A DNA stretch of 64,000 nucleotides from Vicinamibacterales bacterium (lineage in GTDB: Bacteria; Acidobacteriota; Vicinamibacteria; Vicinamibacterales; UBA8438): NCBI GenBank assembly GCA_937766455.1, contig CALLXD010000005.1, forward strand, positions 6,364 through 70,363, in the 5' to 3' direction. This document shows positions 1-64,000 of this stretch, one piece after another. Position numbers and translations under genes: made by a program. Position 1 is the stretch's first letter. Each line of letters begins with the position of its first letter. The notes below the pieces were generated by a model. It did not search any database, had not been told where the DNA came from, and saw only the letters and a list, made by a program, of their open reading frames with translations.

Positions 1-305
1 GCCATGAGCGGACGTGAGAATTCGTAGAACGTGTCGGACAAGATGACGACCTGGTAGCGCTCGCGCAGGGAATCGAGGAAATCGGCCGCGCCGTCCAGGG
101 GAGCCATGGTCTGGATGACGGATTCGATTTCGGGAAGCCCCAGCTTGTGCTGGCGCAGCAGATCCAGTCGGAACCGCATCAATTCGTCATAGTCCGCCAC
201 GTCACGTGTCGTCTTCTTGAGTGCCTCGATGCCAGTGACTTGGGCAAATTCAATCCAAATCTCTGGTATCAGGACACCTTCCAGATCCAGGCACACCACA
301 TCCAT
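1..305 (-). CDS. thrH: Phosphoserine phosphatase / homoserine phosphotransferase ThrH (5' part; runs off window edge; absent from ORF track)
   Basis: Manual translation MDVVCLDLEGVLIPEIWIEFAQVTGIEALKKTTRDVADYDELM...QVVILSDTFYEFSRPLM; HAD motif DLEGVL plus TTRD and SDTFYEF typical of ThrH. Confidence 0.9.
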   Translation of the reverse strand, partial: MDVVCLDLEGVLIPEIWIEFAQVTGIEALKKTTRDVADYDELMRFRLDLLRQHKLGLPEIESVIQTMAPLDGAADFLDSLRERYQVVILSDTFYEFSRPLM

Positions 306-486
306 CAAGAACCACCCTTAGTTGAACAGTCCGCGAGCCGGGCCGAACCGAAGGCTCTAAGCCAAAGCGCAATTATTGATCAGACCCGCGACACACACCG
401 GCCGTGGGTCCGCGGATGCCAGCACGAGGTGCCCCTGCAACTCTCCGTCGCCGTTCGTGCCGATGGTGTGCAAGAATTTGGACGGG

Positions 487-1194
487 ATGACTGTCCCTGT
501 GGGTTACTGGGTCGCTTTACTGTCGGTGCTGTGTGGCCTGGTCTATCTGGGGCTGAGGTGCCGCGCCCTCCGGGCCACAGCGGGTGACCTGTCGACCGCG
601 CTCAGCCGGCGAGAAACCGAGCTCCTGGAAGCGCGGGAATCGTTGCACCGCATAGCCGCGATTGACCCGGTCACCTCGTTGGCCAACCACAGTGCGTTCC
701 AGGAATTCCGCCAGGCCGAGTGGCGACGGGCCCTCCGCGAGGCCTCCTGCATCAGCGTGTTGCTGGTCGACATCGACTATTTTCGCGACTACAACGACCG
801 GCTGGGGCATCAAGCCGGCGACGAATGCCTGGCCAGGATCGGGAGCACGCTCAAGGGGGTCGTCCAGCGGCCCGGTGACCTCGTGGCACGGTACGGTGGT
901 GGGGAATTTGCGGTCGTGATGTCGCGGACGGATCCGCAGGGCGCGTCCCTGGTGGCCCATCGCATCTGTGCGGCGGTCGAAGCGGTGGCCATGAAACACC
1001 CCGAATCGGAGGTCTCACCCCACGTAACGGTCAGCGTCGGCGTGTCGACGTCCACGCCCGCCGTCGATTCACATTGGGAAGAGTTGGAACTCGTGGCCGC
1101 AGCGAACAGAGCCCTCACGCAAGCCAAAGAGGCCGGCCGAAACCAAATCGCCACCATAGAAGCCGACCCCGAAGACCCCACCAGCGAGACGTAG
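487..1194 (+). CDS. Membrane-anchored GGDEF-domain protein with degenerate active-site motif (GGGEF); start uncertain
   Basis: N-terminal TM helix, coiled coil, DPVTSLAN, DIDYFRDYNDRLGHQAGD, I-site RPGD, RYGGGEF, AKEAGRN. Confidence 0.85.
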   Translation: MTVPVGYWVALLSVLCGLVYLGLRCRALRATAGDLSTALSRRETELLEARESLHRIAAIDPVTSLANHSAFQEFRQAEWRRALREASCISVLLVDIDYFRDYNDRLGHQAGDECLARIGSTLKGVVQRPGDLVARYGGGEFAVVMSRTDPQGASLVAHRICAAVEAVAMKHPESEVSPHVTVSVGVSTSTPAVDSHWEELELVAAANRALTQAKEAGRNQIATIEADPEDPTSET

Positions 1195-1238
1195 CTCAGT
1201 CTTTGTCGGGAGGGCCCCGTCGGACCGGTTCGACCCCA

Positions 1239-1265
1239 GTTTTCCTGGCGACTCGCCAGGAAAAC
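1239..1265. terminator. Perfect hairpin between convergent GGDEF gene and suf operon (probable terminator/stabiliser)
   Basis: GTTTTCCTGGCG-ACT-CGCCAGGAAAAC, 12-bp stem, directly after the sufT stop; no clear following U-tract. Confidence 0.55.
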
Positions 1266-1796
1266 CTAGAGGAGGCCTAGTTGGAGTTTGGCTGCGTCGC
1301 TCATCTTGCTCATCTCCCAGGTCGGGTCCCAAACCACGTCGACCCAGGCGTCGCTCACGCCGGGCACTGACTTGGCTTTCGCCTTGACCTCACCGGGAAG
1401 ACTTTGCGCCGCTGGGCATCCGGGTGATGTCAGGGTCATGCGGACGCCCACCAATCCCTGTGCGTCGACGTCGATGTCGTAGATCAGACCCATTTCGTAG
1501 ATATTGACAGGGATCTCAGGGTCGTAGACCGTCGACAGCGCCTCGATCAGCTTGGGCTTCAACTCAAGCATCTTCAGTGGATCCACGTCGATCGGATCGT
1601 GCGTGGTCGTCGGCGCCGGTGCCGGTGGTTCCGAAGAGCCGAGGTCGGTCCGCGGCGGTTCCTCTCGCGGCGGGGTCATCTCGGTGGCGACGCTGGCGTC
1701 CGCCGGTTCACCGGTCAGGGCGGACAGGTCGAAGCCCTCCGGTTCCTCCGGCTTTTGGGGCTCCTTGGCCGATTTCTTGAAATTGAAAATTCCCAC
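1266..1796 (-). CDS. sufT: SUF Fe-S assembly protein SufT/PaaD-like (DUF59)
   Basis: VYDPEIPVNIYEMGLIY...MTLTSPGCP...VVWDPTW; last gene of suf operon. Confidence 0.9.
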   Translation of the reverse strand: MGIFNFKKSAKEPQKPEEPEGFDLSALTGEPADASVATEMTPPREEPPRTDLGSSEPPAPAPTTTHDPIDVDPLKMLELKPKLIEALSTVYDPEIPVNIYEMGLIYDIDVDAQGLVGVRMTLTSPGCPAAQSLPGEVKAKAKSVPGVSDAWVDVVWDPTWEMSKMSDAAKLQLGLL

Positions 1797-1799
1797 GGT

Positions 1800-2246
1800 T
1801 TACTCCGTTGATATCTGATCTTGACTGTTGTCGACGGCAGCGATCAGCGTATGCCACGCCAGGATCGCGCACTTGACGCGAGCCGGATAGTCCCGAACAC
1901 CTGCAAACACCGCCAATTTGCCGAGAGTTGCGTCGGTCGGAGCAGCCCGATCGGTCACCAGTTGGTGAAATCGTTCAAAAAGCGCTTTCACTTCATCAAG
2001 AGTCTTCCCCTTGATTCCCTCGGTCATCAAGGAGGCCGACGCTTTCGAAATCGCGCACCCTGAGCCTTCGAATCGAACGTCGGTGACGACCTCGTCAACG
2101 ACGTTCAACGCGATTGTGAGCTTGTCACCGCACAACGGGTTGTGGCCGTCGGCGTGCAACATCGCATCCTCAAGGACGCCAAAATTGCGTGGACTCCGAT
2201 TGTGGTCGAGGATGACCTCTTGATACAGCTCTCTCAAATCGGACAT
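1800..2246 (-). CDS. sufU: SUF NifU-like sulfur-transfer protein SufU
   Basis: LRELYQEVILDH, NPLCGD, GCAISKAS, RVKCAILAW. Confidence 0.93.
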   Translation of the reverse strand: MSDLRELYQEVILDHNRSPRNFGVLEDAMLHADGHNPLCGDKLTIALNVVDEVVTDVRFEGSGCAISKASASLMTEGIKGKTLDEVKALFERFHQLVTDRAAPTDATLGKLAVFAGVRDYPARVKCAILAWHTLIAAVDNSQDQISTE

Positions 2247-2267
2247 GAAGATTCCCGTTCCGGTGTG

Positions 2268-3545
2268 CTAGCCGAACACCTCACGTACCTTGTTCAGCGC
2301 CGACACCAGCTGATCGATTTCAGCCGTCGTGTTGTACATCGCGAGCGACGCGCGGGCCGTGGCTGGAACCTGGAATCTGTCCATGACTGGCTGCGTGCAG
2401 TGATGTCCGGTTCGAATGGCCACTCCCTCGGTGTCCACGATGGTGCCGATGTCATGCGCGTGGACGCCGTCGAGCACGAATGACAGGATGCTCGCCTTGT
2501 TCGGCGCCGTCCCGATGAGTCGAAGCCCGGGCACGGCGCTGAGTGCGGCGGTCGCGTACGAGAGCAGCTGGCGTTCATGGGCGGCGATGGCCCCGAAGCC
2601 CACCCCGGTGATGAAGTCCACCGCGGCGCCGAGACCGATCGCGCCGGCGATATGCGGGGTGCCAGCTTCAAACTTGTGCGGCACGTCGTTATAGGTGGTC
2701 CGCTCAAAGGTCACGGACCGAATCATGTCCCCGCCGCCCTGGTAGGGCGGCATGGCATCGAGCAACGCGCGGCGCCCATACAGCGCGCCGATGCCGGTCG
2801 GGCCATACAGCTTGTGGCCCGTCACGACGTAGAAATCGCAGCCAAGCGCCTGCACATCGACCGGCATGTGATAGGCCGCCTGCGAGCCGTCGATAAGCAC
2901 CGGTACACCCTGAGCCTGGGCCAGTTCAACCACCTGGCGCACGGGATTGACGGTGCCGAGCGAGTTCGACATGTGCACGATTGACAGCAATTTGGTGCGA
3001 GGACCGAGCAGCGAAGCCAGCTCGTCGAGCATGAGCTCGCCGGTATCCGTGATGGGCACCACCCGGAGCCGGGCGCCCTGCTCTTCGCAGAGCATCTGCC
3101 ACGGCACGATGTTTGAGTGGTGCTCCATGGTCGAGATCACCACTTCATCGCCTGCGCCGACCTGCCGACGGCCAAACGTCTGCGCCACGAGGTTGATCCC
3201 CTCGGTGGCGTTGCGCGTGAAAATGATCTCTGCCGGCTCGGCTGCATGAAGAAAGCGGGCGACCTTCCCACGCGCGCCCTCATAGGCCTCTGTGGCCTGT
3301 TGACTCAGCGCATATACGCCACGGTGGATGTTCGCGTTCTCTGAGGCGTAGTAGCGCGACAGCGTATCGAGCACCGCGTGCGGTTTTTGCGTGGTGGCCG
3401 CATTGTCGAGATACGCGAGCGGCTTGTCGCCGGCGCGCTGCGCGAGAATCGGAAACTGCTCGCGGATCCGCTCGACGTCGAACGGCGCGTCCGTCGCGGT
3501 TGAGCCCGTGGGTGTGTGTGTGGTTGTCACGTCAGCGTCGCTCAC
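2268..3545 (-). CDS. sufS: Cysteine desulfurase SufS
   Basis: YLDNAATTQKP, GHKLYGPTG (PLP Lys), RTGHHC; GTG start overlaps sufD stop (GTGA). Confidence 0.95.
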   Translation of the reverse strand: MSDADVTTTHTPTGSTATDAPFDVERIREQFPILAQRAGDKPLAYLDNAATTQKPHAVLDTLSRYYASENANIHRGVYALSQQATEAYEGARGKVARFLHAAEPAEIIFTRNATEGINLVAQTFGRRQVGAGDEVVISTMEHHSNIVPWQMLCEEQGARLRVVPITDTGELMLDELASLLGPRTKLLSIVHMSNSLGTVNPVRQVVELAQAQGVPVLIDGSQAAYHMPVDVQALGCDFYVVTGHKLYGPTGIGALYGRRALLDAMPPYQGGGDMIRSVTFERTTYNDVPHKFEAGTPHIAGAIGLGAAVDFITGVGFGAIAAHERQLLSYATAALSAVPGLRLIGTAPNKASILSFVLDGVHAHDIGTIVDTEGVAIRTGHHCTQPVMDRFQVPATARASLAMYNTTAEIDQLVSALNKVREVFG

Positions 3546-4864
3546 CCGCCGGCGCCGACCGGCAGCCGCTCCGTGAGTAGCGTGTCGAGTTGACGTCTGA
3601 CGGCGTCGATCTTGATGTGGCTCAGCAGGTCCGCCGCAAACGCGTGAATCAGGAGTTGTCGTGCCTGCGCTTCGGATAGCGCCCGAGACCGCAGGTAGAA
3701 CAGTGACTCCGCGTCGAGTTGGCCGACCGTGGCCCCGTGGGTGCACTTCACGTCGTCGGCGAAGATCTCGAGCTGCGGCTTTGTCGTGACCTGTGCATCT
3801 TCTGACAGCAGCAGCGCCTTGTTCGACTGCTTCGCGTCCGTCTTCTGCGCATCGAGGCGCACAATGATTTTGCCGTTGAATACTGCCCGGCTGCGGCCGC
3901 TGAGTATGCCTTTGTACAACTCATAGCTGTCACAGTGGGGTTTCGCATGGTCCATCGTCGTCTGGTTGTCGACCAATTGCTGGCCATTGCCCAGATACAA
4001 CCCGTTCAACGTACAGACTGCACCCTCCCCGTCCAGCACCACATGGGCTTCGTGCCGAACGATGGCGCCGCTGAGCGTGATGGCATGCGAGGAAAAATTG
4101 CTGGCCCGGCCAAGTCGTGCGAACAGTCCGCCGATCCGGAAGCCTGCCTGCGCCTCGCGCACGATCGCGTAGTGGTCGACAACCGCACCATCGGCTACGA
4201 CGATCTCGGTCAGGGTGTTGTTGAGATACGGCGTGTCTCCCTCACCCGCGTGACTCTCGACCACGCGTACCTGACTGTTGGCGTCGGCCAGCACCAGGGC
4301 CCGCGGTTGACTCATCACGGGAACGCCGCCGCCCGTGGTGATGAACACGAGATGGATAGGCGCGTCAACGACGATACCCGCGCCGATTTCGATCACGGCC
4401 CCATCTCTGAGAAATGCGGTGTTGAGCGCGGTGAACGCGTGGTTCTCAATTCGAGCCAGGCGTCCGAGATGAGGGAGCACCGTATCCGGGTCACTGACCA
4501 GCACCTCGGCCAGGCTCCGCGCCCGTACCCCGGCTGGCAAGCCGTCGGTCGTCGAGAGCCCCGGCATGAACCACCCGTTCACGAACACCAGTTCTGGTCC
4601 GCCCAATTTGGGCAACGACAGCGCATCGAGCGCGGCCTGGCCGTATGTGGGCGTCCTTTCGGGAGCCACGAACGGTGTTTGGGCGATCGGGGCCACGTTC
4701 GAAAAGCGCCAATCTTCCATCCGCGTCGTCGGAAAACCGAGGCGGTCAAAGCAGTGGAACGCGTCGTCACGAAGGGACGCCAGCGCATTCGGCAGCGCCG
4801 AGGCCTGTGCGCTCGCGGCAAATTGGGCGGCGTAGCTGTCTGCACCGGTGGCGATCTGGGTCAT
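3542..4864 (-). CDS. sufD: Fe-S cluster assembly protein SufD
   Basis: GFPTTRMEDWRF, KPQLEIFADDVKCTHGATVG. Confidence 0.95.
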   Translation of the reverse strand: MTQIATGADSYAAQFAASAQASALPNALASLRDDAFHCFDRLGFPTTRMEDWRFSNVAPIAQTPFVAPERTPTYGQAALDALSLPKLGGPELVFVNGWFMPGLSTTDGLPAGVRARSLAEVLVSDPDTVLPHLGRLARIENHAFTALNTAFLRDGAVIEIGAGIVVDAPIHLVFITTGGGVPVMSQPRALVLADANSQVRVVESHAGEGDTPYLNNTLTEIVVADGAVVDHYAIVREAQAGFRIGGLFARLGRASNFSSHAITLSGAIVRHEAHVVLDGEGAVCTLNGLYLGNGQQLVDNQTTMDHAKPHCDSYELYKGILSGRSRAVFNGKIIVRLDAQKTDAKQSNKALLLSEDAQVTTKPQLEIFADDVKCTHGATVGQLDAESLFYLRSRALSEAQARQLLIHAFAADLLSHIKIDAVRRQLDTLLTERLPVGAGG

Positions 4865-4872
4865 GTGATCAC

Positions 4873-5634
4873 CTATACCGATGCCGTCGCCGGCTCGGTC
4901 TCGATCCAGCCATAGCCCTTGGCTTCGAGTTCAAGGGCCAGTTCCTTGCCACCGGACTTGACGATCCGGCCACCGGACAGGACGTGCACGAAGTCGGGCA
5001 CGATGTAGTTCAGCAGCCGTTGGTAGTGAGTGACCACCACCATCGATCGATCAGGGCTCCGGAGCGCATTGACGCCGCCGGCAACGGTCTTCAGGGCGTC
5101 GATATCGAGCCCGGAGTCCGTTTCATCGAGTATCGCCAGCGTCGGTTCGAGCACGGCCATCTGGAAAATTTCGTTCCGCTTCTTCTCTCCGCCGGAGAAT
5201 CCTTCATTGACCGGCCGGCTGAGGAGCGTGTCATCCATCTGCAGCAGCGCCATCCGTTCACGGATCAAGGTCATGAAGTCCATCGCGTCAAGCTCCGGCT
5301 CGCCGCGGTGCTTGCGCACCTCGTTCAATCCGGCTTTGAGCAGATAGGCATTGTTCACACCGGGGATCTCGACCGGATACTGGAAGGCGAGAAACACCCC
5401 TTCCCGCGCCCGTTCCTCCGGTTCGAGGTCTAGCAGGTCCTGTCCTTTGAAGGTGACGGTGCCGCCGGTCACTTCAAGTCCGTCTCGGCCTGCGAGCACA
5501 CCGGCCAGCGTGCTCTTCCCGGAGCCGTTCGGTCCCATGATGGCGTGGACCTCACCGGCGTTCACGGTCAGATTGATGCCTTTCAGAATCTGGCGGTCGC
5601 CCGCCGAGGCATGTAAATCACGAATTTCGAGCAT
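4873..5634 (-). CDS. sufC: Fe-S cluster assembly ATPase SufC
   Basis: GPNGSGKS, AFQYPVEIPGV, NEGFSGGEKKR, LDETDSGLDID, VTHYQRLL. Confidence 0.96.
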   Translation of the reverse strand: MLEIRDLHASAGDRQILKGINLTVNAGEVHAIMGPNGSGKSTLAGVLAGRDGLEVTGGTVTFKGQDLLDLEPEERAREGVFLAFQYPVEIPGVNNAYLLKAGLNEVRKHRGEPELDAMDFMTLIRERMALLQMDDTLLSRPVNEGFSGGEKKRNEIFQMAVLEPTLAILDETDSGLDIDALKTVAGGVNALRSPDRSMVVVTHYQRLLNYIVPDFVHVLSGGRIVKSGGKELALELEAKGYGWIETEPATASV

Positions 5635-5680
5635 GTCCTTGTCTTTCGTTTCTTTCTGGTGCCGAACAATCACGCGGTGT

Positions 5681-7123
5681 TTAGCCGACGCTGCCTTCGA
5701 GGCTGACGCCAAGCAGCTTCTGTGCCTCGACCGCAAACTCCATCGGCAACTCACGGAACACTTCTTTACAAAACCCGTTGACGATGAGGTTGACCGCATC
5801 CTCGGTCGAGAGTCCTCGCTGCCGACAATAAAAAATCTGGTCTTCCCCGATTTTCGAGGTTGATGCCTCGTGCTCGACCTGCGAGGTGGTGTTCTTGACC
5901 TCGAGATAGGGGAACGTGTGCGCGCCACACCGGTCCCCGATGAGCAGCGAGTCGCACTGCGAGAAATTGCGTGCGCCTGTCGCGCCTTTTCCGATCCGAA
6001 CCAGTCCGCGGTACGTGTTCTGGCCCCGTCCGGCGGAGATCCCCTTCGAGATGATGGTGCTGCGCGTGTTCTTGCCCAGGTGCACCATCTTTGTCCCGGT
6101 GTCGGCCTCCTGGCAGTTGTTCGTCACGGCGACCGAATAGAACTCGCCGACCGAGTTGTCCCCCTGGAGGATGCAGCTTGGATATTTCCAGGTGATCGCG
6201 GAGCCGGTCTCCACCTGGGTCCAGGTGACCTTCGCGTTGGCGAACGCCTTTCCTCGCTTGGTCACGAAGTTGAAGATGCCGCCTTTGCCGTTCTCGTCGC
6301 CGGGATACCAGTTCTGTACGGTGGAGTACTTGATGGTGGCGTCATCCAGTGCCACCAGCTCGACGACCGCCGCATGCAACTGGTTCTCGTCCCGTTGCGG
6401 TGCCGTGCAGCCCTCGAGATAGCTGACCTCGGCTCCCTCATCGGCGATCAGCAGGGTCCGCTCGAACTGTCCGGTGTTGGCCGCGTTGATGCGGAAGTAT
6501 GTGGAGAGCTCCATCGGGCACTTCACCCCTTTCGGGATGTAGGCGAACGATCCGTCACTAAAGACGGCGGAGTTCAGTGCGGCAAAGAAATTGTCCGAGT
6601 GGGGTACGACGGAGCCCAGGTATTTCCGGACCAGGTCGGGATGTTCCCGCACCGCTTCGGAAAACGAGCAAAAGATGATGCCCAGATTCGCCAACGTGTC
6701 CTTGAACGTGGTGGCCACCGACACGCTGTCAAAGACGGCGTCGACGGCCACTCCTGAGAGCCGTTTCTGCTCGTCAAGCGAGATCCCGAGTTTGTCGAAC
6801 GTCGCTCGAATTTCAGGGTCGACGTCGTCCAGACTGTCGAGTTTGATCTGCTTTTTGGGCGCCGCGTAGTAACTGATGGATTGGTAGTCGATCGGGTCGT
6901 AATGGACGTTGTGCCACTCCGGCTCGGACATCTTCAACCAGACGCGAAACGCGTTGAGGCGCCACTCCAACAGCCATTCCGGCTCTTCCTTCTTTGAAGA
7001 GATGAGCCGAACGACGTCTTCGTTCAGCCCGATCGGGATGGAATCGGTTTCGACATCGGTGACGAAGCCGTACTTGTATTCCTGATTCGCAAGCTCTTCA
7101 ACGGTCTCGGTGGCAGTACTCAT
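5681..7123 (-). CDS. sufB: Fe-S cluster assembly protein SufB
   Basis: [40 protein letters not shown]. Confidence 0.97.
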
Positions 7124-7196
7124 GATGCTCCTGAGCGGTACCCCAGCACCCCTCGCTGCGCGGACGGTACACAGGTCAGATTAGTGGTCTAGGGCT

Positions 7197-7221
7197 ATTC
7201 CCGACCGAATTGGTCGTATAT
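7197..7221 (-). promoter_or_regulatory. Putative IscR type-1 / Rrf2-family operator upstream of suf operon
   Basis: Minus strand ATATACGACCAATTCGGTCGGGAAT resembles ATASYYGACTRwwwYAGTCRRSTAT; palindromic core CGACC-N5-GGTCG ~75 bp upstream of sufB. Confidence 0.65.
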
Positions 7222-7313
7222 CAACATACCACGCCAGCCAGGAATCAGGGAACCCCTTCGCGCGGTGACGATTGACGTTGGGGCGGTAGCGCGAACGGCT
7301 ATGGATTGAGGAG

Positions 7314-9011
7314 TTATTCGGCGCTGGCGGGCGATGGCCTCATAACACTCAAGGTGAGGCCCACCGCCACGACGGCGGCGGCGCCGACGACGTTGTACCA
7401 AATATAGGAAATCTCGCTGGTCGCCTCGACAAGCCCGACCACAGCCATCCCGGCGAGCAGCCCCCAGAAGGCCCCATTGGCCGTCGCCCGCGGCACCGCG
7501 ATGGCGAGTATGAACACCCCGAGTAGCGAGCCGTAGAAGTAGGACCCCACGCGGTTGACGACCTCGATGAGCGACCCGAGATTCGCGGCGTACAGCGCAA
7601 AACCGGTGGCGAAAACGCCCCAGAACGCGGTTGTCACCTTCGACACGAACAGGTAGTGCCGGTCGGTGGCTTCCGGTCGCAGATGGCGTTTGTAGAAATC
7701 CATCACACTGGTGGCCGACAGGGCGTTGAGCTCGGCCGCAATGCTCGACATGGCGGCGGCCAACACCGCGGCGATCAGCAGCCCGACCAAGCCGATGGGG
7801 AGCCGTGTCGTGATGAACGTCGGGAATACATAGTTGACATCCGAGTAATTGGTATCGCCGCTCACCGCCCGTACCAGGTCCACGGCGCCGGCACGGACGT
7901 CCGCAACCTGCGCCTGGCTTTCGAGAAAGCGGCTGCGCGCCTCGGCGGTGGCTTGGGCGTCGCCCGAACGACGAACCGTAATCATCTGGTTGGCCGCGTC
8001 ACGGCGGTCCTCGAACGCGGTGTGGAACTGCGTCTCCAGTTCGGTGAACTCCGCCGCGCGCGCGCCAGCCCGAATCTCACTCTCGTGAGTCGGGTTGAAC
8101 AGCATCGGGGGCTCCTGGAACAGATAAAACACGAAGACGAGCACCCCGGTGAGCAGAATCAGCGCTTGCAAAGGGATTTTCCAAAACGCGCTCATCAGCA
8201 ACGAACGACGGCCCGCGTCGACCGACTGGGCGGTCAGATATCGCTGGACCTGGCTCTGATCGCACCCGAAATACCCGAGCATGAGGAAGACTCCGCCGAG
8301 CAATCCTGACCAGAAGGTGTAGGTCTCGGTGAGATCGAAGCTGAAGTCGATGGTCGTCAGTCGTCCGGTGGCCCCGGCCACATGGAGCGCTTCTCCTACC
8401 CCCACCCCATCGGGTAGATCGAAAATCAGGATGCAGACCGCGGCTGTGACCCCGCCGACGATGACCACCATCTGCTTCACGTCCGCCCATGTCACCGCTT
8501 GCACGCCACCAAACATGGTGTACAGGGTGGTCGGTACGCCGATGGCGAGAGCCGTGAAGACCAGGTTCCATCCCAGTACGATCGACAGCACCACGGCCGG
8601 GGCTGAGATGACGACCCCGACCGCGAGACCGCGAGAGATCAGGAACAAGAGGCCGGCCAGGGCTCGGGTCTTACTGTCGAATCGTCGCTCGAGGTATTCG
8701 TAGGCGGTGAAGACCTTCGCTCTGTAGAAGAACGGGACCAAGGTCACGGACAAAATGATCATCGCGACCGGCAGGCCGAAGTAGAACTGCACAAACCGCA
8801 TGCCGTCCGCGTAGCCCTGACCGGTGGTCCCAACGAGGGTGATCGCGCTCATCTGGGTGGCCATCACGGACAACCCGACCGCCCACCACGGAAGCGACCG
8901 TCCGGCCAGAAAATACCCCTCCACGCCGTCGGTGTGCTTCGAGCGCTTGAGCCCGTCGTAGATCACCCATGTGAGGTAGGCGACGATGATGCCCCAGTCG
9001 ATTGGATGCAT
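7314..9011 (-). CDS. Sodium:solute symporter (SSS family)
   Basis: [36 protein letters not shown]; many TM helices with a long hydrophilic insertion. Confidence 0.93.
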
Positions 9012-9058
9012 GGTGACGTTTCAACGGAGCACACGGATCACGGTGGGGACGGCGCGCA

Positions 9059-9211
9059 TCAGCCCGAAAAGTACCGTGAGAAGAGCCACAGTCCGGTGAG
9101 TACCACCACTTCGGTGGCCACCACCGCGACGTAGACAAAGCCGAACGGTTCCTCGCCCCGGGTGTCGATGACCCGCGGTTGTCTCGGTGCAGCGGCAGTG
9201 GTGTGGTCCAT
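9059..9211 (-). CDS. Small single-TM protein preceding SSS symporter
   Basis: MDHTT...EPFGFVYVAVVATEVVVLTGLWLFSRYFSG, 50 aa, co-oriented 47 bp upstream of the symporter. Confidence 0.6.
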   Translation of the reverse strand: MDHTTAAAPRQPRVIDTRGEEPFGFVYVAVVATEVVVLTGLWLFSRYFSG

Positions 9212-9527
9212 GTGCAGATGTGCCTGTGCGGCAGTATACCCGCCCCATCGCAGCGCGGCCGATCCCACTGGCCAGGGCCCAGGGGCCGCGGGGTTGCACC
9301 CCGGCGACCGCGCCGATAGAATTGCGCGGGCATTGGGAGCGCTTGTGAAAAAATGCGCGTTTCCGAAACTCGGGCCAGCGCGTGGTTGGATCGTGTCGCG
9401 CCGGCGAGTGACGAGAACGCTGACGCGCGGCTAGATGCGCCCGCTGCCAGACGAAAGTTTGCTGCTCCGACAAGGCCGCGACATTGGCTGGTCGGTATCC
9501 GGGAAGGTCAAGAAAGGAGTCACGACG

Positions 9528-11312
9528 TTGGACAACGTGACCACCGCCGAAGGAATCGCGCACGCTGAACACGGTCATGACGAGCACGAGCTGAGCTTTC
9601 TTCAGTCGTACGTGTTCTCGCTCGACCACAAGGTGATCGGTATTCAGTACGCCATCACCGCGCTGCTATTTCTGCTGTTCGGGTTCACCCTCATGATGCT
9701 CATGCGGTGGAATCTGGCCTTTCCGGGTCGGCCAATCCCCGTGATTGGCAACTTCTTGGGCATGGCGAACGCGCCTGGCGGCATCATGTTGCCAGAGTTC
9801 TACAACCAGCTGGGCGCCATGCACGGCACCATCATGGTGTTCCTGGGGGTGGTGCCATTGGCCGTCGGCGGCTTCGGCAACTACGTACTCCCGCTGCAGA
9901 TCGGCGCGCCCGACATGGCGTTCCCGAGGCTGAACATGGCCAGCTACTGGTCGTTCTTCCTCGGCGGGGTCATCATGGTCGCCAGCTTCTTTGTCCCCGG
10001 CGGGGCGGCGAATTCAGGCTGGACGTCCTATGCCCCGCTGTCGGTCCTTGCGCTCGAAGGACAGACCTGGTGGTTGATCGGGATGATCTTCCTGATCACC
10101 TCGTCGCTGCTCGGTTCGGTCAACTTCATTGTGACCACCCTGCAGCTCAGGGCACCGGGCCTGAGCTTTATGCGGCTGCCCTTCTTCGTCTGGGCGCAGC
10201 TCGTGACGTCGTTCCTGCTCCTGTTGGCCTTCCCGCCGCTCGAAGCGGCTGGGGTGCTTCAGCTCATGGACCGGGTGGCGGACACCAGTTTCTTCATGCC
10301 GAGCGGACTGGTCACCGGGGACGGGCCGCTGGAAATCAGCGGCGGCGGCAGCCCACTGCTTTGGCAGCACCTGTTCTGGTTCCTGGCGCACCCCGAGGTC
10401 TATGTCCTCATACTGCCGGCGCTGGGTATCGTCGGCGAGGTCGTCGCCAACAACACCCGGAAGCCGCTGTGGGGCTATCGCGTGCTGGTCGCTTCAGTAA
10501 TCTTCCTCGGCTTCATGTCCTTCATCGTGTGGGCGCACCACATGTTCCTGACCGGCATGGGCACCACCATCAGCACGTTCTTTCAAACCACGACGATGAT
10601 CATCTCGATTCCGTCCGTGGTCATCCTGTCGGCGATGTTTCTGTCGCTGTATGGCGGGTCGATTCGATACACCGTGCCGATGCTGTTCGCGCTGGCGTTT
10701 CTTCCGATGTTTGGCATCGGTGGGCTCACCGGACTGCCGCTGGGGCTGACGGCGCCGGATATTCATCTGCACGATACGTACTACGTCATCGGCCACTTCC
10801 ACTATGTCGTGGCGCCGGGCACGATCTTCGCGTTGTTCGCGGGCATCTATTACTGGTTCCCGAAAGCCACTGGACGCCTGATGAACGACCTGCTCGGCAG
10901 GATTCACTTCTGGGGCTCCATCGTCGCCATCAATTGCGTGTTCATGCCGATGTTCATCACCGGACTGGCAGGCATGAATCGGCGTCTCTACGATGGGGGC
11001 ATGCAGTATGCCCACGTGCAGGGGGTGATGGAGTGGAACGCCTTCATGTCATACGGGGCGTGGACGCTCGGTTTTTTCCAGATCTTCTTCATCTTCAACT
11101 TCTTCTGGAGCATCCGGCACGGCAAGAAGGTGGGCGACAATCCCTGGAACGCGACGACCCTCGAATGGCAGGCGCCGTCTCCGCCGCCGCACGGGAACTT
11201 CACCACTCCGCCGGAAGTGCACCGCGGGCCGTACGAGTACAGCGTGCCCGGCGCTTCGAGCGACTTCTCCATGCAGGGTCAGGCCCCAGAGGCCGAATCC
11301 GCGAAGGTGTAA
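9528..11312 (+). CDS. ctaD: Heme-copper oxidase subunit I (A1-like; K-channel Lys absent)
   Basis: TTG start after AAGGAG; SLDHKVIG, AMHGTIM, PDMAFPRLN, HPEVY, WAHHMF, HDTYYVIGHFHY, GMNRR. Confidence 0.95.
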   Translation: MDNVTTAEGIAHAEHGHDEHELSFLQSYVFSLDHKVIGIQYAITALLFLLFGFTLMMLMRWNLAFPGRPIPVIGNFLGMANAPGGIMLPEFYNQLGAMHGTIMVFLGVVPLAVGGFGNYVLPLQIGAPDMAFPRLNMASYWSFFLGGVIMVASFFVPGGAANSGWTSYAPLSVLALEGQTWWLIGMIFLITSSLLGSVNFIVTTLQLRAPGLSFMRLPFFVWAQLVTSFLLLLAFPPLEAAGVLQLMDRVADTSFFMPSGLVTGDGPLEISGGGSPLLWQHLFWFLAHPEVYVLILPALGIVGEVVANNTRKPLWGYRVLVASVIFLGFMSFIVWAHHMFLTGMGTTISTFFQTTTMIISIPSVVILSAMFLSLYGGSIRYTVPMLFALAFLPMFGIGGLTGLPLGLTAPDIHLHDTYYVIGHFHYVVAPGTIFALFAGIYYWFPKATGRLMNDLLGRIHFWGSIVAINCVFMPMFITGLAGMNRRLYDGGMQYAHVQGVMEWNAFMSYGAWTLGFFQIFFIFNFFWSIRHGKKVGDNPWNATTLEWQAPSPPPHGNFTTPPEVHRGPYEYSVPGASSDFSMQGQAPEAESAKV

Positions 11313-11318
11313 CGACCG

Positions 11319-11909
11319 ATGGAAATTCCGTATACCGTAGAGGCCCGGCCGGACACCGGGTTGAACAACGTCAAGCTCGGCATCTGGCTGTTTCTCGCCT
11401 CCGAGGTGATGCTGTTCGGCGGGCTGTTCTCGGCCTATGTGCTGCTCCGGATGGGCGCGGTCGACTGGCCGCTGGGCTCCGAGTTTCTGAACATTCCGAT
11501 CGGCACCGTCAATACGGCAATTCTGATCGGCTCCAGCGTCACGATGGTCATGGCCTACGCGTCGCTCAAGCTCGGCGACTTCGCCAAGTACAAGGGCTAT
11601 ATGGCGGCCACGGTGCTGCTGCCGGTGCTCTTCCTGTGCATCAAGGGTTACGAGTACTACGAAAAGGTGCAGCATGATCATCTGCCGTCCCACAGTACGT
11701 TTCTGGCGATCTACTGGACGATGACCGCGCTCCACGGGTTGCACATCATCGGCGGCATTGCTGTGAACGGCTATTTCTGGGGCCCCGGCAGCAAGATGTG
11801 GCATACCAAGCCGGCGATGTTTGAGAACCGCATCGAAGCCGCTGGCCTGTACTGGCACTTCGTGGATCTGGTCTGGATTTTCCTGTTTCCCGTGCTGTAT
11901 CTCCTGTAA
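11319..11909 (+). CDS. ctaE: Cytochrome c oxidase subunit III (short form)
   Basis: GIWLFLASEVMLF, TALHGLH, GLYWHFVDLVWIFLFP. Confidence 0.95.
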   Translation: MEIPYTVEARPDTGLNNVKLGIWLFLASEVMLFGGLFSAYVLLRMGAVDWPLGSEFLNIPIGTVNTAILIGSSVTMVMAYASLKLGDFAKYKGYMAATVLLPVLFLCIKGYEYYEKVQHDHLPSHSTFLAIYWTMTALHGLHIIGGIAVNGYFWGPGSKMWHTKPAMFENRIEAAGLYWHFVDLVWIFLFPVLYLL

Positions 11910-11934
11910 CGCGGCAGAGGCTCAAGGAGTCGTC

Positions 11935-12292
11935 ATGAGCGGTAGCGCAGAAGAAGTCAGAAAACACATCGCGACCTATAAGAAGATCGCCGCGGCTCTC
12001 GCCGTGGGCACGGTCGTCACGGTCCTCGCGTCGTATCTGGATGTCTCAGTTCCCCTCGGCATCACGATCGCGTTGATCATCGCCACCACCAAGGCCTCAC
12101 TCGTGGCGAACTACTTCATGCACCTCGGCGAGGAACGCAGCGCGTGGTTGAAGTTGACCGTTGGGGCTCACTGCGGCCTTCTGGTTGGTCTTGATGCTGG
12201 TGCCGATTTTTACTGTCTCGGACCACATCGGGGTCGCCAAGACGCTGCCGAACGCGAACGCGCCTGTTGAGCACGAGGCTGAGGAACACTGA
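11935..12292 (+). CDS. ctaF: Cytochrome c oxidase subunit IV family protein; apparent +1 frameshift in G4 run 12163-12166
   Basis: ALIIATTKASLVANYFMHL; removing one G restores third TM (GLTAAFWLVLMLVPIF) and a TGA overlapping the next ATG. Confidence 0.8.
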
Positions 12293-12501
12293 TGTCGCTG
12301 CGATCCTTTCACGTGGTGTTCGTCGTGGCGTCGATTGCGTTGACGTTGATGATGGCCGTGTGGGGTGGCGTCACTTACGGGACCGACCGTGGATCGGTCT
12401 GGCACTTGGTCACCATCGTGGGCGCGGTCATCACAGGAGGCCTGCTGGCTGTGTATGCCGTGAAGTTCGTGCGGAAGACCCGCGAGCTCGGGTTGAGCTA
12501 A
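12292..12501 (+). CDS. Small two-TM protein in oxidase operon
   Basis: MSLRSFHVVFVVASI...; TGATG coupling to subunit IV. Confidence 0.75.
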   Translation: MSLRSFHVVFVVASIALTLMMAVWGGVTYGTDRGSVWHLVTIVGAVITGGLLAVYAVKFVRKTRELGLS

Positions 12502-12552
12502 CGACGTGCAATTGAAACTCGGAACTCGGAACTGAACGCTGAACTCTGAGCC

Positions 12553-12825
12553 ATGACACGACTTTTACCGTGGACGGCGTCCATGATCGCGGCCCTCGTG
12601 GTCGCCGCGCCGGCGCCCGTGCAGGCCTGTGCGATCTGCTTCGGAGACCCCAACTCTGCGATGGCGATCGGCGCGAGTTGGGGCGTCCTGCTGCTGGTCG
12701 GTGTGACGGCCGCGGTCCTCTCCGCTTTCGCGGGCTTTTTTCTTTACCTGGTGAAACGGTCACGGATGGCGCTCGATCAAGGCGCCGACCTGCCACGATC
12801 GTCCCAGGCCTCAGGGAGTATGTAG
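12553..12825 (+). CDS. Small exported/membrane protein with CxxC right after the signal peptide
   Basis: Signal peptide ending VQA, then CAICFGDP, one TM helix; stop abuts subunit II ATG. Confidence 0.75.
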   Translation: MTRLLPWTASMIAALVVAAPAPVQACAICFGDPNSAMAIGASWGVLLLVGVTAAVLSAFAGFFLYLVKRSRMALDQGADLPRSSQASGSM

Positions 12826-13572
12826 ATGCAGGAGTTACTAGGACTGCCGCTGCAGGCCTCGGCGCACGCTGGCGAAATCGATCGCATTATCGTGATCGTG
12901 CACTGGCTCATGTTGGTGCTGTTCGTTGGCTGGGGCTCGTTTTTCACATATACGCTGATTCGGTTCCGGCAGAGCGCGAACCCGAAAGCGGACTACCACG
13001 GCGTCAAGAGCCATGTGTCCAGCTATCTTGAGGTGGCGGTGGCTGTTGTCGAAACGGTTATCCTGATTGCGTTCGCCCTGCCCGCGTGGGCGAACCGAGT
13101 CAACGATGTACCGCCGGAGAGCGGCGCCACGGTCGTCCACGTGATTGCGAAACAGTTCGCGTGGCACGTGGTGTATCCAGGACCCGATGGTCGGTTCGGC
13201 CGCCGCGATGCGAGTCTTGTCACGTCGACGAACGAAATCGGATTGGACCGAGAAGACCCGAACGCCCGGGATGACATCTACACGATCAATCAGCTCAGTC
13301 TGCCCGTCGACACGCCGGTGGTCGCCTATCTCACCAGCATGGATGTCATCCACAGCTTCGCCATTTCCTCGATGCGAGTGAAGCAGGACTCCATTCCTGG
13401 GATGGAGATTCCGATCTGGTGGGAACCGACCGTGGTAGGGGAGTACGAAATCAATTGTTCGCAGTTGTGTGGACTGGGTCACTATCGGATGCGTGGCGCG
13501 GTCAGCATCCTCGCCCAGGCAGACTTCCAGTCATTCCTCGCGGAGGAAAGCGCCCGTTTAACGGCGGACTGA
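12826..13572 (+). CDS. ctaC: Cytochrome c oxidase subunit II (CuA)
   Basis: Two TM helices, AKQFAW, DVIHSF, CSQLCGLGHYRM CuA loop; no fused cytochrome c. Confidence 0.93.
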   Translation: MQELLGLPLQASAHAGEIDRIIVIVHWLMLVLFVGWGSFFTYTLIRFRQSANPKADYHGVKSHVSSYLEVAVAVVETVILIAFALPAWANRVNDVPPESGATVVHVIAKQFAWHVVYPGPDGRFGRRDASLVTSTNEIGLDREDPNARDDIYTINQLSLPVDTPVVAYLTSMDVIHSFAISSMRVKQDSIPGMEIPIWWEPTVVGEYEINCSQLCGLGHYRMRGAVSILAQADFQSFLAEESARLTAD

Positions 13573-13597
13573 CACGCCGATACACTCTGGCCTGGCG

Positions 13598-13999
13598 ATG
13601 GTGGAAGCCGGGTCGATGGCCCAGGACACTGCCCCTCGGGTAATCAGAATCGGCGTGGCTGATATCACCTCAGAACGCCGGATCGAAGCGCGCGTTCCTA
13701 TTACGGTGTCCGGTCGGCTCGCCTGGACTGACGCCGACGGTGCGGCACGTTCAGCCGACGTCAGAACCGAGAACGTAAGCCAGCACGGTGTGTTGCTCGA
13801 CTGTCTGTCGGTCACTGACATTCCGCTGCACAGGCTTGTCAGTGTGTCCTTGTCGGCTCCTGACCGAGGTCTGGACCCGCTGCCGCGCAGTCTGCACAAC
13901 CGGCATACACCGGCCGCCGTCTACCGCATCGAACCGCCACGCGACCCTCATCGGGCCGATCGCCGGTATGCGCTGCGCCTCCTGGTAGAGCCGAACTGA
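13598..13999 (+). CDS. PilZ-domain protein (c-di-GMP receptor)
   Basis: ERRIEAR (RxxxR) and ENVSQHG (NxSxxG) motifs. Confidence 0.75.
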   Translation: MVEAGSMAQDTAPRVIRIGVADITSERRIEARVPITVSGRLAWTDADGAARSADVRTENVSQHGVLLDCLSVTDIPLHRLVSVSLSAPDRGLDPLPRSLHNRHTPAAVYRIEPPRDPHRADRRYALRLLVEPN

Positions 14000-14059
14000 A
14001 CGTGACGCGCCGCTCCCGTTCCTCTCGGTGGCGGACCCAAGAGAGCGCGGAGCAGGGTG

Positions 14060-15094
14060 TCACGGGCGCGCGCGCGCCAATTCCTCTTCGATAATCTGCT
14101 CGAACACGCTGTACGGGGCCGCACCCATCACCGGCCGCCCGTTGATGAACACGGTTGGCGTCGAGGAGACACCGTTTTCTTGCCCCTCTCGCAGGTTCTC
14201 GTTCACTCGCGCGGCGAAACGGCCGCTGTCGAGGCAGCTGTCAAAGGCGGACTGGTCCATCCCGAGGGCCCCTGCGTGGCGCTTCAGATCCTCGACGCCG
14301 AGTTCGTCCTGTTTGGCGAACATGGTGTCGTGCAGCTCCCAGAACTTGCCCTGCTCGAGGGCGCAATGTCCGGCTTCAGACGCCTTGAAGGCCTGGGCGT
14401 GGTTCGGTAGCGGGTAGTCCTTGAACACCAGGCGCACATCGGCGCCATACGCCGTTTTGAGCTGCTCAACCGTGGTCGTCAGCTGTTGGCAAAACGGGCA
14501 TTGGAAGTCGGAATACTCGACCAACTCGATCACGGCGTCTTCCGGGCCAAACGTCGCATCACCGGCATCCACGGTGACCTGGGTTCGTGGCGGATCCAGC
14601 TCGATACGCACGTCGCCGGATGCCCCTCGAAGCTCGTCCATATAGGCGTGCAACGCCTGCGTTGGACGTTGCTGTTCGAGAAATCCCCGTATTTCCGGTC
14701 GCATCTGCTCGAGCGTCCGACCGCCGAACGCGTTCTGATTCTGCCCGAAGAGCAACGCGATGTCCTCGTCGGTGACGGGAACGCTTCTCGACGGGAGCTC
14801 CGTGGCAAGCAACGCCTCGCGGGAGACGCCCTTCGCCGTGGCTTCTTGGTCGATGAGAATGTCGCCGATCGCGATGTCGAGCACGCGCCGTCGCGTGTCA
14901 TACAGGTCCTGGAGCATTCGCGTGCGCGACCCCGCGTCGCTCTTCCGCCACGCCTCATCGAGATCGGCCATCGTCACCGTGACGTCGCCAACCCGACCGA
15001 CGACATCCGTCGGGGCCTGGGCACACACCGACGCTGCCGAACAAACCATTGTGAGGGCCGCGACGCCGCACGCAGCGCCGATCCGGTGAAACAT
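14060..15094 (-). CDS. Exported DsbA/thioredoxin-domain protein with helical N-terminal domain
   Basis: Signal peptide; EYSDFQCPFC, FKDYPL, GVSSTPTVFING. Confidence 0.9.
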   Translation of the reverse strand: MFHRIGAACGVAALTMVCSAASVCAQAPTDVVGRVGDVTVTMADLDEAWRKSDAGSRTRMLQDLYDTRRRVLDIAIGDILIDQEATAKGVSREALLATELPSRSVPVTDEDIALLFGQNQNAFGGRTLEQMRPEIRGFLEQQRPTQALHAYMDELRGASGDVRIELDPPRTQVTVDAGDATFGPEDAVIELVEYSDFQCPFCQQLTTTVEQLKTAYGADVRLVFKDYPLPNHAQAFKASEAGHCALEQGKFWELHDTMFAKQDELGVEDLKRHAGALGMDQSAFDSCLDSGRFAARVNENLREGQENGVSSTPTVFINGRPVMGAAPYSVFEQIIEEELARARP

Positions 15095-15245
15095 GACGCG
15101 CACCTTTCTCTTTGGACCCGCTCGGAGATACGCTGGAGCGGTCAACGTATTCAGGAGCCGGTCCTCTCTAACGTAGCACTGCACTTTATCATTCGCAGCA
15201 CAGCGCCGACAGGGTGGTGCCCAGCGCCGCGATAGGTCCCCGTCT

Positions 15246-16865
15246 ATGAGCCGCCATCGTGTTCGCGCCCGACCGCCACGCGCGACCAGTCAAGAACCGG
15301 CCCTCCGCGTGACTCAGGGAACAGATGTGTCGGCATACCTGGAAGACGCCGCGCATTACCCCGGAGGGCACACGCCGCTGGTCGTCTGTCCGCGCGACGA
15401 GTACCAACTCGCGACGATTCTGAGAGACGCCACGACGGTCCTCGCGGTGGGTGCCCAGTCGTCCCTCACCGGCGGCGCGACCCCCATGGGCGACACGGTC
15501 ATCAGCCTGTCCAAGCTCGCCGCGCTCGGACCGCCGTCGGTCGACGCCGTGACGGCGGAGCCGGGGGTCACGCTCGCGGGCCTGCGCGAGGCCCTGGCCG
15601 CGGCCGGTCGGGCATACCCGCCTGTTCCCACCTACGAGGGCGCGACCGTCGGCGGGGTCGTTTCGACCAACGCCGCGGGAGCCGCGACTTTCAAATACGG
15701 GACGACCCGCCAATGGGTGCGCGGGCTGAGCATCATGCTGGCGACCGGCGAGCTGCTCGATCTCGAACGCGGGCAGGTCCGGGCCGCGGACAACTGCTTC
15801 GAGATCGTCACGTCGGCCGGCACCATCCAGGTGCCAGTGCCGACCTATCGGCTACCGGACGTGCCGAAACGCGCGGCCGGTTATCCGGCCGGCCCTGATC
15901 TCGATCTGATCGACATGTTCATCGGGTCGGAGGGGACCCTCGGCATCGTGACCTCGGTGACCTTGGAGGTCTTGCCCCGGTGCCCTGAGGTGGGATGCGT
16001 CTTGATTGCCTGTCGTGACGAGGGACAGGCCGTCGCGCTGGCTTCCCGTTTGCGCGCCGAGTCGATTCGGACGTGGCGCGATCAGGACCCCGATGGGCTC
16101 GACGTCATCGCCATCGAGTACATGGACCGGCGCTGTCTTGAACTGCTCCGTGACGACGGTGCGACGAAACGGTTCGGCGTGACGATGCCGGCGGATGCGA
16201 ACGTCCTGCTGCTGGCCCAAGTGGAGTTCCCCCCAGGAACCACGACTGAGCAGGTCTACGACGACGTGGCCGGCGTGGCCGACGTGGGTTCGGCATCAGG
16301 CCGCATGTTGGACTCACCCGTCACACGTCTCTGCCGGGTCGTCGCCGAATCTGACCGCCTGCATGCGACGGAGATTGTCGCCCCGGGCGACGCGGCGCGC
16401 GTGGCCGCGCTGATGGCCCTGCGCGAAGCGGTGCCGGACGGCGTCAACCGTCGGGTCGGTATCGCCAAGCGCACCGTCGATGACACAATCGAAAAGACAG
16501 CGGCTGACATGATCGTGCCCTACGCACAGCTCAGCGAAAGCCTCAGGCTATTCCGACACGCGTTCGAGTCCCGCGGCCTCGACTACGCCATCTGGGGACA
16601 CCTGTCTGACGCGAATATGCACCCGAACGTGATCCCGCGATCGGCGGATGATGTGCAACGCGGCAAGGACGCGATCCTTGAGTGCGGCCGGGGGGTGATT
16701 CAACTCGGTGGGTGCCCACTGGCCGAGCATGGCGTGGGTCGCAACCCCGTCAAGCAGGCGCTGTTGCGTCAGCTCTACGGCGACGGAGGAATCGCGGAGA
16801 TGTACGCAGTCAAGCAGGCGCTCGACCCATCTCGCAAACTGGCTCCAGGTGTGCTGCTGCCATGA
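15246..16865 (+). CDS. FAD-linked oxidoreductase (GlcD/D-lactate dehydrogenase-like)
   Basis: GAQSSLTGGATP, TVGGVVSTNAAG, FIGSEGTLGIV, WGH...MHPN, AEHGVG. Confidence 0.88.
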   Translation: MSRHRVRARPPRATSQEPALRVTQGTDVSAYLEDAAHYPGGHTPLVVCPRDEYQLATILRDATTVLAVGAQSSLTGGATPMGDTVISLSKLAALGPPSVDAVTAEPGVTLAGLREALAAAGRAYPPVPTYEGATVGGVVSTNAAGAATFKYGTTRQWVRGLSIMLATGELLDLERGQVRAADNCFEIVTSAGTIQVPVPTYRLPDVPKRAAGYPAGPDLDLIDMFIGSEGTLGIVTSVTLEVLPRCPEVGCVLIACRDEGQAVALASRLRAESIRTWRDQDPDGLDVIAIEYMDRRCLELLRDDGATKRFGVTMPADANVLLLAQVEFPPGTTTEQVYDDVAGVADVGSASGRMLDSPVTRLCRVVAESDRLHATEIVAPGDAARVAALMALREAVPDGVNRRVGIAKRTVDDTIEKTAADMIVPYAQLSESLRLFRHAFESRGLDYAIWGHLSDANMHPNVIPRSADDVQRGKDAILECGRGVIQLGGCPLAEHGVGRNPVKQALLRQLYGDGGIAEMYAVKQALDPSRKLAPGVLLP

Positions 16866-17284
16866 GGCGTGGGTTTTTTGCGCATTGGTTTACCACCGCC
16901 GTCGCGCTCGGTGCGACGACCTGGATGCTGACCGGTGTGCAGGTCGACTCCCTTGGTGCCCTGGCGGTCGCGGCGCTCGTGCTGGGTTTTACCAATGCCA
17001 TCATCCGGACGATCCTGGTCGTGCTGACACTCCCGTTCACAGTGCTGACCCTCGGACTGTTCTATTTCGTGGTCAATGGCGTCGCGTTCGGCCTTGCCGC
17101 GGCGCTCGTGCCCGGGTTCCGCGTGTCGTCATTCTTCTCCGCGGTGATCGGGGCTGCGTTCGTCGGACTGGTCTCGTGGTTCATCGGTGGCGTTACAGGG
17201 CGCCGAACGACGGGTGCGACGCGTAGCCGGTCCTCCGGCGTGGTCGACGTGCATCGGCGACGGGACGGTCGGTGGGGTGCGTGA
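16862..17284 (+). CDS. YvlD/DUF360 4-TM membrane protein ('phage holin family IV')
   Basis: LGFTNAIIRTILVVLTLPFTVLTLGLFYFVVNG; ATGA overlap with upstream gene. Confidence 0.85.
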   Translation: MRRGFFAHWFTTAVALGATTWMLTGVQVDSLGALAVAALVLGFTNAIIRTILVVLTLPFTVLTLGLFYFVVNGVAFGLAAALVPGFRVSSFFSAVIGAAFVGLVSWFIGGVTGRRTTGATRSRSSGVVDVHRRRDGRWGA

Positions 17285-17352
17285 GGGGGGGCATCGGACC
17301 GTCACCCGAGGTCATGCGGGTGGCTGCGCTGATGCAGGCCCGTGCGACGCGC

Positions 17353-20115
17353 TCAAAGCTCGACGTGACGTAGCCTGAGCGCGTTCGCGATGACCGAGAG
17401 CGAGCTGAGTGTCATTGCCGCACTGGCCCACATCGGGCTAATGAGCACGCCGGTCAGTGGATACAGCACGCCGGCCGCGACGGGGACGCCGACCGCGTTG
17501 TAGACGAACGCGAGGAACAGGTTCTGGCGGATGTTGCGCATGGTGGCGCGGCTCAGCCGACGCGCCTGCACGATAGCGCGGAGGTCGCCCCGGACCAGTG
17601 TGATGCCAGCGCTCTCCATCGCGACGTCGGTGCCGGTCCCCATCGCAATCCCTACCGCAGCTTCCGCCAGTGCGGGCGCATCATTGATGCCGTCGCCGGC
17701 CATGGCTACGACCTCACCCGCTGCCTGTCGCTCCGCCACGATGCGCCGCTTGTCTGCCGGAAGAACCCCGGCCACCACGTCTGTGATCCCGAGCTGGGAC
17801 GCTACCGCCTCAGCCGTCAGTCTGCTGTCGCCCGTCACCATGACTACCTGCAGGCCGTCGGCGCGAAGCTGCTCGACCGCCGCCGGGGTACTCGGCTTGA
17901 TCGGATCGTCCACGCCGAGCAGTCCGACAAGCACCCCGTCCACGGCGACATAGACGACCGTCTGTCCCTCGCGCCGCAGCGCATCGGCACGCACGCTCAG
18001 CGCGTCCGTCGCGACCGCGTGCGTCTTCATCAGCGCCGCAGTCCCCAGGACAACGTGACGCCCATCGACGAGGCCTGTCACACCGTGTCCGACCTCCGCG
18101 CGGAAATCAGACACCGACGGCCGAGCCAGCCCGCGGTCGTTCGCCGCGTCGGTCACCGCGGCGGCTAGCGGGTGTTCGCTGCCGCGTTCGATCGCGGCGG
18201 CCGCCGTCAGCAACCTGGTCTCGGTCGAGCCATTCGCCGGGAGCACGGTTACCAGTACCGGTTTCCCTTCGGTCAGGGTGCCGGTCTTGTCGACCATGAT
18301 CGTGCTAACGCGCTCCAGTGTCTCCAATGCCTCGGCATTCTTGATCAGCACGCCGACGCCGGCGCCACGCCCGGTCCCCACCATGATGGCCATCGGCGTC
18401 GCCAATCCGAGCGCGCACGGACAGGCAATGATGAGCACCGCGACACTGCTGACCAGGGCCAGCGCCAATCGCGGCTCTGGACCCCAGACGGACCAACCTG
18501 CGAAAGCGAGCATCGCGACGGTTACGACCGCCGGGACAAAAAATTTCGCCAGTTGGTCGGCCAGGCGCTGAATGGGTGCGCGACTGCGTTGGGCGTCTGA
18601 CACCATCGTGACGATTTGCGCGAGTAGCGTCTGGGCCCCCACCCGCTCGGCCGTCATCAGCAGCGTGCCGGATCCGTTCAGGGTCGCTCCCACCACCGCG
18701 TCGCCCGCCACTTTTTCGACCGGCACCGGTTCGCCGGTCACCATCGACTCGTCGACCGCACTGTGACCTTCCACCACGCGACCGTCCACTGGCACCCGTT
18801 CCCCCGGACGTACCCGGAGCTGGTCGCCCAGTCGCACGACGCCGAGCGGGACATCCTCTTCGTGGTCCCCAACGACGCGCCGAGCCGTCGACGGGGCCAG
18901 CCGGAGCAGCGCGCGGAGCGCGGCACCGGTGCGTCCACGGGCCCGCAGCTCGAGCACCTGGCCCAGGAGCACCAACGCGACGACGACGACCGCGGTGTCG
19001 AAATAGGGCTCGACGCCGCCCGACATCCGAAATCCATCGGGAAACAGGCCAGGAGCCATCGTCGCGGCGATGCTGTAGAGATAGGCTGACCCGACGCCCA
19101 GCGCGATGAGCGTGAACATGTTGGGGCTGCGATTCACCACCGACGCCCATGCGCGTGCAAAAAACGGCCACCCGGCCCAGAGCACGACCGGGGTGGCGCA
19201 CACCAGTTGGATCCAGTTCGAGGCCGCGCGTCCGATCGGGCCAGCCTGGCCCCCGAGGACCATCTCCGTCATGGCGAGCCCGAACACCGGCAGCCCAACG
19301 AGCGCCGCCACAACGAATCGGCGGGTCATGTCCTCGAGCTCCGGGTTGGCGGGTTCGGTGGGCGTCACCGCCCGGGCCTCGAGCGCCATGCCGCAGGTCG
19401 GACAGCTCCCCGGCCCGTCCTGCATGATTTCCGGGTGCATCGGGCAGGTGTACTCGACCTGCGCGAGCATGTCAGCGGCCCCCAACTCTGCCTCCAGCGC
19501 CATCCCACATTGCGGACAGGCTCCGGGCTCCGGCTCGCGCACGTCCGGGTCCATTGGGCAGATAAACCAGGTGCCCGGTGGGGGGAGCGGCGTGTCCTCG
19601 GTCGCCGGCGCCAGGTAGCGTTCGGGATTGGCCTGAAACTTCGTTCGACAGCCGTCGCAGCAGAAGTAGTAGGTCGTGCCGGCATGTTCGTGGCTGATGG
19701 TGCTGGTGGCCGGGTCGACGGTCATTCCGCAAACCGGGTCGACGATGGAGGACGATGCGGGGCGTGACTCGTCGTCAGCCAGAAACAGCGACGGGTCTGT
19801 CTCGAATTTCGTCCGACAGCCGTCGCCGCAAAAGTAGTAGGTCGTGCCGCCATGCTCGTGGCTGATGGTGCTGGTGGTCGGGTCGACCGCCATCCCGCAG
19901 ACCGGGTCGACGGTCGGGGACGACGCGGGAGGTGCCACGTCGCTCGTCAGAAACGGTGACGGGTCTGTCTTGAATTTCGCCCGACAGCCCTCGCCGCAAA
20001 AGTAGTAGGTAGTGCCGGCGTGCTCGTGGCTGATGGTGCCGGTGATCGGGTCGACCGCCATCCCGCAAACCGGATCTTGGACGTCGTGCTCTCGGCTGTC
20101 GTAATCTCGGCTCAT
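17353..20115 (-). CDS. copA: Cu(+)-translocating P1B-type ATPase with three YHS and two CPMxP metal-binding domains
   Basis: DPVCGM...YYFC...C x3, [36 protein letters not shown] and MxxSS. Confidence 0.93.
19615..20080 (-). repeat. Three tandem near-identical YHS-domain coding repeats (~165-170 bp period; ends approximate)
   Basis: Recurring blocks aagtagtaggt...tgctcgtggctgatggtgc...gggtcgac. Confidence 0.85.
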
Positions 20116-20234
20116 GATGGTCAGGGTCCCACTTTACAGCTGTCGGTCCAATCCCCGATCATAGCGTCTTGGTCGTGAGGGCCGCCGGCTGGGCCCCTCG
20201 AATGCCCCCAACCCAATCTACCTTCCGCAAAGAT

Positions 20235-20969
20235 ATGGTCCGACGACAGATACTCGCGCTTGCATACCTTCTACTCGTGCCGGGGGTGACCCTGGCCCAG
20301 GACACCGACCCCGAAGAGCCGCCCCGGTGGTCAGGCACGGCCGAGGTGTCCGCCTTGGCGACCTCCGGCAACTCCGACACCCGGACGTTCGGGTTGGGGG
20401 GAGAAGTGGTGTTCGACCCCGGTACCTGGAAATGGCTGGGTCGAGCCGCATACGTGGAGACAGAAGCGGACGATGTGCTGAGGGCGCGTTCGCAAAGTGC
20501 ACTGCTTGAGGTGTCGCGCGCGGTTTCTGAGCGGCTTGATGTCTATGGTCGCGGAGGGTACCTCAGAGACCTGTTTGCTGGAATCGAACGTCGGATCGCG
20601 ACCGAGGCAGGCCTCGCGTATCAGGTCATCGCGACCGGGGCGCACACACTCGAGGTGCTCGGAGGCGTCGGTTTTACCCAGGAGCAACGGTCGACGGGCG
20701 ATGACCTCTCTTTGGCTACGGCCAATGGCACGGGCCGCTACGCGTGGGCGTTGACAGAGACCAGCGCACTCACCGAGGAGGCGGCGTTTGTGGCCGCCCT
20801 GAATTCCGGCGACGATTGGCGGCTCACGAACGAGATTGCGGCCACGGCCGCGCTCAGCAGCCTGTTGTCATTGAAGGTGTCGCAGAAGTTGAGCTATCTG
20901 AACAGGCCGGTCCCTGGTTTCCGAAAGACCGACACGATCTTCGCGGCAGCCCTGGTGGCAAATTTCTAA
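20235..20969 (+). CDS. DUF481/YdiY-like outer-membrane beta-barrel
   Basis: Signal peptide, WSGTAEVSALATSGNSDT, YLRDLFAGI, C-terminal Phe. Confidence 0.8.
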   Translation: MVRRQILALAYLLLVPGVTLAQDTDPEEPPRWSGTAEVSALATSGNSDTRTFGLGGEVVFDPGTWKWLGRAAYVETEADDVLRARSQSALLEVSRAVSERLDVYGRGGYLRDLFAGIERRIATEAGLAYQVIATGAHTLEVLGGVGFTQEQRSTGDDLSLATANGTGRYAWALTETSALTEEAAFVAALNSGDDWRLTNEIAATAALSSLLSLKVSQKLSYLNRPVPGFRKTDTIFAAALVANF

Positions 20970-21004
20970 CGCCCGCACCGCTGTTGCCGCGACGAACCGC
21001 AGCT

Positions 21005-21037
21005 GCGAATCCGGGGCGAATCCGGGGCGAATCCGGG
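21005..21037. repeat. Perfect 11-bp tandem repeat x3
   Basis: GCGAATCCGGG x3 in convergent intergenic gap. Confidence 0.9.
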
Positions 21038-21053
21038 GTAGCCGCCGTGCCGC

Positions 21054-22998
21054 TCAGTTCCGAATGTGCGATTCGAGCCAGCTCGACCGGAACAGGCGTT
21101 GCGCTGCCGTGAGCGGCTGGCCGCGGCGTTCTTGGGCGACAAGCGTGAACGTGGGGTCCGCCGCGAGAGTGACCTGAGCCGTTCGCAGGTCACCCCGCCG
21201 TAGATAGCTCAGGCGCAGCTGGTCCCCCGGCTGATGGGTCCTGCGTGCCTCGTCGAGCTGCCTGGCCGAAGAGACTGGCCGGTCATCGATCGACACGAGG
21301 ACATCGTCGCGCTCAAGACCCGCGTCGTATAACGGTGAATCAAACGGAGCGGGTCCGACCAGCCGGGCACCCTCCCGACCGAACCGGAGCGACGTGTCCC
21401 CGAGCCATCCTCCGCGTCCGGTCGTTGGAGCCAGGATGAAGCCGGCGCGCGCCAACAGCGGGGCGTAGTCGACGGCCTCGTGACCCTCCACGAACCGGTC
21501 AAAGAAGTCGTCGGCGAAGGTGGCGTCGCCGGTCAGATCGGCCAGCGCGATGCGGGCGTCGGCCTGGGCATAGGGACGTGCGACCACGCCAGGCGTGTCG
21601 CCGCTGGGGCGGCCAAACCGTTCCCACAGCAGTCGCATGTAGTCGTCGAGCGTCACGGCCGGGGCGTCTCCGTCGGCGGCACGGGCCCGCAACAGCAGGT
21701 CCAGTCCCAACCCAAGCGCTTCGCCCCAGGTGTAGTACGAGATAAACAGGTTGTTCCAGTTGGTTCGGTCGATGGCGGTTGCGGCATCGGTAAACGGGGC
21801 CAACCGGCTCATATCGACAGCCGAACGGAATTGCCGGCCCGGCCCTCGCCTCACCGTGTCGATGACAGACAGGAACCGGTTCAGCGTGTCCGCGAGCGGA
21901 ACCAGGCCAGCCCGCTTCAGAATCAGTGCTCCGTAGTAGTTCGTGAAGCCTTCGGCGAGCCACAACTCGTCCGAGGGATTCACGCGCTCAAAATCGAAGG
22001 GCTCGAGCGAGCGCGGTCTGATGCGCTCGACATTCCACACGTGAAAAAACTCATGCGAGGCGGAACCCAGGAGTCCACGCTGTTGCGTATCCAGCGACGC
22101 CGGTGAGCTCAACACGGTGCTGTTGCGGTGCTCCATCGCGTCGCCGTTGGCCCCCGCTAGATAGTCGGCAATAAACGTGTAGCGCCCAGTCTCGAATCGA
22201 GGGAATTCACCAAAGACGGTCACCATTTCGCGCACCATCCGCTCGATGTTGTCGGTGTAACGAGCGAGATCTGCGTCGGAGCCTTCGTGATGTAAGGCGA
22301 TACGAAACCTGGGGACGTGGTTCGCGTCAGACGGGTCAATGACGGTGAACGAGCGGTCCACGAAGGCGCTGAACTCGACGGGGCTATCAAGCAGATAGGC
22401 CAGGTTCGGGGCCGTGAATGTCAAAGGATCGTCCGACGGGAACAGCTGGGTCGCAACCCGCCACGCCTGTCCTGGAGGCGATACGAACCGCACGGTCGTG
22501 GGGCGCTGCTCGACCCCGACACCCCAGAGAATGGAGGCCGGCATGTTCATGTGGGCGTGGGTCTCATCGATGGCGAGGTAGGTCCCATCGATGCGGTCAC
22601 CGTAGATCCGGTAGGTGACGTGCACCGTCCTGTCGTGGCCGTCGATGTCCCAGCGGGCCATCCCGGACCGCATCGGATCGAGAGCGTCCCCCGCTCCATC
22701 CTCAGCCCGGAGGTCAAAGACGTTCTTGGCGAAGTCGTGGCGCGCATACCGTCCCGGTGACGCGCTACTCATCCTCAGACTCAGCGCCGCCGGAGGAAGC
22801 CCGGTGAAGGTGATGGCGACCTGCATCCAACGATGTTCCGGTTCAGGAAAAACGGAACTCATACGAGACTGACGGGTCGTCGGTCCCGCTCAGGGGCTGA
22901 GCACCCCTTGCGTGGATGGCCCAGGCGCCGCCAAGCACCAGCAGCAGCACCGCCGCCCCGCCTTGAAGTGCCGCCGCCGTATGCGGTCGGGAGGTCAT
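21054..22998 (-). CDS. M61 glycyl-aminopeptidase-family metallopeptidase with PDZ domain; apparent +1 frameshift in A5 run 22848-22852
   Basis: SSASPGRYA, AMEHRNST, HEFFHVWN, LWLAEGFTNYY, C-terminal PDZ; signal peptide MTSRPHT...AVLLLVLGGAWA in upstream frame joins as YEFRFPEPEH. Confidence 0.88.
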
Positions 22999-23629
22999 GC
23001 GATCGATTCAAGCACGTGCCCGACCGAATGACGCCTCTGATTCGGCTCCGAGGATCTCGACCCGGTCGTTGACGACGGTTTTTGGTACTCCCGTCCACGC
23101 GGTACTGGCGCACGAGATCCGGATACTCGATTGCCGCCACTGCGGACGCCGTGATGTGTGCATTCTCTAGCGCCAGGCGATGGGCAAGGCTGACCGCCTT
23201 GGGGCAGTGTGGTCAGGTTGGCGTCGCAAACACCTGGATGTGGATCGGTTGGTCCACTGTCGCGACGAGCGCCCGGCTCTCGTCGCTCAACCCCGAGTCG
23301 CCGGAGGCCACCAGCGCGATCGCCTCGACGAGTGACACCAGCTCGTGGCCCTCTGGCACTCCGTAGAAGCGAATTCCGACATCCGACTCGCCGACCACGG
23401 CAATGGCGGGCACGCGTTGTATGCCATAGGCCTCGACCTGATCGGTGTCGAGGACCAGATTGAACTCTTCGACCGTGATCTGGTCGGAGACCGACGCGAC
23501 GCGGTCCACGACCTGTCGCGCGGACAGACAGGAGTCGCAACCGAATGTTTGGGTAAAGAACACCAGCCTCACCGGGGCATCAAGGCCGGCCAGCGTCGCT
23601 TCGAGGTCGTCCGGGGTGCGAGCATTCAT
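22995..23629 (-). CDS. Two-domain protein-disulfide oxidoreductase (PDO/AhpF-NTD-like), probable selenoprotein (UGA at 23213-23215); two further +1 shifts near 23090 and 23020
   Basis: CDSC and VP in domain 1; FATPT-UGA-PHCPKAVSLAHRLALEN...EYPDLVRQYRVDG continues in frame; corrected end VPKTVVNDRVEILGA...VLESIA with ATGA overlap to M61 gene. Confidence 0.82.
23185..23201 (-). promoter_or_regulatory. Putative bacterial SECIS hairpin
   Basis: mRNA CAAGGC-GGUCA-GCCUUG; loop starts 17 nt after UGA and begins with GGU. Confidence 0.65.
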
Positions 23630-23677
23630 GGCGCAATTATCGCAGGTGCGGCAACCGGTCGCCACCGGGCCGGCGTT

Positions 23678-24133
23678 CTACTTGAACAGGTCGTCAAACT
23701 TGTCTTTCACGCTCCGCACACCGCGCACCGAGCCGGTTACCTCCGAATGGGTCTGGCGCTCGACCGTGACCCGAGGTTCGAACCGGTCACACTGATTCCG
23801 CACATCCTTGGGAGAGACCCGGACGGGAATCGGCTGCATGCATTCGAAATGGCTGCCGCCGTCGAAGGACGCGCACTGCCCGCATGTGCGCAGGTCGGCG
23901 TCGCAACCTGGGCAGGTCGACTCAGGTCCGATCACCAGCGACAGTGTATTCCCGCAGCGCGCGCACCGGACGACATCGTGAAAACCCGGCATGTTGGGCG
24001 TCCGATGCTCGCGGTTGATAACGCCGCGCGGTGCGCCCTCACGGGGGGCCTTGGGTTTCGGGCCGCGAGACGTCCGCTCCCGGTCCCGGTCGTCGTCCTG
24101 GTAACCGCGCTGCTGGTATTTCCGGTCGCTCAT
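23678..24133 (-). CDS. Cys-rich (zinc-ribbon-like) hypothetical protein
   Basis: MSDRKYQQRGYQD; CARC, CPGC, CGQC plus two more Cys; ends FDDLFK. Confidence 0.75.
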   Translation of the reverse strand: MSDRKYQQRGYQDDDRDRERTSRGPKPKAPREGAPRGVINREHRTPNMPGFHDVVRCARCGNTLSLVIGPESTCPGCDADLRTCGQCASFDGGSHFECMQPIPVRVSPKDVRNQCDRFEPRVTVERQTHSEVTGSVRGVRSVKDKFDDLFK

Positions 24134-24204
24134 GACTTGGTTCCCGAGTGCCGTGCCAGAGGCTGGTCGCCGCCCGGCGGGTTCAGTCGGTCGAGCAGAC
24201 CCTC

Positions 24205-24729
24205 TTAGTGCGGGTAGCCCGCAAGCCGCGGTTTGCCGGGCTGCCAATCCGGTACGCGAGCGAAGGCGTCACGGTTGGGCATCTCGATCGCGGGCAGACT
24301 CTCGGCGTCGAGGACGGTCTCCTCCGCAATGACGTCGTTTATGAATAGCAGATAGGCGGTGAGCGCGTAGACCTGATCGGCCGTGAGCGTCCCCTCTCGA
24401 TTGAGGGGCATGCCACGATTGATGTAGTCCCAGACCACGGTGGCGTATGGCGCGCGAATCGGGAGAATTCTTCCGAAGTCCCACGGGTGGTCCGGCTGGA
24501 CGTCGCGTTTGACCAGCCGGGGCCCGCTACCTCCGCTCGCGTCCGCTCCGTGGCACGACGCGCACTGTCTCCGATAGACGAGCCGGCCTTCCTCAGACGT
24601 GCCCTGCCCCGGCGGAAGCTCCTCTCCCGTGGGGCTGATGGAGATGTCCCAGGCTCGAATTTCCTCTTCAGTCGGCGTCCGTCCGACACCCGTGGGCCCC
24701 TGCGCCAGGGCGTTCGTGCCCAGGAGCAT
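24205..24729 (-). CDS. Monoheme cytochrome c, SoxD-like (start uncertain, may be slightly upstream)
   Basis: GVGRTPTEEEIRAWDI, LPPGQG, CASCHG, PYATVVWDYINRGMP, MPNRDAF. Confidence 0.85.
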   Translation of the reverse strand: MLLGTNALAQGPTGVGRTPTEEEIRAWDISISPTGEELPPGQGTSEEGRLVYRRQCASCHGADASGGSGPRLVKRDVQPDHPWDFGRILPIRAPYATVVWDYINRGMPLNREGTLTADQVYALTAYLLFINDVIAEETVLDAESLPAIEMPNRDAFARVPDWQPGKPRLAGYPH

Positions 24730-24892
24730 GAACACCGCGAAAACCCCCAGGACACGGACGAATTGCGAACACGTCGTCGCACTACTCGGTGTTCTGGCGA
24801 GGCGTTCGCCTGGCAAGGCGCGACGAGGGAGCAGCCAGGCGGGCTGTGACCGAGGAAGCAACGCAGTCCAGGCGGGCGCCTCGCCAGAACAC

Positions 24893-26130
24893 CTACGTGA
24901 TTGCATTCTGCACGCTCCCGTCGCTCGCGATGTGCCACGGCTGAATGGAATTGTCCATGTCCGGGCACACCGCGCGAGTCGAAGAACTCGGTGATCTGGC
25001 CGCGTGCCGGCTGCACCTGGCCGATGTCGTCCGTGCTGCGTGACAGCAGCTCGGCCTCGTTTCCATCCCAGTTCCACTGGAACGTGAACCGCGTGTGCGC
25101 CATGCGGTGGGCCGTGCCCTGAATCTGGGCGTCCGCCCAGCTCCGGCCGCCGTCGGTGGAGACCTCCACCCGGCCAATGGCGCCCCCACCGGACCACGCC
25201 AGGCCGCTGATCTCGTAGGCCCCGCGGTCAGGCAACTGCTGTCCCCCGGACGGAGAGGTGATGACCGATTTCGGTCCGATCTGGTACCCCAGCGCCGCGG
25301 TATCCGGGTCTCGGGTGAGATGCCCAAAATCGTTGTAGGTCATGTAGTACCGGTCCACGATCTTTGACGCGCCGGAGATACTTCGAGTTGAAGATGCCTT
25401 CGAAGCCGGGCACCAGCAGTCGCAGCGGAAACCCATTCTGGGGACGCACCGCCTCGCCGTTCATGCCGTAGGCCACGACACAATCGTCCATCGCCTTCTC
25501 GATCGGGATGCTGGACGCGCCCTTCACTTCCTCGACCCCCTCCGCGACCATCCACTTCCCGGTGCCCTTCACGCCCGTTTCCTTCAGCAGAGTGGACAGG
25601 AGCACCCCGGTCCATTCCGCACAACTGGTCATCCCGTGTGTTTCCTGCACCGTCTTGTGCTGCGACCTCGAACGGTTGCCCGCGCACTCGATGAAATGCG
25701 GCCGGGTCACCGAGGGGAGGCGCTTCAAGTCCTCCATGGTGAAGACCAGCGGCCGGTCCACCAGCCCGTGGATCAGGAGCCGGTGTTCCCGTGGGTCGAT
25801 CTCCGGCACGAAGGAGCCGCGCGTGGTTCCGATGAAGTGGAGCGACGATGGCGTGATCATCCCCACCGAATCCTGCAGCGGCGCCGCGATATGGAAGAGC
25901 TTCCCAAACGCATCGGGTGAGGGTCTGCTGTCTGGCGGGTGCGCGATGCGGACCGAGTTCACGAAACGAGAGCGCGAGCCGTACGCGACCAGTTCGTCCG
26001 TGCCCTTGATGAAGGTCTCGGGGTTCGGCAGTTGGCCCAGCGCCGGCTCCGCAGCCCCCAAGGTCAGGCCACCGGCCAAGGCGGCGCTGCCTTTAAGGAA
26101 TCCTCTTCGATCAGGTCGTGTCGAACCCAT
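24893..26130 (-). CDS. Tat-exported sulfite-oxidase-family molybdoenzyme, SoxC-like; two apparent +1 frameshifts (~25363, ~24962)
   Basis: RRGFLK Tat motif, GMITPSSLHF, FIECAGN (Mo-Cys), SCAEWTGV, GFPLRLLVPGFEG; next frame KSVITSPSGG, ISGLAWSG, VEVSTDGG; final frame NSIQPWHIASDGSVQN. Confidence 0.85.
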
Positions 26131-26280
26131 GGTCTCTCCTCTTCGCGAATCAGATCGCCTCGCGTCGTGTCCCGGTGGTCCGAGTATAAGCCCATGGCGC
26201 GGCAAAAAGGGCCACGACCACGCCGCGCGGGACGGAGCGGGACCTGTCGTCCCGGCCAGACGACTGGCCGGTCCAGGTTC

Positions 26281-26340
26281 AATCGAGGGTTGAATCGAGG
26301 GCCGAATTGAGGGCCGAATTGAGGGCCGCACTCGAGGGTC
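26281..26340. repeat. 12-bp tandem repeat (4 copies plus 1 degenerate) in divergent intergenic region
   Basis: AATCGAGGGTTG, AATCGAGGGCCG, AATTGAGGGCCG, AATTGAGGGCCG, then CACTCGAGGGTC. Confidence 0.85.
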
Positions 26341-26387
26341 CAAAAAGAGGACCGAGATCGACCAAGATGTAGTCGAACCGACGAGCC

Positions 26388-27326
26388 ATGACCGAAAACC
26401 TCGGCCGCCTCGACCGCTACCTCCTGTCCCTCCCCGAGCGCACGGTGCGCGCCGCGACCGCCGCCACCGCGGGCCTCCTCCGCGAGCTCGGTGACGCCGC
26501 GCTCCCGAAGGCCCTCCGGCGCACCAACCTCTACCGCACCATGGTCGAAGGGACGCTGCGTTTCCTCATCGAGACCGTGGGCGAGGTGGATGGGACGTTC
26601 CCGCACGCTGGCAAGCCCGGCGAGGATTTTCTGTTGCGGCGCGCCGCCGGCAATGGCATCGAGATGGCCGGCATCCTGGCGTTTCGGGCGTCTCCGGTGT
26701 GGGTGCTCGCGGCGCTGGCGGACGTGTCCGGGGCCAGCCGCATGTTGATCCGGGAGATCGCGGACTCTCTAAAAGACGAGGGGCTGCTTGATCCTGATGC
26801 GGAGTACGAGACCGTGGACCACGTCCTCGCCGGGCTGGAACTGGCGTCGGGTCGGGTTGCCGAGGCCGTGAACACGCCGCCGCTGGACGTCGCCGGGCTA
26901 CGCCGGGAATGGCGGGAGATCGAAGCACGCGTGCGCTCGATCCCGCCCGAGCGGATGCCCGCCGCCGACCGCCTCTGGGAGGGTTGGCGAGAGCTGCGCG
27001 CTGAAGCCGAGGCGCAAGGGCGTTCGGTATTTCAGATGTCTTCTCTCATGGCGGTCTCGGCTCTGGGTGCGTTGCCGGCCGGCGTGCGCTGGCTGTCGCT
27101 GAGTGCCGCCACCGCGGCGAAGAGCACCAGTGACATCTTCGCCGACGCGCTACTCGATCACTATCGCGACACGCTCGTGGAGGTCCGCCGCGTCGGCGTC
27201 ATCGCGTACTGGCGCGGCCAGTTCGAGCCCTACTTGCGTGCTGCGGCAAAGCAATTCTCGCCGGGGCGGCGCAGCTTGACTGAGCGGCTCTTGGATCGAC
27301 GGAATTCGGGGCCGCCCGCGCGATAG
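26388..27326 (+). CDS. Hypothetical helical protein
   Basis: 312-aa ORF with GC3-biased codons; YLLSLPERTVR, SPVWVLAALAD; no family recognised. Confidence 0.7.
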   Translation: MTENLGRLDRYLLSLPERTVRAATAATAGLLRELGDAALPKALRRTNLYRTMVEGTLRFLIETVGEVDGTFPHAGKPGEDFLLRRAAGNGIEMAGILAFRASPVWVLAALADVSGASRMLIREIADSLKDEGLLDPDAEYETVDHVLAGLELASGRVAEAVNTPPLDVAGLRREWREIEARVRSIPPERMPAADRLWEGWRELRAEAEAQGRSVFQMSSLMAVSALGALPAGVRWLSLSAATAAKSTSDIFADALLDHYRDTLVEVRRVGVIAYWRGQFEPYLRAAAKQFSPGRRSLTERLLDRRNSGPPAR

Positions 27327-27387
27327 CATGTCCGACCTCGACCCGCCGGTCGCCGCGACCACGGCAGCCAGCAGGCGGTTCGGCCGG

Positions 27388-27918
27388 TCATTCACTACCC
27401 GGTCGAACCCGACCCCGAAGTCCGGCCAGTTGGTTCCCGGCCTTGTCGGCGCTGAAGACGACCTCCGGGTTGGCGCTAAGTACATGGCGTACCGCAGATT
27501 CCGATACCGCGGCCATCTGTGCGAGCCGCGGGATGCTACGCCATTTGAACTTTGGCGATGCCAACGCTTCCTCAAGGCGTCGCTCCGTTTCGTCTGGCGA
27601 CGATGCCGTGGATGCCGCAGGCTCTTCCTCCAACGACCGTGACCCCGCTTGACGCTCAAGCGCATCCACGGCCTGTTTCAGTGCCTCAAGCTCTTCTCGC
27701 ACCGGGTCGACCTCCTGATCAACCTTCTCGGAGAGGTCGCGCAGTCGGATGTTGCCTGTGCCCCAGTCGATCGCAATATCCCCGCGGCTCAAGAGCCCGC
27801 CAAGTTGTTGCCGAAAGAAGAGGCTACTGAAGATGATGATGATGAATAGGAGAAACGGCCAATCGAGTACGCCCTCGAGCAGCAGGAGCCACGGGTCCGT
27901 AGATTGTGGGTCTGGCAT
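27388..27918 (-). CDS. Hypothetical membrane-anchored coiled-coil protein with possible C-terminal HTH
   Basis: TM helix WPFLLFIIIIFSSLFF, coiled coil, WRSIPRLAQMAAVSESAVRHVL. Confidence 0.6.
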   Translation of the reverse strand: MPDPQSTDPWLLLLEGVLDWPFLLFIIIIFSSLFFRQQLGGLLSRGDIAIDWGTGNIRLRDLSEKVDQEVDPVREELEALKQAVDALERQAGSRSLEEEPAASTASSPDETERRLEEALASPKFKWRSIPRLAQMAAVSESAVRHVLSANPEVVFSADKAGNQLAGLRGRVRPGSE

Positions 27919-28051
27919 GTGTCCTAGATCCTCTTTGGCCAATGTGCCGCGTCTAGCCGAGGGCCAGCAGCTTCGGTTCTTGCCTCATGCTTGCCGTCGC
28001 CCGGCTGGACAAGCGGATTCCGCCCAGACGAGCGACCCCGCGGCGTTGTTG

Positions 28052-30473
28052 CTACTGCACCCCCGAGCCCCCAGTCGGTTTCAGGTAAGCGTTCGCCCAA
28101 TTCAGCATTTCGGCCACGGTATGCAGCACCGATTCGCGCGCGGCGTAGCCATGCGACTCGTGGGGCAGCGTCACGTAGCGGACCGTGGCTCCATGGCCCT
28201 TGAGGGCCATATACATGCGTGCTGATTGAATCGGAAAGGTGCCCGAGTTGTTGTCAGCTTCGCCGTGGGTCAACAGGATCGGTTCGTTGATTTTGTCGGC
28301 ATGAAAGAACGGTGACATAGCCGCGTAGATGTCGGTGGCTTCCCAGAAGGTGCGGCGCTCGTTCTGAAACCCGAACGGCGTGAGCGACCGGTTGTAGGCG
28401 CCGCTGCGGGCGATGCCCATCTGGAACAGGTCCGAGTGCGCGAGCAGGTTGGCCGTCATGAACGCGCCGTAACTGTGCCCCCCCACGCCGATGGTGTCGC
28501 GGTCGGTGACGCCCATGTCTACGACCGCGTTGACCGCCGCTTCGGCATTGGCCACCAGCTGCTCGAGATAGGTGTCGTTGGCCGTATCACCAGCGCCGAT
28601 GACCGGCATCGACGGGCCGTCGAACACCGCGTACCCCTGTGTGAGTAGCAGCAGATGCGAGGCCCCCCGAATGGCGGTGAATCGGTGCTCTGATCCGCTG
28701 ATCTGCCCCGCCAGCGTGGGGTCGACGAACTCGCGCGGATAGGCCCACATGATCAGCGGGACGCGTTGTCCCTCCTGATGACCCGGGGGCAGATAAAGGG
28801 TGCCGGAGAGCTGCACGCCGTCGGCGCGTGCGTAGGTGACCAGCTGCTTGCTGATACCGGAGAGCTGGGGGGCCGGGTCCTCGACGGTGGTGATCGCCGT
28901 GAGGTCGCCGTTGGCCAGGTCTCGGACGTAGTAGTTCGGGGGTTCGGTGCGACTCTCGCGGCGCGTCAGTACCGACGTGGCGTCCACCGAGAGCGGGGCA
29001 ACCACAGACTCGTAGGCGTCTTCCGCGCTGCGAAACAGCCGTTCCGTCTGGAGCGTCGTCAGATCGAGTCGGTCCAGGAACGGTCGGTCTCCGTCCGGCG
29101 ACGCCCCGGCCCCGGTGAGATAGATGACGTTTCCAGTCTGCCTGATGACCCGGCCCCCGGGCCGTGGTGCGGTCAGCGGTCGACCGCCATCCGCGTATCG
29201 GTCCTCGCTGCTGCGGTCCCAGAGTAGTTGTGGGTCCCGATCCGTGGAGAGCAGCCAGGTGCGTGTCCAGCGGGTAGGCCGGTCACGCTCGGTGAGGAGG
29301 GCCGCGCCAGATTCGGTCCACGTCAGACCGCCAAATCTAAATTCGGTGCGGGCCAGCTCTGCGGGCTCGCTGGTGAACGGCGCGGGTTGTGAGAGGACGC
29401 GGTCTCGATGGGCGACGGCGCGCTTGGGGTCGCCTCCATCCTGCGCCTCGACCCACGTCAATGTGTGCGGTTCGGTCAGGTTCCAGCTGTAGGCGCGAGG
29501 CCCCGTCGGCACACCACCAATCGGGACCGCGTCGGCCAGAGGAAGCCGCGCCACCTGTGCGACCACTTCACCGCTCCTGTTACGGATCGTGACGTCCTTC
29601 GGGAAGCTGCGCGCCGTGACCAGCCAGGAGAACGGCCGCTCGACCTCGGTCGTCAGGACGTATTCGCCACTCGGCGAAGCGCTGACTTGTGCGTAGAGCC
29701 CGGGTTGGCCGATTGCACTCCGGCGGCCCGTCGCCAGTTCGATAGTGCCGACCTGGGTGGTGAAGAAGTACTCGAAGAGCGCTTCTTCGTGTGCGTTGGT
29801 CAGCAGATTCTGATAGGTCCGGATCGGTGCGGCCCCGCCGCCGTGTGATTGCACATTGGGTTGCCCGGGCACGTCGGGCGCGGGAGGGGGGCGCGCCGCG
29901 GGCCGACGCTTTGAATCGGCAAATGACCGTGGCGTTGTCATCGAGCCAATTGCACGGGTTGCCCCAGGCCGCATTGATCGAGGTGTCGCTGAGCGGTCGC
30001 GCCTGGCCCGTCGACACCTCCATGGTCCAGGCTTCGATCCCGTTGTAGCGCGTGAGCAGGAACAGCAGCCGCGAGCCGTCGGGTGAAAACGTGGGCGGGC
30101 CGAGCGAGGTCTCGCGGGGCGCGTCGAACGCATGCTCTGTGCCGTCGCTGATGCGCCGGATCGTGATCCGACTCAATCCGGCCGTCCTGTGTGGGCCGTT
30201 TGTCCGCGGGTTAATTCGATAGCCCGCGAGTCGCAACATTGGCTGCGCCAGCTCGCTCAAGGCCGGCATGCTCGGCCGAGACAGGATGGCAATGGTGTCA
30301 CCGGTGGGGCTGACCACCGCAGGAAGAATCGGCGGTGCGTCCAGGATGTCTACGATCGCCTGCGGCGGTTCCAGATACCCCGTGTCAGGTTGTGCGAGGG
30401 CCCCTGGCCCATGGATGAGGAGGGCGAAGACCGCGGCGCACGGGACAAGACAGACCTGCGGGACGTCACGCAT
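28052..30473 (-). CDS. S9 prolyl-oligopeptidase-family serine peptidase; apparent +1 frameshift in G6 run 29886-29891
   Basis: Signal peptide, GYLEPPQAIVDILDAPP, LRLAGYRINP; WAYPREF, GGHSYG, HGEADNNSGT, HESHGY. Confidence 0.9.
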
Positions 30474-30485
30474 GATTCGATATTC

Positions 30486-32078
30486 CTACTCGCGCCGCCC
30501 ACCCTCGGTGGCAGGTTGCGGTAACGGTTTCCGAGGCAAGAGCCCCTCGCGGTTGGCGGCGTGATAGACGAACGAGGCGACGATGACGGCGTTGTGCATC
30601 AGGTCCGTCGGTTGGACCCGCTCGTAGAGGTCCAGGTTTGTATGGTGGGTGCGCGTGCGGTATTCCACCGGGTCTTGAATGAACTGGAATCCAGGTAACC
30701 CGAGCGCGTCAAAGGCCAGATGATCGGTGCCACCCGCGTTCCGGATGCTCAGCGTGGTCATCCCAAGGCTGGCGAGCGGCTCCATCCAGGCCTCGAACAC
30801 CGGGGCAATCGCCTCGTTCCCTTGCAAATAGACCCCGCGGATCAGTCCGGTGCCGTTGTCCATATTGAAGTAGCCGGAGAGACGGTCGTGCTCCGGGGTC
30901 AGCTCCATGGTTCGGGCATTGCCGAAGTGGGTAGCGACATACGCCCGCGAACCGAGAAGACCATTTTCTTCGCCGGTCCACAACGCGACCCGGACGGTGC
31001 GCCGCATCGGGAGACCGGTGGCCTTGAGAATACGCATCGCTTCCATCATCACAGCGGAGCCGGCGGCGTTATCGGTGGCGCCGGTCCCGGTGTGCCAGGA
31101 ATCGAAGTGCGCCCCGAGCATGACGACCTCGTCGGCCTTGTCGGTTCCCGGGATTTCCGCGATGAGATTGAACGCGTCCAGCGTCTCGGTATGAAAGGTA
31201 TTGCGAACCTGTAGCTCCAGCGTCACCGGGAGGTCCTTGTCGAGCGTTCGGGCGATGCGGCCATAGTGTTCGGTCAGCAGCACGATCTGGGGTGCCACAC
31301 GTGGCGCATCGGGGTTTCGCGAGCCGCCGCCCTGCACCCAGACGGCGCCGGTCTCACCGCCCCGTGTGGCCGGGTTCGGTCCCGGCTCAAGCAGGGCCGC
31401 GACGCCCTCCTCGAGAAAGAACGCCATCCGCCGCTGCGGAAACTCGCGGTCACCTCTGCGCCGTCGCCCGGTGCGCCGTCTCGCGCGCGTCGGCTGCGTG
31501 GTGAGCCTGGCGAGTTCGTCGTCCGTGTAGCGGCGTGCCGGGGCATCGAACAATGCCGGAGCGTCGGGCACCACGGCAGTGAGCACGAACTTGCCAGCCA
31601 GTTGGCCCCGATACCGGTCGAAGTCGGCATCAGTCTCGATGGTCACACGCACCGCTTCTCCGATCACCGTGCCGTCGGTCCCGGGTGTCCAGGCTTTCGC
31701 ATAGCCGACCAGCGGGTATGCCTGCGGCTCGAGCGCGTGGGCGTAGAACCGGTCGTTGGTCCAGCCCTGCCCGAACTCGCCCCACACCTCCTGCGTGATG
31801 TTGGGGAGTCCCCAGTCGCGCAGCTGTCCGCTGGCGTAGTCGGCCGCGCGTTGGAGGTTCGGCGAACCCGTGAGACGTGGTCCATGCACGTCTGTGAGCC
31901 AGCTCATCACGTCCATGATCTGCGAGCGATTCAACCCTTCTCGTTTGATCACATAGAGGGCGTCGAGGTCGACCGGCTCGTGGGCCTGGGCGTGCACTGC
32001 CGGCGGCGTCACCAGCACCACGAGGACGGTAAGGGCGACGAGCAGCAGGACGTGTCTGTGGACACGAGAGTGGGACAC
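30486..32078 (-). CDS. M28-family (carboxypeptidase Q-like) exported metallopeptidase
   Basis: LTDVHGPRLTGS, GAHFDSWH, GATDNAAG, GEENGLLGS, HHTNLD. Confidence 0.9.
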   Translation of the reverse strand: MSHSRVHRHVLLLVALTVLVVLVTPPAVHAQAHEPVDLDALYVIKREGLNRSQIMDVMSWLTDVHGPRLTGSPNLQRAADYASGQLRDWGLPNITQEVWGEFGQGWTNDRFYAHALEPQAYPLVGYAKAWTPGTDGTVIGEAVRVTIETDADFDRYRGQLAGKFVLTAVVPDAPALFDAPARRYTDDELARLTTQPTRARRRTGRRRRGDREFPQRRMAFFLEEGVAALLEPGPNPATRGGETGAVWVQGGGSRNPDAPRVAPQIVLLTEHYGRIARTLDKDLPVTLELQVRNTFHTETLDAFNLIAEIPGTDKADEVVMLGAHFDSWHTGTGATDNAAGSAVMMEAMRILKATGLPMRRTVRVALWTGEENGLLGSRAYVATHFGNARTMELTPEHDRLSGYFNMDNGTGLIRGVYLQGNEAIAPVFEAWMEPLASLGMTTLSIRNAGGTDHLAFDALGLPGFQFIQDPVEYRTRTHHTNLDLYERVQPTDLMHNAVIVASFVYHAANREGLLPRKPLPQPATEGGRRE

Positions 32079-32304
32079 GCGGCCTCCCTTTCGTTGGCGG
32101 TTGAGCCGGTCCGGGCGCCGGCTCCGGCGCGGCCTGTTGCCGGTCTGCCAGGACCGGCGACGCCACTGGCAGCCTACTCTATCCCCGTTGCCTGGGCGCC
32201 GCCAATCGCGGGGCCTGGGTCCTGATGTGCGAGTGGGTATAATCGCAGACTGCGAGGACAGCGACGTGTCCTCGACCTTTTACGAGGGTCTGGAACGCCA
32301 CCAC

Positions 32305-32814
32305 ATGAGCACGGTCACGAGTGTGTTATTCGTCTGCGCCGGCAACATCTGCCGGAGTCCCATGGCGAAGGCCCTGTTCCGCCACCTGGCGACGTCCGAA
32401 TCGAAGCTGGCGAACATCTCGGTGGGGTCGGCTGGCACCATCGCGATGAACGGCAACCTGCCCAACGCGGACTCGGTTGAAGCGCTGCAGCGTGGGTGTG
32501 GCCTCCAGATGGTCACCCACCGCGCGCGCCGGCTGTCCCGGCATGTCACCGCTGATCTGGTGCTCACGATGGACCGGGAGACCGCGCGCGATGCGAAAGC
32601 GATGTGCCCGGGCAACCGCATCGAGATGCTCGGCGACTACGCGGGTACCGCCGAGGAGGTGGCGGACCCTTACGGTGGGTCTCGCCGACGCCACCGCGAC
32701 ACCCTGGCACAGATCGAGCGCCTCGTCCCGCTTGCCGTCGCCCGGCTGGTCGACGACGCGGTGTCCGCCCCCCCGAAGTTCGTCCGGCACCGCGAGCTGC
32801 CCCCCACACCCTGA
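32305..32814 (+). CDS. Low-molecular-weight protein-tyrosine phosphatase family protein
   Basis: VCAGNICRSPMA P-loop; VADPYGG. Confidence 0.9.
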   Translation: MSTVTSVLFVCAGNICRSPMAKALFRHLATSESKLANISVGSAGTIAMNGNLPNADSVEALQRGCGLQMVTHRARRLSRHVTADLVLTMDRETARDAKAMCPGNRIEMLGDYAGTAEEVADPYGGSRRRHRDTLAQIERLVPLAVARLVDDAVSAPPKFVRHRELPPTP

Positions 32815-32821
32815 CGCCCCG

Positions 32822-33988
32822 ATGTTTTCGGTTCGGGTTCCCGGTGTTGGCTCGAATCGCGTGGCGCGCGTGCTGGCCGCCCATCGAGCGCGAGCCCGAA
32901 CGCTTGACGACCTGACGGTGTCGAATCCGACCCGGGTCGGTTTGTCGTATCCTCCGAGCCTCCTCCAGCCGCTGGCTGACCCGGCGGGGCTCCGCTACGA
33001 TCCGGCCCCGTTCGGGATGCCTGCGGCGCGTGACGCGGTGGCGTCCCACCTCTCAGACCGCGGCATCTCTGTTGCCCCTGATCGCGTCGTGCTCACTGCG
33101 AGTACGAGTGAAGCCTACTCGTTGTTATTCAAGTTGCTCTGCGACCCCCGGGACGTGGTTCTTGTCCCGCAACCAAGCTACCCGCTGTTCGAGCACCTCA
33201 CCCGGTTGGAAGGGGTGGTCGCGAGCCCGTATCTGTTGGAGTATCACGGACGCTGGGAGCTGAACGTGGAGAGCGTCGAGCGCGCGATCGAGCCGCGGGC
33301 GAGAGCTATCTTGTTCGTGAATCCCAACAACCCGACGGGGTCGTTTGTGCGACCCACCGAGTTGGAGGCGGTGCGCGAGGTCGCGGCGAAGCACGAGCTC
33401 GCCCTCATCAGTGACGAGGTCTTCGACCTGTACCCGTTCGATGACCAGGCGAGGGGGACGGCCGGGGCCCTGGTGTCGGAACCGGACGTACTCACGTTCA
33501 CGCTAGGAGGGCTGTCGAAGACGGCCCTCTTGCCGCAGCTGAAACTCGGGTGGATACTGGTCGGTGGGCCTCACACGCTCGTACATCGGGCGCTCGATCG
33601 GCTCGAATTCATCAGTGATACTTATCTGTCGGTGGCCAGCCCGGTGCAGGGCGCGGTCGGTGCGCTCCTGAAACACACACGGCCCTTGACGGCCCAGGTG
33701 TGCCGCCGGGTCAGAGCCAATATGGCGACTCTCCGCGGCCTCGTGGTGCAGTTTCCAGCTTGCCAGGTCCTCCACGCGGAAGCTGGGTGGTACGCTGTCG
33801 TGCAGGTGCCCGCGACACGTTCCGAGGAGGCGCTGGTCATCGAACTCATAGAGAAGGACGGCGTCCTGGTGCACCCCGGCTACTTCTTCGACTTTCCCCG
33901 CGAGGCGTTCCTGGTGGTGAGCCTGCTTCCGGAACCCGAACCGTTCGCGAGCGCCATGACCCGGGTGCTGTCCCGAGCTTCCGGATGA
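32822..33988 (+). CDS. PLP-dependent aminotransferase class I/II
   Basis: STSEAYS, NPNNPTG, SDEVF, GGLSK...QLKLGW, VHPGYFFD. Confidence 0.88.
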   Translation: MFSVRVPGVGSNRVARVLAAHRARARTLDDLTVSNPTRVGLSYPPSLLQPLADPAGLRYDPAPFGMPAARDAVASHLSDRGISVAPDRVVLTASTSEAYSLLFKLLCDPRDVVLVPQPSYPLFEHLTRLEGVVASPYLLEYHGRWELNVESVERAIEPRARAILFVNPNNPTGSFVRPTELEAVREVAAKHELALISDEVFDLYPFDDQARGTAGALVSEPDVLTFTLGGLSKTALLPQLKLGWILVGGPHTLVHRALDRLEFISDTYLSVASPVQGAVGALLKHTRPLTAQVCRRVRANMATLRGLVVQFPACQVLHAEAGWYAVVQVPATRSEEALVIELIEKDGVLVHPGYFFDFPREAFLVVSLLPEPEPFASAMTRVLSRASG

Positions 33989-36282
33989 ACAATCAGCCGG
34001 TGCCGGTCGTGAAGGACCTCGTCCTGATCGGCGGGGGGCACACGCATGTCAGCGTGCTGAGGCGGTTCGGGATGCGTCCGCTTGCCGGCGTCCGGCTGAC
34101 CCTGATCACCCGAGACGTGCACACGCCGTATTCCGGCATGTTGCCGGGCCTGGTTTCAGGTCACTACGACTTCGACGATGTGCATATCGACTTGGGGCCA
34201 TTGAGTCGATTCGCCGACGCGAGGCTGTTTCATCAGCCTGTGACGGGACTCGACCTGGAGCGTCAGCACGTCTTGTGCGACGGACGGCCGCCGGTGCCGT
34301 ACGACCTGTTGTCCCTGAACATCGGTTCGACACCCTCTTTCGGTGGCGTGCCGGGGGCGGCGGAGGTCGTGGTACCGGTCAAGCCGATCAGCCGGTTTGT
34401 GCCACGGTGGGAGCGGATACGGGCTCGCGTGTCAGCCTCGAAAGCGCCGATCCGTATCGGCGTGGTGGGTGCTGGCGCCGGTGGAGTCGAGTTGACGCTG
34501 GCCGTCGAGCACGCGCTCCGGCATGCCTGCCAGGCGTCAGGCGGGTCAGACGATACCGTCGAGGTGCACTTATTCGGTGCCAACCGTACCATCCTGTCCA
34601 CCCACAATCGCGGCATGCGGCGGCGACTGGAGCGGGCGCTACGCGAACGCTGCGTGCACCTCCATCTGGGGCAAAGCGTGTCCGCCGTGGCTGAAGGACA
34701 GCTCACCCTGGCCGACGGCAGCACCGTGGCGGTCGACGAAATCCTCTGGGTGACGCAGGCAGGAGCGGCCCCGTGGTTGGCCGAGTCCGGGCTCGACGTC
34801 GACGAGCACGGGTTTGTCCGCGTCGACGATACCCTCCAGTCGTGTTCGCATCCCGGGGTGTTTGCCGCCGGCGATGTGGCGGCAGTGGTCAATCATCCGC
34901 GTGAGAAGGCGGGGGTGTTCGCGGTGCGCCAGGGACCACCGCTGGCCGAGAATCTGCGACGGGCATTGCTTGGTCGACGCCTTCGGCCGTTTCGTCCCCA
35001 GAAACGATTCCTGACCCTGGTCTCGACCGGCGGTCGCCATGCCGTCGGGTCCCGCGGGTGGTGGTCGTTCGAGGGCGATCTCGTGTGGCGGTGGAAAGAT
35101 TGGATCGACCGCCGTTTCATGTCCCGCTACGCCGATTTGCCTGCCATGTCCGCTGAGGCCCCACCGGCGCTGGAGCCGGGTCTCGCCTCGTCAGAGGCGC
35201 TGCGCGAAATCTCGACGGCCGCCATGCGCTGCGGCGGCTGTGGGTCGAAAGTGGGAGCGACCCCGCTCACCCGCGTGCTCGAACAGCTGGCACCGATACG
35301 GCGAGATGACGTACTCATCGGGCTCGATGCGCCAGATGACGCGGCCGTCGTCTCAGTGCCGCCGGGTAAGGTGCTGGTGCGTACGGTGGATGCGTTTCGA
35401 GCCATCGTGAATGACCCGTTTGTTTTCGGTCAGATCACGGCCAACCACTGCCTCGGCGACATCTTCGCGATGGGCGCAGAAGCCCAGACGGCACTGGCGG
35501 TGGCGACGGTGCCGTTCGGACTCGACCGGAAGGTCGAAGACACCTTGGTGCAACTGCTGTCGGGAGCAGTCCAGGTCCTCAATGACGCCGGAGCGGCGTT
35601 GGTGGGAGGACATACCAGTGAAGGCGTCGAGTTGTCGCTCGGCCTGTCGTTGACCGGGTTGGTCGACCGCGACGCGGTGCTCCGCAAGGGCGGCCTTCGA
35701 GCCGGCGACCGCCTGGTGCTGACGAAAGGGATCGGCACCGGCACGCTGTTCGCGGCTGAGATGCGCATGCGAGCCAAGGGCCGGTGGATTGACGGGGCGA
35801 TTGCAGCCATGCGGCAGTCGAGCCGCGCCGCGGCCGATGTGCTGCGCCGTCACCAGGCCAGCGCCTGCACCGATGTCACCGGGTTCGGGCTATTAGGACA
35901 TCTGGTGGAAATGACCAGAGCGTCCGGCGTGGACGTTCGACTCGATCTGCCCGCGGTGCCGGTGCTGGACGGCGCGCTCGAGACGAGTGCCGCCGGGTTT
36001 CTCAGTTCCCTCCATCCGCACAATGTGCGGCTCCGGCGCGCCGTTGCCGACATCGAGCGCGTGAGCGCCGACCCGCGGTATACGTTGCTGTACGACCCGC
36101 AGACCTCCGGTGGGCTCCTGGCCGGCGTTCCAGCAGACCGAGCGCAGGCTTGCGTCGATGACCTGCTCGCGAACGGCTATCATCAGGCCGCCATCATCGG
36201 TACCGTCGAGCCTCGACGCGAGGACGATCCCGGTACCTCACGGGAGCACGACGCTCCGATTCATATCGAAGGAGTTGCATGA
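33985..36282 (+). CDS. selD: Selenide,water dikinase SelD fused to N-terminal FAD/NAD(P)H pyridine-nucleotide-disulfide oxidoreductase
   Basis: GGGHTH, GAGAGGVE, FAAGD; then RCGGCGSKVG, DDAA, DIFAMGA, GGHT, TDVTGFGLLGH, DPQTSGGLL; ATGA overlap with aminotransferase. Confidence 0.93.
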   Translation: MNNQPVPVVKDLVLIGGGHTHVSVLRRFGMRPLAGVRLTLITRDVHTPYSGMLPGLVSGHYDFDDVHIDLGPLSRFADARLFHQPVTGLDLERQHVLCDGRPPVPYDLLSLNIGSTPSFGGVPGAAEVVVPVKPISRFVPRWERIRARVSASKAPIRIGVVGAGAGGVELTLAVEHALRHACQASGGSDDTVEVHLFGANRTILSTHNRGMRRRLERALRERCVHLHLGQSVSAVAEGQLTLADGSTVAVDEILWVTQAGAAPWLAESGLDVDEHGFVRVDDTLQSCSHPGVFAAGDVAAVVNHPREKAGVFAVRQGPPLAENLRRALLGRRLRPFRPQKRFLTLVSTGGRHAVGSRGWWSFEGDLVWRWKDWIDRRFMSRYADLPAMSAEAPPALEPGLASSEALREISTAAMRCGGCGSKVGATPLTRVLEQLAPIRRDDVLIGLDAPDDAAVVSVPPGKVLVRTVDAFRAIVNDPFVFGQITANHCLGDIFAMGAEAQTALAVATVPFGLDRKVEDTLVQLLSGAVQVLNDAGAALVGGHTSEGVELSLGLSLTGLVDRDAVLRKGGLRAGDRLVLTKGIGTGTLFAAEMRMRAKGRWIDGAIAAMRQSSRAAADVLRRHQASACTDVTGFGLLGHLVEMTRASGVDVRLDLPAVPVLDGALETSAAGFLSSLHPHNVRLRRAVADIERVSADPRYTLLYDPQTSGGLLAGVPADRAQACVDDLLANGYHQAAIIGTVEPRREDDPGTSREHDAPIHIEGVA

Positions 36283-36325
36283 TCGCCGGAGACCTCATGG
36301 GGCGGTGGGTGAGCGAGCCACGCGG

Positions 36326-37867
36326 ATGACTGACGACATCAAGGACGAGCCGTCGACCGCGCCCGAAGAAGCGGGCAACGTGCCGATTCGGGCGCCGGAG
36401 CTGGTCGGCGCCGTGGACTGGCTGAACGTCACGGCACCGCTGACACTGTCGGCGCTCCGCGGCAAGATCGTGTTGCTCGAGTTCTGGACCTACGGGTGCA
36501 TCAACTGCCTGCATCAATTGTCGGGGCTCAAGCGGCTCGCCGCGGCGCACACGGACCACCTGGTGGTCATCGGTATCCACTCGCCCAAGTTTCCCAACGA
36601 GCGAAGTACGGAAAACCTGCGCCAGATCGTCGCGCGACACGATATTACGCATCCCGTGGCGAATGATGCGGATTTTCGCATCTGGCGGGAATACACCGTC
36701 CGGGCGTGGCCCACGCTGGCGCTGATCGACCCGGCCGGATATCTGGTGGGTGGCGCGTCAGGCGAAGGGCATCTGCCGCAGTTTGAGCAGGCGATCACCG
36801 CCGTGGCGCAGGTGTTCAAGGACCGCGGGGCGCTTCGGGCTGGACCACAGGCCGAGGTGCGGCCCGAGGCGGCGGTGCCATCGGACGGGCTGGCGTTTCC
36901 GGGCAAGGTGGCGGTCGATACCGAGCGGGATCGCGTGTTCGTGGCAGACACCTGTCACGACCAGATTGTGGTCGCGACGTTGGCGGGTATCCCGATCGCG
37001 CGGATTGGCGCCGGCCATTCGGGCGCCGACGACGGGTCCTTCGCGGAGGCGTGCTTTGCACGCCCCCAGGGGATGGCGGTGCGTCCGGAAGATGGCTGTC
37101 TCCTGGTGGCTGATACCGGCAATCACCTGATTCGTGAGGTAGACGTCGACGCAGCCCGGGTGCGGACCTTGGCCGGGAACACGGACCAAGCCCGGCGCGG
37201 CGCAGCGGGGGGCGGTGCGGTGACGACATCGATCAGTTCGCCTTGGGACCTGGCGCAGATCGGTCAGCTGCTGTTCATTGCGATGGCGGGCGTGCATCAA
37301 CTGTGGGTGCTGGACGCCGAGCGGGGGTTCCTGTTTCCGTACGCCGGGTCTGGCCTCGAGGCACGTCAGGACGGGGGGCTCGACGACAGCGCGTTCGCTC
37401 AGCCGTCCGGTTTGGCCTGGCACGAGGACACGCTGTTTGTTGCCGATAGCGAGTCGAACGTGATTCGCGCCGTCGATCTGCCCCCGGTGAACAGCGTCCG
37501 TACGCTCGCCGGTGGCGACCTGTTCGAGTTTGGCGATACCGACGGTGTGGGTGATGCGGTGCGGTTGCAACATCCCCTGGCGGTCGCGTACCACGACGGC
37601 GCGCTCTATGTGTCAGACACCTACAACCACCGCATCAAACGACTGGATCTCGGGACCCGCCGAGTCACCGCCTTTGCCGGTTCCGGCAAGCCCGGGCTGC
37701 GAGACGGGCGCGGTGCGCGCGCCCGGTTCTACGAGCCCGGGGGACTGGCGGTGGCGGACGGACGCCTCCTCGTGGCCGATACGAACAACCATGCCCTGCG
37801 CGCGGTGGATCTGAACTCCGGCGTGGTCTCCACCGTCATTGGTCCACACTCCCCGCTCGTGGTGTGA
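36326..37867 (+). CDS. Thioredoxin-like + NHL-repeat protein (NHLRC2/SOQ1-like)
   Basis: EFWTYGCINC, IHSPKFPNE, RAWPT; repeated ADT.NH NHL blades. Confidence 0.9.
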   Translation: MTDDIKDEPSTAPEEAGNVPIRAPELVGAVDWLNVTAPLTLSALRGKIVLLEFWTYGCINCLHQLSGLKRLAAAHTDHLVVIGIHSPKFPNERSTENLRQIVARHDITHPVANDADFRIWREYTVRAWPTLALIDPAGYLVGGASGEGHLPQFEQAITAVAQVFKDRGALRAGPQAEVRPEAAVPSDGLAFPGKVAVDTERDRVFVADTCHDQIVVATLAGIPIARIGAGHSGADDGSFAEACFARPQGMAVRPEDGCLLVADTGNHLIREVDVDAARVRTLAGNTDQARRGAAGGGAVTTSISSPWDLAQIGQLLFIAMAGVHQLWVLDAERGFLFPYAGSGLEARQDGGLDDSAFAQPSGLAWHEDTLFVADSESNVIRAVDLPPVNSVRTLAGGDLFEFGDTDGVGDAVRLQHPLAVAYHDGALYVSDTYNHRIKRLDLGTRRVTAFAGSGKPGLRDGRGARARFYEPGGLAVADGRLLVADTNNHALRAVDLNSGVVSTVIGPHSPLVV

Positions 37868-37961
37868 CCTCTTCACACTTCTGCACAGAATCCCCAGCTG
37901 TCGCATGCCATCCGAAAATGGCGGAAGTCTTGCCTTATGAGTGTGTTACCATCATTGGCTT

Positions 37962-39260
37962 ATGCTCAATCGTCTATTTTTACCATTCTTGGTCAGTGGT
38001 CTGAGGCTGCGGCGGTGTCTCGGGGTGGTCGCCGTGGCGACTGCGGGCGTGGTCGGTTGTGGGTTTACAGAGCCACCGCTGCCAGAAGATGTCGGCGGCC
38101 CCGACGTGTACCTCATACCAGACACGCGCGTGGTCGAAGACGAGATTCCCCGGAACGCCACGTTTGCCGGTTTGTTGGCCTCGCACGATATGCCGTCCGA
38201 CGTTGCCTACGCCTTCGTCGAGTCGATGCGTCCGGTGTTCGACCCCACGGACCTGCAGCGCGGGCACTCGTATCGCATCGTCTACGGCACCGACGGTCAC
38301 TTCCGTCGTTTCGAATACCACGTCGACGACGACCAGTTTCTGCAGGTCGCAAGCGGCGCGGCGCCGTCCGTCTTCAACGCGACGCTCGTCGACTACGAGA
38401 AACGGCGTGAGCACGTTGCCATGCGTGGCGAGATCGACCGGCAGAACAACTCCCTGTTTGCCGCCATGGAGGCGGGGGGCGGCAATGCGCTAGTTGCGAT
38501 CGATATGGCGGAGGTGTTCAGCGGCGAGATCGATTTCAACACTGAATTACAACTCGGCGACAATTTCCAGGTGCTGTACGAGCAGTTCGTGCGGGAGGAC
38601 GTGCACGTCACCTACGGAGATGTGTTGGCCGCGACGTTTGAGAACGACGGCCGGCAGGTGTCCGGGTTCCGATTCGACGTGCCTGGCGAGGCCCCCGCGT
38701 ACTTCGACGCCAACGGTCGTTCGATGAAACGCCAGTTCTTGTCGTCGCCGTTCCGGTTTGAGCCACGGGTAACCTCGCGGTTCTCGTATCGCCGCCTGCA
38801 TCCAGTTCTCGGGACGCATCGGGCGCATCTGGGGGTGGACTACGGTGCGCCGACCGGCACCCCGGTGATCGCGGTGTCGAAGGGTCGGGTGGTGTCGGCC
38901 GCCTTGAGTGGTGGCTCCGGGAACATGGTACGGCTGCGCCACACCAACGGGTATGAGACCTACTATCTGCATCTCTCGCGATTCGCGAAAGGGATGCGTC
39001 GCGGCGCGTCCGTGGCCCAAGGACAGGTCATCGGTTACGTCGGTTCGACCGGCTTGGCGACGGGACCCCACCTCGACTATCGGTTGCGGAAGAACGGGAC
39101 GTTCGTCAATCCGCTGACCGAGCGTAAGAACCTGCCGCCTGGCGACCCGGTGCCGGCCGAGCATCTGGCCGCGTTCGAGCAGGTCCGCGATCGGGCGTTG
39201 GCACAGCTCAATGGAGCTCCGCCCACCCGCGACGAAGACCTGTTGGTCGCGGACGACTAG
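37962..39260 (+). CDS. M23 peptidoglycan DD-metalloendopeptidase (MepM-like)
   Basis: HLGVDYGAPTGTPV, YLHLS, GSTGLATGPHLDY. Confidence 0.92.
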   Translation: MLNRLFLPFLVSGLRLRRCLGVVAVATAGVVGCGFTEPPLPEDVGGPDVYLIPDTRVVEDEIPRNATFAGLLASHDMPSDVAYAFVESMRPVFDPTDLQRGHSYRIVYGTDGHFRRFEYHVDDDQFLQVASGAAPSVFNATLVDYEKRREHVAMRGEIDRQNNSLFAAMEAGGGNALVAIDMAEVFSGEIDFNTELQLGDNFQVLYEQFVREDVHVTYGDVLAATFENDGRQVSGFRFDVPGEAPAYFDANGRSMKRQFLSSPFRFEPRVTSRFSYRRLHPVLGTHRAHLGVDYGAPTGTPVIAVSKGRVVSAALSGGSGNMVRLRHTNGYETYYLHLSRFAKGMRRGASVAQGQVIGYVGSTGLATGPHLDYRLRKNGTFVNPLTERKNLPPGDPVPAEHLAAFEQVRDRALAQLNGAPPTRDEDLLVADD

Positions 39261-39374
39261 GCAATGCCGCTCCGCTCGCGCCGAACCTACGCGCCGCGCA
39301 CGTGATCCTCGCTGACCGCACAGGGGCCGACCCGGTCATCGAGACGGCCGCAACCCTCTGGCAGAAAGTTTCCG

Positions 39375-40610
39375 ATGGCAGTTGTTCGTCCGTTCCGCGC
39401 ACTCCGTCCGGAACCGCACGCGGCGGCGGCGGTCGCCGCCGTCCCCTACGACGTGGTCAGCACCGACGAAGCTCGCGCGCTGGCCGCGGGCAAGCCCTTG
39501 AGCTTTCTCCATGTCACCCGTCCAGAGATAGATCTGGCGCCGGGTGTGGACGTCTACGACGCCAGCGTGTACGACACGGCGCGCGTCAACCTGGCTCGAC
39601 TTCGCGAAACAGCCCCGCTCGTGGTCGAGGCGCGGCCGGCGCTGTATGTCTACCAGCTACGGGATGGTGACCACACGCAGGTCGGGGTGGCCGGCTGTTT
39701 CTCGCTGGATGAGTACGACGACAGTACGATCAAGAAGCACGAGCGGACGCGTCCTGACAAGGAAGACGATCGCACCCGACACATGGTGACGATCGAGGCG
39801 CAGACCGGTGTGGTGTTCCTGACCTACCGTCAAACGCCCGACATCGATACCGCCGTTGATCAGGTGTGCGACGGAGAGGCACTCTTCGATTTCGTTGCCT
39901 CGGACGGCATCCGGCACACGGTATGGCGTGCCACCGCTGGCCAGACGGCCGGTCTGGTCGCGGGATTTGGGCCGGTCCCGACCCTCTACATTGCTGACGG
40001 TCATCATCGGGCCGCTAGTGCGGCCCGCGCGCGTCACACACTGGCCACTGCGGCCGGCGGATCCCAGGATGGCGATCACGAGCGCGACTACGTGCTCGCC
40101 GTTGCATTTCCGGACCACCAGACCAGAATTCTTCCCTACAACCGCACGGTGGCTGATCTCGCCGGGGCCCCGCCCGAAGCGTTTCTCGAGCGCGTGTCGG
40201 CCAGGCTCGCGGTCGAGCCGACCAGCGTGACCACGCCGATCAAGGGCGATGCTTCGATGTATCTCAACGGCCGCTGGTACCGCCTTGCGTTGGCTGATGG
40301 CGCCCCTGCGGCCGGGACGGACCCGGTTGGCCGGCTCGACGTATCTGTGCTGCAAGACCAGATATTGGGACCGCTGCTCGACGTGCGGGACATCCGCACG
40401 GACCCCCGCGTGCGGTTCGTGGGGGGGATTCGCGGCACCAGTGAGCTAGAGCAGCTCGTCGACTCGGGGGCGGCGGCAGTCGCTTTCTCGATGGCTGCGG
40501 TCAGTGTCGAGGAATTGCTGGCCATCGCCGATGCCGGTGCCATCATGGCGCCCAAGTCCACCTGGTTCGAGCCGAAGCTTCGCGATGGGCTTCTCACGCA
40601 CCCGATCTGA
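39375..40610 (+). CDS. DUF1015 family protein
   Basis: RPFRALRP, PYDVV, IKKHERT, YIADGHHRAA, PKSTWFEPKLRDGL. Confidence 0.9.
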   Translation: MAVVRPFRALRPEPHAAAAVAAVPYDVVSTDEARALAAGKPLSFLHVTRPEIDLAPGVDVYDASVYDTARVNLARLRETAPLVVEARPALYVYQLRDGDHTQVGVAGCFSLDEYDDSTIKKHERTRPDKEDDRTRHMVTIEAQTGVVFLTYRQTPDIDTAVDQVCDGEALFDFVASDGIRHTVWRATAGQTAGLVAGFGPVPTLYIADGHHRAASAARARHTLATAAGGSQDGDHERDYVLAVAFPDHQTRILPYNRTVADLAGAPPEAFLERVSARLAVEPTSVTTPIKGDASMYLNGRWYRLALADGAPAAGTDPVGRLDVSVLQDQILGPLLDVRDIRTDPRVRFVGGIRGTSELEQLVDSGAAAVAFSMAAVSVEELLAIADAGAIMAPKSTWFEPKLRDGLLTHPI

Positions 40611-40644
40611 CCATGCCTCCAACACCTATCCACCCGAGCTGACC

Positions 40645-41742
40645 ATGCCTTCGACACCCACCCACCGTGTGTTCAACTTCAGCGCCGGCCCGGCGGTTTT
40701 GCCCGAGGCTGTGCTTGAAGAGGCTCAGCGCGATTTGCTGGCGCTCCCCGGCGTCGGTATGTCCATCATGGAGGTCAGTCACCGGTCGGCTGCTTTCGAC
40801 GACGTATTGGAGCGGGCAGAGTCAGATCTGCGGGCGCTCACTGGCCTTGGTGACGACCACCACGTGCTGTTCCTGCAGGGCGGCGCCAGTCAGCAATTCG
40901 CGATGGTGCCCATGAATTTGCTGCCCGCTGACGGTGTCGCGGACTATGTCGTTACCGGGAGCTGGGCGAAGAAGGCGTCGGTCGAAGCCGCCAAATTTGG
41001 TCGTGTCAATGTCTGTGCGACCACCGAACCAGAGGCGTTTTCCCGCGTGCCGTCGGCTGACGAACTGCACCCCACGCGAGGCGCCGCGTACGTGCATGTC
41101 ACGTCCAACAACACCATCGTCGGCACGCAGTGGCCGACTTGGCCAGAGGTCGGAGACAGCCCGCTGGTCGTCGATGCCTCATCGGATCTGCTCTGTCGTC
41201 CGGTGGATGCGAACCGATGCGGGGTGATCTACGCCGGTGCGCAGAAGAACCTGGGCCCGGCCGGTCTGACGTTGGTGGTGATCCGAAAAGACCTGGCCGA
41301 GCGTGGGCCCGAGTCCATTCCAACCACCCTGCGCTACTCCGTCGCGGCCAAACACGGGTCTCGGTACAACACCCCGCCGGTCTTTGCGATCTATTTGTTT
41401 GGGCTGGTGATGCACTGGCTCCGGCAGTCTGGGGGGCTGGTCGAGATGGAGGCGCGGAACCGCCGCAAAGCTGGCTTGCTCTACGACGCCATCGACCGCA
41501 CCGGTTTCTACCGCGGCACAGCACACCCGGGAAGTCGCTCGCTCATGAACGTCACGTTCAGATTGCCGACAGAGGAGCTCGAGCGCCAGTTTGTGGTGGA
41601 GGCCAACGCAGCGGGCTTGTCGGGACTCAAGGGACACCGGTCGGTTGGCGGACAGCGCGCCTCGATTTACAACGCGTTCCCTGAAGCTGGTGTCGCCGCA
41701 CTCGTCGACTTCATGGACCACTTCGAACGAACCCACGGCTAG
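40645..41742 (+). CDS. serC: Phosphoserine aminotransferase
   Basis: FNFSAGPA, EVSHRS, LQGGAS, GAQKNLGPAG, YNTPP, GHRSVGG.RASIYNA. Confidence 0.96.
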   Translation: MPSTPTHRVFNFSAGPAVLPEAVLEEAQRDLLALPGVGMSIMEVSHRSAAFDDVLERAESDLRALTGLGDDHHVLFLQGGASQQFAMVPMNLLPADGVADYVVTGSWAKKASVEAAKFGRVNVCATTEPEAFSRVPSADELHPTRGAAYVHVTSNNTIVGTQWPTWPEVGDSPLVVDASSDLLCRPVDANRCGVIYAGAQKNLGPAGLTLVVIRKDLAERGPESIPTTLRYSVAAKHGSRYNTPPVFAIYLFGLVMHWLRQSGGLVEMEARNRRKAGLLYDAIDRTGFYRGTAHPGSRSLMNVTFRLPTEELERQFVVEANAAGLSGLKGHRSVGGQRASIYNAFPEAGVAALVDFMDHFERTHG

Positions 41743-41924
41743 CCGGTTGCCGCAGAGCGGCTCAGCTCACGGATGCAGACCCTGCGTAGTTTTTACCTCG
41801 GTGTCTGGCGGGGGTCCAGGCGTACCACCCGCTGGTTTCCCTGGTTGTGGTAGCGTTAATCGGTCACCGACAGATTGCCTTCAGGCCGGTTCATCACCCG
41901 TAAAAGGCCCTTTCCCCCACTCCC

Positions 41925-42752
41925 GTGAGACAGGTTCAAGGTTCGGTCGTCTGCCCCCAGTGCGGCCGGTTGGTGGGCGTCAACGAAGAGAAGTGCCCGT
42001 TTTGTGGCTCGTGGCGGCCGGGGCTATTCGGCTGGGCGTCCGTCCTTCGGCGTGCCATGGGGGGGCGGCTGGACCTCTTCGATCTGATCGCCGGTGCCTG
42101 CGCCACCCTCTACGCGCTAGCCCTGCTGCTTGACCCAAGCGCGATCTTTCAGATGAACGGGCTGATGTCGATCCTCTCGCCGGGGGGCCGCGCGCTCTAT
42201 CAGCTCGGGATGACGGGCGGGGTCGCCTGGGCTCAGGGATGGTGGTGGACCGTCTTCACTGCCATGTATCTGCACGGCAGTTTGCTCCACATCGTGTTCA
42301 ACGTCATGTGGATCCGAAATCTCGGTCCCAGTGTCACCCAGGTGTACGGACCGGGCCGCGCTTTCCTGCTGTTCAACATTGCCGGGGTCGGCAGCTTCCT
42401 GGCCTCCAACGTGATGAGCGGGGTGCCCACCATTGGCGCGTCGGGGAGTATCTTCGGTTTGCTCGCCGCCTTGATCGTGTACGGGCGTCGCCGAGGCAGT
42501 TCCATGATGACCCAACAGCTCTGGCAGTGGGCGATCATCCTCGGGGTGTTCGGGTTCATCATGCCCGGGATCAACAACTGGGCTCACGGCGGCGGATTTG
42601 CGGCCGGTTGGATCGCGGCCCAGTTCATGCCCCTCGACGACGACCGGCAAGACAGTAGCTGGGTCCTGCTGGCCTCGCTCGGCTGCATCGTGATGGCCGT
42701 GGTGGGCGTCGGTCTCTCGTTCGTGCGGGTGACCAGCATCCTGCTGGGGTAG
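41925..42752 (+). CDS. Rhomboid intramembrane protease with N-terminal zinc ribbon
   Basis: CPQC...CPFC; HGSLLHIVFN, GASG, NWAHGGG. Confidence 0.92.
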   Translation: MRQVQGSVVCPQCGRLVGVNEEKCPFCGSWRPGLFGWASVLRRAMGGRLDLFDLIAGACATLYALALLLDPSAIFQMNGLMSILSPGGRALYQLGMTGGVAWAQGWWWTVFTAMYLHGSLLHIVFNVMWIRNLGPSVTQVYGPGRAFLLFNIAGVGSFLASNVMSGVPTIGASGSIFGLLAALIVYGRRRGSSMMTQQLWQWAIILGVFGFIMPGINNWAHGGGFAAGWIAAQFMPLDDDRQDSSWVLLASLGCIVMAVVGVGLSFVRVTSILLG

Positions 42753-42794
42753 ACCCTCGGTTTCTCCCGACGACGATCCGGTCTTCGGGCGGGG

Positions 42795-44135
42795 TCAGGC
42801 GCTGTTCCCGGGTTCTCCGCTGCCACCCTGTTCAGACGTGCCGCCCCCGTCGCCCTTACGTGGTCCGCGTCGCCGTCGCCGTCGCCGTCTCTTCGGCCGC
42901 GGGCCGTCGTCTTGCGCGTCCAACGCCTGGGCGGCGTCGACCCGCCACTGGTCGGCTGACTCCGGCGTGTCACTGTGAATCTCCATCCACGTGAGAGTGT
43001 CGGCGAACGCCGAGCGCTGCGTCAGCGTCCGTTTGGCGCGCGGGGACAGCGGCTCGCCGGTGAGGCGCGTGTGCAGATCGAAGATCTGTCGGAGTCGCTC
43101 CACGTCACGTCTCGCGACCGGCAGTAGACCCAGCGCCACTTCGAGAGGACGCTTCGTCAGCGGTTCCCGCGCGGCGCGGCGACGAGGGCGCTCGATTGCA
43201 GTGAACGAGGAGACCAGGCTCCCGAGCAGCACGGCGTTACAGAGACCCGGCGGACTGTCATCGAAGCGTCGGCGGTACCGGTCGAGCGCGGCGAGTGACC
43301 GCCAAAGTCCGTCCGATCGCGCCCTGTCCAGCTCTGGCGCTATGTGACTCAGGAGGCCCGTGTCACCGAGATCCCGGATGATCCGCTCGGACGAGCCGCT
43401 GCGGCCAATCTTGTAGAGTTCTTCGACGAGCCGCGCGGGCGAGCTGTGCACGATTTCCCCGCGATGCCGGCGGATGGCCGCGCTGACGGCCGGATCAATG
43501 GTGAGGTCGAGTCTCGCGGCCAGGACCACCGCCCGCAGCATGCGTACCGGATCTTCCAGGAAACGTTCGTTCGGGTCACCGATGCTCCGGATCGTGCGGT
43601 TCCGGATGTCTCGCATCCCGTCGACGTAGTCCAGGATTGAGCGATCCGATGCGTCGTAGAACAGTGCGTTGATCGTGAAGTCGCGGCGAAACGCGTCTTC
43701 CTCGGCCGTGCCGAAGGTGTTATCGCGAGGGATGATCCGCCGCGCCTTGGTGCCGTTCTGGGCCGCGGTCTCACGGCGCGTTGCTTGTTCGGCTTCGCGA
43801 GCCGCCCGCTCGGTGTCGGTTTCCGGCGGCACCTGCTTTCGGAACGTCGCGACCTCCAGGGTCTTGTCCCCGAATTTGATGTGCGCCAGGCGAAATCGGC
43901 GTCCGATAATCCAGCAATTTCGGAACAGCTTCTTGATTTGCTGCGGGTTGGCCGCTGTGCCGAGGTCGAAATCCTTCGGACGTCGTTCGAGCAACAGGTC
44001 TCGAACACCGCCGCCGACCAGGTACGTCTCGAACTCGTTCTGGTGGAGTCTGCGGATGACCTTGAGGGCGTCGGAGTCGATATTCCGGCTGGAGAGATTG
44101 TGCTCTGACCGTGCTATATGTGTGGGTCCTGCCAT
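42795..44135 (-). CDS. pcnB: Poly(A) polymerase I
   Basis: VGGGVRDLL..PKDFD, PAP-specific IIGRRFRLAHI, RRDFTINAL, EDPVRMLR, Arg-rich tail. Confidence 0.9.
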   Translation of the reverse strand: MAGPTHIARSEHNLSSRNIDSDALKVIRRLHQNEFETYLVGGGVRDLLLERRPKDFDLGTAANPQQIKKLFRNCWIIGRRFRLAHIKFGDKTLEVATFRKQVPPETDTERAAREAEQATRRETAAQNGTKARRIIPRDNTFGTAEEDAFRRDFTINALFYDASDRSILDYVDGMRDIRNRTIRSIGDPNERFLEDPVRMLRAVVLAARLDLTIDPAVSAAIRRHRGEIVHSSPARLVEELYKIGRSGSSERIIRDLGDTGLLSHIAPELDRARSDGLWRSLAALDRYRRRFDDSPPGLCNAVLLGSLVSSFTAIERPRRRAAREPLTKRPLEVALGLLPVARRDVERLRQIFDLHTRLTGEPLSPRAKRTLTQRSAFADTLTWMEIHSDTPESADQWRVDAAQALDAQDDGPRPKRRRRRRRRGPRKGDGGGTSEQGGSGEPGNSA

Positions 44136-44175
44136 TTAGTGTCCTGACACGCCCGAAAATTATACAACCTCGTCG

Positions 44176-46851
44176 TCAGCCCTTGGCCGACATCCAGTTG
44201 TCACCGACACCGAGGTCGACCGTCAGCGGCACCCGCAGGTCGGCGGCCTTGGCCATCCGCTCGCGGACCAGAACCGCGACGGCGTCGGCTTCGTCAGCCG
44301 GTGCCTCGATGACCAGCTCGTCGTGCACGGTCAGGATCATGGGCGACGAGGGGGGCAGCCGGTCCGCGAGGTCGATCATGGCTCGCTTCAGAATGTCAGC
44401 CGCCGTGCCCTGGATCGGCATGTTCACGGTGACGCGCTCCGCGGCGGCCCGAATCTGCCCGTTGCGACTGTTCAGTTCCGGCACGAGTCGGCGTCGGCCG
44501 TACATGGTTCGGACCTCGCCGGCCTCCCGGGCCTGTTCGAGCACCGCCTCCAGGAAACCACGAACTTGCGGATAGCCCGCGAAATACGCGTCGATGAACG
44601 CCTGGGCGTCGTGCGGGGTCACCCCAATGTCGCGCGAGAGCGTGAACGCCGTCTTCCCGTAGAGCAGGGCATAGTTGATGATCTTGGCCCGTCGTCGGAG
44701 TTCGTGCGGGTCGAGGCCGCTGTCGTCTCCGAACACCCGGTGCGCGGTCTGGTCGTGAATGTCTTCGTCACGAACAAACGCGTCGATGAGGGTGCTGTCT
44801 TCCGAAAGGTGAGCCAGCACGCGCAGCTCGATCTGCGAGTAATCGGCCGAGATCAGCCGATGGCCGTCGCGGGCGATGAACGCGCGGCGGATATCGCGAC
44901 CAAGCGGCGTGCGGATCGGAATATTTTGAAGGTTGGGGTCGCTGCTGCTCAGGCGACCCGTCGAGGCAACCGCCTGGTTGAAGGACGTGTGGACCCGACC
45001 CGTCGTGGGGCGAACCAGTTGCGGCAAGGCGTCGACATACGTGCCTTTGAGTTTCTGGATGCCGCGCCATTCGACGACGAGCCGTGGCAGCTCGTGGCGC
45101 TCGGCCAGATCGTCGAGCACATCGGCCGACGTGGAGGCGACCCGGGTTTTTCCTGTCTTCCGGCCAGCGGGCAGCCCCAGTTTGTCGAACAAGATGGCGG
45201 AGAGTTGGCGGGGAGAGTTGACGTTGAACTCCTCGCCCGCCAGCGTGAAGATCTGTGCTTGCAGGTCGGCCAGTTCGCCGTCCATCCGTTGTGACTGCGT
45301 AGCCAGGGCACCCGTGTCGATCCGGACGCCGCAGGTTTCTATGGCGGCCAGCACCGGAAGCAGTGGGTGTTCCAGCTCTCGATAGAGGGTCTCCAAGCCC
45401 TGCTCCTCAAGCTGGGTCCGTACCCGGTCTGCTGCCTGGAGGGGCAGATCGGCTCGCTCGCACGCGAAGGGGAGCACGACGTCTGGCGGCAGCTGGTCAA
45501 AACCGAGCGCCTTGGCGCCTTTGCCCCTGACCGCCTCGGTGGTCAGGGCCTGGTAGCCGATCACCTCGAGCGCGACCGTTTCGAGCGTCGGTGTTGCGCG
45601 GGTGGCCTCCAGCAGGTAGCTGGCGACCATTGTGTCGAGTTCGAGACCCCTCAGCTCAATCTCGCATGTGGCGAGCCACAGCATCTCTCGCTTGAGGTCG
45701 TGCCCGACCTTGCTGACGTCCGGGTCCTCAAGAATCGGTCCCAAGGCGGCAAAGACCGTGCGATCGTCGAGACTACCGCTCAGATCGAGTCCCTCGCGCG
45801 CCAACGGGACGTACCACCCTGACCGCGAGGCGGTCGAAAACGCGAGTCCAACTATTCCGTTGCGCGTCGGGGGCCCGCCGACCGTCAGCACATGTAGTCC
45901 GCATCGCCCGGCTGTGCGGAGGGTCGCGGCCAGGGCGTCGAGGTCGCCGGTCTCAGTAACGAGGCGGTAATCGGTGACGACGGTATCGGCCGTCGGCGCG
46001 TATTCGCCGAGCAGCGACTTGAATCCCAGCGCCGAAAACAGCCTGAAACAACGCTCCCGGTCCGGGCCGCGGTAGCGAAACTGGTCTGGCTCGTCGGCCA
46101 CCGGCACATCAAGGCGGATTTGCACCAGATTCCGGCTGTGGCGGGCGTCCTCAGCATGTTCGGTCAGTGCAGTGCGGTATTTCTTCTTCGGCAGCTCCGA
46201 CGCCCCCGCCAGTAGCTCGTCGAGCGTGCCGAAGCTCGTCACGAGCTCACGTGCGCCCTTTTCACCGATGCCCGGCACGCCCTTGATGTTGTCGCTGGTG
46301 TCGCCCATCAGCGCCAGCATGTCGACGACCTGGTTCGGACTCACGCCAAACTTCTCACGGACACCGTCCGCGTCGTACCAGATGCCGTCATCCCGTGGGT
46401 TAAAGACGTGGATGCGGTCGTTCACGAGCTGGAAGAAATCTTTGTCGCCCGTGACGATGACCACGTCCATTCCGTTCGTCGCCGCCCGCGTGGCCAGCGT
46501 GCCAATGACATCGTCGGCTTCGAACCCCTGATGCGTCACGATAGGGACACCCAGGGCCTGGCAGGCTTCATGCACCCCCTCCACCTGCTCCACCAGGTCC
46601 TCCGGCATCGGTCGTCGGTTGGCTTTGTACTCCTGGTCGATCTCGTTCCGGAAGGTGGGCCCCCGCAGGTCGAAAGCGGCCGCCATGTGCTCAGGCTTCT
46701 GGTCGCTGATCAGCTTGCGGAGCATGGTGATAAAGCCATAGACCGCGTTGGTCGAGCGCCCGTCCGGACCCGTCAGGGCGCGGATCGCGTGATACGCCCG
46801 ATACATCTGGTTGTTTCCGTCAATGAGGACGAGGCGGGGGGGGGAGGACAT
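44176..46851 (-). CDS. polA: DNA polymerase I
   Basis: 5' nuclease (EADDVIGT, GDTSDNIKGVPGIG), TGRLSSSDPNLQNIP, DYSQIELR, AKIINY..LYG, VHDEL. Confidence 0.97.
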   Translation of the reverse strand: MSSPPRLVLIDGNNQMYRAYHAIRALTGPDGRSTNAVYGFITMLRKLISDQKPEHMAAAFDLRGPTFRNEIDQEYKANRRPMPEDLVEQVEGVHEACQALGVPIVTHQGFEADDVIGTLATRAATNGMDVVIVTGDKDFFQLVNDRIHVFNPRDDGIWYDADGVREKFGVSPNQVVDMLALMGDTSDNIKGVPGIGEKGARELVTSFGTLDELLAGASELPKKKYRTALTEHAEDARHSRNLVQIRLDVPVADEPDQFRYRGPDRERCFRLFSALGFKSLLGEYAPTADTVVTDYRLVTETGDLDALAATLRTAGRCGLHVLTVGGPPTRNGIVGLAFSTASRSGWYVPLAREGLDLSGSLDDRTVFAALGPILEDPDVSKVGHDLKREMLWLATCEIELRGLELDTMVASYLLEATRATPTLETVALEVIGYQALTTEAVRGKGAKALGFDQLPPDVVLPFACERADLPLQAADRVRTQLEEQGLETLYRELEHPLLPVLAAIETCGVRIDTGALATQSQRMDGELADLQAQIFTLAGEEFNVNSPRQLSAILFDKLGLPAGRKTGKTRVASTSADVLDDLAERHELPRLVVEWRGIQKLKGTYVDALPQLVRPTTGRVHTSFNQAVASTGRLSSSDPNLQNIPIRTPLGRDIRRAFIARDGHRLISADYSQIELRVLAHLSEDSTLIDAFVRDEDIHDQTAHRVFGDDSGLDPHELRRRAKIINYALLYGKTAFTLSRDIGVTPHDAQAFIDAYFAGYPQVRGFLEAVLEQAREAGEVRTMYGRRRLVPELNSRNGQIRAAAERVTVNMPIQGTAADILKRAMIDLADRLPPSSPMILTVHDELVIEAPADEADAVAVLVRERMAKAADLRVPLTVDLGVGDNWMSAKG

Positions 46852-46929
46852 GGCGGCCGTCAGAGTATACCGGGCCGCCGATTCGCGTTCGGCGTCGATA
46901 ACACATTCTGAGGGGCGATGGAGCGGAGG

Positions 46930-47658
46930 TCAGAGCAGCACGATGGTGCCGACGCCAAGCGCGATCATCACCACTTGGCGAACCGCGCCGACGTCCGCCG
47001 TTTCGCGGTGCAGGCCCGGGATCAAGTCGGACATGGCGACGTAGAGGAAACTCCCGGCCGCGAACGCCAGCACAGACGGCAGCGCGCTCGGCGCCGCCCC
47101 CGCGGCCAGGTAGACCGCGACGGCGCCCAGCATGCACGTGGATGCCGACACGGCGTTGAGCACGAACGCGCGTGACCGCGAGTAGCCGGCGTCGAGCAAG
47201 ATTGCGAAATCGCCCACTTCCTGGGGGACTTGGTGGGCCGCCACGGCCAGAGCTGTCGTGAGTCCGAGCGGAAGCGATGTGAGCACGGCCGCGCCGACGA
47301 TGGCGCCATCGGTGAAGTTGTGGAGACCGCCCCCGATGAGGATCAGGGTCGCGCTGGTTTCATGTGCATTGCAGTCAGCGGTGTGACAGTGCCGCCAGAG
47401 GACCAGCTTTTCGAGCATGAAGAAGGTGAGGATGCCGGCCAGCAGCGCGCCGAGTGCGGTCGAGGCCTCCACGGACTCCAGCGCCTCCGGCACCAGCTTC
47501 AGCAGCGCGACCCCGAGCAAGGCGCCCACCGCGTAGCTGATCAGGTCGGGCACGACCTGAAGGCGAGTGTCGCGGCGCAACAACAGGAGCGGCGACGCCA
47601 GCAGCACGCCACCACCACTGCCCACCAGACTGAAGCCGATCGCCGCGAGCAAGTCCAC
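46930..47658 (-). CDS. ZIP-family metal transporter
   Basis: WRHCH, LHNFTDG, AHQVPQEVGDF, FLYVAMSDLIP. Confidence 0.9.
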   Translation of the reverse strand: MDLLAAIGFSLVGSGGGVLLASPLLLLRRDTRLQVVPDLISYAVGALLGVALLKLVPEALESVEASTALGALLAGILTFFMLEKLVLWRHCHTADCNAHETSATLILIGGGLHNFTDGAIVGAAVLTSLPLGLTTALAVAAHQVPQEVGDFAILLDAGYSRSRAFVLNAVSASTCMLGAVAVYLAAGAAPSALPSVLAFAAGSFLYVAMSDLIPGLHRETADVGAVRQVVMIALGVGTIVLL

Positions 47659-47695
47659 GCGCCGGATGATAGCAGAGGGGTGCGGCGCGGCGCCT

Positions 47696-48775
47696 TCAGG
47701 GCAACGCGGTGTATCCGCGGCGGGCTCGGACGCGGTAGGCGGAGTCTCGCACTTCCACTCGGATGGCATGCCAGCGGCCGTCCGGCTCCGCCTGGGAGGG
47801 ATACCCCAGGTAGTACTGCTGGCTCAGCTCACGCGCGATGCCGGCCGTGGCCGGCTCGAGGTCTCCGATGTCACGGACAATCTCCGTCCGGCCCCCGCTG
47901 TCATCGGTCAGGTCTCGCAGCGCGGACACGTTGACGCGGTCATCCTGATTGCCGCCCGCGGTGCGGCCTCCTGGCATCTGCGGCGCCCGGCGGCCCCCGC
48001 CCGGAAACGGAAAGGGGCTCGGGATGCGTCCCGGGGATGGGATCGGCAGGGACCGCCCCCCGGCGGTCCACCCGGGACGGCGAGCGTCTCCGTCAATGCC
48101 GATGGCGTAGACCAGGGCCTCGCTGTCACGGATGCGTTCCCGAAGCGCCCTGACGTCGGTCTCGCTGTTGGTGTCGTTGCCATCAGAAATGATCAGCAGC
48201 GCCTTCTTGACATGCTGACCTTCCTCGACTCGCGGCACCGACTCGGCCACGGCGTCGTACAGCGCCGTTCCGCCCCGGGGCCGAATTCCACGCAGCGCAC
48301 GGCTGACCCGGTCTCGGTCCGTCGTCCAGTCCTGCAGCAAATCGGGCGTGTAGTTGAATTCGTACAGGAAGAGTTCGTCATCTGGAGCCAGCAGGTCGTA
48401 CAAGAAGCGGTCGAGGGCGCTGCGTGCAGCATCCATCTTCCGTCCTTCCATGCTGCCACTGGTGTCGAGCGCGATACCCAAGCTGACGGGCACGCGCTCG
48501 TTGCTGAACTGTGTCACGTCCACCTCCTCACCATCTTCGTAGATGGTGAAGTCCGCCTGCGTGAGCCCGCTGACGAAGCGACCGCGGGCGTCTGTCACAG
48601 TGGCCGTGACGTTGATCAGGTTGACGCCGGTACGGAAGACAAAGCGCTGGGCCTCGTCGTTGGTCTCCGCTGCGGAGTCGGATGCCTGGTCGGTGCTTCG
48701 GGGCGGCTGTTGACCAGCGAGGACGATGGGGACGACGGCCAGCACGAGCGCCGACAGCGTCAGGCGGGTGCTCAT
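47696..48775 (-). CDS. Exported VWA-domain protein (acidobacterial VWFA-related type)
   Basis: FRTGVNLINVTATVTD, MIDAS DTSGSM, TALYDAV, ISDGND, QYYLGY, VRARRGY. Confidence 0.9.
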   Translation of the reverse strand: MSTRLTLSALVLAVVPIVLAGQQPPRSTDQASDSAAETNDEAQRFVFRTGVNLINVTATVTDARGRFVSGLTQADFTIYEDGEEVDVTQFSNERVPVSLGIALDTSGSMEGRKMDAARSALDRFLYDLLAPDDELFLYEFNYTPDLLQDWTTDRDRVSRALRGIRPRGGTALYDAVAESVPRVEEGQHVKKALLIISDGNDTNSETDVRALRERIRDSEALVYAIGIDGDARRPGWTAGGRSLPIPSPGRIPSPFPFPGGGRRAPQMPGGRTAGGNQDDRVNVSALRDLTDDSGGRTEIVRDIGDLEPATAGIARELSQQYYLGYPSQAEPDGRWHAIRVEVRDSAYRVRARRGYTALP

Positions 48776-49560
48776 GGCTGGTCTCCTGCCGCCGGTGTGG
48801 CGAGCGGCGTCGCGTCGGCCATCTGCCGGCGATCGATGTGCGGGACACGGGTCTGGTCCTGCGCAAAGCTGATTCGATAGCGATTGATCCGGTCGGCGTC
48901 GGGCATGGAGATCGTGAACGGTGTTTCGGTGCCTGGAGCCAGTGCCCGCACCGGGAGTGGGGTCTGCCCCGTCCCAATCTGGGTTCCGTCCTCGTCGAAC
49001 ACGGTCGCCATGACGCTCAGCCGTCCGTGCTCCATGCCGTCGGCCGGGTTGCGCACCGCCCCGGAGATCGCCAGATACTCACCCTGTCTGGCGTGCGCCA
49101 GCGAGAGTAGCTCCACCGGCGTGGACTGTTCTGACATCACGGGTAGAGCGTCGTCGCGCAGGCCCCATCGCGATGGTTGCCACCGCCACGACAACGAGGC
49201 CGGCTGCCACGGCGGCGAGGATCGGACGGCCCCACCCGGAAGGCCCGGCCACCGCGCCGAGCAGCGGTGCGCGCGGTTCTGTGACAGGACGGTGGATCTG
49301 GGCGAGCTGTGATCGTTGTCGGACACATCGGAGCCACACCGGGTGTCGAGTGCCCGCGGTGGCGGCATGTCACGCGACCTCGGCTGCGACGGCAGGCCCG
49401 CGTTCGTGCCACGGGTGCGATCGAGTTCCGCGATTAGCGCCGCGACCCGGGCGTCGGAACGCCGCCGTTCTTCTCGAATGACGCGCCAGGCCACGATGCC
49501 CATGGCGAATGCCATGGACAGCGAAATGGCGGTCACACTGACTAGCGCGATATCCATCAT
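48772..49560 (-). CDS. Membrane-anchored FxLYD/DUF3426-like Ig-fold protein; middle probably mis-framed by compensating indels
   Basis: N-terminal TM, ERRRSDARVAAL; C-terminal ISGAVRNP...VFDEDG...LAPGTETPF; second TM (ILAAVAAGLVVVAVATIAMG) lies in an alternate frame. Confidence 0.7.
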   Translation of the reverse strand: MMDIALVSVTAISLSMAFAMGIVAWRVIREERRRSDARVAALIAELDRTRGTNAGLPSQPRSRDMPPPRALDTRCGSDVSDNDHSSPRSTVLSQNRAHRCSARWPGLPGGAVRSSPPWQPASLSWRWQPSRWGLRDDALPVMSEQSTPVELLSLAHARQGEYLAISGAVRNPADGMEHGRLSVMATVFDEDGTQIGTGQTPLPVRALAPGTETPFTISMPDADRINRYRISFAQDQTRVPHIDRRQMADATPLATPAAGDQP

Positions 49561-49587
49561 CTCTTCCTATCTCTCGTGCCGCGACGC

Positions 49588-50673
49588 CTATCTCAGTCTG
49601 AACTCCACGGCCACCTCGACCAGCACGGCGACGGGCACTCCGTGGCGCCGCGCCGGTGAGAATTGCCATTGCTGGACCGCGGCGATCGCTCGCTCGTCGA
49701 GTCCCGACCCGAGCCGTTGCAGCACCCGAACGTCGGTGACAGTACCTTCGGCCGTAACGACCATTTCCAGGAGGGCTTCCCCTTCGAGACCCGCGCGGCG
49801 CGCCCGGTCGGTGTAGTCGGGGGCGACTTCTCGCAACAGTCCTGGCGGCTCGATCCCGCTCCCGGGACGGTACGGCCCGCCGCCGGTTCCACCGCCGTCC
49901 CCGGCACCCACTCCGCGCCCCGTACCCTGCCCGACGCCGCCTCCGGCGCCTGATCCGCGGCTCTCGCCGTTCGGTGCGGGCGGTGCGACGACTCGGCCCA
50001 GGAGCCCGGACACATCTCGTGGATTCGCTCCGACTGCCGCCATGGGGCCTCGCAGCTCGGGCAGCGGCTCCCTGACCAGCGGCGGAGGTGGCGTCGGCCG
50101 TGGCTGTTGCGTCCGCGATGGCTGCGCCCGCGGAGGCGTGGACGCGGCCGGTGTGCGTCGTGGCAGTGGGCTACTGGTCGTCCGCGACCCCTTCCGTTCC
50201 GCCGGGGGCGGAGGCGCGACATCGCCCCGTCCGCCGCCGCCACCACCGCCGCCGAGGCCGGGTTCTGCCACGAACACGAGCTGCGCAAGGTCAGAGGGCG
50301 GATCCGGGGGGGCCTCCAGGTCAGCGCCAGGGGCGGATGCGGTCGCCATCACGAGCAGCACCGCGAGAACCGCGCCGTGCGCAGAGCCGGAGACGAGCAG
50401 GGAGACCCCCGTTGTCTGGCCTCTGCGAGCCGACCCAGTCCGGGTCGGCGACAGCAAGCCGATGCCCGCCGCATTCGGGGACGCGGTCAGCCGCCCGTGA
50501 CGCAAGGCGCGGCTCGCCTGGACCGCGTCGCCGAGCGTGACGAGTGCCCCGTCAATGGTGGGAATCGTCGCCTGTCGGATCAGGGCGCGCACCTGAGACG
50601 CCGGCACCCCAGCCGCCCGTGCGAGCTCGTTCGCCGAGTACACGTCTGGCAGGGGTGCGGTGTCTGGGGCCAT
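49588..50673 (-). CDS. TonB-family energy transducer with N-terminal HTH-like segment
   Basis: YSANELARAAGVPASQVRALIR; TM SGSAHGAVLAVL (SxxxH); Pro/Gly linker; PDYTDRARRAGLEG...WQFSPA. Confidence 0.85.
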   Translation of the reverse strand: MAPDTAPLPDVYSANELARAAGVPASQVRALIRQATIPTIDGALVTLGDAVQASRALRHGRLTASPNAAGIGLLSPTRTGSARRGQTTGVSLLVSGSAHGAVLAVLLVMATASAPGADLEAPPDPPSDLAQLVFVAEPGLGGGGGGGGRGDVAPPPPAERKGSRTTSSPLPRRTPAASTPPRAQPSRTQQPRPTPPPPLVREPLPELRGPMAAVGANPRDVSGLLGRVVAPPAPNGESRGSGAGGGVGQGTGRGVGAGDGGGTGGGPYRPGSGIEPPGLLREVAPDYTDRARRAGLEGEALLEMVVTAEGTVTDVRVLQRLGSGLDERAIAAVQQWQFSPARRHGVPVAVLVEVAVEFRLR

Positions 50674-50842
50674 GACAATTGGGGGTCAGCTCAGGCAAAG
50701 CGTGACCCACCCCATTGGGAAGCAAGAGCCTTGCCGTTGTCCGGACCGTCCAGCCGCTGAGATCGGCCGTTTTTTCGCGGCCACTGGCCGCCTGGCAAGA
50801 CATGGTGTGCTCCCAGGAGGTCACCGCCGCCGCCGGACGTGA

Positions 50843-51406
50843 CTAGGCCGCGTCTGGCTTCAACCCCTCGGTGAACGTCAGCCCGGCCTGCTCCGCGAGG
50901 GTGCGTACCGGTTGAAAACCCTCGGCCTGGAGCGCTGCTTCCGCGCCGCCGTGCGTCCGGTAGTGGGGATCGAGTTGGCGGGCCGAGAACAGCGCGCCGA
51001 GTCCGCCGCGCGGTGCGGGTTCGATGACCAGGCACCGCCCGCCGACGCGGAGCACTTGTCGGGCGCCCTGGAGCGTACCGACCCGTTCGTGTGGCCGCAT
51101 GCCGCCGATCAGGTCCGGGATGACCACAATGTCGAACCAGCCCTCCGCGAACGGCGGCTCCCTGAGTGGCGCGACCTTCACGTCAACGAGCACCCCTCTG
51201 GATGTCGCGGCTCGGGTCAGGGCTTCCTGCGCACGTTCGTCTGGTGCCAGCGCTGAGGCCTGCCCGTTCAGACCCACCGCGCTGGCCAGGCGCGCGATGA
51301 GATCGGGGTCGCCCGCGCCGATCTGCAGCACGCGGTTGTCGCGCCGCGGCCCGATCATGGCCATCCGAAGATCCGATTCACCCTTGAGTTTCTTGAAGAT
51401 CGGCAT
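50843..51406 (-). CDS. Class I SAM-methyltransferase-like protein
   Basis: VLQIGAG, FDIVVI, QVLRVGGRCLVIE. Confidence 0.7.
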   Translation of the reverse strand: MPIFKKLKGESDLRMAMIGPRRDNRVLQIGAGDPDLIARLASAVGLNGQASALAPDERAQEALTRAATSRGVLVDVKVAPLREPPFAEGWFDIVVIPDLIGGMRPHERVGTLQGARQVLRVGGRCLVIEPAPRGGLGALFSARQLDPHYRTHGGAEAALQAEGFQPVRTLAEQAGLTFTEGLKPDAA

Positions 51407-51511
51407 GGTGTGTGGCGACCACCGTTGGCTGGCGGATACGTCGAGGTTCGGCTCCAGCGCCCGTTCGGTGCTTTCGAACCCCGATCGGTCGCCATGATAT
51501 AGTGACGCGCC

Positions 51512-52825
51512 GTGAAACACCCAGTTGAAATTGCCCCCGCTACAGGGAAGCTCGGCGTCATGCTGGTTGGCATGGGCGCCGTCAGTACCACATTTATTGC
51601 CGGCACGTTGCTCATCAAGAAGGGGCTCGCGCCGCCGATTGGTTCGCTCGCCGAGATGGGCACCGTCCGCCTAGGCAAACGCACCGAGGGCCGGTCGCCC
51701 CTGATCAAGGACTTCGTGCCGCTGGCCGGGCTCGACGATCTGGTGTTCGGTGCCTGGGATATCTTCGAGGACAACGGCTTTGAGGCGGCCACGACCGCCG
51801 GCGTGATCGAGCCTGCGCTGCTGGAGCAGATTCGCCCGGAACTCGAGGCGATCAAGCCGTGGCCGGCGGTTTTTGACCAACGCTACGTCAAGCGCCTCAT
51901 GGGCACCAATATCAAGACGGGTGCCAATAAGCTCGAGCTTGCCGAGCAGATCCGCGACGATATGCGCCGGTTCAAAGAGACGAACCAGCTCGATCGCCTT
52001 GTGATGATCTGGTGCGGCAGCACCGAGATCTTCCTGACGCCGAGTGACGCGCACCAGTCTATCGAGGCGTTTGAGGCGGCGATGAAGGCGAACGCCCACG
52101 AGATCTCGTCCAGTATGGTGTACGCCTACGCCGCGCTGAAGGAGGGCATCCCGTATGCGAACGCGGCGCCCAACCTGAGCGCCGATTTCCCGGCGCTGGA
52201 CCAGTTGGCGATAGACAACGGCTCGCCGGTGTGCGGCAAAGACCTGAAGACCGGTCAGACGTTGATCAAGACGATCATCGCGCCAGGCCTCAAGGCGCGT
52301 CTCATCGGCGTATCGGGGTGGTACTCGACCAATATTTTGGGGAATCGCGACGGCGAGGTGCTGGACGACCCCGAGTCCTTCAAGACCAAGGAAGAGAGCA
52401 AGAAGTCGGTGCTGGATTACATCCTCCAGCCGGATCTCTACCCCACGCTGTACAAGGACTTGTGTCACGTCGTCCGCATCAATTACTACCCGCCGCGGGG
52501 CGACAACAAAGAAGGCTGGGACAACATCGATCTCGTCGGCTGGCTCGGATATCCGATGCAGCTGAAGATCAACTTCCTGTGTCGCGACAGTATCCTCGCC
52601 GCGCCGATCGTGTTGGATCTCGTGCTGTTCTTGGATTTGGCAAAACGGGCCGGCATGAGCGGCATACAGGAGTGGCTGTCGTTCTACTTCAAAAGCCCCG
52701 TCCACGCGCCGGACGTCTACCCCGAGCACGATCTCTTCATTCAGCTCATGAAGCTGAAGAACACGCTCCGGTTCATGCGTGGTGAGGAGTTGATTACCCA
52801 CCTCGGCCTCGAATACTACGACTGA
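51512..52825 (+). CDS. ino1: Myo-inositol-1-phosphate synthase
   Basis: GMGAVST, WCGSTE, GKDLKTGQT, NILGNRDG, GDNKEGWD, CRDSILAAP, SFYFKSP. Confidence 0.94.
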   Translation: MKHPVEIAPATGKLGVMLVGMGAVSTTFIAGTLLIKKGLAPPIGSLAEMGTVRLGKRTEGRSPLIKDFVPLAGLDDLVFGAWDIFEDNGFEAATTAGVIEPALLEQIRPELEAIKPWPAVFDQRYVKRLMGTNIKTGANKLELAEQIRDDMRRFKETNQLDRLVMIWCGSTEIFLTPSDAHQSIEAFEAAMKANAHEISSSMVYAYAALKEGIPYANAAPNLSADFPALDQLAIDNGSPVCGKDLKTGQTLIKTIIAPGLKARLIGVSGWYSTNILGNRDGEVLDDPESFKTKEESKKSVLDYILQPDLYPTLYKDLCHVVRINYYPPRGDNKEGWDNIDLVGWLGYPMQLKINFLCRDSILAAPIVLDLVLFLDLAKRAGMSGIQEWLSFYFKSPVHAPDVYPEHDLFIQLMKLKNTLRFMRGEELITHLGLEYYD

Positions 52826-52841
52826 TCCCCCTCCAACCGCC

Positions 52842-53351
52842 ATGTCTCCGACGCTGCTCCAGCCTGTGCTGTTTGGCGGCCTGTTCATGGGGGTGCTCTC
52901 CGCGCTGCCGATTATTTCGCTGGGTAATTGCTGCTGTCTCTGGGTCATGGGCGGCGGCATGGTGACCTCCTATCTCACGCAACACGGCAGAACCGAGCCG
53001 ATGCAGCTCGGCGAGGGCGCGCTCGGCGGGTTCCTCGCCGGTGTGTTGGGGGCGGTCGTTTACGCAGTCGTGTCCATACCGGTGCAACTGGTGACGGCGC
53101 CAATTCAGCGAGGCCTGCTGGAGGGATGGCTGAACTCGGCCGCGGACGTGCCGCCCGAGGCGCGCGAGATGCTTGAGCGTTTTGGAGACAGTAGTGGCGT
53201 CGTCGGCGTATTGGTCGGTTTTCTTTTCATGCTGATGGTCGGCATGATCTTCACGACGGTGGGTGGTCTGCTCGGTGCGTTGGTGTTCCGCCCGACCCAG
53301 CCCGCCGCGCCTCCGGTCCCGCCGCTCCCGCCGCCCCAACCCCAGACATAA
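52842..53351 (+). CDS. Hypothetical multi-pass membrane protein
   Basis: Four TM helices, GNCCCLW motif, Pro-rich tail. Confidence 0.75.
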
Positions 53352-53490
53352 CACCGGCGCGCCTCTGCGGATCCACTCTCGATGTGAACCTATTGTCGCT
53401 GGCCGTCGTCTGAACTGGGGGGGCTCACGTGGGTGGCCCGTCAGTCGTTGTAACGCATTTCTGCGCGATTACCCGGACGGAACACACGAC

Positions 53491-54204
53491 ATGGCACTCA
53501 TCGAAACTCGCGACCTGTGGAAGACATACACCATGGGGGGCGAGCAAATTCACGCGCTGCACGGTGTGTCCATGGAGATCGAGCGGGGCGAGTATGTGGC
53601 GATCATGGGGCCGTCCGGATCTGGCAAGTCGACCTTCATGAATCTTGTCGGATGTCTCGATACCCCCAGCAAGGGCAGCTACTTGCTGAATGGTCACGAA
53701 GTGCGGGAGATGGACGATGACGAGTTAGCGCGGATCCGCAACGAAGAGATCGGCTTCGTCTTCCAGACATTCAACCTGCTGCCACGGGCGACTGCGCTCC
53801 ACAATGTGGAGTTGCCGCTCGTGTACGCGGGGGTCCCCGGCCCTTCGCGGCGGGCCCGCGCCCTTGAGGCATTGGCACACGTCGAGCTCGGTGATCGGGT
53901 GTCGCATCGGCCGAATCAGTTGTCTGGAGGGCAGCGGCAGCGGGTCGCAGTGGCTCGGGCGCTGGTCAACAACCCATCCATTCTGCTGGCCGACGAGCCG
54001 ACGGGCAACCTTGATTCGAAGACCAGCCTGGAGATCCTGGCCCTGTTCGAGCGGCTCCACGGCATGGGCAACACCATCATCCTGATCACCCACGAGCCGG
54101 AGGTGTCGGAATATGCGCACCGGGTGATCCATCTGCGGGACGGCGAGATCGCAGAGGACGTTCGTCAGTCGCACCGCTCGCCGGCCATGGGCGTCCCGTC
54201 CTGA
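53491..54204 (+). CDS. ABC ATP-binding protein (LolD/MacB-like)
   Basis: [37 protein letters not shown]. Confidence 0.93.
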
Positions 54205-54274
54205 CCGCGGACACACCCCGCTTTTGTTCGTTGCGCAAGGCATCCGGCCCGTGACGCCTCGCTGATCGGTGCCG

Positions 54275-55189
54275 CTACACCCGTGCCCAGTGTGCCGGGA
54301 CCACTTCGCGCAGCGGTAGCACCCCACTGTCGTCGGCGTCCTGGCCACCCTGCTCATGGTCCTGGCCCTGCTCCGCGCTTCTCTGAGCCCGGTCACCACC
54401 GACCGCTAACAGCTCTTGCGTGTACGGGTGACGTGGCGCGGAGAACAGCGCGTCCGTCGGAGCCAATTCGACGATTCGGCCGAGACGCATAACCGCCGCG
54501 CGGGTCGTCAGGTGCCGGACCAGGCGGAGATCGTGCGTGATAAAAAGCAGCGCCAGGTTCAGGTCCTTCCTGAGGCGTAGGAGGAGGTTGACGATCTGGG
54601 CTGCCACCGACGTGTCGAGGGCGGACACCGGTTCGTCCAGTACGAGGAGCTGAGGGCTGAGCGCGAGGGCTCGGGCCAGGGCAATTCGCTGTCTCTGACC
54701 CCCGCTCAACTCGTTAGGTCTTCTCCTCCCGTACGCCGGGTCCAATCCCACGAGGTCAAGAAGCTCCGCGACACGCGCGTCCCGGGTCGTGGCGGTCCCC
54801 ACCCCATGCACCACCAGCGGTTCGGCGACGCTCTGGCCAACGGTGCGGCGTGGATTGAGCGACGAGTACGGGTCCTGAAACACCGGTTGCATAGCGCGGC
54901 GCACGGCTCGTAACCGAGCGCGCGACATCGCGTAGATCGATTCCCCCGCGAAGGACACGTCACCGGACGTGGGACGTGTGAGTCCCAAGATGCATCGGGC
55001 GGCGGTGGTCTTGCCGCTCCCGGATTCTCCGACGAGCCCAACGCTCTCTCCCTGGGCGATGTCGAAGCTGACGTCGTCGACTGCGCGAGTCACCACCGGT
55101 GCGCGCCAAAATCGTCGACGGACGAACTGTTTTCCCAGCCGCCGGACGTCGAGGAGGGGGCGCGGCGCCACGTCGCTGTCCCTAGGCAT
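54275..55189 (-). CDS. Oligopeptide/dipeptide ABC ATPase (OppF/DppF-like)
   Basis: [33 protein letters not shown]. Confidence 0.9.
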   Translation of the reverse strand: MPRDSDVAPRPLLDVRRLGKQFVRRRFWRAPVVTRAVDDVSFDIAQGESVGLVGESGSGKTTAARCILGLTRPTSGDVSFAGESIYAMSRARLRAVRRAMQPVFQDPYSSLNPRRTVGQSVAEPLVVHGVGTATTRDARVAELLDLVGLDPAYGRRRPNELSGGQRQRIALARALALSPQLLVLDEPVSALDTSVAAQIVNLLLRLRKDLNLALLFITHDLRLVRHLTTRAAVMRLGRIVELAPTDALFSAPRHPYTQELLAVGGDRAQRSAEQGQDHEQGGQDADDSGVLPLREVVPAHWARV

Positions 55190-56186
55190 CGGGTGTGTCC
55201 GTGGCGGATGCCCTCCCGGCGGGGTCATACAGATGGCAGAGGGTTGACACGTCGACCGCTGGTGCCCACCGCGCTGGCGCCAGGCGCTCACACGGGTCAA
55301 ACCGTTGGGGGCATCGTGGCGCGAACGCACAGCCGGGCGCGAGTAAGCCCGGTGCGGGTGGCATCCCGTCGATCGTCGGCAACGCCGTGCCAGGCTCGGC
55401 GCCCGGAACCGAGGCCAGCAAGCCTAGGGTGTAGGGGTGTGTCGGGGTGTCGAGTACCTGCCTGGCTGGACCCTGCTCGACGATCTCGCCGGCATACATC
55501 ACGGCCACCCGATCGGCGCAGCTGGCGACGACGTCCAGGTCGTGACTGATGAGGAGAACGGCGAGGCCCCGTTGCACGACCAGCTCGCGGAGCAGATCCA
55601 CGATTCGCGCCTGGGTCGGCGCATCGAGGCCGGTCGTTGGCTCATCAGCGATGAGGAGCGCCGGATCGCCGGCGAGGCCCAACGCGAGCATCACCCGTTG
55701 TCGCAGGCCGCCTGACAGCTGGTGCGGGTAGTCACGGGCGCGCTGGGCCGGGTGTGGAATGTGCACCGTGTCCAGCAAGTCGAGCATGCGCCTGTGGACA
55801 TCGCGCGGCGTCGCCACCGCGTGCGCCAGCAGCGTTTCGATGATCTGATCGCCAACCGTGAAGACGGGATTGAGCGCCGTGGCGGGATCCTGCGGCACCA
55901 GTGCGATCTCCCCGCCACGAATCTGCTCCAACGCTGCGTTCTCCAGTCCGGCCAGGTCGCGCGCCCGCCACTGGACCGAACCACCCGTGATCCGGCCTGA
56001 TGTTGGCAGGAGCCGCAGGAGCGACAAGGCGGTGACCGACTTGCCACTGCCTGACTCGCCGACCAGGGCCACGGTTTCGCCCGCTCGCACCTGGAAGCTG
56101 ACCCCCCGCACAACCGGAACGCTCCGCCCGCCGACCGTGAATGCCGTCGTCAGTCCTTCGACGCGGAGCAAATCGGGCGTAGACAC
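55182..56186 (-). CDS. Oligopeptide/dipeptide ABC ATPase (OppD/DppD-like)
   Basis: GESGSGKS, YPHQLSGG, ADEPTT, HPYT, C-terminal CAFAPRC..C..C. Confidence 0.9.
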   Translation of the reverse strand: MSTPDLLRVEGLTTAFTVGGRSVPVVRGVSFQVRAGETVALVGESGSGKSVTALSLLRLLPTSGRITGGSVQWRARDLAGLENAALEQIRGGEIALVPQDPATALNPVFTVGDQIIETLLAHAVATPRDVHRRMLDLLDTVHIPHPAQRARDYPHQLSGGLRQRVMLALGLAGDPALLIADEPTTGLDAPTQARIVDLLRELVVQRGLAVLLISHDLDVVASCADRVAVMYAGEIVEQGPARQVLDTPTHPYTLGLLASVPGAEPGTALPTIDGMPPAPGLLAPGCAFAPRCPQRFDPCERLAPARWAPAVDVSTLCHLYDPAGRASATDTPDA

Positions 56187-57736
56187 TAGAACCCGTCTTC
56201 GCTGTGCTCGCCGAAGACCGCCCGCAGTGTGTCGGCGATTTCGCCTACCGTCGCTCGCGCTTCGACCGCGGCAAGAATCGGTGGCATCAGATTTGTGCCG
56301 TCTCGGGCTGCCCTGCTGACCGCCTCCAGCGTCTCGCGCGACCGGACGCCGTCGCGTGATGCGCGGAGCGCCGCGACGCGTGCACGCTGGTCCTGCTCCA
56401 CCGCCGGGTCAATGCGTAGGACGTCGATGCCGGGAGGCGTCTCGTCGGCGAAGCGATTCACACCGACGACCACCCGTTCACCGCGGTCGATCTCCTGTTG
56501 ATGTCGGTACGCTGATTCTTGAATGTCACGCTGAATCAGGCCGCGCTCGATGGCTCTGAGCGTGCCGCCATCCGCCTCGATTCGCTGCAGCAGGGCCGTC
56601 GCACCTTGCTCGATCCCATCGGTCAGCGACTCGATCGCGTAGGAACCGGCCAGCGGGTCAACGGTGTTGATGACACCGGTTTCCGACGCGATCACCTGCT
56701 GCGTGCGCAGCGCAATCTGCGCTGACGCCTCGGTGGGGAGCCCCAGCGCTTCGTCGCGTCCATTGCAGTGGAGCGACTGTGTCCCGCCGAGGACCGCCGC
56801 CATCGCCTGCAGTGCCACGCGCACGATGTTGGTATCCGGCTGCTGCGCAGTGAGCGTGCTCCCGGCCGTCTGCGTATGAAAGCGGAGTTGCTGCGCGCGT
56901 GGTTCGGTGGCTCCAAACCGGTCTCGCATCAGGTGCGCCCATAGCCGCCGCGCGGCGCGGAACTTCGCCACTTCTTCCAGGAAGTCATTGTCGGCCGAGA
57001 AGAAGAACGACAGGCGACGCCCGACATGATTGACGTCGAGCCCGGCGTCAATGGCCGCCTCGACATACGCGATGGCGTTGGCAAACGTGAAAGCCACTTC
57101 CTGCACGGCCGTCGCGCCTGCCTCGCGAATGTGATAGCCGCTGATGGAGATCGGATGCCATCCCGGCAGTTCAGCCCCGCAATACGCCACGACGTCTGTC
57201 ACGATCCGCAGGGATGGTTGCGGCGGGAAGATATACGTGCCCCGCGCCACGTACTCCTTCAAGATGTCATTCTGCACGGTACCCGCGATGGTGCGCGGCT
57301 CGACACCTTGTCGGCGCGCCGTCGCGATGTACAACGCGAGGAGGATGATGGCGGTCGCGTTGATCGTCATCGATGTCGACACGCGGTCGAGCGGAATCTC
57401 GTCGAACAACTGCGCCATGTCCTCGATGGAATCGATGGCGACACCGACTCGACCAACCTCGCCGGCGGCGAGGGCGTGGTCCGAGTCGTGGCCGATCTGC
57501 GTGGGGAGGTCGAACGCCACGCTCAGTCCACTGACCCCTTGATCCAGCAGATATCGATACCGCCGGTTCGATTCCGCGGCCGTCCCAAAGCCCGCGTACT
57601 GGCGCATTGACCAGAGCCGGCCCCGATACATGGTGGGGTAGATGCCTCGGGTGAAGGGAAACTCTCCGGGAGCGCCAAGCGCCTCCGCCGGTTTCCAGTC
57701 GAGCAGCTGTTCAGGGGTCGCGGTCTTGGAGGCCAT
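56186..57736 (-). CDS. Methylmalonyl-CoA mutase family, substrate-binding (large) subunit without B12-binding domain
   Basis: [20 protein letters not shown] (Tyr specificity residue), [24 protein letters not shown]; no DxHxxG. Confidence 0.93.
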
Positions 57737-57816
57737 GGCAGAGCTATTTTAGTGGATCAGCGACCGCATGTTCCCAGCTCCTACCTCGGGCCATGGGTCC
57801 AGCGATCGTCATCTCC

Positions 57817-57845
57817 TTGACACAACAATATGTAGCGCTTAGTAT
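57817..57845 (+). promoter_or_regulatory. Sigma70 promoter for the 58023 gene
   Basis: TTGACA (57817-57822), 17-bp spacer, TAGTAT (57840-57845). Confidence 0.8.
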
Positions 57846-57870
57846 TGCTCACGGCCACCATATTTAGTTG
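57823..57870. promoter_or_regulatory. Tandem NrdR-box-like operators
   Basis: caaCAATATGTAGcgc (57823-57838) and ccaCCATATTTAGttg (57855-57870) vs consensus acaCwAtATaTwGtgt; 32-bp spacing. Confidence 0.75.
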
Positions 57871-58022
57871 TATCTTCCATCAGCACTCCCTATCGACATG
57901 GCTCTGGTCCGGTCTCCAGAATCACCGCGCCCGGCGCGGCCCCGCTCGGCCTGGGGAAATCTGCAGTTCCACTCAGGTGACCGCGCTAGCTGGTTCGTTG
58001 GCGCCGGTGAGGAGGTCCCAGG

Positions 58023-58328
58023 ATGGACGATGTCGTAAGCCGATTGTCGCGTGAGCTCGCGCACGCCATGGCAGCCGCTGTCGCGGCTGACCCGCGGGTG
58101 GGAGCGTGTCATGAAAAGGCGAAGGCGTCGGGCTACGAGATGAGGGTGTCGCTCGAGGCCGTCATCGGGTTCGCGCACCGGACCAGCGAGCCGGAATTGG
58201 CCAAGGTCGGCGTCGCCGTGGAGCACGCCGCATCGGCCCCCAAGGAGATCGGCATGAACTCGAACGACCGGCGATTTCTGCGGTCGCTTCGCATCGCCGC
58301 CGACGAGGCCGGGCAGCCGGCCGACTAA
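58023..58328 (+). CDS. Small hypothetical protein (101 aa)
   Basis: Strong RBS GAGGAGG; MDDVVSRLSRELAHAMAAAV...VSLEAVIGF...NDRRFLRSLRIAAD. Confidence 0.8.
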   Translation: MDDVVSRLSRELAHAMAAAVAADPRVGACHEKAKASGYEMRVSLEAVIGFAHRTSEPELAKVGVAVEHAASAPKEIGMNSNDRRFLRSLRIAADEAGQPAD

Positions 58329-58386
58329 GGGCACTGGCCAGAATAAAGTCACCATCTGGCAACCCTATTCTGGCCAGTGCCCTAAG
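58325..58386. mobile_element. 52-bp inverted-repeat element (mini-MITE/IS remnant or bidirectional terminator) flanked by CTAAG direct repeats
   Basis: CTAAG-GGCACTGGCCAGAATA-N20-TATTCTGGCCAGTGCC-CTAAG. Confidence 0.55.
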
Positions 58387-59944
58387 GTACCAGGCGGAGG
58401 TCGCGGCCGGTCATCTCTGGCGGCTGCTCTAATCCCAGTATCGCCAGCATCGTGGGCGCGACGTCGCGGAGAGACCCATCGCGCATGGGCATGTCAGCCC
58501 TCACGTCTGGCCCCATGAGTATGACCGGGACCGGGTTGGTCGTGTGCGCAGTGTGCGGACCGTTGCGCGCGGGGTCCCACATCTGCTCAGCGTTCCCATG
58601 GTCAGCCGTAATGATTACCGTGGCGCGTGCGCTCTTGGCCGCGGTCATGATGCGGGCCAGGCACCGGTCCAACGTCTGGACGGCGGCGACGGTCGCCTCG
58701 ATGTTGCCAGTGTGTCCCACCATATCCGCGTTCGCGAAGTTGCAGATCACCACATCGTGACGCCGCTCGTTCAGATCCGCCACGAGGTGGTCGGTGATGC
58801 CAGCGGCGCTCATTTCAGGCTGTAGGTCGTAGGTTGGCACGGTAGGCGAGGGCACCAATATTCGTTCCTCGCCGCTCGCGGGGCGTTCTTCTCCGCAGTT
58901 GAAGAAGTAGGTCACGTGTGCGTACTTCTCCGTTTCGGCCAGTCGTAGATTGGTGCGGCCGTGGATCGTCAGGACATCAGCCAGGCTGGCGGAGAACGTG
59001 GCCGGCTCAAAGACGACCGGGAGACCGAACGTGGCGTCATACTCGGTCAGTGTCGCCACCCGAAGCGCGGGCGGCTCGACACGGTCGAATCCGTTGAAGT
59101 CCGCAAAGGCCAAGGCCCGCGTCAGCTGGCGCGCCCGGTCGGCCCGATAGTTGAAGAACAGCACAGCATCGTCGTCGCGCAGCAGGCCGACCGGAAGATC
59201 GTCCGCATCGGTCACGACGCAGGGCTCAATGAACTCATCGGTCGTTCCCTTGGCATAGGCCTGTTCGACCATGGCCACGGGGTCCCGGCCACGCTCGCCG
59301 AGACCTCGAGTCATGACGTCGTAGCCTCGCCGCGTGCGGTCCCACCGCTTGTCACGATCCATCGCGTGGTAGCGTCCGCAGATCGTCGCGATGCGTCCGA
59401 CCCCGGCGTCGGCGCACACATCCTGTAGCGTGCCCAGATAGCCCGCGCCGCCGGTGGGGGCCGTGTCGCGCCCGTCTGTGATGGCGTGAATGTAGACACG
59501 CGCGACACCGCGGTCGGCTGCCATCCGGATCAGCGCATGTAGGTGGCGCTGGTGGGCGTGTACGCCACCGTCCGACAGGAGCCCGACCAGGTGCAGGGCT
59601 CGATCGCCGCTCGTGCAGGAATCGAAGAGGCGATTCAACGTCTCATTCCTTGCGAGGTCGCCTCCCGCAATCGCCTGGTCGATACGGGTCAGGTCCTGGA
59701 ACACCACTCGCCCGGCGCCCAGGTTCATATGACCCACTTCGGAGTTGCCCATTTGGCCCGGCGGAAGTCCGACCGCCTCGCCGCAGGCGGTGAGGAGCGA
59801 TGAGGGATACCGCTCACGCAGCTCACGATAGACCGGTGTGTTGGCCTGCAGAATCGCGTTTCCGTCTCGCTCGGTGCTTTCGCCCCAGCCGTCGAGGACG
59901 ATGAGCACGAGAGGTGGCCCTGACTGGCTGTTGGCGTTGGACAT
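58382..59944 (-). CDS. gpmI: 2,3-bisphosphoglycerate-independent phosphoglycerate mutase
   Basis: LDGWG, GQMGNSEVGH, TDGRDT, MDRDKRW, AETEKYAHVT, ADMVGHTG, ADHGNAE, HTAHT. Confidence 0.97.
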   Translation of the reverse strand: MSNANSQSGPPLVLIVLDGWGESTERDGNAILQANTPVYRELRERYPSSLLTACGEAVGLPPGQMGNSEVGHMNLGAGRVVFQDLTRIDQAIAGGDLARNETLNRLFDSCTSGDRALHLVGLLSDGGVHAHQRHLHALIRMAADRGVARVYIHAITDGRDTAPTGGAGYLGTLQDVCADAGVGRIATICGRYHAMDRDKRWDRTRRGYDVMTRGLGERGRDPVAMVEQAYAKGTTDEFIEPCVVTDADDLPVGLLRDDDAVLFFNYRADRARQLTRALAFADFNGFDRVEPPALRVATLTEYDATFGLPVVFEPATFSASLADVLTIHGRTNLRLAETEKYAHVTYFFNCGEERPASGEERILVPSPTVPTYDLQPEMSAAGITDHLVADLNERRHDVVICNFANADMVGHTGNIEATVAAVQTLDRCLARIMTAAKSARATVIITADHGNAEQMWDPARNGPHTAHTTNPVPVILMGPDVRADMPMRDGSLRDVAPTMLAILGLEQPPEMTGRDLRLVP

Positions 59945-60207
59945 GACCGTTTCTGCGCTCCGTTCAGTGTGGTGCGTCTGCTGTTCGGCGTTGCTCAAGA
60001 CCCGCGCGCTTCATGCCCGCTGGCGCGACGGTGGCACGGACGCGTGGTTCGCGGTACGGCGCGGACCTTGCAACACCAGATGCTGTGGCCTAGCTCTCGG
60101 CAGCGGCGCACAGGGCTGCGGATGATACCACGTGCCTGCAAGTCGCCAGCAATGCCACGCGCGTCAGAAGTTCTGTTTTTGCAACTAATTAGGGAGAGTT
60201 CGTTCGA

Positions 60208-60237
60208 TTGACTTGTTCCCTGGGGGTCACCTATGAT
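60208..60237 (+). promoter_or_regulatory. Putative sigma70 promoter
   Basis: TTGACT-18 bp-TATGAT upstream of 60296 gene. Confidence 0.55.
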
Positions 60238-60295
60238 CCAACATGACTCGTTGTTCTTGTCGCCGACCACCACATTCAGAGGAGATACCCGCACC

Positions 60296-61327
60296 ATGAC
60301 GTCGATTGGTCGCCGCCGTCCTGCGTGGAATTCCCTCTGTGGCGCGCTGGCCGGTCTCACCCTCATCGCTGCTGTTGGACATGCCCAAGAGGGGCCCACT
60401 GAGGCGCAGCAGCAGGAGTATGTGGCGCTTGCCACGATCGTGGGGGCCGCCCTGCAAGGGCAAATCGTGCCAACCGGTGAGCCGTTCGGTTGGGCGAATG
60501 ACTTCCTGAAGAGTAGCGACCAGACCACATTCGTACCGTTCACCTTGTCCATCGAACGTACGAAAGTCTCCACGCCCCGCGTTGCGCTGTATATCTTCGT
60601 GTCCGAACGCGGCGCGACGGCGACTGTTGGGTCCGGGGGAGCGACTCAGCCTCCCATGCCGGTGTTTGAGGACGCGTATCACGTGGATCTCGGGGCTCCG
60701 AATGCGGATGGGTTCTACCAGGTCCGTCGCGGATTCTGGGCGCCGGCCGGCGAGTATGACGTGTACATCGCGCTGAGCGAGAGCGCCGTGGCTGAGGGGG
60801 CCGAACCCCAGAACCCGATGATGCTGAAGAAGCTCCTGTCGGTTCCGGACATGTGGTCCGACCAGCTCACGACGAGCACGGTGATGCTGGCTGCGCGGGT
60901 TGAGCCGCTCTCCGAGCCCCTCCCCCCCGAGCAGCAGTTGGCGAACCCGTACACGCTCGGCACGCTGCGGGTCGTTCCCAAGAGCACCGTCGACTATCTC
61001 ACCAGCGATGACCTCTCGATGGTGTTCCTTGTGTACAACGTGGGACTCACAGGGACCGGGATGCCTGACGTCAACATTGAGTACAGCTTCAGCACGCGAG
61101 GTGTCGCGGGCGACGAATTTTTCAATGTCACCAGTCCGCAAACGTTCAACGATGAGACCCTTCCGGCGGGTTTCGACTTTGCCGGCGGGCACCAACTGAT
61201 CGGGGGCCAGGCGGTCCCGTTGAGCGAGTTCCCAGTCGCCGACTATCGACTGGAGATCAAGGTCACTGACAACACGAACGGCGCGTCGCTGATTCACAAC
61301 GTGGATTTCACTGTGTCGGCGTCCTGA
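60296..61327 (+). CDS. Exported beta-rich hypothetical protein
   Basis: Signal peptide ending VGHA; FVPFTLSI, PAGEYDVYIAL, YRLEIKVTD; RBS GAGGAG. Confidence 0.8.
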   Translation: MTSIGRRRPAWNSLCGALAGLTLIAAVGHAQEGPTEAQQQEYVALATIVGAALQGQIVPTGEPFGWANDFLKSSDQTTFVPFTLSIERTKVSTPRVALYIFVSERGATATVGSGGATQPPMPVFEDAYHVDLGAPNADGFYQVRRGFWAPAGEYDVYIALSESAVAEGAEPQNPMMLKKLLSVPDMWSDQLTTSTVMLAARVEPLSEPLPPEQQLANPYTLGTLRVVPKSTVDYLTSDDLSMVFLVYNVGLTGTGMPDVNIEYSFSTRGVAGDEFFNVTSPQTFNDETLPAGFDFAGGHQLIGGQAVPLSEFPVADYRLEIKVTDNTNGASLIHNVDFTVSAS

Positions 61328-61376
61328 ACAGGCGTCAATACTGACCTATCGTCACGACACATCGAAGAGAGGCACT

Positions 61377-63298
61377 ATGCTCAGGTCTCCCCAGATGATC
61401 GTCGTCGCTGTCGTCGCTACCCTTGGGGGCGGCGCGTCCGCGGCGACCGCCGGACAACGAGCCGTGCGCGTGGCCGCGGACGGGGTCGTGGCCCCGCTGG
61501 AGGCGGCCATGGCGGCTGGTCGGATCGTGGGAGCCGTGGCCGACGGAGCGGGAAGACCATTGGGGGGCGTGATGGTCTCCGCATTCGGATCCTCCGGGTC
61601 CGAGCTGGCCTTATCGGACCGGACCGGGCGTTTTCTCTTGAGCGCGTTGGCGCCGGGCGACTATATGGTGCAAGCGCACCTTCCCGGTTTCGTGGCCTCA
61701 CCCCGGACGTTGGTCGCGGTGGCTGCCCGGACGCCGGCCCGGCATTCGATTACGTTGAACCGGGTGGGGCCGGAGGCCGCGGTAGAAGCCGTTCAGCCCA
61801 CCGTTGGTGTGTCCCGTTCGGGTCGCGGTCGAGAGGGAGCGTCGCAGGACGACACCGCGACCGACCACGAATCCGACAACGCGGCGAGTTCAGCACCGCA
61901 CGATCACAGCGAGAAAGCGTGGCGACTCCGCCGGGCCCGCCGGAGCGTCTTGAAGACGACGGACGCCTGGATCGGGGCCGCCAAGCCGGGGACCATCGGT
62001 GCCGGCGGCGTCGACGCGGTTGCCCTGGCGGCGAGGCGTGGTCTGTCGGCCGTGCGCTACACGCCGGGGCTGGCTGACTTGCCGCTGTCCGGGGAGGTCA
62101 ACCTGCTCACGCGCGGGCTGAACCTTCTCACCGGGGAGTCTCGACCAGCCAACATCGCGAACCTGGCGGTCGGCGCTCCGGCGTGGAACGGCGACTGGTT
62201 CGCCAAAGGCGCCATGACCACGGGGGTGGTCTCGTCCTGGATCGCGTCTGGCGCCTACGTATCGGACAACCGCGGTCCCCACCAGCTTGGTGTGACGGTC
62301 TCCTATGGTCGCCAGCAATACGAGGGCGGACACCCATCGGCCTTGAGCGTGGCCTCCGAGACCCGGTACGCCGCGGGTTTCGGAGTGACGGATGACTGGA
62401 CGGTCTCGCCGCACCTGTCGCTGGCACTGGGCGGTCAGTACGCCACCTACGGCTACATCGAGGAGAACGCGCTGTTCAACCCCCGCCTGGGGTTCACCTT
62501 GACGCCGATGTCTGGCACACGCGTCATCGTCGTCGCTTCGCAAGAGCACGTGGCGCCAGGTGCCGAGGAGTTCCTTCCACCGTCCCAGCCTGGGCTGTGG
62601 CTGCCGCCCGAGCGAACGTTCGCGGCGCTTTCTCCGGGCGGCGGGTTGCACCCCGAGCGAACACGCCATCTGGACGTCTCGCTGGAATTTGACCTCACGG
62701 AACGCTACGTCGTCGGGGTGCGTCGGTTCTATCAGGATGTGAGCGACCAGATGTCGACGCTGTTTGGGGTGGACGCGATCGGGCTTGCTCCGTTGGGGCA
62801 CTACGATGTGGCCCGAGCCGGTGCTGTGTCGAGCCGCGGCTGGGTGCTGACACTGAGGCGTGACCTGGGCGACCGCGTCACCGGGTGGGTCGACTACACC
62901 GTGGCTGAGGCTGATTGGTCACAGGCCGGCGCGGATGCCGGACTTCGGACCGCTGCGCCCGGAGCGGTTCGGCCCGCCCACGAACGTTTCCACGACATCA
63001 GTGGAGCAATCGAGACGGAGATTCCTGAAACGGCCACTCGTGTGTCCGTGCGCTGCCGTGTGAGTACAGCCTTCGCGCGCGCCGATGTCGACCAGCCTAT
63101 CGGGGGCTGATGCCAGGTTCGATGTCCGGGTTAACCAGGCGTTTGCCGTTTTCTCCCTTCGACGGCAGTCGCTGGGAGCTGCTGTTCGCGGTGCGCAGCC
63201 TCTTTTTTGAACCGCGCGACGTCGCGTCCATGTTTGACGAGCTGCTGGTGGCTCGCTCACCGAAACAGGTTGTCGGCGGTCTCGTCGTGCACTTCTAG
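61377..63298 (+). CDS. Carboxypeptidase-regulatory-like domain + TonB-dependent-receptor-like beta-barrel; two apparent +1 frameshifts (~63105, ~63143)
   Basis: GRIVGAV.D..GRPL, LAPGDYMVQAHLPGF; barrel strands NPRLGFTL, PERTRHLDV; C-terminus ...GGLVVHF in downstream frame. Confidence 0.75.
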
Positions 63299-63367
63299 TG
63301 CAGGGCGCTTGTGTCCTGCGCCACACAACCGCGTCCACTAACGTGAGGTTCCGAGGCATCGCCCCCG

Positions 63368-64000
63368 ATGATTCGTACGCCTGCCGCCCTGCTCGAACGT
63401 AGCCGCTGGAGGATCTGGGGGCCGCCCTCACTCGCGGTGGCTCTCGTGGCGGCGCTGATCTGCCTTGCCGCGGCGAATGTGGTGGTGCGGGCCAATTGGA
63501 ACGATGTGGTCGACGGCGTGCTGTGGGTTGATCGGGCCGGGGGCGTCACAGCCCTTGAGATCGGGCCCGGCGAGGCTGGTGAGGCTGCCGGTGTGCAAAT
63601 CGGCGACCTGCTCCTAGCCATTGATGGTAGCCCGGTCGATGTTGCCGCCGACGTCGTGGCCCACCTGCATGCCGGCCGCGTCGATGCCTTGCTGGCGTAC
63701 ACGCTGTTACGGCTTGGCGAACAGCAACTGTTGGAGGTCTCGCTGCAACCGGTACCGACCGGCCAGACGCAGATCTACTTCGTGCTGGTCGGTATCGGCG
63801 TCTTTACCCTGCTGGTCGGCGCGTCGGTGCGGTTGCGCCGACCGGGGAAGCAGGCGACGCTGCATTTCTTCTGGCTGAGCGTGGCGTTCTTCGGCGTGTT
63901 CGCGTTCTCGTTCAGTGGTCGTCTGGATCGGCTCGACTGGGTGTTCTATACGGCGGACGCGATCTCGATCCTGGTGCTCGCCCCGATGTTCGTGCATTTC
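63368..64000 (+). CDS. PDZ-containing multi-TM sensor protein (probably histidine kinase or PP2C phosphatase); truncated by window edge, absent from ORF track
   Basis: Manual translation: TM, DGVLWVDRAGGVTALEI...AAGVQIGDLLLAIDG (PDZ), then TMs YFVLVGIGVFTLLVG, ATLHFFWLSVAFF; output domain outside window. Confidence 0.75.
   Translation, partial: MIRTPAALLERSRWRIWGPPSLAVALVAALICLAAANVVVRANWNDVVDGVLWVDRAGGVTALEIGPGEAGEAAGVQIGDLLLAIDGSPVDVAADVVAHLHAGRVDALLAYTLLRLGEQQLLEVSLQPVPTGQTQIYFVLVGIGVFTLLVGASVRLRRPGKQATLHFFWLSVAFFGVFAFSFSGRLDRLDWVFYTADAISILVLAPMFVHF

Follow-up and report, generated by a model that had tools for sequence, protein, structure and literature searches.

A probable selenocysteine-containing protein disulfide oxidoreductase gene in marine Vicinamibacterales, with two probable assembly errors near its 3' end

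Introduction

The protein disulfide oxidoreductase (PDO) family described by the NCBIfam model TIGR02187 (PDO_seleno_TRX) has been listed among selenoproteins since 2006 (PMC1794560, Tables 1 and 3) and is also tabulated as a selenoprotein family in PMC9312934 and PMC13188914, with Asgard archaea included. As tabulated in these sources, its selenocysteine (Sec) forms carry a UxxC motif, with a single Sec at the first Cys of the C-terminal CxxC, and come from Firmicutes, Symbiobacterium, and Asgard archaea; for ABB15282.1, the Sec position given here is that of the motif column of the reviews and not that of an alignment (PMC9312934, PMC13188914). The gene analyzed here shares the model, the UxxC motif, and the predicted position of the single Sec with these forms but belongs to Acidobacteriota (Vicinamibacteria).

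Two groups of solved structures are close to this protein. The PDO of Pyrococcus furiosus (PDB 1a8l) and its relatives (1j08, 2ywm, 2ayt, and 2hls) likewise consist of two thioredoxin-fold units with a CxxC each, yet they come from hyperthermophiles and have CPYC (Cys), whereas the Vicinamibacterales protein comes from the metagenome genome of a marine mesophile (habitat as given by run labels) and has UPHC (Sec) as predicted. The N-terminal domain of AhpF (PDB 1zyn, 1hyu) is also a double thioredoxin fold with a redox-active CxxC in its second unit; AhpF, however, is about 520 aa long and includes a fused FAD/NAD(P)H thioredoxin-reductase-like part, which the protein described here, at 210 aa, does not have. 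In thioredoxin-fold enzymes, the N-terminal Cys of a CxxC is the attacking residue, and it is for this residue of the C-terminal CxxC that the predicted Sec stands.

A narrow search of the literature, by order and by enzyme name, gave no specific publication on Sec forms in Vicinamibacterales. Because the family is listed as above in PMC1794560, PMC9312934, and PMC13188914, both it and its use of Sec are already known, and the present gene adds a member to it, plus two probable assembly errors. A reading of the DNA made from its letters alone (the sequence-only reading) had supposed that Sec forms were probably known in other phyla, and in this it was right.

Results and Discussion

An in-frame UGA at the second CxxC

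The window, that is, the whole stretch of DNA analyzed (64,000 nt), carries the oxidoreductase gene on its minus strand, with the following features.

22995..23629, minus strand: entire gene in its window form, 635 nt from ATG to last stop
23213..23665, minus strand: ORF of the ORF listing, ending in ...IQVFATPT and followed by TGA
23636..23641, minus strand: GATAAT, resembling a -10 box, 6 nt before the ATG
23627..23629, minus strand: ATG start codon, placed by ortholog N termini
23528..23539, minus strand: first CxxC by translation, C31-D-S-C34 (CDSC), in the N-terminal thioredoxin-fold unit
23213..23215, minus strand: in-frame UGA, codon 139, proposed Sec, at the first position of the second CxxC
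23204..23215, minus strand: second CxxC, the UPHC motif (U139-P-H-C142), translated with TGA as U
22995..22997, minus strand: TGA, the true stop of the corrected frame, reached only without two extra letters (below)

The sequence-only reading had proposed a hidden selenoprotein at 22995..23629, an extent that does run exactly from the ATG to the last stop. Translation likewise bore out its claim, made with the strand unstated, that the ORF stops at ...FATPT and that the TGA at 23213-23215 sits at the first Cys of the second CxxC. With TGA translated as U, the same frame continues as UPHCPKAVSLAHRLALENAHITASAVAAIEYPDLVRQYRV; the claimed in-frame homology past the TGA holds to that point, and two frame breaks farther on had been missed.

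The gene probably starts with the ATG at 23627-23629, where 13 of the 30 orthologs read also begin, with M[DNE].R. Because [GC]ATAAT is kept at the place of the GATAAT box in 13 of these 30 orthologs as well, the conserved -10-like sequence 6 nt before the ATG suggests a leaderless mRNA. Two neighbors of the gene are conserved: upstream, an ORF of 189 aa that is rich in Cys and belongs to no Pfam family, and downstream, an M61 peptidase; no redox partner gene adjoins it in this gene neighborhood.

We read the locus as a Sec-containing PDO gene whose UGA is recoded and whose breaks at the 3' end are assembly errors, and we give this reading as a whole a probability of about 0.9. If the TGA were a plain stop, the gene would encode a 138-residue, single-domain thioredoxin-like protein, or would be a decaying pseudogene with relic similarity downstream. 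Gene callers and public records do treat it as a 138-aa protein, and the window copy does carry frame breaks, but a plain stop would leave the second CxxC without its first residue. Taken with the codon conservation, hairpin, and Sec machinery described in the following sections, this makes a plain stop scarcely credible.

Protein family and fold

The read-through protein scored 199.7 bits against TIGR02187 (cut-off, 185), although the last 30 profile positions fall in other frames: positions 6 to 181 of the model match frame 0, and positions 180 to 202 match an ORF in the +1 frame. Its Pfam matches include Thioredoxin_3 and Thioredoxin_9, among others. A profile built from 13 orthologs matched the P. 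furiosus PDO structure (1a8l) over positions 7 to 209 of 211 (E, 1.3e-54), other PDO or "glutaredoxin-like" structures, and the N-terminal domains of AhpF (E, about 1e-20). These matches accord with the PDO/AhpF-NTD-like enzyme, Sec-containing, of the sequence-only reading. AhpF proper was considered and rejected: the TIGR03140 score was 61.7 bits (cut-off, 502.9), and the gene has only 210 codons. As predicted from these profiles, the product is a stand-alone cytoplasmic PDO of 210 residues with two thioredoxin-fold units.

Conservation of the UGA codon and its Cys counterparts

We searched 40 genomes (39 relatives and the window's own), 34 of which had a match; for 30 of these 34, the best match contained TGA. 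Among the 30 loci read, TGA stood at the exact CxxC codon in 28, and the other two had Cys (CALC and CVDC); such retention across an order argues against a plain stop. With the best 80 further loci from named genome records, the collection came to 110 loci. The motif was seen once in 109 of these (L086, which had no motif, was left out of the census), and the codon was TGA in 65, TGC in 28, and TGT in 16, numbers skewed by the search patterns used and by the choice of the best 80 loci. The sequence-only reading had suggested looking for Cys/UGA pairs among orthologs, and the 109 loci supply them, with 65 TGA against 44 TGC or TGT codons. They represent 95 distinct protein contexts, 56 with U and 39 with C. 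The closest named records among the best 80 loci were metagenome genomes of Vicinamibacteria/Vicinamibacterales (Acidobacteriota), and the organism is a marine member of Vicinamibacteria. Within the Vicinamibacterales genomes searched, the predicted Sec form is the usual form of the gene.

Over the 71 codons past the UGA, a comparison with L022, the closest relative read, gave 28 synonymous and 6 nonsynonymous codon changes. Judged from these counts, the 71 codons are under purifying selection, which again speaks against termination at the TGA.

In a quick tree of 100 rows, rooted at the midpoint, one side consisted almost wholly of Acidobacteriota rows, with a few bins labelled otherwise; the frameshifted L049 was excluded from the tree and from its alignment (A2). 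Every Sec form fell on the Acidobacteriota side except L050, which was placed among Cys forms, and the forms from Chloroflexota, Calditrichota, Ignavibacteriota, and others carried Cys. Altogether, 9 U/C changes are needed on this tree, at least 7 of them forced by its starred branches; with the midpoint root, no direction is claimed for them.

A hairpin 3' of the UGA

Bacterial SECIS elements, by the criteria of the bSECISearch literature, are hairpins just 3' of the UGA with a G early in the apical loop. The proposed element is as follows.

23185..23201, minus strand: proposed SECIS with a 6-bp stem, made of CAAGGC (23196-23201), a GGUCA loop (23191-23195), and GCCUUG (23185-23190)

The stem begins 11 nt and the loop 17 nt past the UGA, a position right 3' of the codon as expected for a SECIS, and the 6-bp hairpin with its GGUCA loop 17 nt downstream had been noted correctly from the letters alone. 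The SECIS of Escherichia coli fdhF is similarly a short hairpin about 11 nt past its UGA, and its apical loop, of the GGUC type, contains G and U; unlike it, the putative SelB-bound hairpin of the window shows no evident bulged U.

We then counted hairpins in a fixed register, with the loop about 17 to 21 nt past the codon and a minimum of 4 contiguous pairs. They were present in 54 of 56 Sec forms versus 7 of 39 Cys forms, a contrast without independent samples because the Sec forms are phylogenetically clustered. The two Sec exceptions (L050 and L123) had hairpins in an adjoining register. The Cys form L072 is instructive in that its peptide, PHCPRAVSLAH, is as in Sec forms, its codons are other, synonymous ones, and it has no hairpin. 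That the hairpin goes with the TGA and is missing from most Cys forms is a further point against a plain stop, and the ordinary TGA stop at the end of the gene has no such hairpin.

Across the 56 Sec sequences, 86.7% of cells were paired, compared with 83.8 +/- 0.8% in shuffles (0 of 500 reaching the observed value) and at most 56% in slid controls. Two pairs were changed on both sides, in 8 cells, as in the change from GGC/GCC to GGU/ACC in L031; covariation is modest because the hairpin sequence is highly conserved. The stem variants included GGC/GCC, GGU/ACC, GGGC/GUCC, and GGGCG/CGCCU, and the loops GGUCA, GGUC, GUC, and GUG.

Folding programs gave a different picture. The RNAalifold consensus of the 56 Sec sequences was a different 3-bp helix and not the proposed hairpin, and the minimum free energy (MFE) fold of 49 nt of the window paired UGACC with GGUCA instead (z-score, -0.78). 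In a 51-nt context of the window sequence, the pair probability of the hairpin was about 0; alone, it has -9.1 kcal/mol and is the MFE structure of the local 25-nt piece. A ribosome standing on the UGA would occupy the upstream competitor strands, and the local hairpin could then form. Because GGUCA/UGACC is the MFE pairing of the 49-nt stretch, the complementarity between the loop and the Sec codon with its next two bases might also be a switch that masks the UGA, which we consider less likely. By its place and its distribution over Sec and Cys forms, the hairpin is the candidate SECIS of the oxidoreductase gene.

Other searches bear on the same region. With Rfam at a permissive threshold, 22900-23700 yielded no SECIS family and only a chance miRNA match (E, 1.7). 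A generic search for the best hairpin mostly returned the helix ACUGCC/GGCGGU, which was rejected; it is also present in Cys forms and therefore derives from the coding sequence. Whole-genome scans for TGA plus hairpin gave a great deal of noise in this genome, which is rich in GC; they returned 40 and 1526 candidates, and the first (40 candidates) missed the oxidoreductase gene itself. From these, three Prx-like genes were examined: each has an AhpC-TSA domain, a W-U-PYC motif, and a hairpin 20 to 21 nt past the UGA, either GCAGCU-GGUCG-AGCUGC or a variant with a GUG loop. As these genes bear hairpins with similar loops, the presumed SECIS elements of the organism look alike.

Selenium machinery of the genome

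The genome from which the window comes (3.45 Mb in 78 contigs, 85% complete) contains selA (533.9 bits), selB (344.8 bits), selD (291 bits), and tRNA-Sec (66.6 bits), all above the cut-offs, and the anticodon of the tRNA-Sec is TCA (ARAGORN). A complete Sec machinery is hard to reconcile with a plain stop at codon 139. It also answers the question of selA, selB, and selC that the sequence-only reading had raised, and the selD that it had put about 10 kb away is indeed 10 to 12 kb from the oxidoreductase gene.

33700..36282, plus strand: SelD fused to an N-terminal Pyr_redox_2 domain, with the SelD domain at 35215-36141 (Pfam)

A genome-wide reassignment of TGA was rejected because the gene itself and most of its orthologs end at TGA.

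Frame breaks at the 3' end and assembly quality

Past ...QYRV, the similarity leaves the frame twice: GVPKTVVNDRVEILGAESEASF is encoded in the +1 frame (ORF 23008..23163), and VGHVLESIA, followed by the TGA stop at 22995-22997, lies in the third frame of the gene. The breaks correspond to two letters, located by DNA alignment and by metagenome contigs.

23095..23096, minus strand: first extra letter, GG on the gene strand against a single G in relatives; the frame shifts after ...QYRV
23024..23025, minus strand: second extra letter, G to GG on the gene strand; the frame shifts after ...EASF

In the DNA alignment, both extra letters were absent from all 9 of the closest relatives. We also compared the region 22850-23750 with Logan contigs from four metagenome runs, each of a different study and with a seawater or marine label. 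The contigs of all four runs, which are assembled sequences rather than raw reads and as such can drop rare variants, covered the 901 bases with 0 other letters and lacked exactly two single letters, one at 23024 and one at 23095. The oxidoreductase frame, broken twice in the window copy, is intact in them. The TGA at 23213-23215, which the sequence-only reading had wished to see verified, was unchanged in the contigs of all four runs (again assembled, not raw reads).

Without both letters, the gene has 633 nt and 211 codons (210 plus the stop), and its sole stops, at codon 139 and at the end, are both TGA. The corrected product is identical to that of L022 at 182 of 210 positions and in 43 of the last 47 columns. 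Most likely, the true product is this 210-aa protein.

The next gene but one from the oxidoreductase gene is SorA-like (24900-26400). In comparison with three same-genus genomes, it has three uncompensated 1-nt indels (one base too few near 26130 and one too many at each of 25361 and 24957), and its two Pfam domains lie in two overlapping ORFs because of such single-base indels. Over the oxidoreductase and SorA-like genes together, the assembly has five single-base indels in 3.4 kb. Elsewhere in the same genome, trxB seems split near its N terminus.

Since the contigs are otherwise identical and a neighboring gene has indels of its own, the frame breaks are most likely assembly errors, and the two extra letters are very probably single-letter insertions that the organism does not have. 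The window copy could instead be a freshly broken allele of a true selenoprotein gene with real +1 insertions, having lost its C-terminal 47 residues, including the cis-Pro loop GVPKT of the second thioredoxin fold. The extra letters do stand in the assembly of the window, and L049 (genome G018), of the same family, is also frame-broken, just past its UTFCPQ. Such an allele is nevertheless improbable: the contigs of the four runs equal the window letter for letter over 901 bases save the two letters, two real indels without any accompanying substitution would be odd, and the three indels of the SorA-like gene together with the split trxB form the pattern of an indel-prone assembly. Under the assembly-error reading, other "pseudogenes" of this assembly should not be taken at face value.

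Public records and meaning of the finding

In public protein collections, the window gene and its relatives are found only as truncated proteins of 138 or 150 aa, named "hypothetical protein" or "alkyl hydroperoxide reductase subunit AhpF." That automated annotation splits this gene had been anticipated by the sequence-only reading, and the 138-aa record is the result. The name AhpF is wrong because the protein, at 210 aa, has no fused reductase part and lies far under the cut-off of TIGR03140. Because the public proteins are cut at the UGA, the catalytic second domain and the predicted Sec are missing from the proteomes of the order.

The practical value of the finding is in annotation, Vicinamibacterales being a widespread soil and marine order. 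The gene also offers a clean set of natural Sec/Cys pairs in which the hairpin is gained or lost; knowledge of selenoproteins as such is unchanged by the finding. We tentatively raise a broader possibility, which we hold to be somewhat doubtful: the Sec form may be a core trait of the whole order, seawater lineages included, with repeated switches from Sec to Cys that each erase the hairpin. If this were true, the public proteomes of the order would systematically be without the catalytic half of a main cytoplasmic disulfide reductase, and selenium supply would bear on the redox biology of Vicinamibacterales.

Proposed route of selenium and electrons

In the mechanism that we propose, SelD would make selenophosphate, SelA would convert Ser-tRNA-Sec, and SelB, guided by the GGUCA-loop hairpin, would deliver the Sec-tRNA to the UGA, so that Sec would actually be inserted at codon 139. 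The enzyme would cycle between a selenenylsulfide and a selenolate/thiol at U139/C142. If it behaves as PDO and the AhpF N-terminal domain do, it may accept electrons from thioredoxin reductase and pass them on to protein disulfides or to peroxiredoxins. A thioredoxin reductase gene is found in the same genome, on contig C46.

Upstream flank of the selenoprotein gene

Two features lie directly upstream of the candidate Sec-containing disulfide oxidoreductase gene:

23636-23641, -10-like box, 6 nt upstream of the ATG of the selenoprotein gene
23678-24247 (-), 189-aa Cys-rich ORF (CxxC-type, zinc-ribbon-like), without a Pfam family

The -10-like box was found in the same place in the orthologous loci L022-L037; it reads [GC]ATAAT in 13 of 30 orthologues, and AATAAT and GATACT in two others. 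Because the 6 nt separating this box from the ATG are too short for a Shine-Dalgarno site, the arrangement suggests that the selenoprotein mRNA is leaderless. The Cys-rich ORF ends in ...FDDLFK, and this ending also stands directly before the selenoprotein gene at six or more orthologous loci (L039, L040, L042, and L044-L046). The Cys-rich motif of the ORF was seen in the flanks of about 10 further loci.

SelD fusion and candidate Prx-like selenoprotein genes

The window also encodes SelD, here as part of a larger protein, and three Prx-like genes with in-frame TGA codons were identified on other contigs of the same genome:

33700-36282 (+), SelD (AIRS and AIRS_C domains) fused to Pyr_redox_2, a single 860-aa ORF
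36110-37867, thioredoxin-like/AhpC-TSA protein with NHL repeats, the next ORF after the SelD fusion
contigs C24 (~7060), C42 (~44748), and C54 (~7789), three paralogous AhpC-TSA (Prx-like) genes, L139-L141

In the fusion, the Pyr_redox_2 (FAD/NAD-disulfide oxidoreductase) domain is N-terminal to SelD, a type of fusion already in the literature. All three Prx-like genes encode a W-U-PYC motif at the in-frame TGA, each followed 20 to 21 nt downstream by a hairpin (GCAGCU-GGUCG-AGCUGC or a variant with a GUG loop); the three probably belong to an already known selenoprotein family, that of the Prx-like thiol:disulfide oxidoreductases.

Frame breaks and a dispersed repeat

Frame breaks were also found in two other genes of this genome:

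24900-26400 (-), sulfite-oxidase-like (SorA-like) gene, Oxidored_molyb and Mo-co_dimer domains
contig C46, 36901-37799, thioredoxin reductase gene, TIGR01292 match in two pieces

The two domains of the SorA-like gene are split over two overlapping ORFs (25228-26343 and 24339-25436). Comparison with three same-genus genomes revealed single-nucleotide indels without compensation: one base is absent near 26130, and there is one base too many near 25361 and again near 24957. These are probably further assembly errors. The TIGR01292 pieces (positions 2-38 and 23-300) fall in different frames, likely reflecting another indel of this assembly. In L049, an orthologue of the selenoprotein gene found in a single-contig genome from the same family, the frame breaks at a place of its own, directly after UTFCPQ, and the hairpin region is one base shorter.

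Between the SorA-like gene and a cytochrome c gene lies a repeat:

24787-24895, dispersed repeat, ~110 nt

Among the matches listed, 12 further copies occur in the window's own genome, and three same-genus genomes hold dozens (43 to 48 matches each); one possibility is that the repeat is a short MITE/REP-like element belonging to this genus.
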